From positions 1 to 64,000 of IMG/VR virus record IMGVR_UViG_3300036861_001106: DNA of 64,000 nucleotides, one strand, 5' to 3'. Positions within the stretch are counted from its first letter, which is position 1; each line of letters starts with the position of its first letter. The notes beneath the pieces are model-generated. The model worked only from the letters and a program-made list of their open reading frames with translations. It made no database searches and was not told the origin of the DNA. Below are positions 1 to 64,000 of this stretch, piece by piece. A program made the translations under genes and the position numbers. This DNA comes from a virus.

Positions 1-101
1 GGACCAGGGGGGGGGAGGCGGGGCCGGGTGGGGTGCGTCCTGAGTCCGATTGAAATCCTGGAACTTTTCAGTCCACGGCTCCACGTTTCTATCGGAACAT
101 C

Positions 102-130
102 TTGCCTTGCACCGACTATTATGGTATACT
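102..130 (+). promoter_or_regulatory. sigma70-type promoter, probably giving a leaderless HNH mRNA
   Basis: TTGCCT(102-107)-17 nt-TATACT(125-130), 6 nt before ATG at 137; no SD sequence. Confidence 0.6.
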
Positions 131-136
131 CTAATC

Positions 137-670
137 ATGGACAAGCAGAAGTATGTGAAGCGCTTTCTTGGGCGGATCGTGAGGGTCGCGCCACCGGCGG
201 AGGTGCGTGGCAGGGTGCAGGGTGCGTGCTGGCGGTACGATGGGAGTGCCTGCGGTTCTGGCGGGGCCTACCGGCAGGCCTTCTTCGAGGGCCGGAAGCA
301 GATGGCGCACCGGATCATGTGGAAGCTGTTCATTGACGCAGACCTTCCGGACGAGGACGACCTCGACCACCTGTGCCGCACCCCCGCCTGCGTGAACCCG
401 GCACACCTCGACCCGGTGCCGCACTGGCTGAACATGCACCGGAGCCCCACCCACTTTACGGGGGTCAACGCGGCCAGGATGCACTGCCCGGCGGGGCACC
501 TCTACGACGCGGCGAACACCCACGTCACGCGCGGTGGGGGTCGTGTCTGTCGGGCGTGCCGTGACGCGCGGGTGCGGGAGTACATGCGGCGGCACCCTGA
601 CGCCAACCGGGCGGCGTGTCAGCGGTACCAGGAGAAGAAGCGGCAGCAGCAGCGTGCGGGGGGCAGCTAG
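137..670 (+). CDS. HNH homing endonuclease with C-terminal Zn finger
   Basis: AHRIMW, DLDHLCRTPACVNPAHL, HCPAGHLYDAANT...CRAC motifs. Confidence 0.9.
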   Translation: MDKQKYVKRFLGRIVRVAPPAEVRGRVQGACWRYDGSACGSGGAYRQAFFEGRKQMAHRIMWKLFIDADLPDEDDLDHLCRTPACVNPAHLDPVPHWLNMHRSPTHFTGVNAARMHCPAGHLYDAANTHVTRGGGRVCRACRDARVREYMRRHPDANRAACQRYQEKKRQQQRAGGS

Positions 671-876
671 CGGTACGGCGGTCTCAGTCCCAGGCGGGCC
701 AGGCACGCATCGCACACGTAGCGCTTGTGCACGCCGCTCTGCCAGCGGTAGTTCTTGTGCTGCACAAGCCTCCACCCTGGCTCTGCCCGGCCGTCGCAGT
801 CGTCGCAGGGCCCGCTGACCTCCGCCGGGCCCTCACAGTGCCAGGTCGGCGCGGTCCAGACTCTTCCTCGTGCCAT
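667..876 (-). CDS. small Cys-containing hypothetical protein
   Basis: SD GAGGTG before ATG; two CxxC pairs; stop overlaps the HNH stop. Confidence 0.55.
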   Translation of the reverse strand: MARGRVWTAPTWHCEGPAEVSGPCDDCDGRAEPGWRLVQHKNYRWQSGVHKRYVCDACLARLGLRPPYR

Positions 877-971
877 CTTCACCTCGGTGGGGGTAGGGGC
901 TGACTCTTCTGTCCTTTACCCCGCCCACCCCACGGCGGACAAGCTCCTCTATTTTCCTTCCAATGTATAGC

Positions 972-1022
972 AGATTCAGCGATAAGATTCACATGAGAAA
1001 AAGATTCAAGATTCAAGAATCA
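972..1022. repeat. AGATTCA heptamer cluster in an AT-rich intergenic tract
   Basis: exact copies at 972, 985, 1002 and 1009, variant AGAATCA at 1016. Confidence 0.8.
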
Positions 1023-1069
1023 TGAACCCAGGTTGCTTGTCGCGCAATCGAGGGTAGGAGGTGTTGCTG

Positions 1070-1489
1070 ATGATTGGACCGCTGGCTTGCTGTGCGTCTA
1101 GCTATGAGCGTTGCCGGACGTGCGGTGGGTTCATTGCCTACGAACACTGCGTTGACTGTGGGAGGGCTGCGCTGCCTGCTACCTCTGCGCCTGCTTCCTC
1201 GGCTGCTTCCTCGGCTGCTTCCTCGTCTGGCTCGCCAACTCAAGGGGGTGGCGTGGGCTCACCTGCTGTCTCGTCTGCGTGCCCGATGTGCGGGACGGCG
1301 GTGGTGGGGGCGTGCTGCCCGCGGTGTGGGCTGCCGGCTGCGGTGCCGCCTGCGCCGGCGGTGCCCACGGCGGGGGCTGCCCTGCCCGCGGCACAGGCTG
1401 CTGCCCCGGACGTCAGTGCCTGCTGTGGGGTGGCGTGGTTCCTGTGCGACGGGGTGCGGGTCTGTGAGGGGTGCAGGCTGCGGTGCTGA
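1070..1489 (+). CDS. multi-zinc-ribbon protein with Ala/Ser/Pro linkers
   Basis: AGGAGG SD; several CxxC pairs; 12-nt tandem repeat CTGCTTCCTCGG at about 1191-1225. Confidence 0.7.
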   Translation: MIGPLACCASSYERCRTCGGFIAYEHCVDCGRAALPATSAPASSAASSAASSSGSPTQGGGVGSPAVSSACPMCGTAVVGACCPRCGLPAAVPPAPAVPTAGAALPAAQAAAPDVSACCGVAWFLCDGVRVCEGCRLRC

Positions 1490-1592
1490 CAAAGAGAGCC
1501 CTGCGGCACCGGTGGTGCTGCAGGGCTGACGACAAGTGACGATCACGAAAGCACAATCTGATTCTACCGGGTTGGAGGCGCAGAGTGTCAAG
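1481..1592 (-). ncRNA. small-RNA cassette A (promoter, variable seed, terminator hairpin)
   Basis: minus-strand TTGACA(1591-1586)-19-TAGAAT(1566-1561); hairpin 1497-1527 followed by CUCUUUGU. Confidence 0.55.
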
Positions 1593-1602
1593 TGCTTTAC
1601 CT

Positions 1603-1711
1603 CGGTGCTGACAAAGAGAGAGCCCTGCGGTGCCTACAGCACCGCAGGGCTAACAAGAAGGTAAGCAGACGTGATAGTCTGATTCTACCGGGCTGGCGGT
1701 GGGTTGTCAAG
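1603..1711 (-). ncRNA. small-RNA cassette B (paralog of A)
   Basis: minus-strand TTGACA(1710-1705)-17-TAGAAT(1687-1682); perfect 13-bp hairpin 1621-1651 followed by CUCUCUUUGU. Confidence 0.65.
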
Positions 1712-1715
1712 CGCC

Positions 1716-1865
1716 CTACTTCGGTGGGTAGCAGCCCCACCCGACGGTGGGGGCCTTCCGCGCCTCCAGCTCCTGGAGGGTGAGGTGGCGGGCCTCACCC
1801 TGCGCCTCCGCCGGCGGCGTGACCTGCCGCTCCCGGCGGAGGAGCTTGCGGAGTAGTGCTCTCAA
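1716..1865 (-). CDS. 49-aa peptide, RiPP-precursor-like or pheromone-like (not in ORF track)
   Basis: SD GGAGGTG, TTG start; MRALLRKLLRRERQVTPPAEAQGEARHLTLQELEARKAPTVGWGCYPPK*. Confidence 0.65.
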   Translation of the reverse strand: MRALLRKLLRRERQVTPPAEAQGEARHLTLQELEARKAPTVGWGCYPPK

Positions 1866-1893
1866 GTGTCTCACCTCCCTTCCCCTTGACGTT

Positions 1894-2277
1894 TCACAAC
1901 CATGTTAGCATGCGCTGCCACCAGCTTCGCGGTGGGATGCGCGCGACGGCACACTGTGCCCCGTGCTCGCGCTGGTGGCGCACGACGCACGGGACGTGGC
2001 GCCCGACGAGGGTTCGGAGGTGCAGGGCGCTGGGGAGGTCCTCCGCGCTGACCTCCAGGGCCCAGCAGGCGAGGTGCTCAAGGTCGCTGCCGGGCGCGTA
2101 GTGGGGGGTCACCACCGCCGTGACGAGGCCGTGCGGCGTGCGGAGGGTCACACGGAGCCATGGGTCGAAGGGGCCGTTCTCCAGGTCGCTGAGGCCCTCG
2201 ACGGTGGCGGTGAACCGCCCAGCGGGGTGGAGGGTGGGGCCCCCGCGGCGGGCGTGGAGGAGGATGATGTCACGCAC
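1894..2277 (-). CDS. hypothetical protein
   Basis: GTG start overlapping the upstream stop in the leftward operon. Confidence 0.6.
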   Translation of the reverse strand: MRDIILLHARRGGPTLHPAGRFTATVEGLSDLENGPFDPWLRVTLRTPHGLVTAVVTPHYAPGSDLEHLACWALEVSAEDLPSALHLRTLVGRHVPCVVRHQREHGAQCAVARIPPRSWWQRMLTWL

Positions 2278-2536
2278 TTTGGGCCTCCGTTGCTCCCCGC
2301 AGCGGTCGAAGTCCGGGCTCGTCCACCCGGTGCTGGTCGCCGCAGAAGGGGCAGTAGGCGGCCATGAGGACGGGGAGTGGCCTCCGTGGCCGCCTGTCCT
2401 TGTCGAGCTTGTAGAGTGGGACCTGGGTCCTGGGTGGTAGGTGCTGGCCACTCTTGAGGTCTAGCTCCAGGGGGATGTCGAGCCCAGCGTTGTGCTCGGC
2501 CAGGGCCTCGTTCATGCGGGTGATGCAGTCACACAC
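2270..2536 (-). CDS. small Zn-binding phage protein
   Basis: MCDC...YCPFCG, a common phage pattern. Confidence 0.7.
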   Translation of the reverse strand: MCDCITRMNEALAEHNAGLDIPLELDLKSGQHLPPRTQVPLYKLDKDRRPRRPLPVLMAAYCPFCGDQHRVDEPGLRPLRGATEAQSA

Positions 2537-2780
2537 TTTGTGCCTCCGGCTCGTCCTTCACCCCCTCCTCACGCACTGGTGTGACCCAGGAGGACAGGAA
2601 GGTGCCTCTGTCCCACATCTCGATCGGCTTCCAGTCGGGCCGTTCTGTCGCCATTTCCCGGAAGATGGCGCCACCGTGCCGCAGCACGCGGTAATGCCCC
2701 ATGACGTCGGTCTCGACGATGACCCATGGCTCCTTCGTCGAGTTGTAGGCTGCCAGTCGCCGCGCTCTCTCCAGGGTCAT
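2529..2780 (-). CDS. hypothetical protein
   Basis: ATGA-coupled to the HTH gene. Confidence 0.55.
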   Translation of the reverse strand: MTLERARRLAAYNSTKEPWVIVETDVMGHYRVLRHGGAIFREMATERPDWKPIEMWDRGTFLSSWVTPVREEGVKDEPEAQSV

Positions 2781-3070
2781 CTTGCGCCTCCGTCCAGGTT
2801 CTTCCGCGGGCGCCCACTCCGCGGCCTGTCCTGCAGTCCTGCCACCCCCTCCGCGTTGAACCGGCGGCACCACAGCCGCACGCCGGTGGGACTCAAGCGG
2901 AGCTGCTCGGCCACGTAGTGGGGACCTGCGCCGGCGGTGAGGAGGATGATGGCGCGGGCGCGGCGGCCCTGGCGGGTGTCCCTTGCCACTCCCTGGTCGT
3001 AGGCCAGTGCGTGCAGCTCGGTGCGCTCAGCCGTGGTGGGCTGGCGTGGGGTGATTCGTCGCTCGCTCAA
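2777..3070 (-). CDS. helix-turn-helix protein resembling the IS630-family N-terminal HTH
   Basis: RARAIILL...VAEQLRLSPTGVRLWCRRFNAEGVAGLQDRPRSGRP; no DDE domain follows. Confidence 0.8.
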   Translation of the reverse strand: MSERRITPRQPTTAERTELHALAYDQGVARDTRQGRRARAIILLTAGAGPHYVAEQLRLSPTGVRLWCRRFNAEGVAGLQDRPRSGRPRKNLDGGAR

Positions 3071-3303
3071 CTTGTTCCTCCGTCCGTCCGTGTCGTTGCT
3101 TTACCTGTCATGTTGCTCGGCGGCGCTGTCAACGCCTCAAACCCGTCACAGGCGCACCCCTCAACCTGGCACGGCTCAGCCACGTCATCGACGTCGTGCT
3201 CAAGCCACAGGTGGCCACAGTGGCACAGCTCAGCGTCAGCTTCCTTGTCCACCTCGCTCCTCCTCACAGTCGTGGCTCCCGGTCGAGCCACCGGTCGATC
3301 CAC
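3067..3303 (-). CDS. small Cys/His metal-binding protein (start uncertain)
   Basis: CHCGH...H...C...CAC pattern. Confidence 0.5.
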   Translation of the reverse strand: MDRPVARPGATTVRRSEVDKEADAELCHCGHLWLEHDVDDVAEPCQVEGCACDGFEALTAPPSNMTGKATTRTDGGTS

Positions 3304-3537
3304 TCACGGATCATGGGGTGACGTCCTCCCTAGCGGGCAAGCCTCGTCAGAGTGGGGTCGCTCGCTCATCGACAGGACGCCCTTCCCGAGCAGTCACAGC
3401 AGACGTGCTTCGGGGCACACCGCAGACAGACGAGTCTGCGACATTGTCCCTGGCACTTCACGGTCTTCTGTAGCTCAACGATGCGCTTGCAGCAGGAGCA
3501 CGGGACCGGTTCTTCCATTGCACGCCCTTTCTTTCGG

Positions 3538-3930
3538 TCAGTCGTCCGTTTCCTTGCATGTCACTCTGCACTGCTCACAGTACCGGCGGCCGTCCGCCTC
3601 GAAGACCGGGGCCTTGCAGCAGGCGCTGGGCCCTGGCACCCAGTCAGCGTCACGGTGCCCGCAGGCGACGCAGTGCTTGGTGTGGAGGCTGAACCACTGC
3701 TCACCGCAGCGCGGGCAGTCGGCCTCCACGTTCAGGCTGCTGGGGTCGGCGCAGGTTGCGTGCACTGCCCCGTGCACCCACTCCCACCGCCGCGCGGTGG
3801 TGGGCGCCGCGAGGGTCGCGGCCAGCAGCAGCCGGTCACACCCGGCGCAGACGGCTCGCGCCTCCCAGGTGCTCGTGGCGCGGTTGCGGCCGCAGCACTC
3901 GCAGGTGCTCGTCGTGTCGCCCTCACTCAT
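3538..3930 (-). CDS. multi-zinc-ribbon protein
   Basis: several CxxC pairs; C-terminal SACCKAP...DGRRYCEQCR module. Confidence 0.7.
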   Translation of the reverse strand: MSEGDTTSTCECCGRNRATSTWEARAVCAGCDRLLLAATLAAPTTARRWEWVHGAVHATCADPSSLNVEADCPRCGEQWFSLHTKHCVACGHRDADWVPGPSACCKAPVFEADGRRYCEQCRVTCKETDD

Positions 3931-4333
3931 CGTTGTTGCCCTCCCCGTGCGCGTTGCTCCTCGCTGCGAGGAGGTTCCCACACGCGCGGCACAGCAGGCT
4001 GCCTGCAGGGTGGCCGTGGCGGTCGGTGCGGGTGCGGTAGTAGTGTCCTCCCAGTACGTCCCCGCAGCGGGCGCACTGGAAACTCAGGCCCGGGGCTGCC
4101 GCCCTCGCTGCCGCCAGCTCGGCGAGTTGCTGGCGGATGGGGTGCGTCTCCCGCTCAAGGGCCGCGCGCACCGGGGCCTGCTGCGCGTTGGCGCAGTCCG
4201 TGCCCGCGATCTCCCTCGTCCTCGCGGCCCGCAGGCAGTACATGCAGCGGCAGGAGGTTCCCATTGTGCTACTTCTGCAGGTCTCGTGGCTCTCCCGCGG
4301 CCAGCGTTCCTCGGGCCAGTCGTGCATGCTCAT
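3923..4333 (-). CDS. Cys-rich hypothetical protein
   Basis: first gene of the leftward operon; CRCMYC, CARC and CRAC motifs. Confidence 0.65.
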   Translation of the reverse strand: MSMHDWPEERWPRESHETCRSSTMGTSCRCMYCLRAARTREIAGTDCANAQQAPVRAALERETHPIRQQLAELAAARAAAPGLSFQCARCGDVLGGHYYRTRTDRHGHPAGSLLCRACGNLLAARSNAHGEGNNDE

Positions 4334-4372
4334 CGTTCCCTCTCGTTCGTCATCCTCGTTCCTCCTCGCCTT

Positions 4373-4423
4373 ATTCTACCGAAACTTTTGGCAGTTGACA
4401 AGCCCCTGTCAAGTCGGTATCCT
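4373..4423. promoter_or_regulatory. bidirectional promoter with a shared -35 element
   Basis: plus TTGACA(4395-4400)-17-TATCCT(4418-4423); minus TTGTCA(4401-4396)-17-TAGAAT(4378-4373); lies at the strand switch of the genes. Confidence 0.75.
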
Positions 4424-4442
4424 TCAGGTAGGAGGTGTGAAG

Positions 4443-4613
4443 ATGACGAACGACGAAGCAGGACGGCTGGCCGCCAAGTGGCTAGGTTCGAAGCACGAGG
4501 ACACTGGGTGGACCCCTGGCGACCTGCTCCTGCTGCAGCTCCTGGAGCAGGGTGAGCGGCTTCAGGCGCTGCTCGTGCTGATTGAGGCCCACCTTTCTGC
4601 CTGGAGGAGCTGA
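4443..4613 (+). CDS. small hypothetical protein
   Basis: AGGAGG SD; first gene of the rightward operon. Confidence 0.6.
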   Translation: MTNDEAGRLAAKWLGSKHEDTGWTPGDLLLLQLLEQGERLQALLVLIEAHLSAWRS

Positions 4614-4614
4614 G

Positions 4615-5220
4615 GTGAGCCTCCCATGGACCATCAAGGAGCTTGAGGTCCCGTACACCAGCTACGGGGAGTGGCTGGCGTTGCAGCGCCAGGAGTTTTC
4701 GGAGGAGGAGACGATGGACGAGAAGCTTTCAACGGCGGACTTCTTGACGGCACAGCACGAGGCGCTGAAGCGGGCGGTGCAGGAGGTTGAGACCAGGGTT
4801 GAGTGGGATGGGGGCGGAATTAACGCCGTCCACACCAGAATCCCCCCGCAGCCCTTCAGTGCTGCCCAGGTGGAGGTGCTGCAGGAGCTGATTGACCAGG
4901 GCGTGGCGGCGCGCCTGCACGCCGTGGCCGCGGAGCTGCAGAAGCTTGGCGTCGGCTCGCTTGCGCTAGCAATCGAGGTGGCACTTAAGCGCGCACTGGT
5001 GGCGACCCAGGCTGCTCCGCAGGCCACTGGCGGCTGCAGGCGCTGTGGGGGTCCGGTTGGCACGGGCTATGACCTCTGCGGCGGGTGTGCCGTCAACCGG
5101 AGCATCAAGGACCCAGCGCCTGCCACCCTGTCAGCCCTCAGCCGCTGCTGCAGGGCGCCCATCGACCAGTGTGACGGGCGGCCCATGTGCACTGCGTGTC
5201 GCATGACTGGGAGGGTCTGA
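4615..5220 (+). CDS. hypothetical protein with C-terminal Zn ribbons
   Basis: GGAGGA SD; ends SRCCRAP...DGRPMCTACR. Confidence 0.65.
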   Translation: MSLPWTIKELEVPYTSYGEWLALQRQEFSEEETMDEKLSTADFLTAQHEALKRAVQEVETRVEWDGGGINAVHTRIPPQPFSAAQVEVLQELIDQGVAARLHAVAAELQKLGVGSLALAIEVALKRALVATQAAPQATGGCRRCGGPVGTGYDLCGGCAVNRSIKDPAPATLSALSRCCRAPIDQCDGRPMCTACRMTGRV

Positions 5221-5822
5221 TGGTCGACGTCAAGGTCATGGTTGAGACAGACTTCACCAGTGCAAGTCCTGCAGAGCGGGCTGGCGAGGCTGCGCTGCGG
5301 CGTGAGCTTGGCCTTGCAGTGCAGGTCCACGCGGCCTACCTGCAGGCTCGGGCTGACGAGCTGGTCAAGGCTGGGGAGAGCTTGCTGGCCAATTGGCTGC
5401 AGCAGGTGGCGGCCCAGTTCAAGCAGTGCGCCCCTCTCTTTCCCAGCGAGCGCCACGCTGAAGCGGCAGCTCACGTCGCCAGGGCGCTCGTTCAGGAACT
5501 CGGCGTGGACTGCGTCTGGTGCTCAGAGTGGGGTAATCGGTGGCAACTCGCCTCCCAGCGGGAGTTCAACCGCGAGACCGGGCGGTGGCGGTGTGCCTGC
5601 CCGGCACCCGTCGAGGAGGGGATTGAGGTATTACAGCAGACCATGGAGCGAGTGGACGCGGCCATGGAGCAAGTGGACACAGCCATTGAGGCAGCACAGC
5701 AGGCTGTGGAGTGGACCGTGGAGTGGAAGGCACCGTCTTGTGCCTGCCACGGTGTGCCGGCCTTTCAGGAGGGCGACGCCCGCTACTGCAGCGTGACGCG
5801 CCTGCGGTGCAAGTTGCGGTGA
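5220..5822 (+). CDS. hypothetical protein with coiled coil and C-terminal Zn module
   Basis: TGATG coupling; ends SCACHGVP...GDARYCSVTRLRC. Confidence 0.65.
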   Translation: MVDVKVMVETDFTSASPAERAGEAALRRELGLAVQVHAAYLQARADELVKAGESLLANWLQQVAAQFKQCAPLFPSERHAEAAAHVARALVQELGVDCVWCSEWGNRWQLASQREFNRETGRWRCACPAPVEEGIEVLQQTMERVDAAMEQVDTAIEAAQQAVEWTVEWKAPSCACHGVPAFQEGDARYCSVTRLRCKLR

Positions 5823-5980
5823 GCGTCACCGACTGGGCCGTGCTCGGTGTCATTGTCACGCTCCTGGTCCTGAAGCTTGTCGATTGCATTTATGGCAACC
5901 TTCAGGCCAGGCGGCGTGACAGGGCACTGCTGAAAGAAATGCATCGCTACCTCAGGGAGCATCCACGTGACGACACTTGA
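5819..5980 (+). CDS. small single-TM protein
   Basis: WAVLGVIVTLLVLKLV hydrophobic segment. Confidence 0.55.
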   Translation: MSVTDWAVLGVIVTLLVLKLVDCIYGNLQARRRDRALLKEMHRYLREHPRDDT

Positions 5981-6293
5981 GTGGCGTTTCTTCCACTGCC
6001 GGGACGTCGAGGCTGCCGTCCGCTTCGCCGAGGCTGGGGGCGTCGCCGTGCACCACAACCGCTACTGCGGGGGGTGGGCCAACGATGGCTACTGTGCGCA
6101 CCTCTTCGCCCCCGACGAGGCCACCCTCCTGGCCGTTGGGGCCGAGCTGGGGCTGAAGCCGGAGTGGCTGCAGCGTGGCACGCCCATCTTCGGGGTGCCA
6201 GCCAGCGCACTCCACTTTGACCTCAAGGGCCTGCCCCTGCGAGTCGCCCTGGCGCGGTGTGGGGTCACCCTGCGGGAGCTGTTTCAAGATTGA
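5967..6293 (+). CDS. DUF4031-like protein
   Basis: CAHLF...ELGLKPEWLQ...HFDL pattern. Confidence 0.7.
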   Translation: MTTLEWRFFHCRDVEAAVRFAEAGGVAVHHNRYCGGWANDGYCAHLFAPDEATLLAVGAELGLKPEWLQRGTPIFGVPASALHFDLKGLPLRVALARCGVTLRELFQD

Positions 6294-6443
6294 CGCGCGT
6301 CAACCTCGCCGCGCCCACTTGCGGTTTGCGCCGCAGGTCGGTAGACTAGGGGTGCCAGACCGCGCGCCCGACGCATCATCGGGCACACCGGCACCGGGGA
6401 CCATCCCCCGGTGCCGTCTTCTTGAGAGGGGAAGGAGGATGGA

Positions 6444-6848
6444 GTGCGTGACTTCCTGAGCCCACTGGCGATGCAGCAGGTCGCTGAGGAGTGGGAGCCG
6501 GCGTTGTTGATGGCCTGTGTCCTTGGCTTCTTCCATGAGGTGGAGGCGAACCTCGTGGCGCTGCTGCCGTCGCTGCTGGCTGGTGAGGTGCATGAGCTGC
6601 ACCTCCGGGTCAACGGGGCGGAGGCCCACTGCGTTCTGATCGAGCGCCTCGGGTCCGAGGCGGCAGTCCACGCCGCCCTGGCGCGCGTCTGCAGCGCCAT
6701 CCTCCAGCAGGTGCGCCAGGCTGGGTGGCTCGTCACCGCGCCGGTGGTCACGGACGACGGGTGGGGCTTCGCCTTCACCGTGCAGGTGCACGAGCGGATC
6801 GTGCAGGGCCTGCGGGCGGAGCGCAGTGGCGGGGAGGTGACGCAGTGA
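6444..6848 (+). CDS. hypothetical protein
   Basis: AGGAGG SD; GC3-biased ORF. Confidence 0.6.
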   Translation: MRDFLSPLAMQQVAEEWEPALLMACVLGFFHEVEANLVALLPSLLAGEVHELHLRVNGAEAHCVLIERLGSEAAVHAALARVCSAILQQVRQAGWLVTAPVVTDDGWGFAFTVQVHERIVQGLRAERSGGEVTQ

Positions 6849-7054
6849 GGTGGCAGTCACGGTCAGGTGTCGTCTGCGACAAGGAGCTGGGCTGCCGGCG
6901 CTGCTGGGTCTTCGCCCACGGCGCCGAGGTGGTGGAGCTTGACCCCGAGGGCTACTGCGTGAGCTGCGCGTCCTACCTGCGGACCCGGGCAGCGACGCCT
7001 GCGCCAACCGATGCAGAGTTTGCCCGGGTGTTCGACCTGGAGGAGCAGCCATGA
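6845..7054 (+). CDS. small Cys-rich hypothetical protein
   Basis: GTGA coupling; CRRC and CVSC. Confidence 0.55.
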   Translation: MRWQSRSGVVCDKELGCRRCWVFAHGAEVVELDPEGYCVSCASYLRTRAATPAPTDAEFARVFDLEEQP

Positions 7055-7299
7055 CATTCGAGCCCGCTGCCTGGCACGTGCGCCGGGCGCGTGAGGCGCT
7101 CAATCAGTGGAATGAGGAGCACCCTGATGACAGGCTTGCCTGGGAGACCATGGAGGAGTGTCTGCTCTCCTTTCGCCGGTGGAAGGAGACTGCAGACTAC
7201 GCTCCCGAGGAGGCCCTGGTGGCCTGTGCTCGTTTTCAGGAGTTTGCGCGCCAGTTGCCCCGTCTGATTCTCGACAACATCTTTCCCGGAGTTAGCTGA
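7051..7299 (+). CDS. hypothetical protein, paralog of 17307-17582
   Basis: RAREALNQWNEEHPD versus RARQAVAIWNQNHPD. Confidence 0.6.
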   Translation: MTFEPAAWHVRRAREALNQWNEEHPDDRLAWETMEECLLSFRRWKETADYAPEEALVACARFQEFARQLPRLILDNIFPGVS

Positions 7300-7312
7300 G
7301 GAGGTGAACAGC

Positions 7313-9754
7313 ATGGCACTCTCACCGACCGGTCGCATCCCCAAGTTGCTGTGGTCGGAGCGCTGGCAGGACACGATTCAGCGCATGCGCACCGACAACC
7401 ACGTGTGGTGGCAGCTCCTCAAGGCCAACGCCGAGAAGACTGGCACCGCTGGCCAGCGGTACGGCGACACCGGCCTCTGGGCCACCATCATGTTCCAGGC
7501 CACGGGGGACAGCGCCTACGCCACCCGCGCCCTGACCCTGCTGCGGCCACTCCTCCTGGACACCGCCGTCAAGAGCGCCAACTGGACGCGCTCCAACGGG
7601 GCGGAGCAGGCACTCCTGTTCGACTGGCTCAACCCGGCGCTCACCGGCGCTGACCGGCAGCTCTACATTGCCGCCCTCAACCGGTGGGCTGACCAGGCGA
7701 CGACGAGCCAGTTCTCCCCTAACTTCCCAATCCGCACTGACGACTCCGACCAGACGGTGGGGAACTACTTCCAGTTCGCCCTGCTGGCGGTGGCCACTGC
7801 CGACGACAACCCGCGGGCGCAGGAGTTCCTGAACCGTTCCTACGTGGGGGGGCTCACCCCCACGGCTGCCGACCGCACCTCCCTGCGGAACGCCATCAGC
7901 GAGTACTGCACGAACCTGGCCGTCGGTGGCATGTGGCCGGAGAGCACGCAGTACAACCACGGCACGCTCTCGCTGCTCACCCTCGGCGTTGAGGCCCTGC
8001 GGCCAGCCACCGCCGTGGACTCCTTTCCCGAGGTCACGGCGCTGCTGCCCGCCCTCGCTGCGTCCCAGCTCTTTGAGGTCACGCCTGACCTGGCCCAGCC
8101 CTTCCAGTGGGGGGACAATGAGAACCCCCGTGACCTGCGGCTGTTCCAGTACGTGACCCTCCTGGGCATGCTGCAGGGGGCCACGCAGTCGAGCCCAGGG
8201 CCGGTGAGTGCCTACCTGACCAGCCTCATCGCTGACTTGGTGAGTCGATTCGGTGCCACCGGCTTTGGCTCGGCGGAGCCCTGGGCCCGGCTGTTCCTGT
8301 TCTACAACCCCTACCGGCTGTCAACTGATTGGCGCACTGCCCCCCGCACCTTCTTTGCCCCGGGGCAGGGCATCCTGATTCACCGCCAGGCGGACCAGCC
8401 GGTCACGGGTGCCCTGCTCGGGGCGCACTTCCGGCCCAGGCAGTCCCTGGTGGACCACCAGGTCAAGTACTTCGGGGACTTCCAACTGTACCGCCGTGGC
8501 GAGTGGGCGCTCACGCATCCGATCGGGTACCAGGGGCCGCCCAACCAGGGCGAGGGCACCAACACCATGCTGCACAGTGGGCTCTCAGCCATGGCGGAGC
8601 GGCAGGTCACGGCGCAGGAGTCGAGCAGGGATGGCGCCTACAGCTACCTTGCCGGCACGACGAGCGGTCCCTACTATGCACCGCCCTACTTCAGCGCACC
8701 CGCGTCGTTCATGGACGAGTGGACCCGGTCCCTGCTCTACCTGCCCGGCACGCCCGGCACGCCCGGCACGCCGGTGGGTGCCACCCCAACTGTCGTCACG
8801 CCCGACGTGCTGATTGTCCATGACCGCGTGAACAGCACGCCGATCCGGGCAGTCGACCTCCCGAGGTACCGCGGTGCTGACCAGGCCCGGATCAAGGCAG
8901 CCAAGCACCCGAAGGAGTGGATCATCCACGCGCCGGTCGCACCCACCGTCACCCTCCAGGGGCTGCAGTGGGTCACCACCAAGGGTCAACGGGTGGCGGT
9001 GGACACCCTGCTCCCACTGGGGCAGGAGCGGGAGGTCATCGACGAGGACACCCTGTGGACGGACACCTACCCCAACCCGGCCAAGTCGGAGCAGAAGTGG
9101 CAGGTGCGAGTTGCACCCACCGTGGACGTGCCGCTGGTGAACTTCCTGAACGTCATCCAGGTTGCCGACCCTGCCGGCAGTGGCACGGTGTTCCCTGCCA
9201 GGCTCGTGGGCGACGCTGACGGTGTGCTGGTGGGCGCCTTTGTCGCGCGGCCCAATCAGCAGGCGGTGCTGGCGTTCTTCCCTGCCAATGGACCAAACCT
9301 GCAGGCGACGCGCCTGACCATCCCGCTGAGTCTCCTTGACGAGCGGCAGGTCGACGCCTACGTGGCTGGAATCGACGTCACGCAGGACTGGTTTGCGGCG
9401 GTGGATGGGAGGTTGGTCACGCCCCTGCGGATCTTTGGCTCCAACCTGCTGCGATTCAGCCTTGCGCTCAAGGAGGGCAGCCACACTCTTGAGCTGGGCA
9501 GTGCCGTGCGGTCCTTGACGTTTAAGCTCTTCGCCGAGGGGCTCACCGGTGGGACCAGTTTCTTTCTGGATGGTGAGCAGCGGTTGAGCTTGACCTTTCC
9601 AACCCTTGCAGAGGCCAAGGAGGTTGCTCAGCGTGCGGTGCGGCTGAACCCGCTTTTCACGCTGGTTGTGGAGGACTTGACCACGCCGGGCACTCGCCGG
9701 CTGCACAAGTACACGCTGGTCATGAACTACGCGGTGGAGGAGGTGCCCTTGTGA
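7313..9754 (+). CDS. heparinase II/III-like (polysaccharide lyase-like) protein
   Basis: helical N-half with GMWPESTQY and DW/WGD motifs; beta-rich C-half with HQ...GDFQLYRRG and LIVHDRV. Confidence 0.55.
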   Translation: MALSPTGRIPKLLWSERWQDTIQRMRTDNHVWWQLLKANAEKTGTAGQRYGDTGLWATIMFQATGDSAYATRALTLLRPLLLDTAVKSANWTRSNGAEQALLFDWLNPALTGADRQLYIAALNRWADQATTSQFSPNFPIRTDDSDQTVGNYFQFALLAVATADDNPRAQEFLNRSYVGGLTPTAADRTSLRNAISEYCTNLAVGGMWPESTQYNHGTLSLLTLGVEALRPATAVDSFPEVTALLPALAASQLFEVTPDLAQPFQWGDNENPRDLRLFQYVTLLGMLQGATQSSPGPVSAYLTSLIADLVSRFGATGFGSAEPWARLFLFYNPYRLSTDWRTAPRTFFAPGQGILIHRQADQPVTGALLGAHFRPRQSLVDHQVKYFGDFQLYRRGEWALTHPIGYQGPPNQGEGTNTMLHSGLSAMAERQVTAQESSRDGAYSYLAGTTSGPYYAPPYFSAPASFMDEWTRSLLYLPGTPGTPGTPVGATPTVVTPDVLIVHDRVNSTPIRAVDLPRYRGADQARIKAAKHPKEWIIHAPVAPTVTLQGLQWVTTKGQRVAVDTLLPLGQEREVIDEDTLWTDTYPNPAKSEQKWQVRVAPTVDVPLVNFLNVIQVADPAGSGTVFPARLVGDADGVLVGAFVARPNQQAVLAFFPANGPNLQATRLTIPLSLLDERQVDAYVAGIDVTQDWFAAVDGRLVTPLRIFGSNLLRFSLALKEGSHTLELGSAVRSLTFKLFAEGLTGGTSFFLDGEQRLSLTFPTLAEAKEVAQRAVRLNPLFTLVVEDLTTPGTRRLHKYTLVMNYAVEEVPL

Positions 9755-9936
9755 GCGAGGAGCTGTTCTACCGCCTGACCCCCGAGGGAATTGCTTTGCT
9801 TGAGCGCGCCGAGGCCGAGGCTGCGCGCACTGGGCGCAGCTTCGAGGATGCGTTGCAAGAGTATCTCATCAAACTTGAGGAGACAGCACTCAAGAGAGTG
9901 CCCGCCGCAAAGAAGGAGGAGATTGAGGATGAGTGA
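9751..9936 (+). CDS. small putative DNA-binding protein (RHH-like)
   Basis: strand-helix-helix pattern, EAARTGRSFEDALQEYL. Confidence 0.4.
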   Translation: MSEELFYRLTPEGIALLERAEAEAARTGRSFEDALQEYLIKLEETALKRVPAAKKEEIEDE

Positions 9937-10567
9937 CAATGCGACAGCGCCCCCCACGCTGCGTGAGAAGCTGGCTGCGCTGTGCCATGAGCAGTGGCGG
10001 GCGTGGATGAACAGTCTTGCCAGTTGCACGCCTGCGGAGACGCACCTGTGGCAGCAGCAGCTCTGGCTGGCCTACGCTGACCTCACGGAGGCGATGAAGG
10101 AATCTGCCCGTGCCGCGGCTGACAAGTTCATTGGCCTGTTCATGGCAGAGCTGACGGAGTCTGACGGGGGGAAGCGGGAGTTCTTCGAGCTGATGGCCGC
10201 CACAGTCGCTGACTACGAGCGCAACCAGCAGTGCGGCGGGGTCCTTGACTTCAAGTGTGGCCTCAAGGATGCGATCCTTGCTTGGCGGGACGCAGAGATG
10301 ACAGCGTGCACCGCCCGCCTCCGTGCCGAGGAGGTGCTGGCCGAGGCCACCCTGGAGGCCAGCAGGCCTGACTTCGCACCCGATGGCGCAAAGTTGACCA
10401 ATGAGGCAGCGCGCAGGGCCTGGGCCACCAAGACCTGCGTGGATGAGGTCATGGAGGCTGACGTCCTGGAGGCGCGGGCGCAGGCGTTGCGCTACTGGGT
10501 GGAGGCGCTGGTTGGCCCTGCCGGCCAGCCGCGATTGATTCATGAAGTGCCGGAGGAGCCACGTTGA
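9929..10567 (+). CDS. hypothetical helical protein
   Basis: AGGAGG SD; REKLAALCHEQW...AYADLTE N-terminal motif seen in phage proteins. Confidence 0.65.
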   Translation: MSDNATAPPTLREKLAALCHEQWRAWMNSLASCTPAETHLWQQQLWLAYADLTEAMKESARAAADKFIGLFMAELTESDGGKREFFELMAATVADYERNQQCGGVLDFKCGLKDAILAWRDAEMTACTARLRAEEVLAEATLEASRPDFAPDGAKLTNEAARRAWATKTCVDEVMEADVLEARAQALRYWVEALVGPAGQPRLIHEVPEEPR

Positions 10568-10842
10568 GCCGAACAATCTGGAAGTACCCCCTCCCGGCTA
10601 AATACTACGGGGATTTTGAGCTTGAGCTGCCGGATGGCGCGGTTTTTCTGAGCCTTCAGGTTCAGCGCGGGGTGCCCTGTCTCTGGGCCATGGTGGATCC
10701 GAGTGCGCCCAAGGTGAGGGAGACCTTCAAGTGGTTGCTCACGGGGGATGAGGTGCCAACCGGCACTGACTGGGGCTACGTGGGTCTTGTTCAGCTCCAT
10801 GACGGTGGCCTTGTCGTGCACCTGTGGAGGATGTTCCGTTGA
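10564..10842 (+). CDS. conserved phage protein (IWKYPL...LWA family)
   Basis: RTIWKYPL...LELPDGAVFLSLQVQ...CLWAMVD. Confidence 0.7.
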   Translation: MSRTIWKYPLPAKYYGDFELELPDGAVFLSLQVQRGVPCLWAMVDPSAPKVRETFKWLLTGDEVPTGTDWGYVGLVQLHDGGLVVHLWRMFR

Positions 10843-11825
10843 GCGCCTTCCTTGAGTCCCTGGTCCTGCCCGTGCTCACCGAGGCCACCGTCGCCGCCGC
10901 CATTGCCGCCGCCAGTGTGCGGGGGCGCGGGGACAATGACCTCGCGGACCAGCTTGCCACCGAGGCAATGCGGGAGGTCCTGAATGCACGCCTGCCCTGC
11001 GCCGCCGTCGTCGTCGCGGGGGAGGGGGGGCGCACCGACTCGCCGCGCCTGGAGGCGGGTGAGGAGCTTGGTCATGGTGACTTCAACGACCCCGTCCTGC
11101 AGCTCGTCGTGGACCCCCTGGAGGCGACCCGCTGCTGCGCCCGGGGGGAGCCGGGGTCCATCTCAATGCTCGCCGCCGCCTTCGAGGGGGAGGGCGCCTT
11201 CCACGTCGGCCCGGACACCTACCTGGAGAAGGTCGTGCTCGCCGCTGACCTGGCGGCGCGGCTGGATGTCCTGCGGCACCAGGTGGAGGTGCAGTTCCCG
11301 GACCAGGCCTCGCAGCACCTGCTTGACCTGCCGCTGTCCAAGGTCGTGGACTGGCTCGCCTGGGCGCGCCAGAAGGAGCGGGCGCACGTGACGACGATGC
11401 TCCTGGACCGGGAGCGCAACGTGCTGGCGATCAAGTTCCTGCAGGAGCTGAACTCCCAGGTGCGGCTCATCCGCGACGGGGACGCCGTGGCAGCCCTGCT
11501 GGCCCTGGACCGCACGAGTGGCGTGGATCTTGCACTTGGAATCGGTGGAGCACCGGAAGCCCTGATTGCCGCCGCCGTGACCCGCGTGTTCGGTGGGCAC
11601 GCCGAGTTTCGCTGGTGGGATGCGGCGAGTACCGGGCCGAAGCCAATCTACACTGCCGAGCAGCTTGCCTCGGGGCACGTCATGTTCGCGATGACCGGCG
11701 TGACCAGCAACGAGGTGCTGAGGGGGGTCAGGTATCGGCGTGGCCTCCCGGTCACGGATTCAATCTGCGGAAGTAGCCGCACTGGCGTGATTTCACGGAT
11801 TGAGCGGGAGGTGCATGTCAGGTGA
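10839..11825 (+). CDS. glpX: class II fructose-1,6-bisphosphatase
   Basis: GRGD..AD, GEG, DPLEAT, YLEK, LDR.R, DGD, GIGGAPE and TGVT motifs in the canonical order. Confidence 0.9.
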   Translation: MSAFLESLVLPVLTEATVAAAIAAASVRGRGDNDLADQLATEAMREVLNARLPCAAVVVAGEGGRTDSPRLEAGEELGHGDFNDPVLQLVVDPLEATRCCARGEPGSISMLAAAFEGEGAFHVGPDTYLEKVVLAADLAARLDVLRHQVEVQFPDQASQHLLDLPLSKVVDWLAWARQKERAHVTTMLLDRERNVLAIKFLQELNSQVRLIRDGDAVAALLALDRTSGVDLALGIGGAPEALIAAAVTRVFGGHAEFRWWDAASTGPKPIYTAEQLASGHVMFAMTGVTSNEVLRGVRYRRGLPVTDSICGSSRTGVISRIEREVHVR

Positions 11826-12226
11826 GAGAGTGGGCGGTGAGCAGAGTTTGCGCTGAGCAGTGTCGGCACTGCCTGTTTGGTTCTGATCCGGTGCCTGGCG
11901 TTGGGAAGGCAGCCGCTTGGCTGGCGCAACTTTACCGCGCTGTTGGGCACCGCCGAGTGCCAGCAGCCGGCTTTCTGTGCCATCGCTTCACTGACCGCAA
12001 TCAGGAGGTGGTGTGTCGCGGTTGGTGGGATCGACGGTGGCGCTTTGGTTGGCGGCAGTGCGATGAGGAACAGGATGCCCACCTGGTCACCTTCGTGCCG
12101 CTCCCGCCGTACAGCTCCGCGGACCAGACTGACTGGACCGTGGAGAACGTCCCGCACCTCCGAGAATCGTTCGACTTTCGCATCGACGAGTCTGACTCGT
12201 CTGGGAGGACTGATGAGACTTCGTAA
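11822..12226 (+). CDS. Cys/His Zn-binding hypothetical protein
   Basis: C..QCRHCLF...FLCH...VCRGW. Confidence 0.55.
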   Translation: MREWAVSRVCAEQCRHCLFGSDPVPGVGKAAAWLAQLYRAVGHRRVPAAGFLCHRFTDRNQEVVCRGWWDRRWRFGWRQCDEEQDAHLVTFVPLPPYSSADQTDWTVENVPHLRESFDFRIDESDSSGRTDETS

Positions 12227-12644
12227 CCTCTGGCCCGTGCTTGCCGTCCTGGCGACCCTGCTCCTGACGCTGACCATCCCTGGGCACGCCAGCCCGCTCC
12301 AGTACGAGGGCAACCTGGAGCTGCGCTCCCCCGTGTGGGCCTCGCGGCACCTGAACAACGGCCACGACTTCGAGCCGCGCATCCAGCAGTTGGACCTGGC
12401 AGGCAACGTGCGGTTCTTCTCCCCGGGGTCACGGTTCGCTGCGTGGGTCAGCGGGGAGCACAGCTTCAGCCGTGGGTTCTTCGTCCACGAGAACAAGATG
12501 CGAACAGGCCTTGACCTGAGACTTGGACCCGGAAAGAATCCGGGCTCCCTCACCTTGTTTTCCTTCTGGGAAAGGAGATTCGACATCGACGTTGACAGAG
12601 TGTTCGTGGGCGTGCGTGTCGGGTTCCATGGTGACATGGACTAA
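12213..12644 (+). CDS. exported, probable small outer-membrane beta-barrel protein
   Basis: signal peptide ending GHA; alternating beta strands; terminal VFVGVRVGF. Confidence 0.55.
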   Translation: MRLRNLWPVLAVLATLLLTLTIPGHASPLQYEGNLELRSPVWASRHLNNGHDFEPRIQQLDLAGNVRFFSPGSRFAAWVSGEHSFSRGFFVHENKMRTGLDLRLGPGKNPGSLTLFSFWERRFDIDVDRVFVGVRVGFHGDMD

Positions 12645-12654
12645 GTGATTGGCT

Positions 12655-12700
12655 GGTAGGTAGGCGAATATTTGCCTACCTACCAACAAGGAAGTAAAAT
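12655..12700 (+). promoter_or_regulatory. inverted repeat overlapping a promoter-like element upstream of the HNH
   Basis: TGGTAGGTAGGC...GCCTACCTACCA; TTGCCT(12672)-17-TAAAAT(12695). Confidence 0.5.
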
Positions 12701-13205
12701 GGCAGGGAAAAGGGGTGTTCGAGGAGGGGCTCCTCAAAGCGTCGGCGATCTTTTGCTCAGAATTTCCATTTTGGAGTTTGATGAAACGTCAGAACGGCAT
12801 CCATCTTGCCCAAAGACAGGTTGTTGGGCAATCGATATAAAGCCTGCAAAGAATGGCTACTGCCAAGTACGAGTCAGTGGCGAACGAGGTCCTGTTCACA
12901 GGTTTGTTTATGAGTACTTTGTTGGAGCAGTGCCTGAGGGGAACGATCTGGATCACCTTTGTAGGAATCGGAGCTGCTGCAACTTCGAGCACTTGGAATC
13001 CGTTTCACGGCAGGTCAATCTGCTTCGGGGCAAAACGGTCACTGCTCGAAATGCCGCCGCAACTCACTGCCCACAGGGGCATCCTTACTCCGGGGATAAT
13101 CTTTACCTCTGGACCAAGAAGGGGCACCGGTTCTGCAAAGTTTGTCAGCGCGCTAACCAGTTGCGTCAGCGGGCTCGTAGGCGCGCTCTTCGTCAGCAGG
13201 ATTGA
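12699..13205 (+). CDS. HNH homing endonuclease, same family as 137-670
   Basis: VHRFVYE, DLDHLCRNRSCCNFEHLE, THCPQGHPYSGDN; lower GC than flanks. Confidence 0.9.
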   Translation: MAGKRGVRGGAPQSVGDLLLRISILEFDETSERHPSCPKTGCWAIDIKPAKNGYCQVRVSGERGPVHRFVYEYFVGAVPEGNDLDHLCRNRSCCNFEHLESVSRQVNLLRGKTVTARNAAATHCPQGHPYSGDNLYLWTKKGHRFCKVCQRANQLRQRARRRALRQQD

Positions 13206-13342
13206 GGCTGATGCCAGCCCAGACTGGCGAGCCCGAGGGCCGCCCGTCAGCAACCCTTGAAGTCGAGAGTTGTCAACGGGTCCCGTCACCACTCTGCGTC
13301 GTCCAGGTGGCGGGGCCATTCAAGTCACGAGGAGGAGAAGAG

Positions 13343-13711
13343 ATGAGATTTCTCGGACGGCTACTGCTGCTGGCTGGCGTCGCGGCTGCGCTGGCCCTCC
13401 TGCTGCTGCCCCGCATTGCCCACGCTGGCGCCGTGGGTGGGCAGAAGTGGAAGGAGGACACCGTCCTGGGCAGCGACACTGACTTCTACCGAGTCAGCTT
13501 CGAGGCCAATGAGCCTGCTGCAGTCCTGGTTGCCGGCGACGGCGACCTGGACGTCTACATCTACGATGCGGGTGGGCACCTGGTCGTCCAGGACACGCGC
13601 TCCCACCACTACGCGTCGTGCAGTTGGACCCCGCGCTGGACGGGGGCGTTCACCATCAAGGTCAAGAACTGCACCTCCAGTGACGTTGATTACCTGCTCA
13701 CGACCAACTGA
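13343..13711 (+). CDS. exported PPC-like (pre-peptidase C-terminal) domain protein
   Basis: signal peptide ending AHA; GDGDLDVYIYD...WTPRWTGAFTIKVKN. Confidence 0.7.
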   Translation: MRFLGRLLLLAGVAAALALLLLPRIAHAGAVGGQKWKEDTVLGSDTDFYRVSFEANEPAAVLVAGDGDLDVYIYDAGGHLVVQDTRSHHYASCSWTPRWTGAFTIKVKNCTSSDVDYLLTTN

Positions 13712-13745
13712 GCAGGTGCCGGTGGGTGGCGGAGGAGGCACAGGC

Positions 13746-14141
13746 GTGGTCACGCTGGCGTCCGTGAGCCCAGTCCCTGCCAAGCCTGTCCTCACCCGTG
13801 CGGAGCTGCTCGTGGCAGCCCGCGCCGCCGCCGCGTGGCCGCTGGGCTGCAACGCCGCCACGCGGTGGTTCAGCAGTCCTCAGGCTGCAGCCGCCTGCAG
13901 CTACCCGCACCCGGTGCAGGTGGCGCTGGCACGCCGCTGGGGCTGCCCTGCCGTGGCGGTGACCGCCTACCGCGGTCACCTCCGCGGCGACCCAACCGTC
14001 CCATGGCCCGAGGTGTGGGCGGTGCAGGTGGTCCTCATTGCCCTGGTGCGCGTGGGCGACCTGCGCCTCAATGAGGCACTGACCCAAGTTCCAGCGCTGG
14101 TGGCGCAGGTCCTGCAGGACCTGGCTGCTGCCCAGTGCTGA
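13746..14141 (+). CDS. hypothetical protein
   Basis: GGAGGAGG SD, GTG start. Confidence 0.5.
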   Translation: MVTLASVSPVPAKPVLTRAELLVAARAAAAWPLGCNAATRWFSSPQAAAACSYPHPVQVALARRWGCPAVAVTAYRGHLRGDPTVPWPEVWAVQVVLIALVRVGDLRLNEALTQVPALVAQVLQDLAAAQC

Positions 14142-14166
14142 CGACAAGTGCGAAAGGACAAGAACC

Positions 14167-14706
14167 GTGCGAATCAAAGCTGTGCTGCTGGCCGTGTTTG
14201 GTCTCCTCTGCATGCTCACTGCGCCACGCGCTGAGGCGAACACCTACGGGACCTGGGGCCTCTATGGCGACCGCTACTGGCAGGTGATGGCGAACGTGAT
14301 AAACCCCCTCAATGGGGCCACCTACACCACCTATGGGGGCACTTACGTGTACGTGCCACACAGCGGCAACTACGAGAACCGACTGCAGAACTCGAATGCG
14401 GAGGGGATGAGTCCCCACTTCTACACCCTGGTCGGGAGCCTTCAGCGGTACGACCGCGGTTTTGCCTACTGGCGCTACTTCAACGACGAGATTCGCGGCT
14501 ACACCCAGCCGTCGCAGCCGCAGGCAGCCTGGAGTGTCTACGGCTGGCGGAACCCGCCAACAGACAACTACTGGGACTACGTCTCCGTCAGCCCGCCGAA
14601 CACCTGGAACCTCTGCGATGCCATCACACACGCGACCGACCATGCCATCGGCTACGTCTCGCGTAGCATCTCGGAGCGCCAGTATTACAAGACGATAAGG
14701 CAGTAG
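14167..14706 (+). CDS. exported Tyr/Trp-rich protein
   Basis: AAAGGA SD; signal peptide ending AEA. Confidence 0.7.
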   Translation: MRIKAVLLAVFGLLCMLTAPRAEANTYGTWGLYGDRYWQVMANVINPLNGATYTTYGGTYVYVPHSGNYENRLQNSNAEGMSPHFYTLVGSLQRYDRGFAYWRYFNDEIRGYTQPSQPQAAWSVYGWRNPPTDNYWDYVSVSPPNTWNLCDAITHATDHAIGYVSRSISERQYYKTIRQ

Positions 14707-14721
14707 GGACGCAACAAACCG

Positions 14722-15813
14722 ATGAGACTTGCGACGCTCCTCGTCGCGCTGCTTGCCACGGCACCCGCCGTGGCGGCAGCGCCCCTCACAGAATCCACCC
14801 AGGCGGTGGAGGTGATGACCGTGGCCGACGTGCGTCTTGACCAGTCAATCACCCTCACGGAGCCTGGGGACAGCCTGCGTGCTGTCCTTGAGCGTCTCAC
14901 CAGGACGACCAAGGTTGAGCTGTTTGCTGACCGGCCCATGTGCAACGTCGTCGTCGTGGCCCGCTACACCGGTCCTCTCCGGGGGTTCATGGCGGCGCTC
15001 ACCCAGCTCTTTGCTGTGGACCGGGACCACCCCGCCTGGTGGTTCCCAACGCTTGCTGGCCAGTACCGCCTGCAGCGCCCCGCCCAGGCCACCCGCGCCC
15101 TGCAGGAGCTGCGCGCCGCGCGCCGCGCGGCCGTGGCCCAGGGCCTCGACCAGGCAATCCGTGACGGTAACCGTTGGGTCAGGCCCCTGGGGCAGCTCAC
15201 GGACGCCCAGCGTGCCCAGCTCTACGCGGGGCAGCCCCTGGCGTTGCATGCCAGCTACTTCGGCGGCCGGCCGTTTCTGCGGGCGATGCTCGGAGAGAAT
15301 GCTCCGGGGTGGGGAGACGACGTGGCCGTCACGTTCCAGGTCATCGGTGCCTCTCCCGTTGGCGGTGGCTTCCAGTGGACACTGGTGGAGACGATGGCGG
15401 GGGGGGCGAGCCAGTACACGACGGAGGGCGTGCGGTTGGCCACGCTCTGTCCAAGCCTCGCGCCCGCACAGCAACAGGTGGAGTGGCGGCAGCGGTTTGG
15501 AACTCCGGTGCCCACCACCGGGCCGCCGGTGCGGTTCACCCAGCCGGGGGACCCACCCCTCACCTCCGCCCTCCTGCGGCGCACTGCTCTGCTGCGCATC
15601 GCAGAGCGCGCCCAGGTGAACCTGCTGGCTGATGATGCGGAGCAGGTTCTGGATGCAGGGGCATTTAATGCGGGAGAGCAGGCCTTACCCGCCCTGCTCA
15701 GCGCAGCGTGCGCGCCGAGCTACCTCCCCGATCATGAATCGCCCGGGTCCTTCTGGCGCAAGCACGGGGACGTCTACCTCGTGCGCAGCCTTGCGTGGCC
15801 CGAGGAGGAGTAG
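14722..15813 (+). CDS. exported protein with STN/secretin-N-like segments
   Basis: signal peptide; DVRLDQSITL...LRAVLERLTRTTKVEL and IAERAQVNLLAD segments. Confidence 0.6.
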   Translation: MRLATLLVALLATAPAVAAAPLTESTQAVEVMTVADVRLDQSITLTEPGDSLRAVLERLTRTTKVELFADRPMCNVVVVARYTGPLRGFMAALTQLFAVDRDHPAWWFPTLAGQYRLQRPAQATRALQELRAARRAAVAQGLDQAIRDGNRWVRPLGQLTDAQRAQLYAGQPLALHASYFGGRPFLRAMLGENAPGWGDDVAVTFQVIGASPVGGGFQWTLVETMAGGASQYTTEGVRLATLCPSLAPAQQQVEWRQRFGTPVPTTGPPVRFTQPGDPPLTSALLRRTALLRIAERAQVNLLADDAEQVLDAGAFNAGEQALPALLSAACAPSYLPDHESPGSFWRKHGDVYLVRSLAWPEEE

Positions 15814-15815
15814 AG

Positions 15816-15989
15816 ATGCGAACCTGGATCGTGACAACGTCGATCATTGCTTGTTTGCCATTTGGCTGGGGACTTGCGGAATTCTTGGATCCCAATGGCA
15901 ACCTGCACACTGCCGCATCCTGCTTCCTGTTCGCAACGGTTGTCGCCCTGCTTGGGTTGTGGGGACCCTACCTCGCAGGGAAGGAGTAG
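15816..15989 (+). CDS. small two-TM membrane protein
   Basis: two hydrophobic segments. Confidence 0.55.
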   Translation: MRTWIVTTSIIACLPFGWGLAEFLDPNGNLHTAASCFLFATVVALLGLWGPYLAGKE

Positions 15990-16005
15990 GACCGGAGGGA
16001 CGCGG

Positions 16006-16632
16006 TTGAAGCTGATAACGCCAACGACCCTGACGCCGCACGAGGAGGAGGCGCACCTCCGTCAACTTGCGGGCCTCATCAACGAGGCGGTGCGGGTGTA
16101 CCGCCGGAAGCTGCCCGAGGGTATCTCAACCGAGGAGCTGCGGGGGGAGGTGCAACTGGCTGTGCTGCAGGCCGTGCGGACCTGGCGCCCTGACGGCGGG
16201 GCCTCCCTGGAGGTGTGGTGTCGGCTGTTGATCAAGCGTCACCTGCAGCACAGTGGGCGCAAATTCATCTGCAGCGTCTACCGGGGGTGGGGTGTCGCTC
16301 GGTTGGCAGCAGGGGACTTACCGGTGACGCTGTCCCTGGATTCGCCTCACGCACCTGGGGTCGATGGTGACGAACGAACTGTGGATGACTTCATCCCAGT
16401 GGTTGAGGACGTGGCCACCGTGGTCCTGGCGAAGGTCGAGGCTGAGCGGATCCTGGCGCTCGTGCATCGGCTTCCTGTGCAGCAGCGCAGCGCGGTGGTG
16501 CTGCGCTTTGGCTTCGACGGGGCAGGCATGCGCACCCAGGCGGAGGTGGCCGCACTCATGGGCGTGTCGCAGATGGAGGTGTCCCGGCGGCTGCGCCGGG
16601 CCCTCCAGGACCTGCGGTCCAGCTTGGAGTAA
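16006..16632 (+). CDS. sigma70-family sigma factor
   Basis: region 2 (EELRGEVQLAVLQAVRTWRPDGGASL) and region 4 (LRFGFD...TQAEVAALMGVSQMEVSR). Confidence 0.88.
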   Translation: MKLITPTTLTPHEEEAHLRQLAGLINEAVRVYRRKLPEGISTEELRGEVQLAVLQAVRTWRPDGGASLEVWCRLLIKRHLQHSGRKFICSVYRGWGVARLAAGDLPVTLSLDSPHAPGVDGDERTVDDFIPVVEDVATVVLAKVEAERILALVHRLPVQQRSAVVLRFGFDGAGMRTQAEVAALMGVSQMEVSRRLRRALQDLRSSLE

Positions 16633-16636
16633 CGTG

Positions 16637-17239
16637 ATGATCACCGCGGACGATGCTCTCGTGCGCGCCCATGAGGGGCTCGTGCAGCAGTGCGTGAACA
16701 ACCACCAGTACCTCCTGTCCCCGTACCTGGAGCGCGAGGACCTGGTGTCAGCGTGCTACCTCGCACTGCTCCGCGCGGCGCGCCTGTGGAACCCAGAGTA
16801 CAACGTCAAGTTCAGCACCTACGCGGTGACTGCCATGCACAACGCCTGCATTCAGGCGCGGCAGCGGGCCATGCCCTCTGGGTTTCGTGGGCGCTTCGCG
16901 GCGGCTGAGTTTCCGCAGGTCTACTCGCTGGACCAGCACGCGCGTGACGAGGACGGTGAGGACCTGGAGAGCCTGCTGATGGCCCCCGATGACCCGGCGG
17001 GGCAGGCGCTACAGCGGGTCAGCCAGAGTGAGGTGCGGCAGCTCGTGCGGGCGGTGCTCGCGGCTCACCCCACCGAGCTGCGGGTGATCGAGCTGGCGTT
17101 CGGGCTCGTCGACGGGGTGGAGTGGCGGGGGCGGGACATCGCGCGGCACCTCAGGCTCTCCCGCACCGCCGTCAGCTCGGCGCTGCACCGGGCGCTGGCA
17201 CGGCTGCGCCGGTCCCGGGAGTTGGAGGTGCTGCGGTGA
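16637..17239 (+). CDS. sigma70-family sigma factor
   Basis: REDLVS...AARLWNPEYNVKFSTYA; region 4 FGL...DIARHLRLSRTAVS. Confidence 0.9.
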   Translation: MITADDALVRAHEGLVQQCVNNHQYLLSPYLEREDLVSACYLALLRAARLWNPEYNVKFSTYAVTAMHNACIQARQRAMPSGFRGRFAAAEFPQVYSLDQHARDEDGEDLESLLMAPDDPAGQALQRVSQSEVRQLVRAVLAAHPTELRVIELAFGLVDGVEWRGRDIARHLRLSRTAVSSALHRALARLRRSRELEVLR

Positions 17240-17246
17240 GGAGGTC

Positions 17247-17275
17247 TTGCAGAGGGTTTGGAAACGGCGTACAAT
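17247..17275 (+). promoter_or_regulatory. sigma70-type promoter
   Basis: TTGCAG-17-TACAAT. Confidence 0.6.
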
Positions 17276-17306
17276 AGGTTGGAGGAGGAGAGGTGCAGCA
17301 AGGCCA

Positions 17307-17582
17307 ATGTTTCCCGCTGAGCAGTTCCTAGCGAGGGCCCGCCAAGCGGTGGCGATCTGGAACCAGAATCACCCTGACCAGTTCGTACCCACCGAGTGGG
17401 CGGAAGAGTATCTGCGCACCGAGGCGCTGGTGGTGGGGCTCCAGCACGCCACCGACCTGTACCTGCGCACGCAGGAGTTCCACGGGGCGCAACTCCGCTG
17501 TGCTGAGTTCGAGAAGCTGCTCGACCGCACTGCCCCGCACTTCCTCCGGTGGCTCGTGACGCTGCTCGGCGCGCTGCCCTGA
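17307..17582 (+). CDS. hypothetical protein, paralog of 7051-7299
   Basis: shared RAR.A...WN..HPD motif. Confidence 0.6.
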   Translation: MFPAEQFLARARQAVAIWNQNHPDQFVPTEWAEEYLRTEALVVGLQHATDLYLRTQEFHGAQLRCAEFEKLLDRTAPHFLRWLVTLLGALP

Positions 17583-17723
17583 CTTCCGCGTGAATCAGTG
17601 ATAGACTGAAGGTGAGTGGCGTTTAGCGACACGCGCCCTCACCTGCGGGGCCTCGGGGGTGGGGAGACTTCTCCCTCCCCGCCCCCATCAATCAATCCTT
17701 TCACGCACGAGCAAGTTCGTGTG

Positions 17724-17798
17724 GCATCCTGTAGTTCAAGCGGTAGAACGCTACCAGGACGCTGGCAGAGGCTGCAGGTTCGAATCCTGCTGGGATGC
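17724..17798 (+). tRNA. tRNA-like RNA with a non-canonical anticodon arm
   Basis: acceptor CATCCTG/TGGGATG, D arm GTTC-AAGCGGTA-GAAC, T arm GCAGG-TTCGAAT-CCTGC; 18-nt anticodon arm without U33; no encoded CCA. Confidence 0.75.
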
Positions 17799-17824
17799 TG
17801 CCCGACACTCCGAGGAGGTTTGCC

Positions 17825-18199
17825 ATGGCAGTTGAGCGACAGCCACTTGGCGACGGCACAGTTCATGTGGGCGGACCCCTCTTCGTGGCCAACGCGGGCA
17901 CCGTCGAGGAGGGTAGCCCCGCCAACCACGGCCTCGGCACCATGACGGACGGGGACCGCGCGTGGGCCCTCCGCGGCGCTGGGCCACAGCAGACGTGGCG
18001 GGGGGACATGGCCAACTATCCGGCGTCGCCTGGCGTGGGGAGCCTCCAGGTGGACCCCATCCTGCCGGACATCAACTACAGCGCTACATTCCCCGAGAAT
18101 GGCGGCAACGACGCCTGGAAGGGCGAGCAGCCAATGATGCCCCGACCTGCCATCTCTTCGAGTGGCGTGCACGACCTCGGGGAACCGAGGGAGGAGTAA
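17825..18199 (+). CDS. Gly/Pro-rich hypothetical protein
   Basis: GAGGAGG SD; strong GC3 bias. Confidence 0.7.
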   Translation: MAVERQPLGDGTVHVGGPLFVANAGTVEEGSPANHGLGTMTDGDRAWALRGAGPQQTWRGDMANYPASPGVGSLQVDPILPDINYSATFPENGGNDAWKGEQPMMPRPAISSSGVHDLGEPREE

Positions 18200-18203
18200 G
18201 ACC

Positions 18204-18509
18204 ATGGAAGACCTCACCCAGTACGACGTTGCGATTTACGGCCCCTCGGGTGGCCCATCCGTCTACGCCGAGGCGGAAGGCCGCTTCAATGGCGGAGGCT
18301 GGATCAGGGAGCCCCTGGCCTTCAGTGACTTCGACGGCAAGGGGATCTGGGCCCAGCCCCCCGAGGCTGACGGCGAGAAGAACTTGACCACCGTCCCCCA
18401 GGGCACCCAGGCCAGCGGTGGCAACATGGGACCCTACGGCGGCATGCTGATCTGGGACGCTGTCGAGCGCTCGGCAGGGTCACCCACCGCTGAGGGTGGT
18501 TGGTTCTGA
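18204..18509 (+). CDS. Gly-rich acidic hypothetical protein
   Basis: GGAGGAG SD; strong GC3 bias. Confidence 0.7.
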   Translation: MEDLTQYDVAIYGPSGGPSVYAEAEGRFNGGGWIREPLAFSDFDGKGIWAQPPEADGEKNLTTVPQGTQASGGNMGPYGGMLIWDAVERSAGSPTAEGGWF

Positions 18510-18542
18510 GCCTTTTTCCTCCGCTCCTCCTCGCCAATCCCT

Positions 18543-18571
18543 TGAGCAGCCATCCGGCTGCTCACTTTTTT
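18543..18571 (+). terminator. intrinsic terminator
   Basis: TGAGCAGCC-ATCC-GGCTGCTCA followed by CTTTTTT. Confidence 0.8.
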
Positions 18572-18583
18572 CGGGTGGTGGGG

Positions 18584-18681
18584 TTGACACTTGCCTGCCA
18601 TCCCGGTAACCTCAGGTTGCTCACTAATCTTCACTGACGGACACCGTTGCCGCAGCCCCCTGGGGCTGCGGCGCCTTTTTT
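18584..18681 (+). ncRNA. promoter, ~65-nt RNA and terminator (sRNA or attenuator leader)
   Basis: TTGACA(18584)-17-TAACCT(18607); GCCGCAGCCCC/GGGGCTGCGGC hairpin plus T6 immediately before the next SD. Confidence 0.55.
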
Positions 18682-18692
18682 CTGGAGGACCG

Positions 18693-19010
18693 ATGGACCT
18701 GACCTGGCCAGCCTTCGCGCAGTGGCTGCGGAGCCTCCCGCCGGACAAGGCGGTGGGCCTCGCGGGCGGTTCCTACCTGCACCCCTTCGCGCTCTTCGTC
18801 TCCAGCCTCCACGGTGGGCGCGACACCTACGTGTGGTGCGCGGCGGGGAGCATCTACGTGTGGGTGCAGGGCGACGACCTGCCCTGGTATCTGGAGGAGC
18901 CCAGCGTGGTGGCGGGGCTGCCAGCCTTCAACGACCTCCTGGTGCCACCGGAGCCGCTGCGGGCCGTCACGGCTGGGGAGTGCGTGGCAGTGTTGGACCA
19001 GTTGGGATGA
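18693..19010 (+). CDS. hypothetical protein
   Basis: GGAGG SD, ATG start. Confidence 0.65.
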   Translation: MDLTWPAFAQWLRSLPPDKAVGLAGGSYLHPFALFVSSLHGGRDTYVWCAAGSIYVWVQGDDLPWYLEEPSVVAGLPAFNDLLVPPEPLRAVTAGECVAVLDQLG

Positions 19011-19588
19011 GCCAGGAGGAGCATCGACCGGATTGGCAGAGCTTCGAGGTGCTCTTCTCAGCCGCACGGGGAGGGGACGACCGGGCCATGGACGCACTGA
19101 TGCGCGCCTTTGAGGGGCTGGTGTGGAGAGAGGTGGCCACTGTCGACTTCTTTGCGCCCGGCTTGGAGCGTGAGGACCTGCTGCAATGTGCTCGCTTAGC
19201 GTTGCTGGACGCCTTCCGGTGTTTTCAGCGCGCCAAGGGGTGTAACTTTCCAAGCTTCGCTCGTGTCTGCATTCGGCGTGGGCTCATCACTGCGGTGAAG
19301 TGTGCGCGGGCGAAGAAGAATTTTCCAGGCACCATGTCGCTGGATGAGCAGGATCACCTTGCGGTTGATGCCGCCGACTGTGAGGCCTTGGCCATCGCGA
19401 ACGTAGTCACTGCTGCGCGGTGGACTGAGCTACGAGCGCGGCTGACACCCCTGGAGTTGCAGGTTCTTGAGGCTCGCCTGCGGGGAGAGGTTTACAAGAG
19501 GCCCGATGAGCAACGTGGCCGCTGCGCGGACAACGCACGAGTGCGCATCCAGAGAAAGCTATGCCACTGGCTAGAGGAGGGGGATTAA
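19007..19588 (+). CDS. SigH/Spo0H-like sigma factor
   Basis: FFAPGLEREDLLQ...FPSFARVCIRRGLITAVK...LTPLELQVL...DNARVRIQRKL matches the SigH pattern. Confidence 0.85.
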   Translation: MSQEEHRPDWQSFEVLFSAARGGDDRAMDALMRAFEGLVWREVATVDFFAPGLEREDLLQCARLALLDAFRCFQRAKGCNFPSFARVCIRRGLITAVKCARAKKNFPGTMSLDEQDHLAVDAADCEALAIANVVTAARWTELRARLTPLELQVLEARLRGEVYKRPDEQRGRCADNARVRIQRKLCHWLEEGD

Positions 19589-19590
19589 CC

Positions 19591-20274
19591 GTGACAACTG
19601 ATTTGCGGAGAGTGGTTCTGTATGTCGATGGATCATGCCGCGGTGGCACCGTCAAGGAGCCCAAGGCCATGGGCGCGGGCATCCTGCTGATCGACGGCCC
19701 CACCGAGCGGGAGCTGGCAGTGCCCCTGGGGGAGGGGACGAATCAGCAGGCTGAGCTGCTGGCCCTCAAGGTGGCCCTGGAGACGGTGGCGGCTGGCACT
19801 CCGCTGCAGGGCTGCAGCGTCTGGTGCTACACCGACTCGATGTACACCGTTGGCCTCCTGGCCCAGGGTCACACGCCCAGTGCCAATCGGAACCTCGTCA
19901 ATGAGGTGGTGCGGCTCAGCCGGCGCTGTGGCCAGTTTCGGATCGCGTACGTCCCCGGGCACGAGGGGCATGCCCTCAATGAGCGGGCCCACCGGCTGGC
20001 CGTGGCGGCGGCGAAGGGGCGCGCTGCCGACCTCGGCTGCACACCCAGCGTCAGTGCCGAGCTGGTGGAGGAGCTGGAGGCGCGGGTGGAGGCGCTGGTG
20101 AAGGTGACTCAGTTCTACGCGGACCCCCTGACCTACCAGAAGCTCAATGGCGCGGTGCCTGCCATCATTGGTGACCGTGGCGAGGCGGCGCGCGTCGTCC
20201 TCCGCGCCCTGGGACACCCGGCGGTGGAGGAGCCGTTCGAGGAGCCGGTGACGGCAGCGGAAGCTGCGGCGTGA
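19591..20274 (+). CDS. rnhA: ribonuclease HI
   Basis: YVDGSC, TNQQAEL, YTDS, VPGH..HALNERAH motifs. Confidence 0.9.
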   Translation: MTTDLRRVVLYVDGSCRGGTVKEPKAMGAGILLIDGPTERELAVPLGEGTNQQAELLALKVALETVAAGTPLQGCSVWCYTDSMYTVGLLAQGHTPSANRNLVNEVVRLSRRCGQFRIAYVPGHEGHALNERAHRLAVAAAKGRAADLGCTPSVSAELVEELEARVEALVKVTQFYADPLTYQKLNGAVPAIIGDRGEAARVVLRALGHPAVEEPFEEPVTAAEAAA

Positions 20275-20275
20275 G

Positions 20276-20860
20276 GTGGTCTACTACAACGAGATTGATC
20301 CCTTCTGCTGTCAGTGGTTGCGCAACCTGATTGAGGCTGGCCTGATTGCGAGAGGTGAGGTGGATGAGCGAGACATCCGAGATGTCACCTCCAGTGACCT
20401 GTGTGGGTTCACTCAGTGTCACTGGTTCGCTGGAATCGGCGGCTGGTCCTACGCCTTGCGTCTCGCCGGTTGGCCCGATGACCGGCCCGCATGGACCGGC
20501 AGTTGCCCTTGTCAACCTTTCAGCGCGGCAGGCAAGGGAGCTGGGTTTGCTGACGAGCGGCACCTCTGGCCAGCCTGGTTCCACCTCATCAGCGCCTGTT
20601 GCCCTCCAGTCGTTTTCGGAGAACAGGTCTCAAGTCCCATCGCGTTGAAGTGGCTGGATGTAGTTGTGATGAATTTCGAGGAGATTGGATATGATTTCGC
20701 AGCAGCAGACCTTTGCGCCTCTGGTGTCGGCGCTCCACATATCCGGCAACGGCTCTATTGGGTTGCTGAAAACCTGCACGTCGTGCAAGCAGGCAAAGCC
20801 GTTCAGCGACTATCGGAGGTACAGTGGCAGATGCCGGGACGGACTGCGTCCAATCTGTAA
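20276..20860 (+). CDS. C5-cytosine DNA methyltransferase, N-terminal part (motifs I-VIII)
   Basis: FAGIGG (I), SCPCQPFS (IV), GEQV (VI), APHIRQRL (VIII); stops before motif X. Confidence 0.9.
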   Translation: MVYYNEIDPFCCQWLRNLIEAGLIARGEVDERDIRDVTSSDLCGFTQCHWFAGIGGWSYALRLAGWPDDRPAWTGSCPCQPFSAAGKGAGFADERHLWPAWFHLISACCPPVVFGEQVSSPIALKWLDVVVMNFEEIGYDFAAADLCASGVGAPHIRQRLYWVAENLHVVQAGKAVQRLSEVQWQMPGRTASNL

Positions 20861-21299
20861 GCCATGCCAACGCGAGTACGAGAAGGGTTGGCGGTCCAAA
20901 ACCACGGCATATCGATCCGAGGCGCGTGCGAAGCGACGAGAGAAAGAGGAAGCCTACAAATCCGATTGGCTCATGAGAAACCGAGTAAAATATCTGGTTG
21001 CGGAGTGCCGGCGCAGGAGTGCGAAGAAGGGGCTATCGTTCAATCTCGACCAGTATATCCCGGAGTTGCAGGCACGGTTAGACATGGGAGCGTGCGAATT
21101 GTCAGGGATCCCGTTCAAACAGACAATGGGGCCGACGACCTATGACAGTCCATCCCTGGATAGGATCAATCCTTCGGAGGGATATCTCTACGGCAACGTT
21201 CGTATAGTATGTTACGCGATGAACTGCGCGCTAGGGAATTGGGGCGAAGAAGCACTGTTGACGATTTTGGAGGGTTGGCAGCGGAGGAGGAGCGAGTGA
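20685..21299 (+). CDS. Zn-finger/HNH-like endonuclease inserted in the methyltransferase locus
   Basis: KTCTSCK...ICKPC; CELSGIPF...SPSLDRINPSEGYLYGNVRIVC..MN; lower GC. Confidence 0.8.
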   Translation: MDMISQQQTFAPLVSALHISGNGSIGLLKTCTSCKQAKPFSDYRRYSGRCRDGLRPICKPCQREYEKGWRSKTTAYRSEARAKRREKEEAYKSDWLMRNRVKYLVAECRRRSAKKGLSFNLDQYIPELQARLDMGACELSGIPFKQTMGPTTYDSPSLDRINPSEGYLYGNVRIVCYAMNCALGNWGEEALLTILEGWQRRRSE

Positions 21300-21302
21300 C
21301 AA

Positions 21303-22481
21303 ATGGAGGAGACGCTCCAGGGCCGATTGACGTCGGCTCTGAAGAAACGAATCAACCAGGATACCGCATCGATCCTGTTCAAGCACCAATGGAAGACGCG
21401 GACGACGCCGAGAGACAGGATGATACCCGCCTTCAGAGCGTCTCCGCTCCGCACATCCGGCAACGACTGTTCTTCGTGGCCGACGCCGACGGCGGCGCTG
21501 GCCGACAAGGGCGTGCGCTCGACGGAGGGTGGTATACGGGAGGCGATGCGCTCGCGCGGGCCGGATCTGACAGCGGTCTCGGCGCTGTCGTCCTGGGCGA
21601 CCCCGAGCGCGCGGGACTGGCGCGACGGTCGCGCCAGTCCCGAGACGATGGAGCGGAACAGCCGTCCGCTGAACGAACAGGTGGTGCAGTTGGCGGGGTG
21701 GACTACGCCGTCAGCGACGGACGGCGAGCGTGCAGGAACGATGACCCCCGGAATGACAGGCAGCAGCCTAACACAGAAGGCGTCCTTGGCGGGATGGGCA
21801 ACTCCTTGCGCGCAGCCAACGAATACGTCACCCGAGGCGTTCATTCGGCGCAAGGACCGGAAACCGAGCGGGGCTGTCACGGACATCGGTGCGCAGGTCC
21901 AACTGGCGGTTTTTGGTCCGACGCTGACTGGATCTACTGTCGCGACGGCAAGTGGCGGCCAGTTGAATCCGGCACACTCCCGTTGGCTGCAAGGGTACCT
22001 GCCCGAGTGGGACGACTGCGCGGTTACGGTAATGCCATCGTCGCGCCGCTCGCCGCAGAATTCATCAAAGCCTACCTTGAAAGTCAGGAGGGAAGACTTG
22101 GAGCAAGCGAAGACCGACGATGAGGAGCTGGTCCTTGAGCCCGTGCGACCGTCGCGCCGTCGACGGCAGGAGCTGCCAGTCAACCCGCAGCCGCTGGGTG
22201 GGGCCAACATTCCGCCCAAGCCCCTGCGCCTTCGTGAGGGCGCCGTCCGGCACCTCAAGGTTGAGGGGACTGGCGACGAGTACCTCCTGACGGTGGAGGT
22301 GGGTGACAGCCAGGTGTGGGAGGTGCCCATCACCGAGGCGGTCAAGGCAGCCTTCGAGCGCGAGCGTGACCGGCTGCTGGCGGAGTTCAACCAGCGCGAG
22401 CTGGAGCTGTTGTCGAAGGTCAATGACCTGGAAGGGCAGGTGCAAGTTGCAAAGAAGTGGCTCAAGCGACTCCGAGGCTAG
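21303..22481 (+). CDS. methyltransferase beta-type subunit (TRD/motif IX) read in an alternative frame, open into a downstream coiled-coil ORF
   Basis: repeated W(P/A/T)TP units; GQLNPAHSRWLQGYLPEW; probable internal restart at TTG ~22098 after AGGAGG. Confidence 0.7.
   Translation: MEETLQGRLTSALKKRINQDTASILFKHQWKTRTTPRDRMIPAFRASPLRTSGNDCSSWPTPTAALADKGVRSTEGGIREAMRSRGPDLTAVSALSSWATPSARDWRDGRASPETMERNSRPLNEQVVQLAGWTTPSATDGERAGTMTPGMTGSSLTQKASLAGWATPCAQPTNTSPEAFIRRKDRKPSGAVTDIGAQVQLAVFGPTLTGSTVATASGGQLNPAHSRWLQGYLPEWDDCAVTVMPSSRRSPQNSSKPTLKVRREDLEQAKTDDEELVLEPVRPSRRRRQELPVNPQPLGGANIPPKPLRLREGAVRHLKVEGTGDEYLLTVEVGDSQVWEVPITEAVKAAFERERDRLLAEFNQRELELLSKVNDLEGQVQVAKKWLKRLRG
21389..22123 (+). CDS. 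C5 methyltransferase C-terminal part (duplicated motif VIII plus motif X); start uncertain
   Basis: SAPHIRQRLFFVAD...RVGRLRGYGNAIVAPLAAEFI. Confidence 0.7.
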   Translation: MEDADDAERQDDTRLQSVSAPHIRQRLFFVADADGGAGRQGRALDGGWYTGGDALARAGSDSGLGAVVLGDPERAGLARRSRQSRDDGAEQPSAERTGGAVGGVDYAVSDGRRACRNDDPRNDRQQPNTEGVLGGMGNSLRAANEYVTRGVHSAQGPETERGCHGHRCAGPTGGFWSDADWIYCRDGKWRPVESGTLPLAARVPARVGRLRGYGNAIVAPLAAEFIKAYLESQEGRLGASEDRR

Positions 22482-22485
22482 GCAG

Positions 22486-23103
22486 GTGCGTGTCACCGCT
22501 GAGCGCATCCTCCCCGATGGCGACGGCTTCGTGGCCTGCGTGCCGCCGGTGTACCTGCCGCGCAAGTCTGCGTTACTGGTGCGGTTGCCGGAGGAGTACT
22601 GGGTGGGTGCCCAGCGCATCGCAGACCTACAGGCGTGCTCGGCGCGACTTGAGCTACAGCGGGCTGAGCTGGCACAGTACGCACGGGGACTGGACAAGGA
22701 GCTGCGGGAGGTGCGGCGGCGCCACTCCTACCTCATCGCGTCCCTGAATCAGGTCACGAACGAGGGGAATCAGCTTGTGCTCCCAGTCACGGACCTGCGC
22801 CTTGAGATTCGGGCCCTGCTGTTCGCTCAGGGCTTTCACCCACGGCACCACCACCCGTGGTGGCACTGGCCCCGGTGGATTGGGTGCTCGCACTGTCTAC
22901 CCGCTGGCCTTGGGTTTGAGCGCGATCTCAACATCGTCCACGCAGAGATGGTGCTGTGCCGTGGGCTCATCAAGCTCTTCCACGAGCGCCTGCGGGCAGC
23001 CCTGCGCCCGGTCCTGCGGGGGGCACACCCAAACCTGCTGGCTGCGCCAGAAGCGGCACCCGTCGAGCTGGCCGCTGGCGTGCCAGTTCCTGAGGAGGTG
23101 TGA
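22486..23103 (+). CDS. hypothetical protein
   Basis: fills the operon gap; coiled coil plus His/Cys segment. Confidence 0.55.
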   Translation: MRVTAERILPDGDGFVACVPPVYLPRKSALLVRLPEEYWVGAQRIADLQACSARLELQRAELAQYARGLDKELREVRRRHSYLIASLNQVTNEGNQLVLPVTDLRLEIRALLFAQGFHPRHHHPWWHWPRWIGCSHCLPAGLGFERDLNIVHAEMVLCRGLIKLFHERLRAALRPVLRGAHPNLLAAPEAAPVELAAGVPVPEEV

Positions 23104-23104
23104 C

Positions 23105-23740
23105 ATCGCAGTCGTCTACACCACCAAGGAGAAGCTTGAGGATCTCCCTGAGCGGCACGAGCTGGGGACCTACCTGACGCCACCGGAGTTCGTGAAGTTG
23201 GGACTCACGGTGCTGGAGGGGGAGGTCACTCGCCATGCCGGTCACGTGCCGCCGCACCTCACCATCCTTGACCCGGGTGCTGGCGAGGGTGCCTGGGGGC
23301 ATGGCCTCGTGGTGGACTCCTTCCCACGTTCCAGGCTGCTGGTGGGGGTGGAGCGGCGACCCGTGGCGCAGCCACAGGGCTACGACAGGTGGGTCACGGC
23401 AGACTACCTGGAGTGGGCGCAGCGCTGCCCGCCGGCCGTCTTCGACCTCGTCGTGGGCAATCCGCCGTACGACGAGCCCAGGGGATCCTACTCTGCAGAG
23501 CTGTTCATCCGCGCCTCCCTGCGGCTGCTCAAGCCCGGTGGCTTCCTGCTCTTCCTGCTGAAGCTCACCTTCCTGCAGAGTAGGCGGCGCGCGGATGCCC
23601 TCTTCCTGGAGCACCCGCCGGTGTCAGTGACCGTGTGCAAGTCGCGGCCACGGTTCACGGGGCCTGGGAATCCAGATTCCTACGCATTCTACTGCTGGCG
23701 CAAGGGGTTCACGGGTGAGCCACGATTGGCATGGATTTGA
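23105..23740 (+). CDS. amino (N6A/N4C) DNA methyltransferase
   Basis: YLTP, LDPGAGEG (motif I), VGNPPY (motif IV); start appears to be ATC. Confidence 0.85.
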   Translation: MAVVYTTKEKLEDLPERHELGTYLTPPEFVKLGLTVLEGEVTRHAGHVPPHLTILDPGAGEGAWGHGLVVDSFPRSRLLVGVERRPVAQPQGYDRWVTADYLEWAQRCPPAVFDLVVGNPPYDEPRGSYSAELFIRASLRLLKPGGFLLFLLKLTFLQSRRRADALFLEHPPVSVTVCKSRPRFTGPGNPDSYAFYCWRKGFTGEPRLAWI

Positions 23741-23844
23741 GGGGAGCCATTGATGGAAAGTGTCCTATCGCACCTGGTCGCAGTTGCCTTTGGTCTTTTT
23801 GTCGGCTACTTCATGGGACTTGCGGATAATGGGGAGAGGCGCTG

Positions 23845-24129
23845 ATGGATGGGATGGAGTATGCCGACGTCGTCGGAGAACGGTTAGAGAGGGAGCGCGA
23901 TGAGGCAGAGCAGCAGCGGGACAAGCTGCAGGCCGAGTGCAGCCAGTTGCAGGAGGAGCTAATGGAGTTCCAGGAGATTGCCTACTTCTGGCTGGATCGT
24001 TGGGAGGAACAGCGAGAAGGCTGGGGCTGGCGGCACAACTACCTCTACGACCGCACGAAGGCCGCGCTCATCGACGACTTCGAGTGCGGGGACTGGATGT
24101 GTTGCACCGACGATGACAATCTGGCCTAA
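23845..24129 (+). CDS. small coiled-coil hypothetical protein
   Basis: ERERDEAEQQRD; part of a coupled small-ORF run. Confidence 0.6.
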   Translation: MDGMEYADVVGERLERERDEAEQQRDKLQAECSQLQEELMEFQEIAYFWLDRWEEQREGWGWRHNYLYDRTKAALIDDFECGDWMCCTDDDNLA

Positions 24130-24145
24130 CAGACGAAGGAGAGAC

Positions 24146-24328
24146 GTGCGGCTGCGGGAGCAGCGCGACGAGGCGAGAGCTGCGGCACGGGAGGCAACTA
24201 GGCTGCTGTTGGCCGCGCCGGTCATGGAACGCCTCGGGGGTCAGGCGGCGACGGTGCAGGCCTTCCTGGAGAGGTATCCCTGGGTCCACGAGGCGCCACA
24301 GCCAAGCATAGACGAGGAGGAGCGATGA
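24146..24328 (+). CDS. small hypothetical protein
   Basis: AAGGAG SD, GTG; EQRDEAR...YPW. Confidence 0.55.
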   Translation: MRLREQRDEARAAAREATRLLLAAPVMERLGGQAATVQAFLERYPWVHEAPQPSIDEEER

Positions 24329-24573
24329 GCAACGTCAAGCTTTGTGAGCGCTGCGGAGAAACGTTTTACTCAATGGACATGCTGGAGATGTCCAACAAGC
24401 GCTGGCTGTGCCTTGTGTGCGTTAAGCTGGAGTTTGACGAAGTGCAGCAGCAGCGGGACCAGGCGCGGGACGTGGCGCGGCACGCAGTGCTCTGCATGAA
24501 GCAGACGGACTATCACACGCAGGGGCTGATCTTGGAAGAGCAACACTCGTGGCTGCGCGAGGCCGGCCAGTGA
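24325..24573 (+). CDS. small Zn-ribbon protein
   Basis: CERC...CLVC; QQRDQAR. Confidence 0.6.
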   Translation: MSNVKLCERCGETFYSMDMLEMSNKRWLCLVCVKLEFDEVQQQRDQARDVARHAVLCMKQTDYHTQGLILEEQHSWLREAGQ

Positions 24574-24767
24574 CGCGGCATCCCTGGTGGCGGCGGCTCC
24601 TGTGTCGTATCGGCTGGCACTCGGCGGAGCGTATCGGCTTCACGCTGCTGTGCAATCCGGCGTGGGGTTGTCGCTACTGCCCCGAGGCGTGGGTGGACTA
24701 CTGGTATGCGCAGGTTCACTGGAGGCGCGAGGTCGGCCAGGGAGCGGGAGGCCGAGGCGATGAGTGA
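24570..24767 (+). CDS. small protein with LLCRIGWH motif
   Basis: RLLCRIGWH...CRYC; GTGA coupling. Confidence 0.5.
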   Translation: MTRHPWWRRLLCRIGWHSAERIGFTLLCNPAWGCRYCPEAWVDYWYAQVHWRREVGQGAGGRGDE

Positions 24768-25050
24768 ACGCCAGATGGTCGCAGAAGTTCGGTTGTCCTG
24801 CGGTCGTTGGTATCTATCGGTCTGCGGGTTTGCCGTTGCGATGGAGGGGGACCGCTGCCGAGACGGCAGCTTGCCGGAGGTGGTGATGCCGCCGATACCT
24901 ACTGAGGAATTGCATAACGCCACCATCGGCGGGAAGCCTGCGTCAGAGCTACCCATTTCCCTTGTGCGCTTCTTCCGGGGCAACAACTGGACGAAGGAGA
25001 TGCTTTCCTACGTGGCGGACAAGATAAACCGCCGAGCAACGCTCACATGA
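24760..25050 (+). CDS. hypothetical protein
   Basis: coupled ATG with GGAGG SD. Confidence 0.5.
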   Translation: MSERQMVAEVRLSCGRWYLSVCGFAVAMEGDRCRDGSLPEVVMPPIPTEELHNATIGGKPASELPISLVRFFRGNNWTKEMLSYVADKINRRATLT

Positions 25051-25191
25051 GCCGGACTAACTGCCCCGACTGTGAACGCCTGCGCGAGCAGCTTGGTGAC
25101 ACTATGCCCTCGGCTTGAGGGCAGAGGGGGACACCCTGCCCCCCCCCGGTGCAGGTGAGAGACGCGCGACGAACTCTGCTTCCTGGTTTCT

Positions 25192-25219
25192 CCCCCGGTC
25201 ACCGCCGGGGGTTCTTTTT
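25192..25219 (+). terminator. intrinsic terminator ending the early operon
   Basis: CCCCCGG...CCGGGGG followed by TTCTTTTT. Confidence 0.75.
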
Positions 25220-25224
25220 GCGCC

Positions 25225-25253
25225 GTGACTTTGACGGGTGTCGGCGGTATACT
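25225..25253 (+). promoter_or_regulatory. promoter of the structural operon
   Basis: GTGACT-17-TATACT with CGG before the -10; AGGAGG SD follows. Confidence 0.6.
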
Positions 25254-25273
25254 TGGAACAGGAGGATTCCTGC

Positions 25274-26989
25274 GTGGCCGACCCCAACGCGATTGTGGAC
25301 GTCTTTCACGCCCCGGTGCGCCCGCCCACGGTGGCGGAGCGTGCCAGCCTCCTGCGTCGAGTCCGGGTGAAGCTGGCAGAGTTGCTCATTGGCCCGCAGC
25401 CTGCCCCTGGCGCCGCCCCGGCGCCAGTCTTGACCACCCAGACCGGAGCCAGCGACGCCACCTACGCCAGCTTCGGTGACCGCGTCTGGAACGTCAGCTA
25501 CCAGCGCCGCGCCGTGTACTTCGACCTCCTCGACATGGACCGCAACGACCCCATGCTTCACACGGCCCTTTCCATCCACGCGGACTGCACGGTCTGCTAC
25601 GAGGACGTGGCGGTGGACGGGTTCGACTGGACCATGACGCTGAAGAACGAGCGTGCCCAGGACGCGCTGGATGACCTCAAGGAGCGCCTGAACCTGGGCG
25701 CCGAGGTCTGGCAGATCGTGCGCAAGTTCGTGCAGTTCGGGGAGGAGTACCGGGAGGTCGTCGTGGACGACCGCAACCTGGTGGTGGCCTTCAACAGCCT
25801 CCCAGCCTACCAGGTCATGCCCAAGTTCGACGCGATGGGGAACCGCCTCCCCGGCTGGTCACAGCGCCCCGAGCAGCTCGTGGGTGCGCGGCCGATTCAC
25901 CTCGACGAGTGGCAGGTCATCCCCTTCATGTGGGGTCCACGGTGGGGCTACTTCGGCACTGGGCTCATGGCGCCGGCGCGCCGCTCCTGGCGCCGGCTGC
26001 AGAAGCTGGCGGATGGCATGGCCATCGCGCGCATGACCCGGGCCTACGACAAGCTCGTCCACAAGGTGCCGGTGGAGCCCAAGTGGAACATGGCCAAGCA
26101 GTACGAGGCCATTGGTCTCTACCGGCAGAACCTCACCAAGCGCCGGAGTCTCGACCAGGACGGCAACGTCACCCTGCGCGACGACCCCATGACCCCCACG
26201 ACTGAGATCTTCATCCCGGACGACGGTAGTGGCCGCGGGGGCGTGGAGACCCTGGCACTGCAGAACATGCAGTTGATGAACGTGGAGGACCTGCGGTTCC
26301 ACCAGGATGAGATTCTCACCTGCTGCCGGGTGCCGCGGAAGTACCTGAACCTGGTCCTCAAGGGCGCAGCTCTCGGTGATTCCTCCATCATGGCTGAGGA
26401 CATCCAGTTCGCGCGGGTCCTGCGGCAGAACCAGGCGACCCTGCGCCTGGGCCTGCGGCAGCTCGCGCGCGTGGCCCTGCTCCTTCGGGGCTTCGACGCC
26501 GACGAGCTGGGGGTCAACGTCAAGCTGGCCAAGATCAACGTCCAGGACTACCTCACCCAGGCCAAGGTGCAGATGAACCTCGCCCAGGCGGCCAACGTGT
26601 TCGCCCAGACCCTCCTCACCGGTGGCATTGCCCCCGAGATCGTCTACGACCGCTACATGCAGCTCAGCGACGCTGACAAGGAGATCATGCGAAAGTTCCA
26701 GGAGGAGCAGGAGAAGGATGAGCTGGCTGCCCTTCGCAAGGAGAAAGCTGAGGCGGCGAAGCAGCAGCCCCAGAATGGCAAGCTTCCCCGAACCAATGCC
26801 AACGGCGGTGGCGGCGCGCAGCAGGGGCTCCCAACCGCGGAGGAGGTCAGCCAGGTCCTGGCGAAACTTGGCATGATGTGCCAGGAGCTGGCTGAAAAAG
26901 AGGGACTGCAGTTCGATCTGACCTACGAGGATCGCCTGGCCCAGGCCAGGGATGTCATTGCTGAGACTTGCTTGAACGGGAGTCGTTGA
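25274..26989 (+). CDS. portal protein (T4 gp20-like)
   Basis: RKFVQFGE, IARMTRA, IFIP...GGVETL, EDLRF...RVPRKYL, EDIQFAR pattern; first structural gene. Confidence 0.8.
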   Translation: MADPNAIVDVFHAPVRPPTVAERASLLRRVRVKLAELLIGPQPAPGAAPAPVLTTQTGASDATYASFGDRVWNVSYQRRAVYFDLLDMDRNDPMLHTALSIHADCTVCYEDVAVDGFDWTMTLKNERAQDALDDLKERLNLGAEVWQIVRKFVQFGEEYREVVVDDRNLVVAFNSLPAYQVMPKFDAMGNRLPGWSQRPEQLVGARPIHLDEWQVIPFMWGPRWGYFGTGLMAPARRSWRRLQKLADGMAIARMTRAYDKLVHKVPVEPKWNMAKQYEAIGLYRQNLTKRRSLDQDGNVTLRDDPMTPTTEIFIPDDGSGRGGVETLALQNMQLMNVEDLRFHQDEILTCCRVPRKYLNLVLKGAALGDSSIMAEDIQFARVLRQNQATLRLGLRQLARVALLLRGFDADELGVNVKLAKINVQDYLTQAKVQMNLAQAANVFAQTLLTGGIAPEIVYDRYMQLSDADKEIMRKFQEEQEKDELAALRKEKAEAAKQQPQNGKLPRTNANGGGGAQQGLPTAEEVSQVLAKLGMMCQELAEKEGLQFDLTYEDRLAQARDVIAETCLNGSR

Positions 26990-26992
26990 TCA

Positions 26993-27877
26993 GTGCCCAC
27001 TTCTTCCCGAGGAGAGTTCCAGGTGCTCGCTCGGCGTTGCCAGAGCCTGTCAGCTCAGTGGCTGCAGCTCGCCCAGGCGCGGAAGGTCAACCGTCGCCGG
27101 GGTGCCTGGCGGCGTGTGCCCCTGGCCGGCTCCGTCAGCCGCCTGGAGAAGCTCCTGCGGGCCGAGTTCAGCCGCCTGGAGCGCCAGGCGATTCAGGTGC
27201 TGGCTGGGGCCAGCCTGGAGCGGGCACGCAGCGAGGAGGAGCCGCTGGAGGTGGACCCTGCAGCGCCGCTAGACAAGCGCCGGCTGGCTCCGCTGCTGAT
27301 CCTCCTGGGCCTCTTCCGCGCGCGACAGCTTGCCGCAGCCGAGACGGTGATCGATGAGGCCTTCGCGGTTGGCCGCACGCAGGTGCTGAAGCGGCTGAGG
27401 CGCCCAGACGCCCCCGAGCAGCCAGCGACGGCTGCCCTGCCGACGGTGGTCCTGCAGCGGTTCCGCACGGACGTGCTGCGGCTGCACTCGGATCTCATCG
27501 CCGGCACGGCCCGCTCCCCGGGTGTGGAGCGGCTGGTGGCGGACAGCGCCACGGTGGGTGCAGCGGTGGAGGCGCTCACTGCCCTCCTGGACGTGGAGAG
27601 CTTCCGGCTCTCGATGTTTGCGGAGGCCCTGGTGCACGCCGCGTGGATCGCTGGCTTCAGGAGCGGCGCTGTCGACGCGACCGTGGCAGCGCTGGCAGCC
27701 GGTGAGGTACCACAGGAGTTCGCCTGGACGGGCCCGGACGACACGGACACGTGTCAGCCGTGCCATGACCAGTTCAAGAAGCGCGTTGTTGCGCGGTCGC
27801 TGGCTGACCTGCCGGATCCAACTACAATCTGTGAATTTGGAAGAGCGTGCAGGCATGCTTGGAGAGTTGTCAATTGA
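26993..27877 (+). CDS. head morphogenesis protein (SPP1 gp7/Mu F-like)
   Basis: follows portal; W.GPDD..TCQPC and C...CRH C-terminal motifs. Confidence 0.65.
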   Translation: MPTSSRGEFQVLARRCQSLSAQWLQLAQARKVNRRRGAWRRVPLAGSVSRLEKLLRAEFSRLERQAIQVLAGASLERARSEEEPLEVDPAAPLDKRRLAPLLILLGLFRARQLAAAETVIDEAFAVGRTQVLKRLRRPDAPEQPATAALPTVVLQRFRTDVLRLHSDLIAGTARSPGVERLVADSATVGAAVEALTALLDVESFRLSMFAEALVHAAWIAGFRSGAVDATVAALAAGEVPQEFAWTGPDDTDTCQPCHDQFKKRVVARSLADLPDPTTICEFGRACRHAWRVVN

Positions 27878-27954
27878 CTGTGGTGACCAATGCCCAAGTT
27901 TGAGTATGAAGTGGTTGCAATGCGACCGCATCCACGGCGCGTGTGAGGTGAGCG

Positions 27955-28461
27955 ATGGCGTGCCACATTGACCGCATTACCAACCTCTGCGTTGATGGGG
28001 AGCCCGTCAGCTCCACGAACCCGCTGCCCACCTCTGGTGGTGCAGGACCCGGGTCCAACGTCGTCGTCACGGACATGGAGGATGGCGCTGGCGACAGCGT
28101 CATGGACCCCGTCAACGACGCTGTCCGCGTCAACGTCGTGGCGGGGGGGACTGCTGGGGGCGTCACTCCCCTCACCTACACGGCGGCGGGGACGCTGGCC
28201 ATCACCAGCGGGGGCACCTCCCAGGAGGTCTTCGCGGCCAACGCCAGCCGCAAGGCGTTGCTCATCATCAACATCTCCAGCGAGGTGCTGTGGGTCGCCT
28301 TTGGGGGCGCAGCCACCGCCGACACCCCCTCCATCCCCCTGCAGCCGAACAACGCGGGCGTTCTGGACTTCCCCAACCCTGGTGGGGGCATTGTCACCCA
28401 GCAGATTCAGATCATCGGCGCAACGACGGGCAGTAAATTCGTCGCCTTACAATCGTCCTAG
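27955..28461 (+). CDS. putative virion protein
   Basis: PVSSTNPLP and ANASRKALLI.N patterns typical of phage structural proteins. Confidence 0.6.
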   Translation: MACHIDRITNLCVDGEPVSSTNPLPTSGGAGPGSNVVVTDMEDGAGDSVMDPVNDAVRVNVVAGGTAGGVTPLTYTAAGTLAITSGGTSQEVFAANASRKALLIINISSEVLWVAFGGAATADTPSIPLQPNNAGVLDFPNPGGGIVTQQIQIIGATTGSKFVALQSS

Positions 28462-28469
28462 GAGGCCCT

Positions 28470-28760
28470 GTGAGTAAGAATGTCCTGCAGCTCCTGAACT
28501 CTCCCCAGGAGGTGCCAACCCTGGACCGCGAGGCCCTGAAGTACCTGACTGACGAGCAGGTGACTCGCGCCTGGAAGGAGTTCCTGGCGCAGGTGGCGGT
28601 GCAGCTCCTGCAAGCGCACGCCAACGTGCGCATGGACCCCAGTGACCAGGGGCTGCGCGACCAGTACGAGCGGGCACACCGGCACAACCGGCGGCTGGTC
28701 GAGGAGTACGAGGCCCGCTGGCGTGCCTTTGAGCCCAAGGACGAGCCGTCCACTGAGTGA
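28470..28760 (+). CDS. hypothetical helical protein
   Basis: AGGAGG SD. Confidence 0.65.
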   Translation: MSKNVLQLLNSPQEVPTLDREALKYLTDEQVTRAWKEFLAQVAVQLLQAHANVRMDPSDQGLRDQYERAHRHNRRLVEEYEARWRAFEPKDEPSTE

Positions 28761-30367
28761 CCGGAGGTAGCCACGTGCTGCGCAACGACGTCACCGCCCT
28801 CAACCAGTTGATCGCCACCAGCGGCGAGCACATCGTCCCGGGGACACCCACCGCCTCGGCGACAAAGGCACTCCTGCGGCTGGGCAATGCCCTCGTCGGT
28901 GGTGACGCCGATGGCTGCTACCTGGGTCTCAACGCGCCCAGTGGCTGGGTCGGCGACTACCTGCGCCTCCAGCTCAACGCGGTGGACGTGCTGCGGCTCG
29001 ACAGCCTTGGCAACCTGGGCGTCGGAGTCTCGGCCACCTCGGGTTTTCGGATCCACGCCGAGGCTGACGGCAACTTCGACAACATGGTCCGGGTGAACAA
29101 CGTCAACACGGGCAATGGTGCCGCCGCCGGCTCCTCGGTGCAGGTACGCTGTGGGGGGACCGACACCGCGAGCGGGCGACTGACGGCCTGGGGTGGCAGT
29201 CACGCCTCGACGTTTCGAGCAAACCGGGTCAGTGTCGTTGCCAACTCGGACGCCACCGGGGTCACCCTGGAGGCCAACAATGCCTCGCAGGACATTCGCT
29301 TCGTGCTGCCAACGCCGCTGGATGAGCAGGCCAGGTTCGCCAGCACCGGTGAGCTGCTGATTGGCACGACCTCCACTCTGGGGCGCCTAGCAGTTGTTGG
29401 GCGCATTGACCAGATTCAATCTGTTGTCAGGGCTTTTTCAACCCAGACAACCAACCTTGCAGAGTGGCAGTCGTCGGCGCCAGCGATTCTTGTGGCGATA
29501 CTGGGTGATGGTCGCCTGCAAGTCAATCCAGCTACCAATGCTTTGGCATTTTTTGGCGGCACGGGGTCAATAAACAACACTCGCGTTTCTATCTTCAACA
29601 ATCAGAACGCCACCCTGATCCCGCTTGGAATACGTGCTCACGCCTCGCAAACAGCTTCCGCGCTTGAGGTGCAGGACAACGGCGGCACCTCCCGTGTCAC
29701 AGTCGGCAGCCTTACGCAGGTCGCCAGCATCACCCTGGCCGTGAGAGGCATTGCATCACAGACTGGCAAGCTGCAGGAGTGGCAGACGAGTGCCGGGGGC
29801 ACTCTCGCGTACGTCCAGGCAGATGGTCCATGCTACTTCCCCCAGGCTGGCATTGGCGTTTTCGCTGCACAGGCCGGCGTTGGACTCTTCGTCACTGGCT
29901 CCGACGCAACGGCAGTGACCCAGGTTTTGCGCCAGTTGACGTCCCAGACGGGTCACCTGCTGGAGGCTCGTGACGACAGCAACGGGAGCCTCTTCACCTT
30001 CACGAACATCGGTGATCTGACGTTTAACCGCCGCTCCTCGACGACAGGTGGGCGCCAGGTGGCGGACCTCATCGCCGAGTTTGTCGTCAGTACGGACGCC
30101 TCGCGCACGGGTCGCTTCAAGCTGCGCGCCACGGACTTCAACGCGACGCGTGAGGTGCTGCGGGGCGAGGCGGACGGGACGAACCCGATGGTCGGCTTCC
30201 TGGGGACCAATGCCTTCCGGGCTACTGGGTGGGCAACGGCGACAGGCACTGCCACACGCACGACTTTCGACACGACCACTGTCACGCTGGCAGGATTGGC
30301 TGAGAGGGTCAAGGCTCTACTTGATGATCTCCACCAGACAGCAGGCTATGGTTTGCTGAGGACGTAA
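28757..30367 (+). CDS. fibre-like virion protein
   Basis: Gly/Thr/Ala-rich beta repeats (SQT..L.EWQ.S.G) and C-terminal trimer-like helix LAERVKALLDDL. Confidence 0.65.
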   Translation: MTGGSHVLRNDVTALNQLIATSGEHIVPGTPTASATKALLRLGNALVGGDADGCYLGLNAPSGWVGDYLRLQLNAVDVLRLDSLGNLGVGVSATSGFRIHAEADGNFDNMVRVNNVNTGNGAAAGSSVQVRCGGTDTASGRLTAWGGSHASTFRANRVSVVANSDATGVTLEANNASQDIRFVLPTPLDEQARFASTGELLIGTTSTLGRLAVVGRIDQIQSVVRAFSTQTTNLAEWQSSAPAILVAILGDGRLQVNPATNALAFFGGTGSINNTRVSIFNNQNATLIPLGIRAHASQTASALEVQDNGGTSRVTVGSLTQVASITLAVRGIASQTGKLQEWQTSAGGTLAYVQADGPCYFPQAGIGVFAAQAGVGLFVTGSDATAVTQVLRQLTSQTGHLLEARDDSNGSLFTFTNIGDLTFNRRSSTTGGRQVADLIAEFVVSTDASRTGRFKLRATDFNATREVLRGEADGTNPMVGFLGTNAFRATGWATATGTATRTTFDTTTVTLAGLAERVKALLDDLHQTAGYGLLRT

Positions 30368-30369
30368 CG

Positions 30370-30636
30370 TTGGCAAATTTCGGTGACATCCCGGGAAACA
30401 CAGACGTTCTCGGGAAGGCAGTGCGAACCGGCTCGATCACCGTCACTGCCCTGGAGCTAACCAAGGCGATCACCTTCGCCAGCAACATGCCCTCTGTCAG
30501 TTTCAAGGTCTTCTTTGCGCCCGAGGGGAACCTAGCTGCAATTCTGTGGGCTACGAGCAAGGCTACGACGGGCTTCACGCTCAACCTGTCAGTGGGCGTT
30601 GCAGGCACGATTGACTGGCTGGCAGTTGAAGACTAG
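30370..30636 (+). CDS. small beta-sandwich (H-type lectin/fibre-tip-like) protein
   Basis: TGSIT...ITFAS...KATTGFT...IDWLAV. Confidence 0.5.
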   Translation: MANFGDIPGNTDVLGKAVRTGSITVTALELTKAITFASNMPSVSFKVFFAPEGNLAAILWATSKATTGFTLNLSVGVAGTIDWLAVED

Positions 30637-30638
30637 CC

Positions 30639-31736
30639 ATGATTCATAACTTAGCCACCGTCGCACCCGTTGTGGGCAACGACGGCACACAGGGGTACGA
30701 GGTCGGCTCCAAGTGGCTGAACGTCGTGACGGGCCAGCTCTATTCCTGCACCAGCGCTGCCACCGGGGCAGCCACCTGGTCGCCTGTGGACAAGGTGGTG
30801 CTGGAGCAGGACCCTACCCTGCTGCCCGCGACGAAGCTGGGCAGTGGGAGCCTGGACTCCAGCAAGTTCCTGCGCGGCGACCAGATGTGGGCGACACCGC
30901 CCGCTGGTGGCACCCCACCCACCGGCACGGGCTTCCGGCACGTCACTGCCGGGGCTGAGGACTCCGCCGCGAAGCTGGTGGAGAATGCGGACGTTGCCAG
31001 CGCGGCAGCCATCGCGGAGAGCAAGCTCTCCCTGAACTTTGCCACGCACTCCAACGCGAACGACCCGAGCAGTGGCGAGAAGAGCGCCCTGGCGGGCACC
31101 AGCGGCACGCCGGGGTCGGGGAACAAGTACGTCACCGACGGCGACGCGCGGAACACGAACTCCCGGGCGCCGACGAGCCACGGGGCTAGCCTGCACGACG
31201 GCACGGTGGAGGCGACGGCCAACAAGGGGGCTGCCAGTGGGTACGCTGGCCTGGGCAGCAACTCCCTGGTGCCGACTGCGCAGCTCGGCACTGGGACACC
31301 GGACACCACCAAGTTCCTGCGCGGTGACCAGACTTGGGTCGCACCGCCCGGGGCACCGGGCGCGCGGGAGGACCTGGTGGCCTACTGGGAGGTCACCAGC
31401 ACCAAGACCAACATCGGCGCATCGTTCGTGGACATCTACGTGAACACCAACGCCGATGGGAAGAGCGTGCAGATTGACACCAACGGCAAGACCCAGGTGC
31501 GCCTGGCAGTGCTCTGGAACAAGATTGGGACCGGCACGCAGACGGTGCAGGTGCTGGAGGTCGGGACTGCCAACGTGCTGATCTCCCTGGACGTGGTGAG
31601 TGGCCGCAACGCCAGCGCACTCACCGCCATCCCAGCGGCGCTGCAGAACAGCGTGAAGATTTACAAGCTGCAGGCGAAGAGCACGACCGCAGCAGACGAT
31701 CCCGTCTTCGAGGGTTGTCAAATTTTTCTCAAATGA
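30639..31736 (+). CDS. fibre-like virion protein with FLRGD repeats
   Basis: KLGSG..DSSKFLRGDQMW and QLGTG..DTTKFLRGDQTW; D.TQGY.VGSKW N-terminus. Confidence 0.65.
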   Translation: MIHNLATVAPVVGNDGTQGYEVGSKWLNVVTGQLYSCTSAATGAATWSPVDKVVLEQDPTLLPATKLGSGSLDSSKFLRGDQMWATPPAGGTPPTGTGFRHVTAGAEDSAAKLVENADVASAAAIAESKLSLNFATHSNANDPSSGEKSALAGTSGTPGSGNKYVTDGDARNTNSRAPTSHGASLHDGTVEATANKGAASGYAGLGSNSLVPTAQLGTGTPDTTKFLRGDQTWVAPPGAPGAREDLVAYWEVTSTKTNIGASFVDIYVNTNADGKSVQIDTNGKTQVRLAVLWNKIGTGTQTVQVLEVGTANVLISLDVVSGRNASALTAIPAALQNSVKIYKLQAKSTTAADDPVFEGCQIFLK

Positions 31737-31770
31737 TTCAGGCTCTACCTGAAGTAAGGAGGACCAACCA

Positions 31771-32055
31771 ATGGCTGTTGACACCACCGACAAGGCGCTG
31801 AACCTGTGCACGCGACTTGCGGATGCAGCGAATCGGCTCATGATTGCGGTTGAGGACCTGGCAAACCTCAAGGACGAGAAGGAGAGTGCCGGGCTGACTC
31901 TCACTGCCGCTGAGATTGAGGCGGCGCTTGACGCCTCCAGCCTGAAGCACGCCGATGGGACTGACTTCGACAACGTCATCAGCTCCGGGGCGGCAGTCAA
32001 GACGTTCCTGGTGACCAACTTTCACGACGACATCTTCGCCAAGGTTCGCCCATGA
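31771..32055 (+). CDS. hypothetical helical protein
   Basis: TAAGGAGG SD. Confidence 0.7.
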   Translation: MAVDTTDKALNLCTRLADAANRLMIAVEDLANLKDEKESAGLTLTAAEIEAALDASSLKHADGTDFDNVISSGAAVKTFLVTNFHDDIFAKVRP

Positions 32056-32636
32056 CGGAGCCCAGGATCTTCACCTGCGAGGAGTGGGGTGCCCTCCCCG
32101 TGCACCGGGCCTTTCCCACCAAGCCTGCGGTGGGCACCGTGATTCACCACACTGCGTCGCCGAATGCCACGCCGCTCCTGGGTCCTGAGGAGCTGCACCG
32201 GTCCTTCAAGCTGGCTCGGGCCATCCAGCGGGACCACCTCGCGCGAAGGTGGGCGGACACCGGGCAGCACTTCCTGGTCAGCCGCGGTGGCATCATCCTG
32301 GAGGGGCGCCATGGGAGCCTTGCCGCCGCACGCCGGGGGCGCTGCGTGCGTGGCTCCCACGCAGGCAACAACCTGGCGAACTCCCAGTGGTTCGGCATCG
32401 AGACCGAGGGGCGCTACGACCAGGAGTTCCTCGTCACCGATGCACAGTGGCAGGCGCTGGTGACGCTGCATGCGTGGTTGGCCCACTGGGGTGACTTCGA
32501 CACGGCGACTGTTCAACCACACAGTCACTTCAGGCCAACGGAGTGTCCTGGGCACCTCCGCGATCACCTTGGCCGGCTGCGGCAGGAGGCCCATGACCTG
32601 AAGATGAGGCTCAGGTTCCCACAAGATAACCCTTGA
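32052..32636 (+). CDS. N-acetylmuramoyl-L-alanine amidase (Amidase_2/PGRP-like endolysin)
   Basis: VIHHTA, WADTGQHFLV, GSHA, GIE, HS...TECPG. Confidence 0.9.
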   Translation: MTEPRIFTCEEWGALPVHRAFPTKPAVGTVIHHTASPNATPLLGPEELHRSFKLARAIQRDHLARRWADTGQHFLVSRGGIILEGRHGSLAAARRGRCVRGSHAGNNLANSQWFGIETEGRYDQEFLVTDAQWQALVTLHAWLAHWGDFDTATVQPHSHFRPTECPGHLRDHLGRLRQEAHDLKMRLRFPQDNP

Positions 32637-32707
32637 GGGTGACCCAGTCCGTGTCAAGTGTCGCTGAATCGCGGTAGAATTCAGACAAGTGTCAGAGTGG
32701 AGGCTCC

Positions 32708-33139
32708 ATGTTCGAGCAATTGCTGAAGTTTGCGCTGCCGCACCTTGGAGGTGACCTCAAGGATCGTCTCCTCCACCAGTTGGAGGCGGCAGTCAAGCAG
32801 CTCGCGGTGGATCAGCTCGCCAAGAGCACGGCGCACGTCCTGCTGAAGTCCATCGACAGTGTGATCGCGGTGGCGGTGGCCAACCTCTCCCGGGGTGATG
32901 CGCAGAAGCTTGCCAGCGCCTACGCGCTGGAGGTCCTGCGGCAGCTCGACCAGCTCAGTGACGCGGTGCATGCCTACATCCCCATGCAGGTCACGGTGGA
33001 GGTGGCCAAGCAGGAGCATGGGGCCACAAGCCCGCAGGCTGCGGCTGCCCGCAAGGCCCGCGAGGCTGGGATTGCGGAGCTGAAACAAGAGGTAAAGGAC
33101 CTCTTGAAGTCGGCCACCGGTGGAGATGTGAAGGACTAG
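32708..33139 (+). CDS. hypothetical helical protein
   Basis: GGAGG SD; preceded by CGG-TAGAAT (32672-32680). Confidence 0.65.
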   Translation: MFEQLLKFALPHLGGDLKDRLLHQLEAAVKQLAVDQLAKSTAHVLLKSIDSVIAVAVANLSRGDAQKLASAYALEVLRQLDQLSDAVHAYIPMQVTVEVAKQEHGATSPQAAAARKAREAGIAELKQEVKDLLKSATGGDVKD

Positions 33140-33151
33140 GGGGACACGTCG

Positions 33152-36100
33152 TTGCCCTACGCCAGGACCAGCGAGCTGCCAGAGGGTGTCAAGGGTGCCC
33201 TGCCGAAGCGGGGTCAACGCATCTTTCGCGCTGCGTTCAATGCCGCTCACCGCACCTACGGTGGCAATGAGGAGCGGGCCTTCAAAGTGGCCTGGGCGGC
33301 GGTGAAGCGCGTCTTCAAGAAGAAGGGTGGCAAGTGGGTCAAGGCCAGCCAGTCTGATCTGACCACCCAGCAGCTCCTCCTGGACACGCAGCGGCTCTAC
33401 CAGGAGCACTGGCGCCGCAACCCCGAGGCGCTGCCTGCCCAGCGCACGGTCAACGACCTGCTGGCGCAGGTGGCAGCCAACCCGACACAGGACTTGCGAC
33501 TCCTGCGGCAGCTTGAGGGGCTCGGTGTCCCGTACTTTGACTTCGAGGCGCTTGTGCAGTCATACGCGAATCCAATGCCGTGTGCGCCTCACACCGATGA
33601 CTTTCCCGGCTCCCTGGACCACCGCATCCGGCGGGTGTGCTGCGCCGTGCGGGATGAGGGCGACGAGTACCTGGGCGAGTACGGGTACGTGCTGGCAGTC
33701 TACCCCAACTTCGCCGTCTGCTGCTCCCTGGACGAGGGCGATGAGGACACTGACTACTGGAAGGTTGACTACACGTTCAACCCGACGACGTTTGAGGTGG
33801 CACTGGGCGACGCCCAGCCGGTCGAGGTCCTGACCGTCGTGGTGCCGCATGAGGGGGAGGCGATGGAGACACCAGAGCGCGAGGGCCTGAACATCGGCGG
33901 GACTCAGACCGTGGTCGACCAGGAGGCCAAGTTCAAGACCGACAACGGTCAGCAGTTCTCCCGAGGTGCCTACCTCATCATCGGCGACCCTGACCTCCCC
34001 TCGACCTGGAAGGTGCGCGTGGAGGAGACGCCGGGCAAGGTGACGGTGCCGCAGCTTGGGCGTGCCTACGCAGCCCTGACCAAGGGCTTTCGGGGCAACA
34101 AGGTTGCAGCCTCCGGCGGTGACAAGTCGGCGGCGCTGGGCAAGCTCAAGTCGCTCTACAAGTCGCACGACGCCGAGTGGCCCGGTGACAAGCAGAGCGT
34201 GGCGCCTGACCTCACGGGGGCCTTGAACCAGGACCCCCAGTGGACCACCACGCCCACCTGGCTGGCCCAGGGGCAGCCGCCGCCGGGCGGGGACGAGGAC
34301 CTCGTCCAGACCTGCGCGCTTGAGCTTGAGCAGGTGGAGGTGGACAAGCAGACGGGAGTCATGCACATTCGAGCCTGCCTCACCGTCGGGAACGTCCTGA
34401 ACGCCATGGGGGAGGTCTACCCGACGCAGGTGTGGGAGGACAACCTCCCCTTCTTGCAGACAGCCGCCGAGCAGGGGGCGCTCCTCGGCGAGTCCAACCA
34501 CCCACCGCCGGGTGAGTCATCCCTGGACCGCTCCTGCATCCTCTGGGATGAGGTGTGGCTTGAGGGTGACCGGCTGATGGGCGCTGGTCGCGTGCTGCCC
34601 ACGGTGCCCTCTGGGCAGAACCTGCAGATGCTCCTGCAGCACGATGCCAAGGTGGACGTCTCCTCCCGGGGCAAGGGCACGCGCAAGCAGGGCGACTGGG
34701 TCAACCCCACCACCGGCGAGCGGTACCAGGATGCGTTGGTGATCCAGCGTGGGTACCGCTGCCGCACATTCGACGCTGTCGGGTCCGGCGCCTCGCCGGG
34801 CGCGACCATCACCACGCACGAGATGGCGCAGCAGGCCGACCTTACTGCTGAGGAGCACGACATGAAAGAGATCGAAACCCTGTCGCAGCAGGTCCAGGCG
34901 CAGGCTGCGACCCTCGCGCAGATCACCGAGACGCTGGCGAAGCTTGCCGCACCCCCGCCCGCCCCGACACCCCCTGCGGCGGGCGCTGCCACCGCCGCGC
35001 TGGATGTCCCGGTTACCGCACCAGCCACAGCAGCACTGCAGCAGGCAGCCCCGGACTTCGTGGCTACCCTCACCGCGGTGGCTGCGCAGCAGGAGCGGAT
35101 GATGCCCCTCCTGCTGGAGGAGCGCAAGCGGCAGCTCCTGGAGCAGGCGCGCACGGAGCACAAGCTCCCGCAACAGTGGCTCAACTCCTACCGCAACATC
35201 CTCAACGAGGGGCAGTGCAAGTCCATCGCGGAGCTGGAGGCGCACTCCGAGCGCATGCTGCCGGCGGTGCTCTCGATGTACAAGGAGCGCCCGCAGTTGG
35301 CGCACGGCTTCCAGGTCCAGCAGGACCCTGGGGAGCGCCCTGGCCCGAAGACCCCCCGGCAGATGATTGACTTCCTGGTCAAGGACGTGGACGACACGGT
35401 CCTCTACGACCCACAGAGCTTCATCCGGCAGGATGATGAGACAGGTGCGCCGGTGCACGCACCCGACTCGGTGAAGACCCGGCGGCGCCAACTGCGGCAG
35501 ATCCTGCTGAACATCGCCCAGCACCAGGATGACAACTGGAATGGCCCTGCTGCGCTGACGGCGTTTGTGCGGCTCTACCAGGGCTACGACCCCATCCAGG
35601 TCAAGGATGCATGGATGGACCAGGCCTGCGCTGACTGCACCACCTCGGTGGCAGCCGGTGGCGCGCCCTCCAGCGCGCTGTTCATCTTCCCGCTGGTCCG
35701 GGCGGTCTACCCGCAGCTCATCGCGCCGGAGATCGCCTCTATCCAGCCGATGGACCGGCCTGACGGGCGCATCTTCTTCCTGAATGCGTTCCGGTGCCCA
35801 GTGCCGGGCATGGACGTGGTGGACCAGTCGGGGGCCACGATCTCCAACCGGATGTTCATGGACCGCAGCTCGTCCTTCAGCTCGTCCTTCGCGGATCGCG
35901 CGGCTGAGTGCGACGAGGCGGCGAAGATCCAGCTCCGGCTGGCCTCCGTGTCGGTGACGGCGACGACCAAGGCCCTCACCTCCATCAACACGATTGAGGA
36001 GCTGCAGGACCTGCGGGCCTACCATGGGCTGGACGTGAACACCGAGCTGATGTCAGCCCTCTCCCGGGAGATTGCCCTGGAGTGGAACCTCACCGTGCTC

Positions 36101-36646
36101 AACGAGATGGTCGCGGGCGCCACGGCCAGCGCACGCTTCTATGGCACCAACGCTCCCACTGGCTACACGCAGAAGGAGTGGGCGGAGTACCTGCCGCGCT
36201 ACATCGACGCGGTGAGCATGGACATCTTCTCCAAGCGCCACGGCAACGCGACGCACGTCATCGCCGGGCCGCAGGCCATCCTCCGGTTGGGCGCAGCCTA
36301 CCGGCAGCCGGTGCAGCCGACGGGGGTCAATCCGCAGGTCTACCCCGGCCTGGCCGTGACGCCCTGGCTGGCTGGCACCAGCGCTGACATCAAGGTCTAC
36401 CAGACGAGCTTCTGGACAGGGGTGAACCAGAACACCATCCTGGTCATCCGCCGGGGTGCCGACTGGTCGGACACGGGGTACGTGTTCGCCCCCTACATCG
36501 ACTACATCGCGCCCCTCCTGACGCTGCCGGACACCTTCACCCAGAAGCAGGGTGTGATGTCCCGTGCAGCGCACCGGGTGGTCGTGGGTGACACCATGGG
36601 CACCATCACCATCGTGCCGGGTGACACCGGCGTTGAGGTGCCGTAG
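33152..36646 (+). CDS. polyprotein: ChaB domain, T4 gp21-like prohead protease, scaffold and T4 gp23-like major capsid protein
   Basis: ChaB (PY...LP..VK..LP..GQRIF.AAFN...AWAAVK); protease LGESNHP, VSSRGKG, TFDAV; MCP PLVRAVYPQLIA..IASIQPM..PDGRIFFL, ELQDLRAYHGLD, LS.EIALE.N, FAPY. Confidence 0.88.
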   Translation: MPYARTSELPEGVKGALPKRGQRIFRAAFNAAHRTYGGNEERAFKVAWAAVKRVFKKKGGKWVKASQSDLTTQQLLLDTQRLYQEHWRRNPEALPAQRTVNDLLAQVAANPTQDLRLLRQLEGLGVPYFDFEALVQSYANPMPCAPHTDDFPGSLDHRIRRVCCAVRDEGDEYLGEYGYVLAVYPNFAVCCSLDEGDEDTDYWKVDYTFNPTTFEVALGDAQPVEVLTVVVPHEGEAMETPEREGLNIGGTQTVVDQEAKFKTDNGQQFSRGAYLIIGDPDLPSTWKVRVEETPGKVTVPQLGRAYAALTKGFRGNKVAASGGDKSAALGKLKSLYKSHDAEWPGDKQSVAPDLTGALNQDPQWTTTPTWLAQGQPPPGGDEDLVQTCALELEQVEVDKQTGVMHIRACLTVGNVLNAMGEVYPTQVWEDNLPFLQTAAEQGALLGESNHPPPGESSLDRSCILWDEVWLEGDRLMGAGRVLPTVPSGQNLQMLLQHDAKVDVSSRGKGTRKQGDWVNPTTGERYQDALVIQRGYRCRTFDAVGSGASPGATITTHEMAQQADLTAEEHDMKEIETLSQQVQAQAATLAQITETLAKLAAPPPAPTPPAAGAATAALDVPVTAPATAALQQAAPDFVATLTAVAAQQERMMPLLLEERKRQLLEQARTEHKLPQQWLNSYRNILNEGQCKSIAELEAHSERMLPAVLSMYKERPQLAHGFQVQQDPGERPGPKTPRQMIDFLVKDVDDTVLYDPQSFIRQDDETGAPVHAPDSVKTRRRQLRQILLNIAQHQDDNWNGPAALTAFVRLYQGYDPIQVKDAWMDQACADCTTSVAAGGAPSSALFIFPLVRAVYPQLIAPEIASIQPMDRPDGRIFFLNAFRCPVPGMDVVDQSGATISNRMFMDRSSSFSSSFADRAAECDEAAKIQLRLASVSVTATTKALTSINTIEELQDLRAYHGLDVNTELMSALSREIALEWNLTVLNEMVAGATASARFYGTNAPTGYTQKEWAEYLPRYIDAVSMDIFSKRHGNATHVIAGPQAILRLGAAYRQPVQPTGVNPQVYPGLAVTPWLAGTSADIKVYQTSFWTGVNQNTILVIRRGADWSDTGYVFAPYIDYIAPLLTLPDTFTQKQGVMSRAAHRVVVGDTMGTITIVPGDTGVEVP

Positions 36647-36690
36647 ACTGACCGAGTGCCAGGCTGCCCCCTGGCGCTCACCAACTCACC

Positions 36691-36918
36691 ATGAGTGAAC
36701 TCCGAGGGCTGGTCAAGAACATGGGTAACGCGCCGGTGAAGTGGGGGACCACTGTGATTCCACCCCACGCCATCGGCACGTTGCCCCTGGTGACGATTCA
36801 CGTGCTGCAGCGGCGACCCATCCCGCAACTCAAGGTGATGGAGGATGACCCGCTGCTGCAGCCCTTCGTGCGGACTCCGCATCAACCGTTCTCGGCAAGA
36901 TACTGCAGGGAGGAGTGA
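36691..36918 (+). CDS. small hypothetical protein
   Basis: follows the MCP; VKNMG N-terminal strand. Confidence 0.5.
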   Translation: MSELRGLVKNMGNAPVKWGTTVIPPHAIGTLPLVTIHVLQRRPIPQLKVMEDDPLLQPFVRTPHQPFSARYCREE

Positions 36919-36921
36919 CCA

Positions 36922-37101
36922 GTGCACAACGTTCAAATTCAACCGGGCAAGTGGTACTGCGTCGACAGTAACGCCCCGCACCACGTCAAGGCTGGGCCCT
37001 TCGACACGCAGGCTGAGGCTGCGAGTGCGTCCAGTGCAATGGATCAGGTGCTGGTGGGCACGAACTCGGTTCTCTGGGGTGATCCCATCGACGAGGACTA
37101 G
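36922..37101 (+). CDS. 59-aa protein (not in ORF track), related to the next gene
   Basis: GGAGGAG SD, GTG; KWYCVD...AGPFDTQAEA versus QWYVVD...SGPYTDKGAA. Confidence 0.6.
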   Translation: MHNVQIQPGKWYCVDSNAPHHVKAGPFDTQAEAASASSAMDQVLVGTNSVLWGDPIDED

Positions 37102-37128
37102 CAGGCGTCGACAACGGACGGGGAGGAG

Positions 37129-37395
37129 GTGAGTAGGATGCTGGTGAAGGACCAGTGGTACGTCGTGGATGGGCAGGACAACGTGCTCTCCGGGCCCTAC
37201 ACGGACAAGGGCGCCGCGGAGGGGCACGTGACGGGGAGTGGGCAGTTCGTGAAGCAGGCGCTGGACGGGACGACCTTCGTGGCGACTCCGACGCAGGACG
37301 TCGACCTGCTGCCCAAGGGCAAGCGGGTGTTGACGGGTGAGTCGGATGCCATCAAGGTTGACCGCACCGACGTGATGTCCAAGAAGAAGCCGTAA
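37129..37395 (+). CDS. small putative head-associated protein
   Basis: GGAGGAGG SD; GC3 bias. Confidence 0.65.
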   Translation: MSRMLVKDQWYVVDGQDNVLSGPYTDKGAAEGHVTGSGQFVKQALDGTTFVATPTQDVDLLPKGKRVLTGESDAIKVDRTDVMSKKKP

Positions 37396-37401
37396 GTCGG
37401 G

Positions 37402-38169
37402 ATGACCAACGAGCAAATCATTGAGGCAATCAGGGAGGGCGGCTACCCTGACAATCTCCTGGACAGCGAGATTGTCGGGGCAGTGAAGTACGTCCTGCGG
37501 GACCTCAAGTTCGAGTACCCGGTGATGCTCGGCGGCTTCTTCGACCTAGTGCCCTGCCAACAGGTGTACGACCTGTTCAACACGGTGCCGGACGCAGCGA
37601 CGAGCCAGGGGGTCTTTCCCGGCGGGCTGCGCGCCTACGAGCTGGTCTGGACCAACAACCTGTCGGGGGACAACCTCAGCGTCTTCGGGCTGGCCCCCAT
37701 CCTCCAGGGGGGGGCACCGATCCTGGGGTTGCCCTCCACCTGGTCCTTCTACACCCCTGGCGACTGGGTGCTGTGGGACCAGGACTGGGCTGCGCTGATT
37801 CACCGGTTCTCACCGGGGGAGTTCGAGCACCTGGACAACCGCCCTGGCTCGCCCATCCGGGTCTTCCCGGTGCCCCAGGGGGCCTGTCGCGCCTTCGTGC
37901 GGTTCACAAAGCCGCGCACCGAGGCTGAGCTGCGGGACGAGGACGAGTCCTGGTTCCTGAAGCTCGTCGAGGCGCGCTGCTGCCGCGTGCTGGCACGGAC
38001 GTTCAGCCTCTGCGCGGGCATCACCTTCGCCGAGGCGCTGCGGGACGACGGCAAGCTGCTCAGGCACTGGGAGCAGGAGGCCAAGGACCTGGAGGAGCAG
38101 GGGTGGGAACTCTTCAATGCGCGGCGTCATGAGGGCGTCTGGCCGGCACAGCGGAGTCACGGGCCATGA
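37402..38169 (+). CDS. putative head-tail adaptor
   Basis: position after the capsid genes; QQVYDL...IRVFPVP pattern. Confidence 0.55.
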   Translation: MTNEQIIEAIREGGYPDNLLDSEIVGAVKYVLRDLKFEYPVMLGGFFDLVPCQQVYDLFNTVPDAATSQGVFPGGLRAYELVWTNNLSGDNLSVFGLAPILQGGAPILGLPSTWSFYTPGDWVLWDQDWAALIHRFSPGEFEHLDNRPGSPIRVFPVPQGACRAFVRFTKPRTEAELRDEDESWFLKLVEARCCRVLARTFSLCAGITFAEALRDDGKLLRHWEQEAKDLEEQGWELFNARRHEGVWPAQRSHGP

Positions 38170-38591
38170 CGAACTGCTGCGCGGACCTGTGGCGCCAGCG
38201 CCTCCTTGCCCTGGCCACCACCTGTGGGTGCGGCGCTGAGTCCGTCACCACGACGTTCACGCTCTACCGGCGCACGCTGAACGACCCGCTGGCACCGCCG
38301 CGGGATGACATCGGGCTTGAGCGCCGCCCGATCCTGCAAGACTTTGCGCCGATTCTGGTTGACGAGCCCTGCGTCTTCGCCGGGGTCAACCCGAAGCAGG
38401 ACCGGTGGAACGTCGCCCCGGAGGGGCAGCAGCAGACCGAGCTGGTGACGCTGTACACGGGTTTTCAGGACATCCGTGAGGGTGACAACCTGGTGCTGGC
38501 GGCGGACGGGAAGAGCTACCTGGTGGAGGCGTCGACCTACGTGGGGCCGTTGCGACGGTGCTTCCTGAACAGCTCGAAGGCACAGCTCTGA
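38166..38591 (+). CDS. putative head closure (stopper) protein
   Basis: DIREGD.L...DGKSYLVE beta-barrel signature; synteny. Confidence 0.6.
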   Translation: MTNCCADLWRQRLLALATTCGCGAESVTTTFTLYRRTLNDPLAPPRDDIGLERRPILQDFAPILVDEPCVFAGVNPKQDRWNVAPEGQQQTELVTLYTGFQDIREGDNLVLAADGKSYLVEASTYVGPLRRCFLNSSKAQL

Positions 38592-38613
38592 GGGTAGACC
38601 CCTCAGAGCTGTG
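38581..38613. terminator. perfect 14-bp hairpin over the stop codon (no U tract)
   Basis: CACAGCTCTGAGGG-TAGAC-CCCTCAGAGCTGTG. Confidence 0.45.
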
Positions 38614-38750
38614 GTCGAAGCCCTTCAAGCTCCCATGGCAGTAACGTGGAGGTCCGGGTCTAGAGTATGCTTAGTGATACCGGGATGGCCACTGAGTGTC
38701 AAGAGATGATTTTCTAGCGTGTTGAAACGCCGCTGTTTGGAGCGACCCAA

Positions 38751-39299
38751 GTGCCGGACCCGTTGGCTGACGTCAAGCGTGAGTTTCGCCGCGTGGAGCG
38801 GGCGATGGTGCAGGCGCTGGCCGGTGCCGTCAAGGAGGCTGCCCAGGCGGTGTTGGCGGAGATGCAGCAGCTCACGGCGGCGATTGGGCACACCCCGGCA
38901 GACCTGGCGCGCCTGGGTCACCCGTACGCCAGGCGGCTCCCGGCGGGGAGTGGCCCGTTCGAGGACTGGATCACGCACCACCAGAGCGGCAGCCTGCACG
39001 GTGGGCTGCGGGCGCCAGGCGCGGTGCGCGCGAAGGAGTTTGTGGAGGCGCAGATTCACTCCACCTCCCCGCACACCTGGTACGTGGTGCAGGACGAGCG
39101 GGCCAGCGCGGCGGGGAAGATGCGGCCAAGGGACTTCGTGACGGCCGCGCTGATCTACCAGGAGGATGCGGTGGCAGCCATCATCGCAGCAGCGCACGCC
39201 AGCGTGCACGACGTGCTGGGCACGACGCCCGGGTACCGGCCGCAGTTGACGCCCATCAACCACGGCAGCGTCGCCGCTGATCTGCCGGAGCGTGATTGA
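38751..39299 (+). CDS. putative neck/tail-completion protein (HK97 gp10-like)
   Basis: QSGSL...KMRPRDFV..AL; synteny. Confidence 0.6.
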   Translation: MPDPLADVKREFRRVERAMVQALAGAVKEAAQAVLAEMQQLTAAIGHTPADLARLGHPYARRLPAGSGPFEDWITHHQSGSLHGGLRAPGAVRAKEFVEAQIHSTSPHTWYVVQDERASAAGKMRPRDFVTAALIYQEDAVAAIIAAAHASVHDVLGTTPGYRPQLTPINHGSVAADLPERD

Positions 39300-39751
39300 T
39301 GGCAGTCACCTCCAGACCCATCGCCGCCTTTCGGCAGCGGCTCCTGAGCAGCGCCGAGTTCGCCGCCTTCGTGAACTTCCTGCCGGATGGCAGCGTGGAC
39401 CCACAGGGGGGTCGCATCTACCCCCGGCATCTCATCGACGTGCGGCAGCCGGTCTATCCGTGCGTGACGCTCTACGTGGAACGTGGGCGGCAGGGGGTGT
39501 GGGCGCCACGGATCTACGACCCTGGCTTCATGCTGGTGCAGTTCTACTCGCAGGACGACCAGGGTGAGACGATGGAGATGTACGACGTGGCCAGTCAGCT
39601 CCTGCACAACCAGAAGACGCTCCTCTCGACGAGCGACTTCTGCTGCCACGAGGTGCGGGAGGTGATGGCTGACTCCGGCGTGTGGCTGGAGGCAAGTAGC
39701 GCGTGGCAGGTCAGTGCGCGTTACCTGTTCCGCGGAAGCGTGCTGACCTGA
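39299..39751 (+). CDS. putative tail terminator
   Basis: GRIYP...YPCVT...VQFYS...LLH pattern; synteny. Confidence 0.65.
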   Translation: MAVTSRPIAAFRQRLLSSAEFAAFVNFLPDGSVDPQGGRIYPRHLIDVRQPVYPCVTLYVERGRQGVWAPRIYDPGFMLVQFYSQDDQGETMEMYDVASQLLHNQKTLLSTSDFCCHEVREVMADSGVWLEASSAWQVSARYLFRGSVLT

Positions 39752-39789
39752 CAACCCCGGGCGCCGCCCGGCTGTGATCGGAGGACAAC

Positions 39790-40413
39790 ATGCCTGCTGG
39801 GACGCGAATCACCACCGCCGACATCAGCCTCGGGATCGGCGTGCTTGAGTTCGGCAACTACGACACCAACGACGTCTTTCAGGGCTTTCAGGACGTGGGG
39901 GCCATCAAGGGCGTCTTCTCCATGGAGATCACGCGTGAGACGCGGGACTTCGAGACGAGCCAGCCCCTCATCGTCGTGAAGCGCCAGGTCCTGCGGGAGC
40001 GCGTGCAGATCACCTTCACCATGGCGGAGTGGCGCGTGGCCAACTTGAAGCTTGCCTTCGGCGGCGGCGTCATCTCCAGCTCGCAGGCGGGCTTCACCTT
40101 CATCGACGGGACCACGGTGGCGCCCACTGGCGACCTCACCACCAGCGTCACTGTAGTGGGAACGAACGACCAGTTCAAGCTGGGTGGACAGTGCGCCCTC
40201 GACAAGGTTGGGCTGCGGTTCACCCACGTCAAGTCCTGCGTGACGGGGAAGCGACAGATCGCTGAGGTCTACTTCGCGCAGGCTGTGGGGACGGCGACGC
40301 TGCCCTGGAACGAGGAAGATTGGAACCAGTTCGAGGTGCAGTTCATCGCGCTGGCAGACACCACCCGGCCAGCCGGTGAGCAGTACTTCACGCTGATTGA
40401 CGAGCGGAACTAG
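39790..40413 (+). CDS. major tail tube protein
   Basis: ISLGIG, DVGAIKG, ITFTMAEW...NL, F.AL.D; precedes the chaperone and tape measure. Confidence 0.75.
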   Translation: MPAGTRITTADISLGIGVLEFGNYDTNDVFQGFQDVGAIKGVFSMEITRETRDFETSQPLIVVKRQVLRERVQITFTMAEWRVANLKLAFGGGVISSSQAGFTFIDGTTVAPTGDLTTSVTVVGTNDQFKLGGQCALDKVGLRFTHVKSCVTGKRQIAEVYFAQAVGTATLPWNEEDWNQFEVQFIALADTTRPAGEQYFTLIDERN

Positions 40414-40463
40414 GAGTGCGAGGTGGCTCCGCTTGGAGCCACCTACCCCTTTCCTGGAGGACC

Positions 40464-40940
40464 ATGAGCAATCGAATCCTTGACCTTGACGCTGACGCCA
40501 TGATTGAGGTGACCCTGGGTGGTCGCTCCTTCACCATCACGCAGCAGCGAGCTGCCGTCCTGGAGCAGGTGCTGCTGGCGGTCTACAACGACAGCCAGCA
40601 GGCGGACCTCAAGGACGACGCTACCATGCGGGAGCTGTCGCAGCTCAGCCTCGCCCGCTGGCAGGAATCCATCCCCACCTTCGCCCTCATCCTCGGGGTG
40701 GAGCCGGGTGACGCAAACCACCGGGACACGGTGGCGCACCTGGAGACGCACCTGACCTTCCCGAAGGCGCAGCAACTCTTTGAGGCGTGGTACGAGCTGA
40801 ACCAGGTGGAGAGTTTTTTCTACCAGGCCGGCAACCCGCTGATTCCGCTGGCCCGCCTGCGGGAGTTCAGGGCAACGGCCAACGGCGACGCGCTGACGCT
40901 GTCGTCCGCCGATTCGAATCTGACCCCGACTTCACCCTAG
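40464..40940 (+). CDS. tail assembly chaperone (G-like)
   Basis: lies between tail tube and tape measure; contains slippery T TTT TTC. Confidence 0.7.
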   Translation: MSNRILDLDADAMIEVTLGGRSFTITQQRAAVLEQVLLAVYNDSQQADLKDDATMRELSQLSLARWQESIPTFALILGVEPGDANHRDTVAHLETHLTFPKAQQLFEAWYELNQVESFFYQAGNPLIPLARLREFRATANGDALTLSSADSNLTPTSP

Positions 40941-41311
40941 ACTACGTGGACCGCTGCGAGGCCCTGGGGGCGGCCTACGGGTGCTCACCCCTCGTGGTCC
41001 TGCGGTGGCCTCGGGTGAAGGTCGAGGAGCTGTGGCGCTCCTACAGCAAGCGGGAGCGCCGGAGGTGGAAGATGGAGCTGTTGACGCGGGGGGTGGCGGC
41101 TGGCGCAGACCTGGAGGGTACCGATGCCGCCGAGGGGGCCACTGGGTCAGGCGGCCGCAACGGTGAGTTCGAGCGCCGCCCACGCCCCTACTACGCCCCG
41201 ACTGACGTGGGCATGCGGCCGGCGCAGGACGGTGATGACTGGGACGTGCCGGAGTCCGAGGTCAACCGCCTTGCCATGCTCTTCCCGGAGGCCATCAAGA
41301 TCCGGCACTGA
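40814..41311 (+). CDS. tail assembly chaperone -1 frameshift extension (GT-like)
   Basis: heptamer T TTT TTC at 40814-40820 is in X XXY YYZ phase; the -1 frame is open to 41311. Confidence 0.7.
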   Translation, partial: FFLPGRQPADSAGPPAGVQGNGQRRRADAVVRRFESDPDFTLDYVDRCEALGAAYGCSPLVVLRWPRVKVEELWRSYSKRERRRWKMELLTRGVAAGADLEGTDAAEGATGSGGRNGEFERRPRPYYAPTDVGMRPAQDGDDWDVPESEVNRLAMLFPEAIKIRH

Positions 41312-41388
41312 GCCCGCACCGCAAGTGCTGCCCCTGACGGCAGGGCCTACAATGGGGTAGGTTCTGCCGTTTTCGTTGGGACACCGTG

Positions 41389-44300
41389 ATGCCGAGTTCC
41401 CTGGTAACTGCGCTTCGAGTCGACCTTGCCGAGTGGCGGAAGCAGCTCCGCGCCGCAGAGGCGGAGTACGCCGCCTTTGTGCAGCGCATGCGGCAGGTTG
41501 GCGTCGTGGCGCCCGGGGGGGCAGCCGCTGGCCGGGCCAGAGCTGGCGCTGCTGCTCCAGCGGTGACGCAGGGGTTTCGCACGGCACAGCAGGTGGCCCA
41601 GTTCACCGGCGTGCCGCGCACCACCATCCAACTGCAGGTCAACGCCGCAACCCAGGCGGCACAGGCGCAGCAGAACCTCGCCAACGCCACGAATGCCGCA
41701 GCCACGCAGGTGCGGAGGAGCACTGCCAAGCGTGACGCGCTGGACCGGCAGGTCGAGCAGGAGGCGCGGCTCAGGATTCAGCAGGGTGGTGTCCCCACGG
41801 CGTTTCCGCGGGGCTTCCGTGGCCGCGTCGTGCGGCAGGCCTTTGAGGAATCCGAGGCGCGCAACATCCTGGCGCTGCAGGCGCGTAGTCGCCAGGAGGA
41901 ACGTGAGCGACGAGCCGCGAATCGGCGCGACTTCACGCAACAGGCTCGCGATGCCAGGCGTGACCTGCGAATTCAGGATCAAGAGGCAGCTCGACAGCGT
42001 CGCACGGAGGAGACGCGGGCTGCCGAGGTTGTGGCGCGCCTCGGCCTCCGCACCCCGGCGCAGGCTGCACGGGAGGCTTTTAGGGCTGAAAATCGTCCTC
42101 CGCTTCGAGTTCGCGGCGGTGGCGGTGGCCCCATTGACCCCAACCGCCTCCAACAGGCTGTGCGCCTCGTCGGCACCAACCTCACCAACGCCTTTGACAA
42201 GGCCACGCGGGCCGCCAATGCCCTGGGGATCGTGGCCAACGTCAGCCTCCTGGGTGGCCTCGTCGGCCTCGTCGCCGAGGGCATCAAGCTCAACGCCGCC
42301 CTGGAGCGCACCAACCTCACCATGGCGGCCACCCTGGCCCTGTCCAACGACGTGGTCGACTCCCAGGGCAGGACCGTGGAGGGGGCCGCGAAGGCCAACG
42401 CGCTCCTCAGGGGCACGGCGGGCATCTACAACATCATCCGCGACGTGGCGGCGAAGTCCCTCCTGGAGCAGCAGGAGCTACAGGAGACGGTCACCGAGAA
42501 CCTCGCCCTCGCCCAGCGGGCTGGCTTCCGCTTCAACCGCCTGCGTCCCGAGTCCTTCCGCCCGGCTATTCAGGCCATCGCCAACGTCGCGCAGATCGCC
42601 CGGGCCATTGGTCTCCCCGGTGGTCAGCGACAGACCTCGCAGGAGGTGCGGGCTCTATTGCTCGGCGAGCGCCTGCAGGGGGCCACGGTTGCACGCCTCC
42701 TCAACTTCCGCAGCATCAGCGAGATTCAGCGCCTGCAGGCACGTCCTGGCCGTCAGGGTCCGAGGGGCCCTTCAGCCTTCGTGGAGGAGCTGACCAAGCG
42801 GTTCCAGCAGGCCAAGCCCATCCTGGACGCCTTCGCGCAGTCCGCCACCGGGGTGTTCACGACCCTCATCTCGCAGGTCAAGCTGTTCCTGCAGATTGCC
42901 ACCGAGGCGGCCTTTAAGCAGATTGTGGGAGTCACGCGCAACCTGCGGGACTTCCTCACCGACGAGCGCGTCAAGAGTAGTGCCCAGGAGGTGGGGAAGG
43001 TCATCGGCACCCTCGTGCGCGACGTCGTTGGCCTGGGTCGCGCGCTGGCCCCCGCCTTGACCTTCTTCCGCTTCCTGGCGGAGCACGCGCGGGAGCTGAT
43101 TGCCGTTGCCCTGGCCTTCAAGGGGCTGCAGCTCACGCAGACAGCGGCTGGGTTCCTCGGGGGTCGTGGCGGCGGCGCTGCCGGCGCTGCCGGTGCCGCC
43201 GGACAGGCAGCCGCCGGGGTTGCGGGGGCGGCGGCCCCGGGCTTCCTCGGGCGCTTCGCGGCGGCGCGAGGTGGGCTTGCCCTCGGTGGTGCAGCGCGGC
43301 TTGGCCTGCTGGGCCGGCTCGCAGGCCTGGGCGCTGCCGGTGGGCTCGCCGCGGGGGCGCTCCCGGCGACGCTGGTTGGTGGTGCCGCGCTCACGGGGCT
43401 CGGGGTTGGTGCTGGCGTCAACTTCCTCGCCCAGGGCTTGCCAACCCAGCTTGGGCAGCGCGCAGGTGCGGGTCGCGTCGTCGAGCAGGTGCAGCCCGAG
43501 CGTGCAGCGCTCGTCGAGCCCCTTCTCCGCACCCGTGAGCGGCGCAGTCGCCTGCGGGAATTCATTCGACGGGAAGGGACGGAAGCCGCTCAATTTACAC
43601 CCCTTGAGAGATTTGCGGGTCTGTTCGGAGGGGGAGGTTTTGGTGGTGTTCTCAGGCGACTAGAGCAGCAACGGGGCCCAGACTTCGGGCCAAAGACGAC
43701 AGTTGCGGGTGCCCGTCGAGCGGAACAACAGCTCAAGGCGCAGGAGGACCAGCAGTCCAAGACCGCCAAGGAGGCCGAGGAGTACCGGCTGCGGGTGCAC
43801 GAGAGCGCCCTGCGGCAGGAGCAACTGCAGGCGAAGCTGGCCTTCGCCGAGCTGAACCGGGACCGGGAGGCAGCCCTCAAGCTCCAGGCCAAGCTGGAGC
43901 AAGAGAACATCATCACCCAGTTCGAGGACAAGAAGGCGGCGGCCATCCGCCTCAAGGCGCTGGACAAGACCCTGCAGCGCGACCTCCTTGAGCTGCGGGA
44001 GGACGAGGCACTCGCGGTCAGGCAGCTCCAGGCGGAGAGCCTCCAGGACGAGGAGGGCCTCATCCGCCTGCGCACCCTGCGGGAGACGATTGACGCGCGT
44101 CGCCGCATCAGGGACAAGCGGCAGCTCACCCAGACCCTGGCGGCAATCGAGCTGCAGGGCCGGCGGGCCCTCATCTCGCAGTTCCTGACGCGGCAGGGAG
44201 AGCGGGCGGGGGTCCGGGGCGAGCTGGCCACCGCGCAGGGGCGCACCCTCACCGCGCTCCGCGAGGAGGCCCTGGGGCGCGTGGCCCAGTTCGGGCAGCA

Positions 44301-45555
44301 GGTGGCAGCGGGGAAGGCCACGGTCGCGGAGTTCTTCCAGTTCTACAACGCCACCGTCAAGGACACGGCCCGCCGGGAGATCGAGGCGCGCCAGGAGGTG
44401 CGGGACAAGGCGCGGGACTTCGGGCTGCAGATCATTGACCTGGCACAGCAGGGTGCCCTGAAGCGCAAGGAGATCGAGCTGGACGTGGCCCACTTCCAGG
44501 AGCGCCTCCGCGACCGCGACATCGAGAACGTCAAGGCGCGGCTGGCCGAGGAGGTGAACCTCCGCCGGGCCGCGCAGGCGAGGATTGATGCACGGGTTGA
44601 TGAGTCACTGTTCAAGCGCCAGCGGGCTGCGAAGCAGGCCGCAGCGCAGGCGCTGCAGACCCAGCGGCAGGGAGTGGCCGCCCCCGTCATTGGCCCCAAC
44701 GGTGAGGTGCTCTTTCCCGGTGGCGGTCAGCTTGGGCAGCCGTCGTTGCCCATCACCCTCCCCTCCGTGCAGCAGGAGGTGCAGCGACGACTGCTGCAGC
44801 AGATCCAGCGTGGACCTGAGACCAGACTGCTTCCTGGCGCGCAGCAGGGCGAGCTTGCAGCACAGCGGGCACAGGAGTTCATCCGCAACCTCGTTGACAC
44901 CCTCCTGGGGGAGGGGGGGCTGGAGGAAGCAGGGGCGCAGCTTCGTGGGCTTGGTGTCAACGTCACCCCGGGCATTCGGCAGCAGCTCGCCGGCGCGGCC
45001 ATCACCGCCGGTGGGGTGCGAGAGGATCAGCGCACCTTCGCCGACATCCGTGAGGCGCAGCAGGTGCGGGAGCGCACCATCGACGCTGACCAGGGTCTGC
45101 TGGACGCACAGGAGAGTCGCCGGGAGCGGGAGCTGCAGGACCGGCGCAGCTTGCGGGATGAGGGAGTTGAGCGGCAGCGGCTGCAGGTTGATTCGGCGCG
45201 GGCGCTCCTACAGCTCAACGTGGAGTTCGGGCGCACGCAGGACGCAATCCGAAAGTTTGCAGGGGAGGCAACGCGGGCTGGGATTGCGCTTGACCAGGGG
45301 CTGACACGGATCTTTCAGACCTTCCTGGGTGCCCGCGTGCCTGCCCCTGAGGCGGCGATTGCCGGACAGGCCCAGCAGCAGCTTGAGCGTGCGGGTGCCC
45401 CTCGCAAACCCGGTGAGACCCCCACCAGGAATCAACGGGGGGAGGGTGGCACCACCATCAACCTCAACATCGGGCAGCTCGGCGCCGACACGAAGAAGAC
45501 GTTGGACACCCTCAAGGACCAGCTCATCCGCGACAGCCGCCGGACCACCGCGTAG
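41389..45555 (+). CDS. tape measure protein
   Basis: ~1390 aa, Ala/Gln/Arg-rich helical, Gly/Ala hydrophobic middle, C-terminal TTINLNI. Confidence 0.85.
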   Translation: MPSSLVTALRVDLAEWRKQLRAAEAEYAAFVQRMRQVGVVAPGGAAAGRARAGAAAPAVTQGFRTAQQVAQFTGVPRTTIQLQVNAATQAAQAQQNLANATNAAATQVRRSTAKRDALDRQVEQEARLRIQQGGVPTAFPRGFRGRVVRQAFEESEARNILALQARSRQEERERRAANRRDFTQQARDARRDLRIQDQEAARQRRTEETRAAEVVARLGLRTPAQAAREAFRAENRPPLRVRGGGGGPIDPNRLQQAVRLVGTNLTNAFDKATRAANALGIVANVSLLGGLVGLVAEGIKLNAALERTNLTMAATLALSNDVVDSQGRTVEGAAKANALLRGTAGIYNIIRDVAAKSLLEQQELQETVTENLALAQRAGFRFNRLRPESFRPAIQAIANVAQIARAIGLPGGQRQTSQEVRALLLGERLQGATVARLLNFRSISEIQRLQARPGRQGPRGPSAFVEELTKRFQQAKPILDAFAQSATGVFTTLISQVKLFLQIATEAAFKQIVGVTRNLRDFLTDERVKSSAQEVGKVIGTLVRDVVGLGRALAPALTFFRFLAEHARELIAVALAFKGLQLTQTAAGFLGGRGGGAAGAAGAAGQAAAGVAGAAAPGFLGRFAAARGGLALGGAARLGLLGRLAGLGAAGGLAAGALPATLVGGAALTGLGVGAGVNFLAQGLPTQLGQRAGAGRVVEQVQPERAALVEPLLRTRERRSRLREFIRREGTEAAQFTPLERFAGLFGGGGFGGVLRRLEQQRGPDFGPKTTVAGARRAEQQLKAQEDQQSKTAKEAEEYRLRVHESALRQEQLQAKLAFAELNRDREAALKLQAKLEQENIITQFEDKKAAAIRLKALDKTLQRDLLELREDEALAVRQLQAESLQDEEGLIRLRTLRETIDARRRIRDKRQLTQTLAAIELQGRRALISQFLTRQGERAGVRGELATAQGRTLTALREEALGRVAQFGQQVAAGKATVAEFFQFYNATVKDTARREIEARQEVRDKARDFGLQIIDLAQQGALKRKEIELDVAHFQERLRDRDIENVKARLAEEVNLRRAAQARIDARVDESLFKRQRAAKQAAAQALQTQRQGVAAPVIGPNGEVLFPGGGQLGQPSLPITLPSVQQEVQRRLLQQIQRGPETRLLPGAQQGELAAQRAQEFIRNLVDTLLGEGGLEEAGAQLRGLGVNVTPGIRQQLAGAAITAGGVREDQRTFADIREAQQVRERTIDADQGLLDAQESRRERELQDRRSLRDEGVERQRLQVDSARALLQLNVEFGRTQDAIRKFAGEATRAGIALDQGLTRIFQTFLGARVPAPEAAIAGQAQQQLERAGAPRKPGETPTRNQRGEGGTTINLNIGQLGADTKKTLDTLKDQLIRDSRRTTA

Positions 45556-45584
45556 TTGACAGGTGTCAGCCCGTGGGGTAGAAT
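45556..45584 (+). promoter_or_regulatory. consensus promoter, probably leaderless transcript
   Basis: TTGACA-17-TAGAAT, 6 nt before GTG at 45591. Confidence 0.75.
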
Positions 45585-45590
45585 AAGACT

Positions 45591-46016
45591 GTGCCGACAC
45601 CACTTGCAGCCAGCAGCATGTCCCTCCGCAGCCTCGACGGCGGCAACATCACCACCTTCTCCGTCGACCCCACCCGGTACGACCCCTTCCAGAATGCCAA
45701 GCGCGGCAGCAGCCACCGGGTCCTCTCCGGCTCCGTCATCCACCAGGACCGTGGGCTGCAGGTGGCGGACTTCGTGATCAACCTGGAGGCTGAGGTCACC
45801 GACTATGTGACATGTCAAGACCTCTGGACTAAGTTTCGAAGTCAGGGCACGACCTGGGAGCTGCGGGACTGGTTCCCGAATCGCTTCGAGGTGCTCTTTG
45901 CCCCAGGACAGGCAGCCTTCCACCCAGTCCCAATTCGAGGAAGCTGCGACAGCTTCGAGATTTCGATGGTCTTCTACGTTGTTAGAGTGATACAGTGGTT
46001 CGGTTCCTCGTATTGA
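45591..46016 (+). CDS. putative distal tail protein
   Basis: follows the tape measure; beta-rich. Confidence 0.5.
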   Translation: MPTPLAASSMSLRSLDGGNITTFSVDPTRYDPFQNAKRGSSHRVLSGSVIHQDRGLQVADFVINLEAEVTDYVTCQDLWTKFRSQGTTWELRDWFPNRFEVLFAPGQAAFHPVPIRGSCDSFEISMVFYVVRVIQWFGSSY

Positions 46017-46026
46017 GGAGGCTTGC

Positions 46027-46908
46027 TTGGCTGACCAGCTCAAGGTCTTTGGTGCGCTTGGCGGTGGCGTGGGTGACCTCTGGTGGGACTGGCTTCACGA
46101 ACCCAGCTTTCGCAAGCTGGCCAGTCTCGTGGAGCGCAATGGCGCGCGCGTGCGCATCTACTCCCAGTGTCACTGCGCTGGTGCTGCCACGGACCTGTTC
46201 CACGGTCACCCCCACGTCCATGAGGTCGTGGAGGAGCCCTGGGCACCACCCACGCCCGAGCTGCAGCACCGGTGGAACACCCCCACTGCGGATGGCTTCA
46301 TCCCGCTCTCGCGCAATGACCTGCTGCATGACGCGGGGGTGCGCCAACTTGACCTTCAACAACCGCAGATCCACCTGCTGGAGGGTGAGCGTCACCTGCT
46401 TGGTCAACTCCTGACGCGGCGCCCCTGCGTCGTGGCCCAGCCCTACGCGGGGCTCTCTGACCGCGATGGCTTTGACGTGGCTGCCATCGCACGGCTGGCT
46501 GCAGCCCTGCAGCACCTCGCACCGGCGGCCAGCCTCCTGGTGATTGGCCGGAACCATGACCGCGGCCACAAGTACACACAGGAGCTGTGCCCAGCCGCAC
46601 CAAACCTCACCGACCTGATTGATCAGCTCAACATTCGGGTGACCTACCACCTCGTGGCCAATTGTGACGCCTTTGTCGGGGCGCACTCAAACCTCATCCG
46701 CGCTGCCTGGGACCACCGGCGTCGCACGGTGCTGGTGGTGCCCGAGCCCCTGATGACGCGCCACCTGCCGACGCTGGACTCAAAGTACACCTACGGGCTG
46801 CGACACCCAGAAAATAGGGTATTCACGTATCCCTTCGACCATGGTCAGGAGCGACAATTTGACCAGCTCGACACCAGCGCCATCGCCGAGTTCCTCCTGC
46901 GGGGCTGA
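46027..46908 (+). CDS. GT9-like glycosyltransferase
   Basis: GGGVGD, DLIDQLNIR, CDAFVGAHSNL. Confidence 0.7.
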   Translation: MADQLKVFGALGGGVGDLWWDWLHEPSFRKLASLVERNGARVRIYSQCHCAGAATDLFHGHPHVHEVVEEPWAPPTPELQHRWNTPTADGFIPLSRNDLLHDAGVRQLDLQQPQIHLLEGERHLLGQLLTRRPCVVAQPYAGLSDRDGFDVAAIARLAAALQHLAPAASLLVIGRNHDRGHKYTQELCPAAPNLTDLIDQLNIRVTYHLVANCDAFVGAHSNLIRAAWDHRRRTVLVVPEPLMTRHLPTLDSKYTYGLRHPENRVFTYPFDHGQERQFDQLDTSAIAEFLLRG

Positions 46909-47641
46909 GCAGCGCGAGCGCTGCCCCGCCTGTGCTCGGGACTTGCTGTACCCCCACCAGCGGGGACTTGGCTACTGCTACCACTGCTTCACCTACTGTG
47001 CTGCTGACCGACACACGACTGCGGTCTATGACCGTGCCTACGTGGCAGAGCGCTATGATCGGTACCCAGCCATGCAGCAGATGAGCGAGCTGCGCCTGCG
47101 CGTGTTGTGGCACGTCCTGAGCCTGCACGAGTGTGCTGCCACCGGCGAGCAGCTTCGCCGGGGCCGGCTCCTGGACGTGGGGTACGGGAATGGCAGCTTC
47201 ATTCGCGCCGCCGCTGCCGTCGGGTGGGCTGCCGTGGGGAATGACGTCAACCCCACCGAGTACCCCGGTGTGCGGCGCGTGGCGCTGCCGACAGACCCAC
47301 TGCCGCCGGAGGAGCGCTACCGGGTCATCACGTTCTTCGACTCCCTGGAGCACTTCGAGGACCTGGCCGCGCCACGAGCGGCAGCGCTCAGCACTGACTG
47401 GCTGATGATCAGCGTGCCCCGGGCTCCCCGGAGCTTCCCCAGTCGACCCTGGAAGCACTTTCGACCTGGGGAGCACCACCACTACTGGTGGAACCCCCGG
47501 TCGTTCGAGCTGATCTTCACGACGCCGGAGGTGCAGGCGCGGCTCGTCTACGCCGAGCACCCGGAGGACCACATTCGCGGGACACTGCCGGATGGAGTGC
47601 CGAACATCATGACCTGTGTCCTGAGGCTGGAGCGGCTGTGA
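46841..47641 (+). CDS. class I SAM-dependent methyltransferase (start uncertain)
   Basis: LLDVGYGNGSF, ITFFDSLEHF, WKHFRPGEH. Confidence 0.85.
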   Translation: MVRSDNLTSSTPAPSPSSSCGAEQRERCPACARDLLYPHQRGLGYCYHCFTYCAADRHTTAVYDRAYVAERYDRYPAMQQMSELRLRVLWHVLSLHECAATGEQLRRGRLLDVGYGNGSFIRAAAAVGWAAVGNDVNPTEYPGVRRVALPTDPLPPEERYRVITFFDSLEHFEDLAAPRAAALSTDWLMISVPRAPRSFPSRPWKHFRPGEHHHYWWNPRSFELIFTTPEVQARLVYAEHPEDHIRGTLPDGVPNIMTCVLRLERL

Positions 47642-48300
47642 GACACGACATCTTCCACGTCAGCGAGCGGTACCCAGTGCCCATCTCCAGCTTTGCAGTG
47701 CCCTCGGACATCACCATCTTTGGCGGCCGCTGGGCAGATGACACGTATTACGCGGATTACGCGGGCATTGCCAGGAAGTACCGGCCCGAGGAGATCCTGG
47801 AGATCGGGGTGCGCTTCGGTTACTCCGGCATTGCGATGTGCCTGGGTGCCCTTGCAGGACGCCCAAATTACGATCCAGAGGTGTGGATCCTCGGCTACGA
47901 TGGAATCGACGCTTGCTTCTTCAGTCACCCTGAAGATCCAGCAGTCTCAAGCAACGAGGTTGCCAGCGCGAACTTCGCAGCCCAGACGCCAAGCGTTGGT
48001 GTTGAGCTGTTTCGCCACGACACACGAGCGGGGCTGCCCGAGAAGGTGTGTCAGTACCTTGGAGTCTATGACCTTGTCAACGTTGACGGGGACCACTCCT
48101 ACGAGGGGTGCTACCGCGACCTTGTCAACATCTGGCCCCTGACTGCCCCTGGTGCGGTTGTGATCGTAGACGACACGGGGATGACCGACGTGAAGCGCGC
48201 GGTGGAGCAGTTCCGTGACGAGCACCTTGCGGAGTTGCAGGCGTTCCAGTGGCACGAGAATGAGCGTGGGCTGGCGCTCCTGCAGCGGAACGCAGGCTGA
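47638..48300 (+). CDS. Methyltransf_24-type SAM methyltransferase
   Basis: ILEIGVRFGYS, DLVNVDGDHSYEG, GAVVIVDD. Confidence 0.85.
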   Translation: MRHDIFHVSERYPVPISSFAVPSDITIFGGRWADDTYYADYAGIARKYRPEEILEIGVRFGYSGIAMCLGALAGRPNYDPEVWILGYDGIDACFFSHPEDPAVSSNEVASANFAAQTPSVGVELFRHDTRAGLPEKVCQYLGVYDLVNVDGDHSYEGCYRDLVNIWPLTAPGAVVIVDDTGMTDVKRAVEQFRDEHLAELQAFQWHENERGLALLQRNAG

Positions 48301-48830
48301 TGGGAAAGCGTGCCTACTTTGTGCTTGGCCCCGAGAACTCCGGCACGAGGTTCTTCCGGCGGTGCCTCTGCTCGGCAGGGTGCTACGGTGACCCGGACGC
48401 CGGTGAGAGCACCGATGACCTGTGCTTCCGCGACAAGCCAAGCAAGCTCGCACTTGCGCGCAGCGTGCCCAATGGGCTGCTGGTGCCGGACGTGCTTGCC
48501 ATCGCGGGGCTGCTCAAGGCAGCGGGGTACCGGGTGACGCCCATCCTCATCTCTCGGCGCAGCGACTTCGTGGTGGCAGGGCAGTTGAAGAACTACGAGG
48601 GGCGCACCTTCGAGGCGGCGCGGCAGACGATCCTGGTGGCGGCCAAGCTGGCCTACGAGCTGGCGAGCTGGCTGAAGACGACCCTGGTCGTGGTGCCGTA
48701 CGGGCTCTTCGTGACGGTGCCGGAGGTGCGGGGACACCTGTTTGCGCAGCTCGGGCTGCCGCCGCCAACCGTCGAGGTCGTCAACGCCAATGAGAAGTAC
48801 GGGCTGGCAGGGCTGCTGCTGCCGTTCTGA
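48300..48830 (+). CDS. sulfotransferase-like/P-loop-fold protein
   Basis: FVLGPENSGTRF resembles the 5'-PSB loop; VPY..FV..PE...LF..LGL. Confidence 0.5.
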   Translation: MGKRAYFVLGPENSGTRFFRRCLCSAGCYGDPDAGESTDDLCFRDKPSKLALARSVPNGLLVPDVLAIAGLLKAAGYRVTPILISRRSDFVVAGQLKNYEGRTFEAARQTILVAAKLAYELASWLKTTLVVVPYGLFVTVPEVRGHLFAQLGLPPPTVEVVNANEKYGLAGLLLPF

Positions 48831-48842
48831 GGGGAGGCTGAC

Positions 48843-49526
48843 TTGGTTGTCGAGGTGGAGTTCCTGACCGAGCCGGAGTGGTGGAAATTTGATCGTCGGC
48901 TGGTGGACCAGGTGGCCTTCCCGCTGGGTGACCGGTACCCGCAGGAGATCATCGACCGGTACTTCGCGGTCTACGGTGGCCTAGTCCACAAGTTCCGCCC
49001 ACGACACATGCTGGAGATTGGCGTGCGGTTCGGCTACACGGGCATCGTCTGCTGCGCGGCAGCGCTGGCGGCGGGCGTCGAGCGCTTCGAGTACCTGGGC
49101 ATCGACGATGAGAGCTACCACGCCGGGTCGTGCCAGCAGGCCAACGACAACTTCCGCATCGTTGGGTTCCACGCGCGCTGTCGGGCGCTGCGGTGGAACT
49201 CCTTCGACGGCATCCCGGCCAAGCTGGGGACCTTTGACCTCATCCACGTCGACGGCAACCACGACAAGCACGGGGTGCTCAATGACCTCATGAACGTGTG
49301 GCCCATCCTGCACCAGCGGGGCTTCGTGATCCTCGATGACTACTACTTCCCCCAGATCAGGGAGGCCATCGACCAGTGGCTGGAGGAGTTCGTGGACAGT
49401 GACAACGTCGTGGCGGTGCAGTTCGTGGAGGATGAGCGTGGCCACGCCATCATTCGCAAGACAGGGCTGCGCAGGGAGGAGCTGCAGGACCAGGAGGGGT
49501 TGGTGATGGAGGCCCTCACCCTGTGA
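48843..49526 (+). CDS. Methyltransf_24-type SAM methyltransferase (paralog of 47638)
   Basis: LEIGVRFGYT, FDLIHVDGNH, GFVILDD. Confidence 0.85.
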   Translation: MVVEVEFLTEPEWWKFDRRLVDQVAFPLGDRYPQEIIDRYFAVYGGLVHKFRPRHMLEIGVRFGYTGIVCCAAALAAGVERFEYLGIDDESYHAGSCQQANDNFRIVGFHARCRALRWNSFDGIPAKLGTFDLIHVDGNHDKHGVLNDLMNVWPILHQRGFVILDDYYFPQIREAIDQWLEEFVDSDNVVAVQFVEDERGHAIIRKTGLRREELQDQEGLVMEALTL

Positions 49527-50563
49527 TTGCGGAGGCTACTCGCGTGCTCAAGGTGTGGCCCACTCGGGTTGTCCGTGAGCCAAAGCTCAAGAAGATCACC
49601 GTCTTCCGACAGCTTGGCGGAATCGGTGACGTCCTGATGTGCACGCCAGTGTTCCGCGGGCTCAAGGAGAAGTACCCCGGGTGCTTCTTGACCGTGGCGA
49701 CTGACAGCAGCTACATGGCGGGCTGTCTGCCGATGATCTTTCGGCACAACCCCTTCATCGACGATCTCGTTCACGTCAACCCCTTTGAGTTTGTCTGCTC
49801 TCCCACGCGGCACGTGCGGCAGGAGTTCCGCAACGCGCCGAACCACGCTGACATGGTGCCTCACTGCGTGCGGGACACGGACCTGGTGATCGACCTGAAC
49901 GTCGTCTGCGCCCTGACCGAGACTGCCCAGCAGCCCCACGTCAAGGACCACCGCACGGACATCTGGTGCCGGGCTGCGGGGGTGGCACCCTCCAACCGGC
50001 GCCCCATCCTGCACCTGACCGGCAGCGAGCTGGCGGAGGGAGCACGGTGGTGTGAGGAGCGCCTCGGGGCCGGCGTGCGGGTCGGCGTGGTGCTCACCAC
50101 CAAGGACCCGGCGCGGGACTGGCCCTTCGCCTCCCAGTTCGCCTGGGAGCTGCAGCAGCGTGGCTACAAGGTGTGCTCGATCGATGCACTCAAGAAGGTC
50201 ACGGACCAGGTGCCAGCCATGCTCGGCATGCACATCCGCAAGGTGGCTGCCGCCATCGCCCACCTCGACGTCGTCGTCTCCCCGGACACCGGCATCCTCC
50301 ACGTCGCGGGCACGCTGGGGGTGCCGGTCGTCGGCCTGTTTGGTCCCACCGACGGGGCCCTGCGGATGCGGGAGTACCCTGGTAGCTACGTCAACCCCAC
50401 CGCCATTGTGGACTGTGCTCCCTGCTGGTACCTGCATCCCTGCCGGAAGGAGAATCCGAAGGAGCCGGCGAAGCACTACGTGTGCATGCGACGCCTCACC
50501 AAGGAGCTGGTGCTCCACGAGCTGGAGGCCACCCTCCGACGCTTCGGCAAGGAGCCGCTGTAG
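49523..50563 (+). CDS. GT9 (heptosyltransferase-like) glycosyltransferase
   Basis: GGIGDVLM.TP, HNPFID, SPDTGILHVAGTLGVPVVGLFGPT, C.PC. Confidence 0.9.
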   Translation: MIAEATRVLKVWPTRVVREPKLKKITVFRQLGGIGDVLMCTPVFRGLKEKYPGCFLTVATDSSYMAGCLPMIFRHNPFIDDLVHVNPFEFVCSPTRHVRQEFRNAPNHADMVPHCVRDTDLVIDLNVVCALTETAQQPHVKDHRTDIWCRAAGVAPSNRRPILHLTGSELAEGARWCEERLGAGVRVGVVLTTKDPARDWPFASQFAWELQQRGYKVCSIDALKKVTDQVPAMLGMHIRKVAAAIAHLDVVVSPDTGILHVAGTLGVPVVGLFGPTDGALRMREYPGSYVNPTAIVDCAPCWYLHPCRKENPKEPAKHYVCMRRLTKELVLHELEATLRRFGKEPL

Positions 50564-50589
50564 GCGGTATAATGACAAGGAGGAGCTTG

Positions 50590-50922
50590 ATGAAGATTCG
50601 TCAGTTCAGCGCGGTGGTTGTGGTCCTTGGCCTGTTCTTGCTGGCACTACCATTGCCGGCCAACGCCAGCCCCACCGGGCGGCGCAACACCGCCCTCGGA
50701 GTCAGCGCGCTGGCCATCTACGAGATTGCCCGGGGGAACAACGGGCTTGGGCTGCTGAGCGCCGCGGGCGCAGTCGTCGCTTGGAACCGCTACAGCCAGG
50801 GACGGCGCGAGGAGCGCTGCCGGGACGCCTTCAATGCGGGTTTCCGGGCGGGTGTGCGGCGGGCGTGGCGGGAGTGCCCCGACCGTGGGCGTCATCGGGG
50901 TCAGCGGCGTCGAGGCCGCTGA
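50590..50922 (+). CDS. small exported or membrane protein
   Basis: own CGG-TATAAT (50565-50573) and AGGAGG SD; signal peptide ending ANA. Confidence 0.65.
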   Translation: MKIRQFSAVVVVLGLFLLALPLPANASPTGRRNTALGVSALAIYEIARGNNGLGLLSAAGAVVAWNRYSQGRREERCRDAFNAGFRAGVRRAWRECPDRGRHRGQRRRGR

Positions 50923-50935
50923 CGGGAGCTGAGCT

Positions 50936-51307
50936 GTGCCAGCGTCACTGAGAATGCTCGACAGCGACGAGTCCACGGTCATCACGACGTCCGATCAGGG
51001 GAACGTGCCGACCCCGGGCTCGTCCACCGCCAAGAAGTTCTTCGTGCAGAACTTCGGCACCTCGACAGCGGAGGACGTCGTGGTCACGATCGAGGCAGTG
51101 GGGACCAACGACGGGGCGGACTACACGCAGATCGCTGCGGATGTCGCGGGCTCGCCGGGGACGTTCAGCCAGAGCGACGTCAACCTGGGCGACATCGCTG
51201 CCTTGGACGACGCACCCTTCTGGGCGCAGATTGTCCAGCCGAGCGGCCTCACCGCTGACAACAATCCCCGGCGCAGCAGCCTCGTGGCGTCGGGCACAAC
51301 CGTCTAG
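50936..51307 (+). CDS. putative virion protein (Ig-like, acidic)
   Basis: FVQNFG..TA..V.V, VNLGDI; GC3 bias. Confidence 0.55.
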   Translation: MPASLRMLDSDESTVITTSDQGNVPTPGSSTAKKFFVQNFGTSTAEDVVVTIEAVGTNDGADYTQIAADVAGSPGTFSQSDVNLGDIAALDDAPFWAQIVQPSGLTADNNPRRSSLVASGTTV

Positions 51308-51314
51308 GAGCACC

Positions 51315-51575
51315 ATGGGCAAGCAGGCTACGGACGTCGACGTCAAGACCACCACTGTTGAGCGCCACCTGGACCAGGCGACGGCGGACGCGCATGAGCT
51401 GGTGCCGGGCGACTGGTGTGTCCTCCTGAACGAGGAGGGCTTCGAGACCGGGCGGTGGGGCATCGTGTGCAACTCCCTGCGCAACACCGCGCACACCCTG
51501 GAGGTGCGGCTGGGGGCTGACCCGATCCGCACCTTCCCGCGCCGCAAGCTGCGGTGGCTGGGGCCGTTGGACTAA
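51315..51575 (+). CDS. small SH3-like hypothetical protein
   Basis: LVPGDWCV...WGIV...VRL. Confidence 0.55.
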   Translation: MGKQATDVDVKTTTVERHLDQATADAHELVPGDWCVLLNEEGFETGRWGIVCNSLRNTAHTLEVRLGADPIRTFPRRKLRWLGPLD

Positions 51576-51585
51576 AGGAGAGGCA

Positions 51586-52161
51586 ATGGAGCGACGGGAC
51601 CTGTTTCGCAAGGCACTTGGCGCGGTTGCTGGCACAGCCTCGGCGCTGCTGGTGGGCCGCTACGTTGACCCGCCGGTGAGCGTGGCACGGCTGGAGGCGA
51701 CAGCCCTGGCGCCAGCCACGTTGGGGTTCTCCAGCCCGCCGCTTGAGCCGGGCAGCGTTGAGTGGTACTTTGCGGACGGCACCCTGAAGGGGACCACCGT
51801 GGTGCCCATCATCAATTACAAGGAAGATAGTGATCGCTACTTCATCCTTGCTGGTCACGTGCCGGCCATGTTGCTGGGCCACTGGTCCAAGACCCGGGTG
51901 CTTGACGTCGGTCTTGCCTGGACGTACTTGCACGGTGAGCGCGGTGACCTGACCCTGGGTGTGCCGGCAACTGGTCCGCTGGCCCCGGGGACCCTCTTCA
52001 TGTGGGCGGAGGGTCCGGCGGCTGGCCGCTGGGGCGTCGTGACCAAGCCCTACCTGCAGTTGCCAAGCATCCAGCGCCATCTGGCGGACGGGAACTTCGA
52101 GGCGATGCTGGCCACCGAGGAGGGTCGTGTCCTCCTCGTGCACCGCAGCCAACTGGGCTGA
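51586..52161 (+). CDS. protein with Tat-like N-terminus
   Basis: MERRDLFRKALGAVAG twin-arginine pattern; AAGGAG SD. Confidence 0.6.
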   Translation: MERRDLFRKALGAVAGTASALLVGRYVDPPVSVARLEATALAPATLGFSSPPLEPGSVEWYFADGTLKGTTVVPIINYKEDSDRYFILAGHVPAMLLGHWSKTRVLDVGLAWTYLHGERGDLTLGVPATGPLAPGTLFMWAEGPAAGRWGVVTKPYLQLPSIQRHLADGNFEAMLATEEGRVLLVHRSQLG

Positions 52162-52172
52162 GGGAGACCACC

Positions 52173-52340
52173 ATGACACTCAACCTGCTGCAGACTGTCG
52201 ACGCCCCGGAGAAGCCCATGGACCCGACGGCCCCGTGGTGGCCCAGGGAGGAGCCCCTGGCGCCGCCCACGGAGCCGGACGTGCCCTACGAGGCGCCGCC
52301 GGCGGACGATGAGCCGGACGACGATGAGGATGACGACTAG
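52173..52340 (+). CDS. small Pro/Asp-rich protein
   Basis: GGGAG SD, ATG; acidic tail. Confidence 0.5.
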   Translation: MTLNLLQTVDAPEKPMDPTAPWWPREEPLAPPTEPDVPYEAPPADDEPDDDEDDD

Positions 52341-53203
52341 CCGAAGCGGAGCTGGTCCCGGTACTTCGGGAGCGCCAGGTAGTGGTCCAGGACCCGCTGG
52401 CGCTTCCGGGGGAGGTAGATCGTGGCCCCCTCGTAGAGGAGGTTCACGATGGGGAGGCACTGAGCGTTGCCGTGAAACTGCAGCTTCCAGGCGGTCTTGC
52501 TGTTCTTGGCAGCGACGGTGTGACCACCAATCTCTGGTAGTTCGATTTTCAGATACTCATGTGCAGCCTTGGCAAATGCTTCGGTGGACACGATCTTGAT
52601 GGCGGCGTTCGGTGGGCATACCCCATCCTTGCGAGGGCGATTTCCAGCCTGGGATCGAAACATGCCGTCGCCGTCGAAGTAGCCGCGAAGATAATGCGGC
52701 TGCAAACGCCACGAGATGAAGTGCCAGGTAAGCTTTGTCGTCTTTCCTGGTATGATGCCAAATTTCTCAACATCTCGTAGAAGGTTGACCGAAACCAATG
52801 CGAGCCGGCTCGTGGGGTGTCCATTCGCAAGGTAATGGTACAGGGGATTTTCACACTCTGTGTCTCTCCTGAAAGACTCCAGGTGATCGGCATCTTTCGA
52901 TGAAAGATTTACGATTACAGAGTTTCTCTGCGGACAGGCGTAGCCGTCTGCAGCAAGGAAACCAAGCCAGTAGGCTTGGCGTTCAGTCTCAATTGAAGAA
53001 AAGTAGCCTTCATTGAGGCTGAACTTTCGCTGGCAAGCTGATCGGTCGCGCCTAGTTATGCCTGCCATTTTCAGACAGGCGTAGATTGGCATCTCTGAGC
53101 AGCCAAACAAAGCAGCGAGTTCGTAGGCGCTCTTGCCCTCTCGGTAGAGACGGCAAACGACTTCCTTCTGACATTCTGTGAGATGGCCTCTGTAGTTGCT
53201 CAT
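52337..53203 (-). CDS. free-standing double-motif LAGLIDADG homing endonuclease with N-terminal HTH
   Basis: AYWLGFLAADG and HYLRGYFDGDG; lower GC; opposite strand to the operon. Confidence 0.92.
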   Translation of the reverse strand: MSNYRGHLTECQKEVVCRLYREGKSAYELAALFGCSEMPIYACLKMAGITRRDRSACQRKFSLNEGYFSSIETERQAYWLGFLAADGYACPQRNSVIVNLSSKDADHLESFRRDTECENPLYHYLANGHPTSRLALVSVNLLRDVEKFGIIPGKTTKLTWHFISWRLQPHYLRGYFDGDGMFRSQAGNRPRKDGVCPPNAAIKIVSTEAFAKAAHEYLKIELPEIGGHTVAAKNSKTAWKLQFHGNAQCLPIVNLLYEGATIYLPRKRQRVLDHYLALPKYRDQLRFG

Positions 53204-53208
53204 ATCGG

Positions 53209-53237
53209 AGTCTACAGATTTTGTCTCCAAATGTCAA
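53209..53237 (-). promoter_or_regulatory. promoter for a leaderless LAGLIDADG mRNA
   Basis: TTGACA(53237-53232)-17-TAGACT(53214-53209), 5 nt before ATG at 53203. Confidence 0.7.
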
Positions 53238-53295
53238 CTGGCTGCCACGACTTTTTGCGGGAGCGTGGCTAAAAAGTGAAAGGAGGTGCGGTCTC

Positions 53296-54269
53296 ATGGC
53301 CGCTACCTTTCTCGTGGAACCAGCGTAACGGAGCGAGCGGCACGGCGACAGACCTCGGATCAAGCGGAAATTTGGCTTCAAGAAGTTGGCCCCTCGCGTA
53401 GGAATGCGTGAGTGAAAACGGCGTGAATTGCGGGAAGCCTACAGCGAAGGCCATGGTAATCCGCAGCCAAGCTCGACAGGGCACTGGTTGTCGAGAAGGT
53501 TCAGAGACTAGAGGGTGAGTCCCAACAATAAGCCCTCCACGAGCGCGCCGCACCCAGATCGGGTGATGAGATAGTCCAAGCATCGGGGAAACCCGGTGAA
53601 CTAGAACTTCAAGACCACGGACACGACGGGGATTGGAGATTACGCCGCGAATCCGGTCTCAGCCGGCTCGAACTCAATGGAAGTCGTACTGCGGATGCAC
53701 TTCACAGGGTCTGCGGCCCCTCCAGCCTGAAAGGGCTGGTCGTGATGGCGTGAATTCGGGGAAGCCTACAGCGAAAGCCATGGTAATCCCGACCCAAGCT
53801 CTCCAGGAATGGTGAGAAGGGCTAGAGACCAGAGCAAGTAGACGAGACCCGTCGAACGCTCCACGAGCGCGCCACACCCCTCGGGGTGATGAGATGGTCC
53901 GACACTCCGTGGAAACGCGGAGAGCCTTGGATAAAGAGCCAAGGTGTAACTGGTGCCTTCAACCGCATCGCCGACTTCCGATTCTGGCAATCGACGGCGT
54001 TCTCGCCGTCCACCGGCTTGCAGGTCTTCTGGTCCGGCACGCAGGTCATCTACCTGCAGCCGACCACCGGCACGTCGTCCATCGCCACGTCGTCCATCCC
54101 GACGACCGACCCTGGCACGGCGAACGTCAGCGTGGGTGGCTCCCTGACCGGATGCCTGACGACATCTGGTTTTACGGACCACATCTACCTTCAGCTCAGG
54201 ACTGCGTCCAACGCTGCGGCAGGTGACACATCGCTCGGAACTTTCACGGGCAGCTACACTGAGAACTAA
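53296..54269 (+). CDS. putative virion protein in three exons (53296-53377, 53605-53710, 53956-54269); needs a +1 shift at ACC TTT C
   Basis: AGGAGG SD; joined product ~166 aa: MAATFSWNQRNGASGTATDLGSSGNLA/NFKTTD...RMHFTG/SFNRIADFRFW...YTEN. Confidence 0.75.
53378..53604 (+). ncRNA. group I intron 1 (227 nt, ORF-less)
   Basis: P AATTGCGGGAA, Q AATCCGCAGC, R TCAGAGACTA, S GAGATAGTC; P1 GGCU/GGCC with U-G; P10 GAAGUU/AACUUC; terminal G. Confidence 0.92.
53711..53955 (+). ncRNA. group I intron 2 (~245 nt, ORF-less)
   Basis: P AATTCGGGGAA, Q AATCCCGACC, R CTAGAGACCA, S GAGATGGTC; P1 GGGU/GCCC; 3' site G53955 (alternative G53952). Confidence 0.88.
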
Positions 54270-54270
54270 G

Positions 54271-54465
54271 GTGCGTGCCACTGTCAGAATCCTGATCGCT
54301 GCCCTGGCCCTCTTTGCCAGCGCCTTCTGGCTCGCGCTCTCCGGCGTCATCTGGCTCGACTGCCCGTGGCTCGGTGCCCTGATGGGGGCCCTCGGGGGGC
54401 TCGCCTTTGGGGCGGCCCTCTGGCTGCTCGGGGTGCTCGACGAGGGGGCCAATGGCGCACACTGA
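54271..54465 (+). CDS. small two-TM protein (holin candidate)
   Basis: two hydrophobic helices; function unproven. Confidence 0.45.
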   Translation: MRATVRILIAALALFASAFWLALSGVIWLDCPWLGALMGALGGLAFGAALWLLGVLDEGANGAH

Positions 54466-54673
54466 GCTGATGCAGGTCACCTTCAGCGGGTACTGCTGGC
54501 GCTGCGGGGTGCGGCGGTTCAACGAGGTCTGCCTGGAGTGGCCGGTGCCCAAGGACTGGCTCGTCAGGGCCATCACGCGGCTGGAGGGGAGGGGCTGGTG
54601 CTTCGTCGATGGCACCAGCGAACACACCGCGCGGGCGTACTGCAAGCAGTGCGTGGAGGCCACGGAGGGGTGA
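54452..54673 (+). CDS. small Zn-ribbon protein
   Basis: CWRC...GW...YCKQC. Confidence 0.6.
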   Translation: MAHTELMQVTFSGYCWRCGVRRFNEVCLEWPVPKDWLVRAITRLEGRGWCFVDGTSEHTARAYCKQCVEATEG

Positions 54674-54933
54674 TGAGCCTGCGCGAGACCAACTTCGTCC
54701 TGGCGCAGCGAGCGCCCACCAGTAGCACCCTGCGGCTGGAGACGGCAAGCGGCGACCTGGTGACCGCGCGACCCTGGGACCGCGTCAAGGTCCCCCTGCT
54801 GGTGCGGTGGTGTGGCCGGGTGTTTCAATTTCAGTTCAACTCCTGCCACAGCCGCATTCACAACTTCCGCGAGCTGGCCCCCGAGGACGCGGCAACTGCC
54901 GTGGGGAGCTTTGAGGTGCACGAGCTTGAGTAG
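54673..54933 (+). CDS. hypothetical protein
   Basis: TGATG coupling. Confidence 0.55.
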   Translation: MSLRETNFVLAQRAPTSSTLRLETASGDLVTARPWDRVKVPLLVRWCGRVFQFQFNSCHSRIHNFRELAPEDAATAVGSFEVHELE

Positions 54934-54943
54934 AGGAGGTTCC

Positions 54944-55738
54944 GTGACCGAGATTGAGCTGACCGAGGCCCCCCGGGAGGGTGAGGCGCAGCGCGGGGAC
55001 TTTCGCATCCAGATTGCCCCATGCAACGTGACGGGGGAGCGCGCGAAGGTCATCAGCCACATGGCGGGCACCATCGACCTGGAGCTGGACAGCGGGGAGC
55101 AGAAGTCCCTCGACGTCTGGGTGAGCTACAGCGCCGAGGGGCTGGCGACGCTGCAGCGGACCCTGGAGGCAAGCCCCTTCCCGGTGGACCTGCCGACGGC
55201 GGAGGAGATTCGGAAGAACGTGAAGTACCAGTGGGTGGCGCACTACGCTGACGGGGAGGTTGTGGCGCAGTTCCCAGACGACCTGAACCTGGGGCACCTG
55301 GACCTGCCGCGCGTGCAGCGCCTCGTGCTTGAGCCGCGGGGGGAGAACGTCGACGGGCTGCCCCACTTCTGCCTGGACCGGCAGTGCGGCTTCCAGTACC
55401 TGGACCTGACGGGCATGTGGCAGCCCCTCTGTGACAAGGCGACGCGGGCCCCGTTGCCCTGCCCCACGGTGCCCTTCCACCTGGAGTACCAGCGCCGCGT
55501 GCACGTGACCTTCGTCGCGGGTCCCGGGGTGGAGGAGTGCTTCCCCCCGAGCGTGCGCCAGGAGCTGGGGTGGCGCGTCGACTGCCTGCACGGCGACGCG
55601 CAGGAGACCTGGTTCATGATCGCCGTCGAGGACAGCGACGGGACGTGGCAGGTGTGCCGCCAGGAGCCCGTGGGGTCACGGCACTTTGGCCCGCGGGTGA
55701 TCCCGGGTGACGTGCGGTTCATGGAGCCCTACGGGTGA
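54944..55738 (+). CDS. hypothetical protein
   Basis: GAGGAGG SD; YQWVAHYADG..V.QF motif seen in phage proteins. Confidence 0.65.
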   Translation: MTEIELTEAPREGEAQRGDFRIQIAPCNVTGERAKVISHMAGTIDLELDSGEQKSLDVWVSYSAEGLATLQRTLEASPFPVDLPTAEEIRKNVKYQWVAHYADGEVVAQFPDDLNLGHLDLPRVQRLVLEPRGENVDGLPHFCLDRQCGFQYLDLTGMWQPLCDKATRAPLPCPTVPFHLEYQRRVHVTFVAGPGVEECFPPSVRQELGWRVDCLHGDAQETWFMIAVEDSDGTWQVCRQEPVGSRHFGPRVIPGDVRFMEPYG

Positions 55739-55967
55739 GCCCCGAGGTGATCCTCCTCGACTTCTGGTGGCGCCTGCGCTGGCCGGCGCTGTGGCGGCTG
55801 CAGTGCTGACCGACGTGGAGCGGGCCGAGGCGCGCCTGCGGGCCGCCGCCGCCGTGGCGGACGAGCGGGACCGCACGACCGTGCGGGGCAGCGACCTGCA
55901 GCTCCTGCTGGTGCTGCTGACCAGCCTGCGGGAGCTGCTGGCGGACTGTCGACCGAGGGACTAATTG

Positions 55968-57665
55968 ATGGCTTGGCTTGTGGGTAGCTCAGACATTGCC
56001 AACCTCCGCGCGGACCTGTACGCCCTGTTGAGTGGCACCATGGCGGCTGGCACGCGCGGTGGTGGCCAGGCGGGCAATGGCGTCACCGTCGGTGGCACTG
56101 ACGCCTGGACGGCACTGGACGGGACCAACTTCATCATCCGCAGCCAGCGCACGGAGAGCCCCTGGACCTCGGAGTATGGACTCTACCGCGGCGCCCCCCG
56201 CTTCGCCGCCCGCACCACCAGCACAGTCTTCCAGTCCGCCATCCAGACGCAGCTTGGCAAGCCTGCCTTCAGCGGGGCCTACTCGGGTGGCACCGCGCGG
56301 GTCTACCTCGCGGCCTTCGTCTCGACGGCCAACGGCACCCCGGGCTCCCTGACGGGCACCGTCATCACCTGGACCCTGGTGAATGCCGACACGGCGGCCA
56401 CTGTGGCCTCTGGGACGACGAGTGCCTGGTCCGGGTCCACTGACACCAAGCTCATTACCAATGGCATCTCCCTCACGCTCACCCTCGGCGGCAGCGACCA
56501 GTTCGTGGGTGGTGCCAACGCCGTGCTCTGGCTGCGCGGCTACACCACCACGTTCACGCAGGGCATCGACTACTTCCCCGAGGCAGCAAACATCACCGGG
56601 GGCATCACGGTCTCCAACACCAGCGGGGGCAGCAACAACTACACGGGCGGTGGCACGGACTACACGCTGGTGCAGCAGGTGCACACGCACCCCATCGCCG
56701 TCGCCGACGCCAACACGATTGCCCCCTTCAGTGCCATCCTCGACTGGGGTGGCAACGGCTGTGGCTGCGGCATCGCCTGGAACGCAGGTGGCTCCCCGCC
56801 GGCAGTGGGGGCCAACTACTTCATCCCGGCGGACTACTCGCTGTACGGTGCTTACTACCAGGTGCCCAACCTCGTGGCCTCCACCGACTACAAGCTGACC
56901 GGGGCACCCATGGACGCGTGGGATGCCACGCTGGCGGTGGGCCGGTGGGTGATGACCAGCTCGACCACGACGCCCAAGTCCACGGTCAACACCACCCTGT
57001 TCTACGGCCGCGTGTTCAGTGGTGTGGGCCAGCCGACGAGTACCTTCATCAACTTCTGGATCAGCGTCAAGTCGGACAAGATCGTCATCATCCTCCGGGG
57101 TGACCCGGGGCAGAGTGGGCAGGTGACGATGCTGACGCTGCAGCGCGCCACAGCACTGGTGGCTGCCGACAAGCACCCGTGGCTCTTCGCCTGCACGGGC
57201 TCGGCACCGAGCACCGACGGCTGGTTCGCCTACGAGGTGACCTCGAAGTACACCTACGAGCAGCCCTACTACGGGACACCCGCCACGACCGTGACGAGCC
57301 TGGGGCTGGCAATGTGGTCTGGCCTCCTCTCCAGCAACGCAGGCCGCACCGTGTTCGCCGGCATCCCCACGGCCAGCCTGCCGATTCAGAACCCCAACAA
57401 CTTCGACCTGCGGTTCTGGCTCTACTCCATCTACCCCTACTGCCTCAAGGGGGGCAGCAACCTCGCAGGCACCTTCGACGTGACCAAGAACGCTGGCATC
57501 CGCAGCAAGCTGCAGGGCATCTGGGTCATCGCCCTGGACAACTTCTCCTCCCTGGACACTCTGGCTGACAGCTCGGGGAACTACCTGCTCTTCACCCCCA
57601 ACTCGGCCTTCGGGGCAGGCTCGGGGTCACAGGCGTACACAGACCTGGGCGTTTTGAACGAATAG
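55968..57665 (+). CDS. Thr/Gly-rich virion (tail-associated) protein
   Basis: composition, strong GC3 bias, position. Confidence 0.65.
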   Translation: MAWLVGSSDIANLRADLYALLSGTMAAGTRGGGQAGNGVTVGGTDAWTALDGTNFIIRSQRTESPWTSEYGLYRGAPRFAARTTSTVFQSAIQTQLGKPAFSGAYSGGTARVYLAAFVSTANGTPGSLTGTVITWTLVNADTAATVASGTTSAWSGSTDTKLITNGISLTLTLGGSDQFVGGANAVLWLRGYTTTFTQGIDYFPEAANITGGITVSNTSGGSNNYTGGGTDYTLVQQVHTHPIAVADANTIAPFSAILDWGGNGCGCGIAWNAGGSPPAVGANYFIPADYSLYGAYYQVPNLVASTDYKLTGAPMDAWDATLAVGRWVMTSSTTTPKSTVNTTLFYGRVFSGVGQPTSTFINFWISVKSDKIVIILRGDPGQSGQVTMLTLQRATALVAADKHPWLFACTGSAPSTDGWFAYEVTSKYTYEQPYYGTPATTVTSLGLAMWSGLLSSNAGRTVFAGIPTASLPIQNPNNFDLRFWLYSIYPYCLKGGSNLAGTFDVTKNAGIRSKLQGIWVIALDNFSSLDTLADSSGNYLLFTPNSAFGAGSGSQAYTDLGVLNE

Positions 57666-57688
57666 TTCGGCTGTAAAAGGAGTGCGCA

Positions 57689-58054
57689 ATGGCCTCGTTT
57701 GACTTCAACCAGACCGCCGCCGTGATCGACGGCACGACGACCACAACCTACCAACCAGTCGACTTCACCGACGCCAATGTCGCAAAGCATCTGGAGAAGG
57801 ATGTGAACGTCGCCGCGCTGGCCACGGACGCGGAGATCAGCCTGGACGGGCTGACGGTGAAGCACCTGCGGCTGGTCTGCGGGGCCACCATCTCCGTGAA
57901 GCTGAACGGCACGGGCAACACGGCCATCGCGTTGACCCCGAACGCCGACCACCCGGCGGTGCTGTGCCTCATCGGGTGCAACGTGACGTCGATTCACGTG
58001 ACCAACACCGGCGCCTCCGCCGTGGAGTTGAAGCTGATCGCAATGGCTGAGTAG
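57689..58054 (+). CDS. small beta-rich putative virion protein
   Basis: AAGGAG SD; VTSIHVTN. Confidence 0.6.
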   Translation: MASFDFNQTAAVIDGTTTTTYQPVDFTDANVAKHLEKDVNVAALATDAEISLDGLTVKHLRLVCGATISVKLNGTGNTAIALTPNADHPAVLCLIGCNVTSIHVTNTGASAVELKLIAMAE

Positions 58055-58063
58055 AGGAGGAAC

Positions 58064-58267
58064 ATGGGCAACTGGGCAATCACCATCCAGGGCATTGGTG
58101 CCCATCACAACAAGCTTAACTCGGGCGACGCCAACCGGATGGCCCGGAGATTTGTCCGGCAGTTGCGGAACGCGGGGCACACCGTCGTGCGGGCTGACTT
58201 CACGCACGGGGCCAACGAGGACCTCTGCGACGAGCACCTGGCACACCCGGACGATCGGCTAAAGTAA
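58064..58267 (+). CDS. small conserved-looking hypothetical protein
   Basis: GAGGAGG SD; MGNWAITIQGIGAHHN...DAN.MA..FV..L..AGH. Confidence 0.65.
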   Translation: MGNWAITIQGIGAHHNKLNSGDANRMARRFVRQLRNAGHTVVRADFTHGANEDLCDEHLAHPDDRLK

Positions 58268-58298
58268 GATTCTTCACGCGCGGCGAAAGGAGTAGGCA

Positions 58299-59201
58299 AT
58301 GCCCGAGCAGACCCTCGACATGCGCGCCTACATCTTGCCGCGCTACACCCCCACGGCCTTTGGTGACGCCCCGGACGACAGCATCGGTGGCATCGCCACC
58401 ACCGACGCGCCCCCCGCGCTCGACTACTACGAGGGTGAGCAGGAGCAGGCCACCACCCGCGGCGACGCCAGCCTCCCCGTCTACATCTGGGACCTGGGCG
58501 TGCCCACGGTCGGTGGCGTCGTCACCGTGCGCCTGCGGATGCGGGCCAACATCCGCAAGACGCAGGAGCAGACGATCCAGCTCCGCGCCAAGGTCACCAA
58601 CCAGGTCCTGCGGCAGATCCAGATTCGTGCCTACGTCGTGCGCCCGGTGCGAAAGACCATCAGGATGCGAGCCCGGATCTTCACGGGCGTCTCCACCAAG
58701 ACCATCCGCCTGCGCGCGAACGTCCGCAACACGGTGACCCGCACGCTCACCATGCGTGCGTCGATCCAGCGGCCCAACTTCCAGATTCAGCTCCGGGCCA
58801 GGATCACCAAGGCGGTGTCGCAGACCATCCAGCTCCGCGCGGCCATCACCCCGCAGACCCTGCAGAAGATCGATCTTAGGGCCAACATCCAGGCAGTGGC
58901 CACACAGTCGCTGCAGATGAGGGCAAGAATCCAGCCCTTCACCGACCTGCAGATGCGGGCGAGGATCCGGCAGGTCGTCTCGACTACGCTGGAGCTGACC
59001 TGGAACGCCGCCGAGCCCCTGCGGTCGCCGCTGCTCCTCACCTGGAACGCGGGCGAGGGCACGCGGACGTCACACGTCATCACGATGCGCGCGATGATCG
59101 TCAGCCCACGCAGCACGACGGTGGAGCTGGAGTGGCGGGTGGAGGCGCCGGTACCCGAGGGGCCGGTCACGGAGCCGATTCAGAAGCTGGAGACACCCTG
59201 A
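58299..59201 (+). CDS. beta-repeat fibre-like protein
   Basis: about 11 tandem ~14-aa repeats with core (I/L)x(L/M)RAx(I/V). Confidence 0.7.
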   Translation: MPEQTLDMRAYILPRYTPTAFGDAPDDSIGGIATTDAPPALDYYEGEQEQATTRGDASLPVYIWDLGVPTVGGVVTVRLRMRANIRKTQEQTIQLRAKVTNQVLRQIQIRAYVVRPVRKTIRMRARIFTGVSTKTIRLRANVRNTVTRTLTMRASIQRPNFQIQLRARITKAVSQTIQLRAAITPQTLQKIDLRANIQAVATQSLQMRARIQPFTDLQMRARIRQVVSTTLELTWNAAEPLRSPLLLTWNAGEGTRTSHVITMRAMIVSPRSTTVELEWRVEAPVPEGPVTEPIQKLETP

Positions 59202-59398
59202 TGCCAAGTTCAGAGGACTTTGAGCGGGTGCGCCCTCTCCTGCGGGAGGCAGCGCACTTGTGGAGCAACTACCGCGACTTCTACCGTCACTTGACGGTGG
59301 AGGAAAGGGTTTACTGCCTCCCACCCTCCCTGGTGGAAGATTTTGAACGGCTGGGGAAGGTGATCGGCGACGTCGATCTGACCATGGCTGACATCTAG
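59201..59398 (+). CDS. small hypothetical protein
   Basis: TGATG coupling. Confidence 0.45.
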   Translation: MPSSEDFERVRPLLREAAHLWSNYRDFYRHLTVEERVYCLPPSLVEDFERLGKVIGDVDLTMADI

Positions 59399-59405
59399 GG
59401 GCTAA

Positions 59406-62339
59406 ATGGCACGCTACGGTCTTGTCATCGCGCTCGACACAGGGCGCCTCGTGCAGATTGACCACGACACTGGGGCGTGGGTCCGCAACTACGGCGCCCT
59501 GAACGAGACCTGGGCCGGCAACGTCAGCGACTTCGACCCGACCACCGGGCTGCCCACCCCGGAGGCCCTCGGCGCGACCGACACCAGCAACCCCTGCGGC
59601 ACGACGGCGACCAGCGCGCTCGCCTACCTGCTGGACCCCAGCACCTGCCGCGTCCTCGCCTTCGACCCCCTCACCGGTGACCTCTATGCCACCTTCGGCG
59701 GTCGGCGCGGGATCGGCAGCGGCAAGATCACCCCGGACCCCACGCGGCGCTCCATCATCGCGCTCGCGAATGGCAAGATCTGGGTCACCGACAATGCGGG
59801 CGACTTTCTGGTCCAGTTTGCCACCGGGGGCACCTTCGAGGCGGACCACGCCATCAGCGGGTGGGCCACGGCGCTCAGCCTCGCCTTTGACCAGTGCACG
59901 GGCTTCGCCTTCGACGTGGCGCGGCAGCGGTACTGGGCACTCGTCGGCGCCACCGCCACGACGTACCTCATCGAGCTGGACACCAGCCTCGTGCCCACCG
60001 GCACGGTCATCGACCTCACGACGCGCCTGGCCAGCAGCCTCGGCATCACGGTCAGCGGCCACGGTGGGAGTGACCTGGGGCGTGCGCAGACCCGGGGGCT
60101 CTTCTTCCACAACGGCTACCTGTGCCTCACCTCCACGACCTACGTCGTCAAGGTCGACCTCACCAACAGCAGCGGGGATCAGCTCCTCAAGACGTTCGCG
60201 CAGGACGTCGGCCCGGGCGCCTGGGCCAGCGATGGGACCGAGTTCTCCTTTGTGGGGCGCGACCAGGTGGACGGGCAGCCAGTCGTCCACGTCCTGACCG
60301 TTGCCACCCTGGCGGAGCGCACGTACGGATTCCAGGTCACCGTGGACGATGGCGACCCCACCCACGTGGCTGCGCCGTGGGACTTGACCGTCTCCCCCAA
60401 CGTTGAGGACCCCAGCACCCGCACCAGCCGGGACCTGCAGGTCCGGGCGCGCATCCAGGCCACCGCCACGCGCGGCATCCAGCTCCGGGCCAGCATCCGC
60501 AACACCGTCCCGCGGACCCTCGACGCCCGGGCGCGCATCCTCCAGGGGGCCATCCAGCAGCTCACGATGCGGGCCCGCATCGTCGAGGCGACGACGCTGC
60601 TGGACCGCATGACGACGGCCTGGACGCTGGAGGACAGCGTCGGCAGCTTCAGCCGCGGGCTCACCCTGAGCTGCGCGGCCAACCCGGGGCTGGCGGTGGG
60701 GGACACCGTGACGCTCTACGCGGGCTACAACGACCCCGTGGACGGACCCACCCTGGTCAAGGTCTTCCACGGCGAGGTGGACGACGTCACCGTGGCGGAG
60801 GAGGCGGACTCCGCCCTCTACACCTTCACCCTGCGGGATGTGGGGGCCAAGGAGGCCAACAGCCGCCGGGTCACCCGCACGACGCAGACGCAGTTCCCGC
60901 GCACGACGACCGACGTGCCGTCGGTGAACGCGAACAACGCCCTGCTGGACCATGGAATTCTCAACCTGCCGGACTTTGAAGCTGGCGTAGGCGCTGGTGC
61001 CCCAGCCTTCTCCTTCTACGGCAACTTCACGGCGCGGGACGTGTCGCCCATCCAGGTCCTGCAGCAGCTCACCGAGCCGTGGAACCTGTTTGCCAGCAAC
61101 CAGTACTACCCCACTGTGCGCGACGGGCGCACCTTCAGCCAGCACATCAACTGGGCCAACCCACCAGCGGATGGGTACCGGCTCCCCCGGGCCCGGCTGA
61201 CCAGCCAGGTGCTGAAGCAGCAACGGTACATTGAATCGCCCAACCTGGTGGGGCTGGCCATCCAGGTGCGCGGCGCGACCTTCACGCTGCAGATCATCGA
61301 CCAGCTCGGGCCGCAGACGCGGATTGAGTACATGCGGTCGCTGGCCCAGAGCGACGTCACGACCCCCAGTGCCAGCAACATTGGCACCACGGCCTTCGCC
61401 ACCGAGTACGTGCTCACCGAGACCAGCAACGTCGAGGAGACCTGGGGGGACAAGGTGCTGTCGCGCACCTCCGAGACCTACGAGTCGCGGTTCACCTCCA
61501 CGGACGGCGGCGGGGGGGGCACGAAGCTCATCCACCGGGAGGTGGAGGCCAACCTGTACTTCGAACCGCCCGGGGACCTTGGCTTCGACTCCATCCAGAC
61601 CTCCAGCGCGGGCCCCTCCCCGCTGGCGCTGCCGCTGCAGGTCAACTCCATCGTGTCCGGCATCGACCCCACCGACTCGGTCTTCCGGGAGCTGCAGCGC
61701 ACGCAGACGAACTACTACTACGATGCCAAGAACAACCTTGCGGCGGAGAGCACGAGCGTCACCCTCTTCGATTCAAGCACCAACACCTGGAAGCTGGACA
61801 GCGTCCAGCAGCGGTTCCACAGCGAGACCACCGGGGGCAGCACGCGCACGCGGCGGCTCTCCTTCGCCAACGACGATGGCACGCTCACCTTCGACACGGC
61901 GGATGGCCAGCAGGTCGGGGGACGCCGGCCCAACCCGGCCCTCATCTCGGGCCTCGCCTCGGTGGTGACGTCGCAGGCGATGTTCCCGATCCCTGACATT
62001 GTGGTCGACTTTCTCGGCTCGCACGTTAGCCTCCCGGTGGCCACGCCCACGTGGCTCTACGAGAACCCACTCCTGGGGCAGGACGACTGCGAGACGGTCT
62101 ACAGCTTGGCGGTCACGGAGCAGGGGCTGCAGGCCAACCCGCTGGTCCGGTGGGAGACGATCGACTTCGCGGGGCCCTTCGACCCGAACCTGCAGTCGGG
62201 CATGGCCCTCCAGTTGGAGCGCCAGCCCGGGGTGTGGGTGGACTACTGGGTGGAGAGCGTCGCCCACAGCTACACGGCGGACGAGGCACTGTCCCGGGGG
62301 TCGGCCAAGAGGATCACAACTGACCCGCTGCCAGCATAG
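59406..62339 (+). CDS. large tail-tip/hub-like protein: beta-propeller-like N-terminus, RA repeats, hub-like C-terminus
   Basis: NHL-like GKIWVTDN; four LxRAxI repeats; LAVGDTVTLYAGY...VFHGEVD; YWVESVAHSY. Confidence 0.6.
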   Translation: MARYGLVIALDTGRLVQIDHDTGAWVRNYGALNETWAGNVSDFDPTTGLPTPEALGATDTSNPCGTTATSALAYLLDPSTCRVLAFDPLTGDLYATFGGRRGIGSGKITPDPTRRSIIALANGKIWVTDNAGDFLVQFATGGTFEADHAISGWATALSLAFDQCTGFAFDVARQRYWALVGATATTYLIELDTSLVPTGTVIDLTTRLASSLGITVSGHGGSDLGRAQTRGLFFHNGYLCLTSTTYVVKVDLTNSSGDQLLKTFAQDVGPGAWASDGTEFSFVGRDQVDGQPVVHVLTVATLAERTYGFQVTVDDGDPTHVAAPWDLTVSPNVEDPSTRTSRDLQVRARIQATATRGIQLRASIRNTVPRTLDARARILQGAIQQLTMRARIVEATTLLDRMTTAWTLEDSVGSFSRGLTLSCAANPGLAVGDTVTLYAGYNDPVDGPTLVKVFHGEVDDVTVAEEADSALYTFTLRDVGAKEANSRRVTRTTQTQFPRTTTDVPSVNANNALLDHGILNLPDFEAGVGAGAPAFSFYGNFTARDVSPIQVLQQLTEPWNLFASNQYYPTVRDGRTFSQHINWANPPADGYRLPRARLTSQVLKQQRYIESPNLVGLAIQVRGATFTLQIIDQLGPQTRIEYMRSLAQSDVTTPSASNIGTTAFATEYVLTETSNVEETWGDKVLSRTSETYESRFTSTDGGGGGTKLIHREVEANLYFEPPGDLGFDSIQTSSAGPSPLALPLQVNSIVSGIDPTDSVFRELQRTQTNYYYDAKNNLAAESTSVTLFDSSTNTWKLDSVQQRFHSETTGGSTRTRRLSFANDDGTLTFDTADGQQVGGRRPNPALISGLASVVTSQAMFPIPDIVVDFLGSHVSLPVATPTWLYENPLLGQDDCETVYSLAVTEQGLQANPLVRWETIDFAGPFDPNLQSGMALQLERQPGVWVDYWVESVAHSYTADEALSRGSAKRITTDPLPA

Positions 62340-62347
62340 GAGGTACG

Positions 62348-62614
62348 TTGGCCAACATCGCTGAGATTCTGGCGCAGCGCCGGCGGGAGGCCACTCCTGG
62401 CACCGCTGCCAGCACCGCCGGCGCCGTGGTGAGCGGCATCATCGTTGCCCAGGCGGGGCCACGCTTCGTCGTGTCGGTGGCGGGGATGGACAGCTTCGCC
62501 GCGGAGACGATTGTGACGGAGACCCTGCGCGAGGGCGACCGGGTCTGGATCGCCACCGGCAAGGCGACGGCGGTGATCGTGGGGCTGCAGGGTCGCGATT
62601 CAGAGTTCGACTGA
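62348..62614 (+). CDS. small OB-fold-like tail protein
   Basis: AGGAGG SD; LREGDRVWI...AVIVG. Confidence 0.55.
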   Translation: MANIAEILAQRRREATPGTAASTAGAVVSGIIVAQAGPRFVVSVAGMDSFAAETIVTETLREGDRVWIATGKATAVIVGLQGRDSEFD

Positions 62615-63738
62615 TGGCCAACCTCCTCGACGCCTTTGAGCCCCACCGCACGGCCACGGGCCAGCCGCAGGAGCAGGGCGCGGCGCTGCGCATCGTCCCG
62701 GCGCAGCCCACCGGCACGCCACCCAACACCGTGTGGATGGGACCGGAGTTGGGCTACCTCTACTACACCGGCTCCCAGCCCAAGGCGGATGACCTCGTCG
62801 CCGTGGTGGGCATCCAGGGAGCGCAGGTGGTGATGCTGCGGGAGACCCCGCCGCTGCGCGACCCCGTGATCGTCAGCGGCTGCAAGTGCCGCTGCCAGGC
62901 CGGGGTCGGCACGATCTTCACGGTGATCAGCAACGTCAGCAGCCAGCGCCTGTCGCACGTCGTGGCGTTCGGCGTGCCGGACTTCCCGGTGCAGCAGTTC
63001 TTTGGGCACGAGGAGACCTTCAGGATCGTGGGGCTGGCGGTGGACCGGCTCACGCCCTTCACGCTCTACCTGCTCGACGACCGGCGCTCGCTCTTCAACA
63101 AGGTGACGGACGCCAGCCCCCTGCAGCAGGTGCCGGAGAACAGCTACTACACGGTCGTCCAGCTCGACCTGGTGGGGGACACCTACGCGGCGACGGCCAG
63201 CTACACCCTCGCCAACCCCGGGGTGCCCGGGTCCATCATCTTCACGCTCGACCCGGTGGAGGACCTCATCCGCAACCAGCTTGACCCGCCGTCGATCTAC
63301 CCGGGGAACCCACTCTCCGTCATCGACAGTCAACTGCACGTGACCATGAACCGCGCGCCGGCCCGGTACCAGCGCCTGGAGGCGGGGGTGCTGGTGACCC
63401 ACACCCTCACGCTGGACGGCGACCCGTACGCCAAGGGGCTGCGGGGGCGCATCGTGCAGGTGCGCGACCGGCCCGCGAAGCGGCAACTGCGCTACGCCAT
63501 CGCCTGGGCTGGCAGCGACAGCTTCGACGACGCCAAGCCAGGAGCTGCCTTTGAGGTGCTGGAGTTCAATGACGCCGACGAGATCACCGCCCGGGTCACG
63601 GACGCGGCGCTGATTAGCCCCTTCCAACTGGCGAACAACTGCAACCGCCTGGTCGTGCTGCAGTCCGACCGCTACGGCCGCACGGCCAACGACCTGGGCG
63701 GCACGGCCCTGCCGCGGGAGGCGGACGAGGAGGCCTGA
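62614..63738 (+). CDS. putative tail-tip protein
   Basis: TGATG coupling; GC3 bias. Confidence 0.6.
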   Translation: MANLLDAFEPHRTATGQPQEQGAALRIVPAQPTGTPPNTVWMGPELGYLYYTGSQPKADDLVAVVGIQGAQVVMLRETPPLRDPVIVSGCKCRCQAGVGTIFTVISNVSSQRLSHVVAFGVPDFPVQQFFGHEETFRIVGLAVDRLTPFTLYLLDDRRSLFNKVTDASPLQQVPENSYYTVVQLDLVGDTYAATASYTLANPGVPGSIIFTLDPVEDLIRNQLDPPSIYPGNPLSVIDSQLHVTMNRAPARYQRLEAGVLVTHTLTLDGDPYAKGLRGRIVQVRDRPAKRQLRYAIAWAGSDSFDDAKPGAAFEVLEFNDADEITARVTDAALISPFQLANNCNRLVVLQSDRYGRTANDLGGTALPREADEEA

Positions 63739-64000
63739 TGGCGGGTGAGAAGGAGTTCATCGCCGACTTCTGCAAGGCACGCCGCTTCACGCGGTTCCAG
63801 ACGAAGCGCAACCTGGCTGCGCCCCTCGACGTCCTGGACGTCACCACCATCGCGCCGCTGGGCTGCAACCTGATCGCCGGGCACCAGGGGACGGAGGCAG
63901 GGGTGATCCTCTCGACGGTGGACCACCGCACGGGGGGCTACGGCAGTGCCATCCTCACCTCCGCAGACCCTGAATCGGTGTTCAACCCAGGCCCGGCGAC
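63738..64000 (+). CDS. hypothetical protein, truncated by the window end
   Basis: GAGGAGG SD and TGATG coupling; MAGEKEFIADFCK... Confidence 0.6.
   Translation, partial: MAGEKEFIADFCKARRFTRFQTKRNLAAPLDVLDVTTIAPLGCNLIAGHQGTEAGVILSTVDHRTGGYGSAILTSADPESVFNPGPA

Follow-up and report, generated by a model that had tools for sequence, protein, structure and literature searches.

The locus examined here raises the question of whether a single phage gene is interrupted by two closely spaced self-splicing introns and, if so, how two such introns came to share it. It lies on an IMG/VR virus record of 109,530 bp with direct terminal repeats, the first 64 kb of which (64,000 nucleotides, about 68% GC) were analyzed and are referred to as the window. 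A reading made from the sequence alone had proposed a hidden gene split by two sibling group I introns that contain no open reading frame (ORF) and lie 106 nt apart. In agreement with this proposal, the ORF list at the locus contains exon 3 alone (ORF 53886-54269), and the exon between the introns measures 106 nt. The features discussed below are collected in Table 1.

Table 1. Features of the window and intron insertions in relatives of the split gene; ^ marks an insertion or splice site.
Feature	Location	Strand	Remarks
Shine-Dalgarno AAGGAGGTG and start ATG 53296	53280..53298	+	From the sequence; homologs begin MAATF
Exon 1	53296..53377	+	82 nt against 81 expected; an extra T shifts the frame after MAATF
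Predicted group I intron 1	53378..53604	+	227 nt, ORF-less, phase 0, site GNLA^NFK (site B)
Exon 2	53605..53710	+	106 nt; NFKTTD...RMHFTG plus the first base of a Ser codon
Predicted group I intron 2	53711..53955	+	245 nt, ORF-less, phase 1, site FTG^S (site C)
Exon 3	53956..54269	+	TAA stop 54267-54269; homologs and profile match
Predicted free-standing LAGLIDADG homing endonuclease gene	52337..53230	-	Longest frame 297 aa; PF14528, phrog_4645
T4-like portal gene	25238-26989		Late region
S77 prohead-protease and Gp23 capsid matches, one open frame	33152-36646
L074, two group I introns (92 and 43 bits)	After MAAT^F and after FNKI
L062 (91.5 bits) and L061, HNH-encoding intron	4 nt downstream of site B
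L069, HNH-encoding intron	4 nt downstream of site C		HNH ORF 3504-4002

Joining 53276-53377 to exons 2 and 3 produced a single open frame. A search with exon 3 retrieved 93 homologs, most of them 164-170 aa long and uninterrupted, with identities of 48-86% and E values down to 1e-46. The joined protein is collinear with about 90 of these intron-less relatives, and alignment with the 19 homologs displayed was gap-free at both junctions (GNLA^NFK and HFTG-S-FNR), consistent with the junctions TTGGCT/AACTTC and ACAGGGT/CCTTC that had been proposed. A profile built from 33 homologs matched just three pieces of the genome, corresponding to profile positions 5-27 (53309-53377, in the other frame), 27-63 (exon 2), and 55-166; the genome thus has one copy of the gene, divided just as had been proposed. 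Splicing would be expected to join 53377 to 53605 and 53710 to 53956, restoring the frame. One relative, L037, carries two tandem paralogs of the 166-aa gene (3484-3981 and 3995-4498), which are 40% and 50% identical to the joined window protein.

The further claim, that removal of both introns leaves one continuous frame to 54269, was not confirmed for a frame that begins at 53296. The frame across the three exons is open from 53271 onward, where its first start is GTG 53276, without a Shine-Dalgarno sequence, whereas the frame entered at ATG 53296, which has the perfect Shine-Dalgarno sequence AAGGAGGTG 8 nt before it, reads MAATFLVEPA and stops at TAA 53326-53328. Homologs begin MAATF-x-W-x-Q-R-N-G, while in the window the continuation SWNQRNG sits in the +1 frame, with ACC TTT C TCG TGG in place of the expected ACC TTC TCG TGG. 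The window therefore carries one extra T within 53308-53310, and with this T removed the gene comprises exactly 166 codons. As assembled, the frameshift in exon 1 would reduce the product to a 10-residue peptide. The sequence-only reading had overlooked this +1 frameshift and, in that finding, the adjoining endonuclease.

The one-base insertion at codon 5/6 would represent either an assembly error or a recently inactivated allele. That the gene is a true pseudogene with a genuine frameshift, and its introns decaying relics, is a possibility that we place somewhat below even odds. The extra T follows codon 5, an in-frame TAA comes five codons on, and the sole in-frame upstream start is GTG 53276, which has no Shine-Dalgarno sequence. 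Moreover, no further frame breaks were found when window positions 45-60 kb were checked against the ORFs of about 80 related loci (about 15 kb of flanking genes; a comparison of low power, with flanks of about 5 kb), which argues against an indel-prone assembly. Yet the gene is single-copy and conserved at 48-86% over exon 3 in about 90 relatives, apart from the extra T the introns and exons are all intact, the helices being fully paired, and homopolymer lengths are often miscounted in assembly or consensus building.

Two other accounts of the exon 1 sequence were set aside. Programmed +1 frameshifting at UUU C is unlikely: the Shine-Dalgarno sequence stands about 20 nt upstream, no homolog has the shift, and CUC, the codon that follows, is not rare at such a high GC content. 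A native start at GTG 53276 was rejected because this codon lacks a Shine-Dalgarno sequence and the homolog N-terminus MAATF fits ATG 53296. We also observed that the extra T coincides exactly with the position of an intron in the distant relative L074 (L074:3659-3672), after ATGGCTGCAACAT (ACC T / ACA T, codon 5); this may be a coincidence within a T-run or the scar of a past insertion or cleavage.

Searches with the Rfam group I model RF00028, whose curated cut-off is 50 bits, matched intron 1 at 53369-53598 with 79.4 bits, above the cut-off, and intron 2 at 53701-53922 with 46.7 bits, about 3 bits below it (E 1.7e-10 in a 1.1-kb local search). No other RF00028 match was found in the whole 109.5-kb genome. 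The score of intron 2 falls just under the cut-off, and its group I membership therefore rests on its covarying core helices. Covariation was assessed in an alignment of four sibling introns, namely the two window introns, intron 2 of the relative L076, and the L020 intron. RNAalifold recovered P3, P4, P5, P6, P8, and P9 unaided from these four sequences, with 22 of 42 pairs doubly changed. When P7 was added as a pseudoknot, the structure contained 47 pairs, 98.9% of them canonical and 24 changed on both sides. None of 500 shuffles reached any of the five measures, and slid 3′ partners paired at 34-40%. Such a four-sequence covariation signal is what an RNA selected for the group I fold would give.

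The compensatory changes read earlier between the two window introns (P4 UGCGG/CCGCA versus UCGGG/CCCGA; P7 GACUA/UAGUC versus GACCA/UGGUC; P3 CGGCGUG/CGCGCCG versus UGGCGUG/CGCGCCA) are present and hold in the four-sibling alignment. P5 proved near-identical as described, with the P3-P5 block 88% identical between the two introns. Taken together, the model matches and the covariation support two complete group I cores. Sequence and short folds agree with the U-G 5′ splice sites and terminal Gs that had been claimed for both introns, which terminate in ...CUAG (intron 1) and ...GGUG (intron 2); the U.G pair in P1 and the final G were found in each, and the junctions are fixed independently by protein collinearity. 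Intron 1 has P1 GGCU/GGCC with the U.G wobble at the splice site, and the perfect 6-bp P10 attributed to it is formed by the first six bases of exon 2, AACUUC, with GAAGUU just 5′ of the guide. Intron 2 has a minimal P1 (GGGU^C/GGCCC, 5 bp with a triloop) and an extra P9.1-like hairpin; no P10 was found for it in the sequence or in short folds. Stop codons follow soon after each 5′ splice site, and J8/7 with its flanks (CCACGAGCGCGC) is invariant across the sibling introns. These features indicate that both are real, protein-less group I introns of a sibling pair, as the sequence-only reading had it, and self-splicing is predicted for each.

To characterize the split protein, we combined profile, structure, and sequence searches. 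The exon 2 and exon 3 products had no match in Pfam or PHROGs, and tblastn of the split-gene protein against 50,697 deposited phages found nothing. An AlphaFold2 model of the homolog P0008, based on 33 sequences, reached a pLDDT of 90.7 and showed an all-beta sandwich, for which Foldseek returned no match at E <= 1e-3 in the PDB or BFVD. The highest Z in a wide VIA-align comparison was 6.5, for pilin- and Ig-like sandwiches, and falls within the background range; a search of the ESM Atlas returned unnamed viral clusters alone. A tail tube or pilin identity was not adopted; the fold resemblance is at background level.

The genome setting provides a further indication. A methyltransferase and glycosyltransferase cassette lies downstream of the capsid region in the window, and the positions of portal, capsid, and cassette therefore place the split gene in the late, co-oriented part of the genome. 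The earlier designation as a putative virion gene has the late-module position, downstream of the T4-like portal and Gp23-like capsid genes, as its only basis, and from position a virion role is plausible. The capsid frame itself runs for 1164 codons uninterrupted, with ChaB, prohead protease S77, and Gp23 major-capsid matches in series, and would be either a fusion or a set of adjacent genes without stops between them in high-GC DNA.

Gene order in the relatives examined is GT9, a gene of about 125 aa, and the 166-aa gene, with a gene of about 260 aa next in several. The window matches the ~125-aa gene at 50933-51304; in relatives such as L005 and L020 this gene is directly upstream of the 166-aa gene, and in L005 an endonuclease alone separates the two. 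In the window, 51305-53295 represents about 2 kb of extra sequence, which comprises the endonuclease and ORFs 51586-52161 and 52002-52340, both of native GC and without a family match.

We then considered how the introns are distributed among relatives of the gene. The 166-aa family was found at 72 IMG/VR loci and on a few metagenome contigs, and most copies are uninterrupted. Assignment of intron sites in the interrupted relatives by collinearity (Table 1) revealed at least seven insertion sites in a gene of about 500 nt, and the family is an intron hotspot. The locus attracts several nuclease families. In L062 (3376-3990 and 4492-4959), an HNH ORF lies within the intron and a further free-standing HNH gene directly follows the 166-aa-family gene.

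The closest readable relative of the split gene is L076 (a JGI contig of 1.7 kb), with 80% identity between its exon 3 and that of the window. Its intron 1, cut by the contig end, is a sibling of window intron 1 at the same site B. After a 60-nt exon, its intron 2 (L076:1-455 spans this arrangement) is a sibling of window intron 2 and lies near NPITA^GNNS (site D), a site unused in the window, while site C of L076 holds no intron. For L076 intron 2 and the L020 intron, the splice sites are fixed to within a few bases, with U at -1 and a terminal G not jointly fitted; the site of L076 intron 2 may be C-G.

These relatives bear directly on the origin of the pair. The two window introns show 79% mean column identity when aligned pairwise and 68% in a five-way alignment. 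Intron 1 and L076 intron 1, at the same site, are 80% identical overall and 92-100% identical in P6-P8; the nearest relative of intron 2 in P6-P8 is L076 intron 2, at a different site (70-82%). Only in P3-P5 are the window introns closest to each other. Each window intron is thus nearer to an L076 intron, so that the two lineages predate this genome, and the local intron duplication suggested by the sequence-only reading is not supported. A recent duplication within this genome could account for a P3-P5 block more alike than that of any other sibling and for the guide block GGCCCCUC common to both introns, but it is very improbable given an overall five-way identity of just 68%, the L076 counterparts of intron 1 at the same site and of intron 2 in P6-P8, and the presence in L076 of an intron at another site with none at site C. 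The P3-P5 likeness is better explained by possible gene conversion, that is, homogenization between two resident introns.

A second possibility is that the family spreads by reverse splicing into transcripts with a GGNU guide match, with subsequent reverse transcription and recombination. The guide block is identical in the two window introns, which sit after GGCU and GGGU, lineage-beta siblings in close relatives occupy sites that differ by 48 nt in the spliced coding sequence, siblings are found in many unrelated late genes, and the five fully read siblings (two in the window, two in L076, and one in L020) have no room for an ORF. A guide-exon match, however, is needed after any DNA-level insertion too, so this match is not diagnostic of reverse splicing, and endonuclease genes are plentiful at the locus. 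Support for reverse-splicing mobility in general is circumstantial, with no direct experimental evidence (PMC3984707). We therefore regard this route as unlikely, and we are equally doubtful of its more specific form, in which an ORF-less family of 210-260 nt colonizes late or structural genes and moves between nearby GGNU sites by guide-directed reverse splicing. If that form were true, the window and L076 alleles, with sites B, C, and D and a common guide block, would constitute a natural test of RNA-mediated group I transposition.

The nuclease gene beside the introns offers another route. It is a predicted LAGLIDADG homing enzyme, matching PF14528 with 28.5 bits (cut-off 22.5) and phrog_4645 with an E value of 6.7e-45 over residues 14-282; its single chain contains two motifs, LGFLAADG and LRGYFDGDG, as members of the LAGLIDADG family do. 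The gene is divergently oriented and begins 66 nt upstream of the ATG of the split gene. Its GC content is 50-57% against about 68% in the flanks, and the block 52.4-54.0 kb as a whole has 50-61% against 65-73%. Its homologs include P0095 (52%) and P0096 (50%); P0096 originates from an NCBI contig of 4587 nt, as does P0002, the closest homolog of the split gene (86%). Exact endonuclease peptides had no match in IMG/VR.

Several observations concern the endonuclease itself. Its cluster representative from another source, P0094, has 288 aa, which would match a start at ATG 53203. A sigma-70-like site at 53209-53237 on the minus strand (TTGACA-17-TAGACT), the sole one in 3 kb, lies within the first codons of the longest endonuclease frame; its second hexamer ends 6 nt before ATG 53203, and the endonuclease mRNA may therefore be leaderless and start there (288 aa). 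P0094 is 100% identical over 97% of its length and was recovered in a different assembly (Logan, a 39,456-nt contig), in which no exon 3 product identical to that of the window is on record; it would reflect either a second assembly of this phage or a nuclease gene transferred recently.

When ORFs of relatives were compared with the window by tblastn, an endonuclease ortholog was identified in L005. It has 374 aa, is 31% identical, and shares the C-terminal ...PKYRDQLRFG, and it occupies the same slot in the same orientation, between the ~125-aa and 166-aa genes. The 166-aa gene of L005 is intron-less; the nuclease is therefore free-standing, conserved in its slot, and independent of the introns. 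The two introns begin 148 and 481 nt from the endonuclease start, and a break made by the nuclease could thus co-convert them.

Strict collaborative homing, in which cleavage of intron-less alleles by the LAGLIDADG enzyme falls exactly at one intron insertion site and a genome is shielded by the intron that it carries, has known counterparts: an ORF-less intron pairs with a free-standing endonuclease in the psbA intron and F-CphI of cyanophage S-PM2 and in the nrdA intron and free-standing HNH of Aeromonas phage Aeh1 (PMC3984707), and T4 mobE is a further reference for such homing (PMC2790892). The block in the window resembles these pairs in arrangement and also has foreign GC, but the L005 ortholog adjoins an intron-less gene and two introns stand against one nuclease, which makes this strict version quite unlikely.

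The intron family extends beyond this gene. An exact IMG/VR search with the 31-nt P4-P5 block common to both window introns found no match, while a pattern derived from the invariant J8/7-P3′ and P7′ blocks identified 26 IMG/VR contigs. A profile of the four siblings located introns in 24 of these 26, the weakest scoring about 30-41 bits (L101, L113) in two separate pieces. According to PHROGs, the flanking exons belong to major head proteins of three families (L099; L104/L101; L095/L089), a tape-measure protein (L112), and an unknown family (L090). L099 (2252-4115, minus strand) has a single major-head-protein gene (phrog_283, E 2.5e-55) interrupted by three sibling introns, of which the first and second are about 92 nt apart. 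The L020 intron (2226-2484; 54 bits with Rfam, 80 bits with nhmmer) lies just 5′ of, and overlaps, the start of a GT9 heptosyltransferase-like frame, about 1.5 kb upstream of an intron-less 166-aa gene. The flanking head and tape-measure exons thus indicate that the family favors late genes and that multi-intron genes recur.

Among the 50,697 deposited phage records, the sole sequence-level match was in Bacillus phage Tavor_SA (KY963369.1, about 9240-9496; L087), which matches the intron 2 core at 78% over 123 nt. The match fills a 257-nt gap separating two CDS both named tape measure, and the gap is therefore probably an unannotated group I intron. Tavor_SA differs from the window in having a single intron, in another host gene and another phage group.

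Taken together, these results are best explained by a conserved late gene, present in a single copy and encoding an all-beta protein of 166 aa, into which two compact ORF-less introns of one family, derived from two older lineages, have been inserted. The pre-mRNA would splice itself twice by guanosine-initiated transesterification, guided in intron 1 by P1 GGCU/GGCC and P10 and in intron 2 by P1 GGGU/GGCC. The suggestion of the sequence-only reading that double splicing gates a late protein was not supported. The introns have no mobility gene of their own, and the low-GC block also holds the free-standing LAGLIDADG endonuclease. Spread would most likely proceed through a double-strand break made by this or a similar nuclease in naive genomes during co-infection, with nearby introns co-converted. 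We assign a probability of roughly 80% to this explanation as a whole, that is, a twice-spliced late gene with two older intron lineages and nuclease-driven co-conversion. The presence of sibling introns in other multi-intron late genes supports it.

The closest precedent is the tail tube gene orf142 of Staphylococcus phage Twort, which contains three ORF-less group I introns and shows exon skipping (Landthaler & Shub 1999, cited in PMC11878797). Both loci combine several small, related ORF-less group I introns with a short late or structural gene and very short internal exons. With two related ORF-less group I introns in one short late gene, where the Twort orf142 type has at least two, the window presents an arrangement of a known kind. 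It differs from Twort in having two introns rather than three, in belonging to an uncultured phage of about 68% GC with T4-like portal and capsid genes, in its host gene, which represents an uncharacterized 166-aa beta-sandwich family, in the free-standing endonuclease that adjoins it, and in that its splicing is predicted. Unlike in Twort, loss of exon 2 by skipping would disrupt the frame, since its 106 nt are not divisible by 3.

Few phage genes are known to contain several introns, and the majority of the phage introns documented lie in DNA-metabolism genes (PMC11878797). The multi-intron genes of the Bastillevirinae, which are DNA polymerase, terminase, and RNR genes, have introns that average about 800 nt, many of them with ORFs (PMC11878797). 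They share with the window two or three group I introns per gene and small internal exons, and skipping has been reported for them; in contrast to their DNA-metabolism setting, the introns of the window family are 210-260 nt long, ORF-less, and placed in late or structural genes. Compared with the collaborative homing pairs, the nuclease here is a LAGLIDADG enzyme, a family outside those commonest in phage introns (PMC3984707); it lies divergently upstream, and its ortholog is also found beside an intron-less allele.

What is added to these systems is a new host gene family, a hotspot pattern, and a compact intron family that favors structural genes. A small conserved late gene is a hotspot for introns and endonucleases, and the same intron family splits major-head, tape-measure, and glycosyltransferase genes of further uncultured phages. 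Since gene callers recover mere fragments of genes of this kind, the structural genes of uncultured phages are under-annotated. Where close relatives hold related ORF-less introns at different positions in one gene, they provide material to separate nuclease-driven from reverse-splicing mobility, in an arrangement for which Twort orf142 is the nearest known counterpart.
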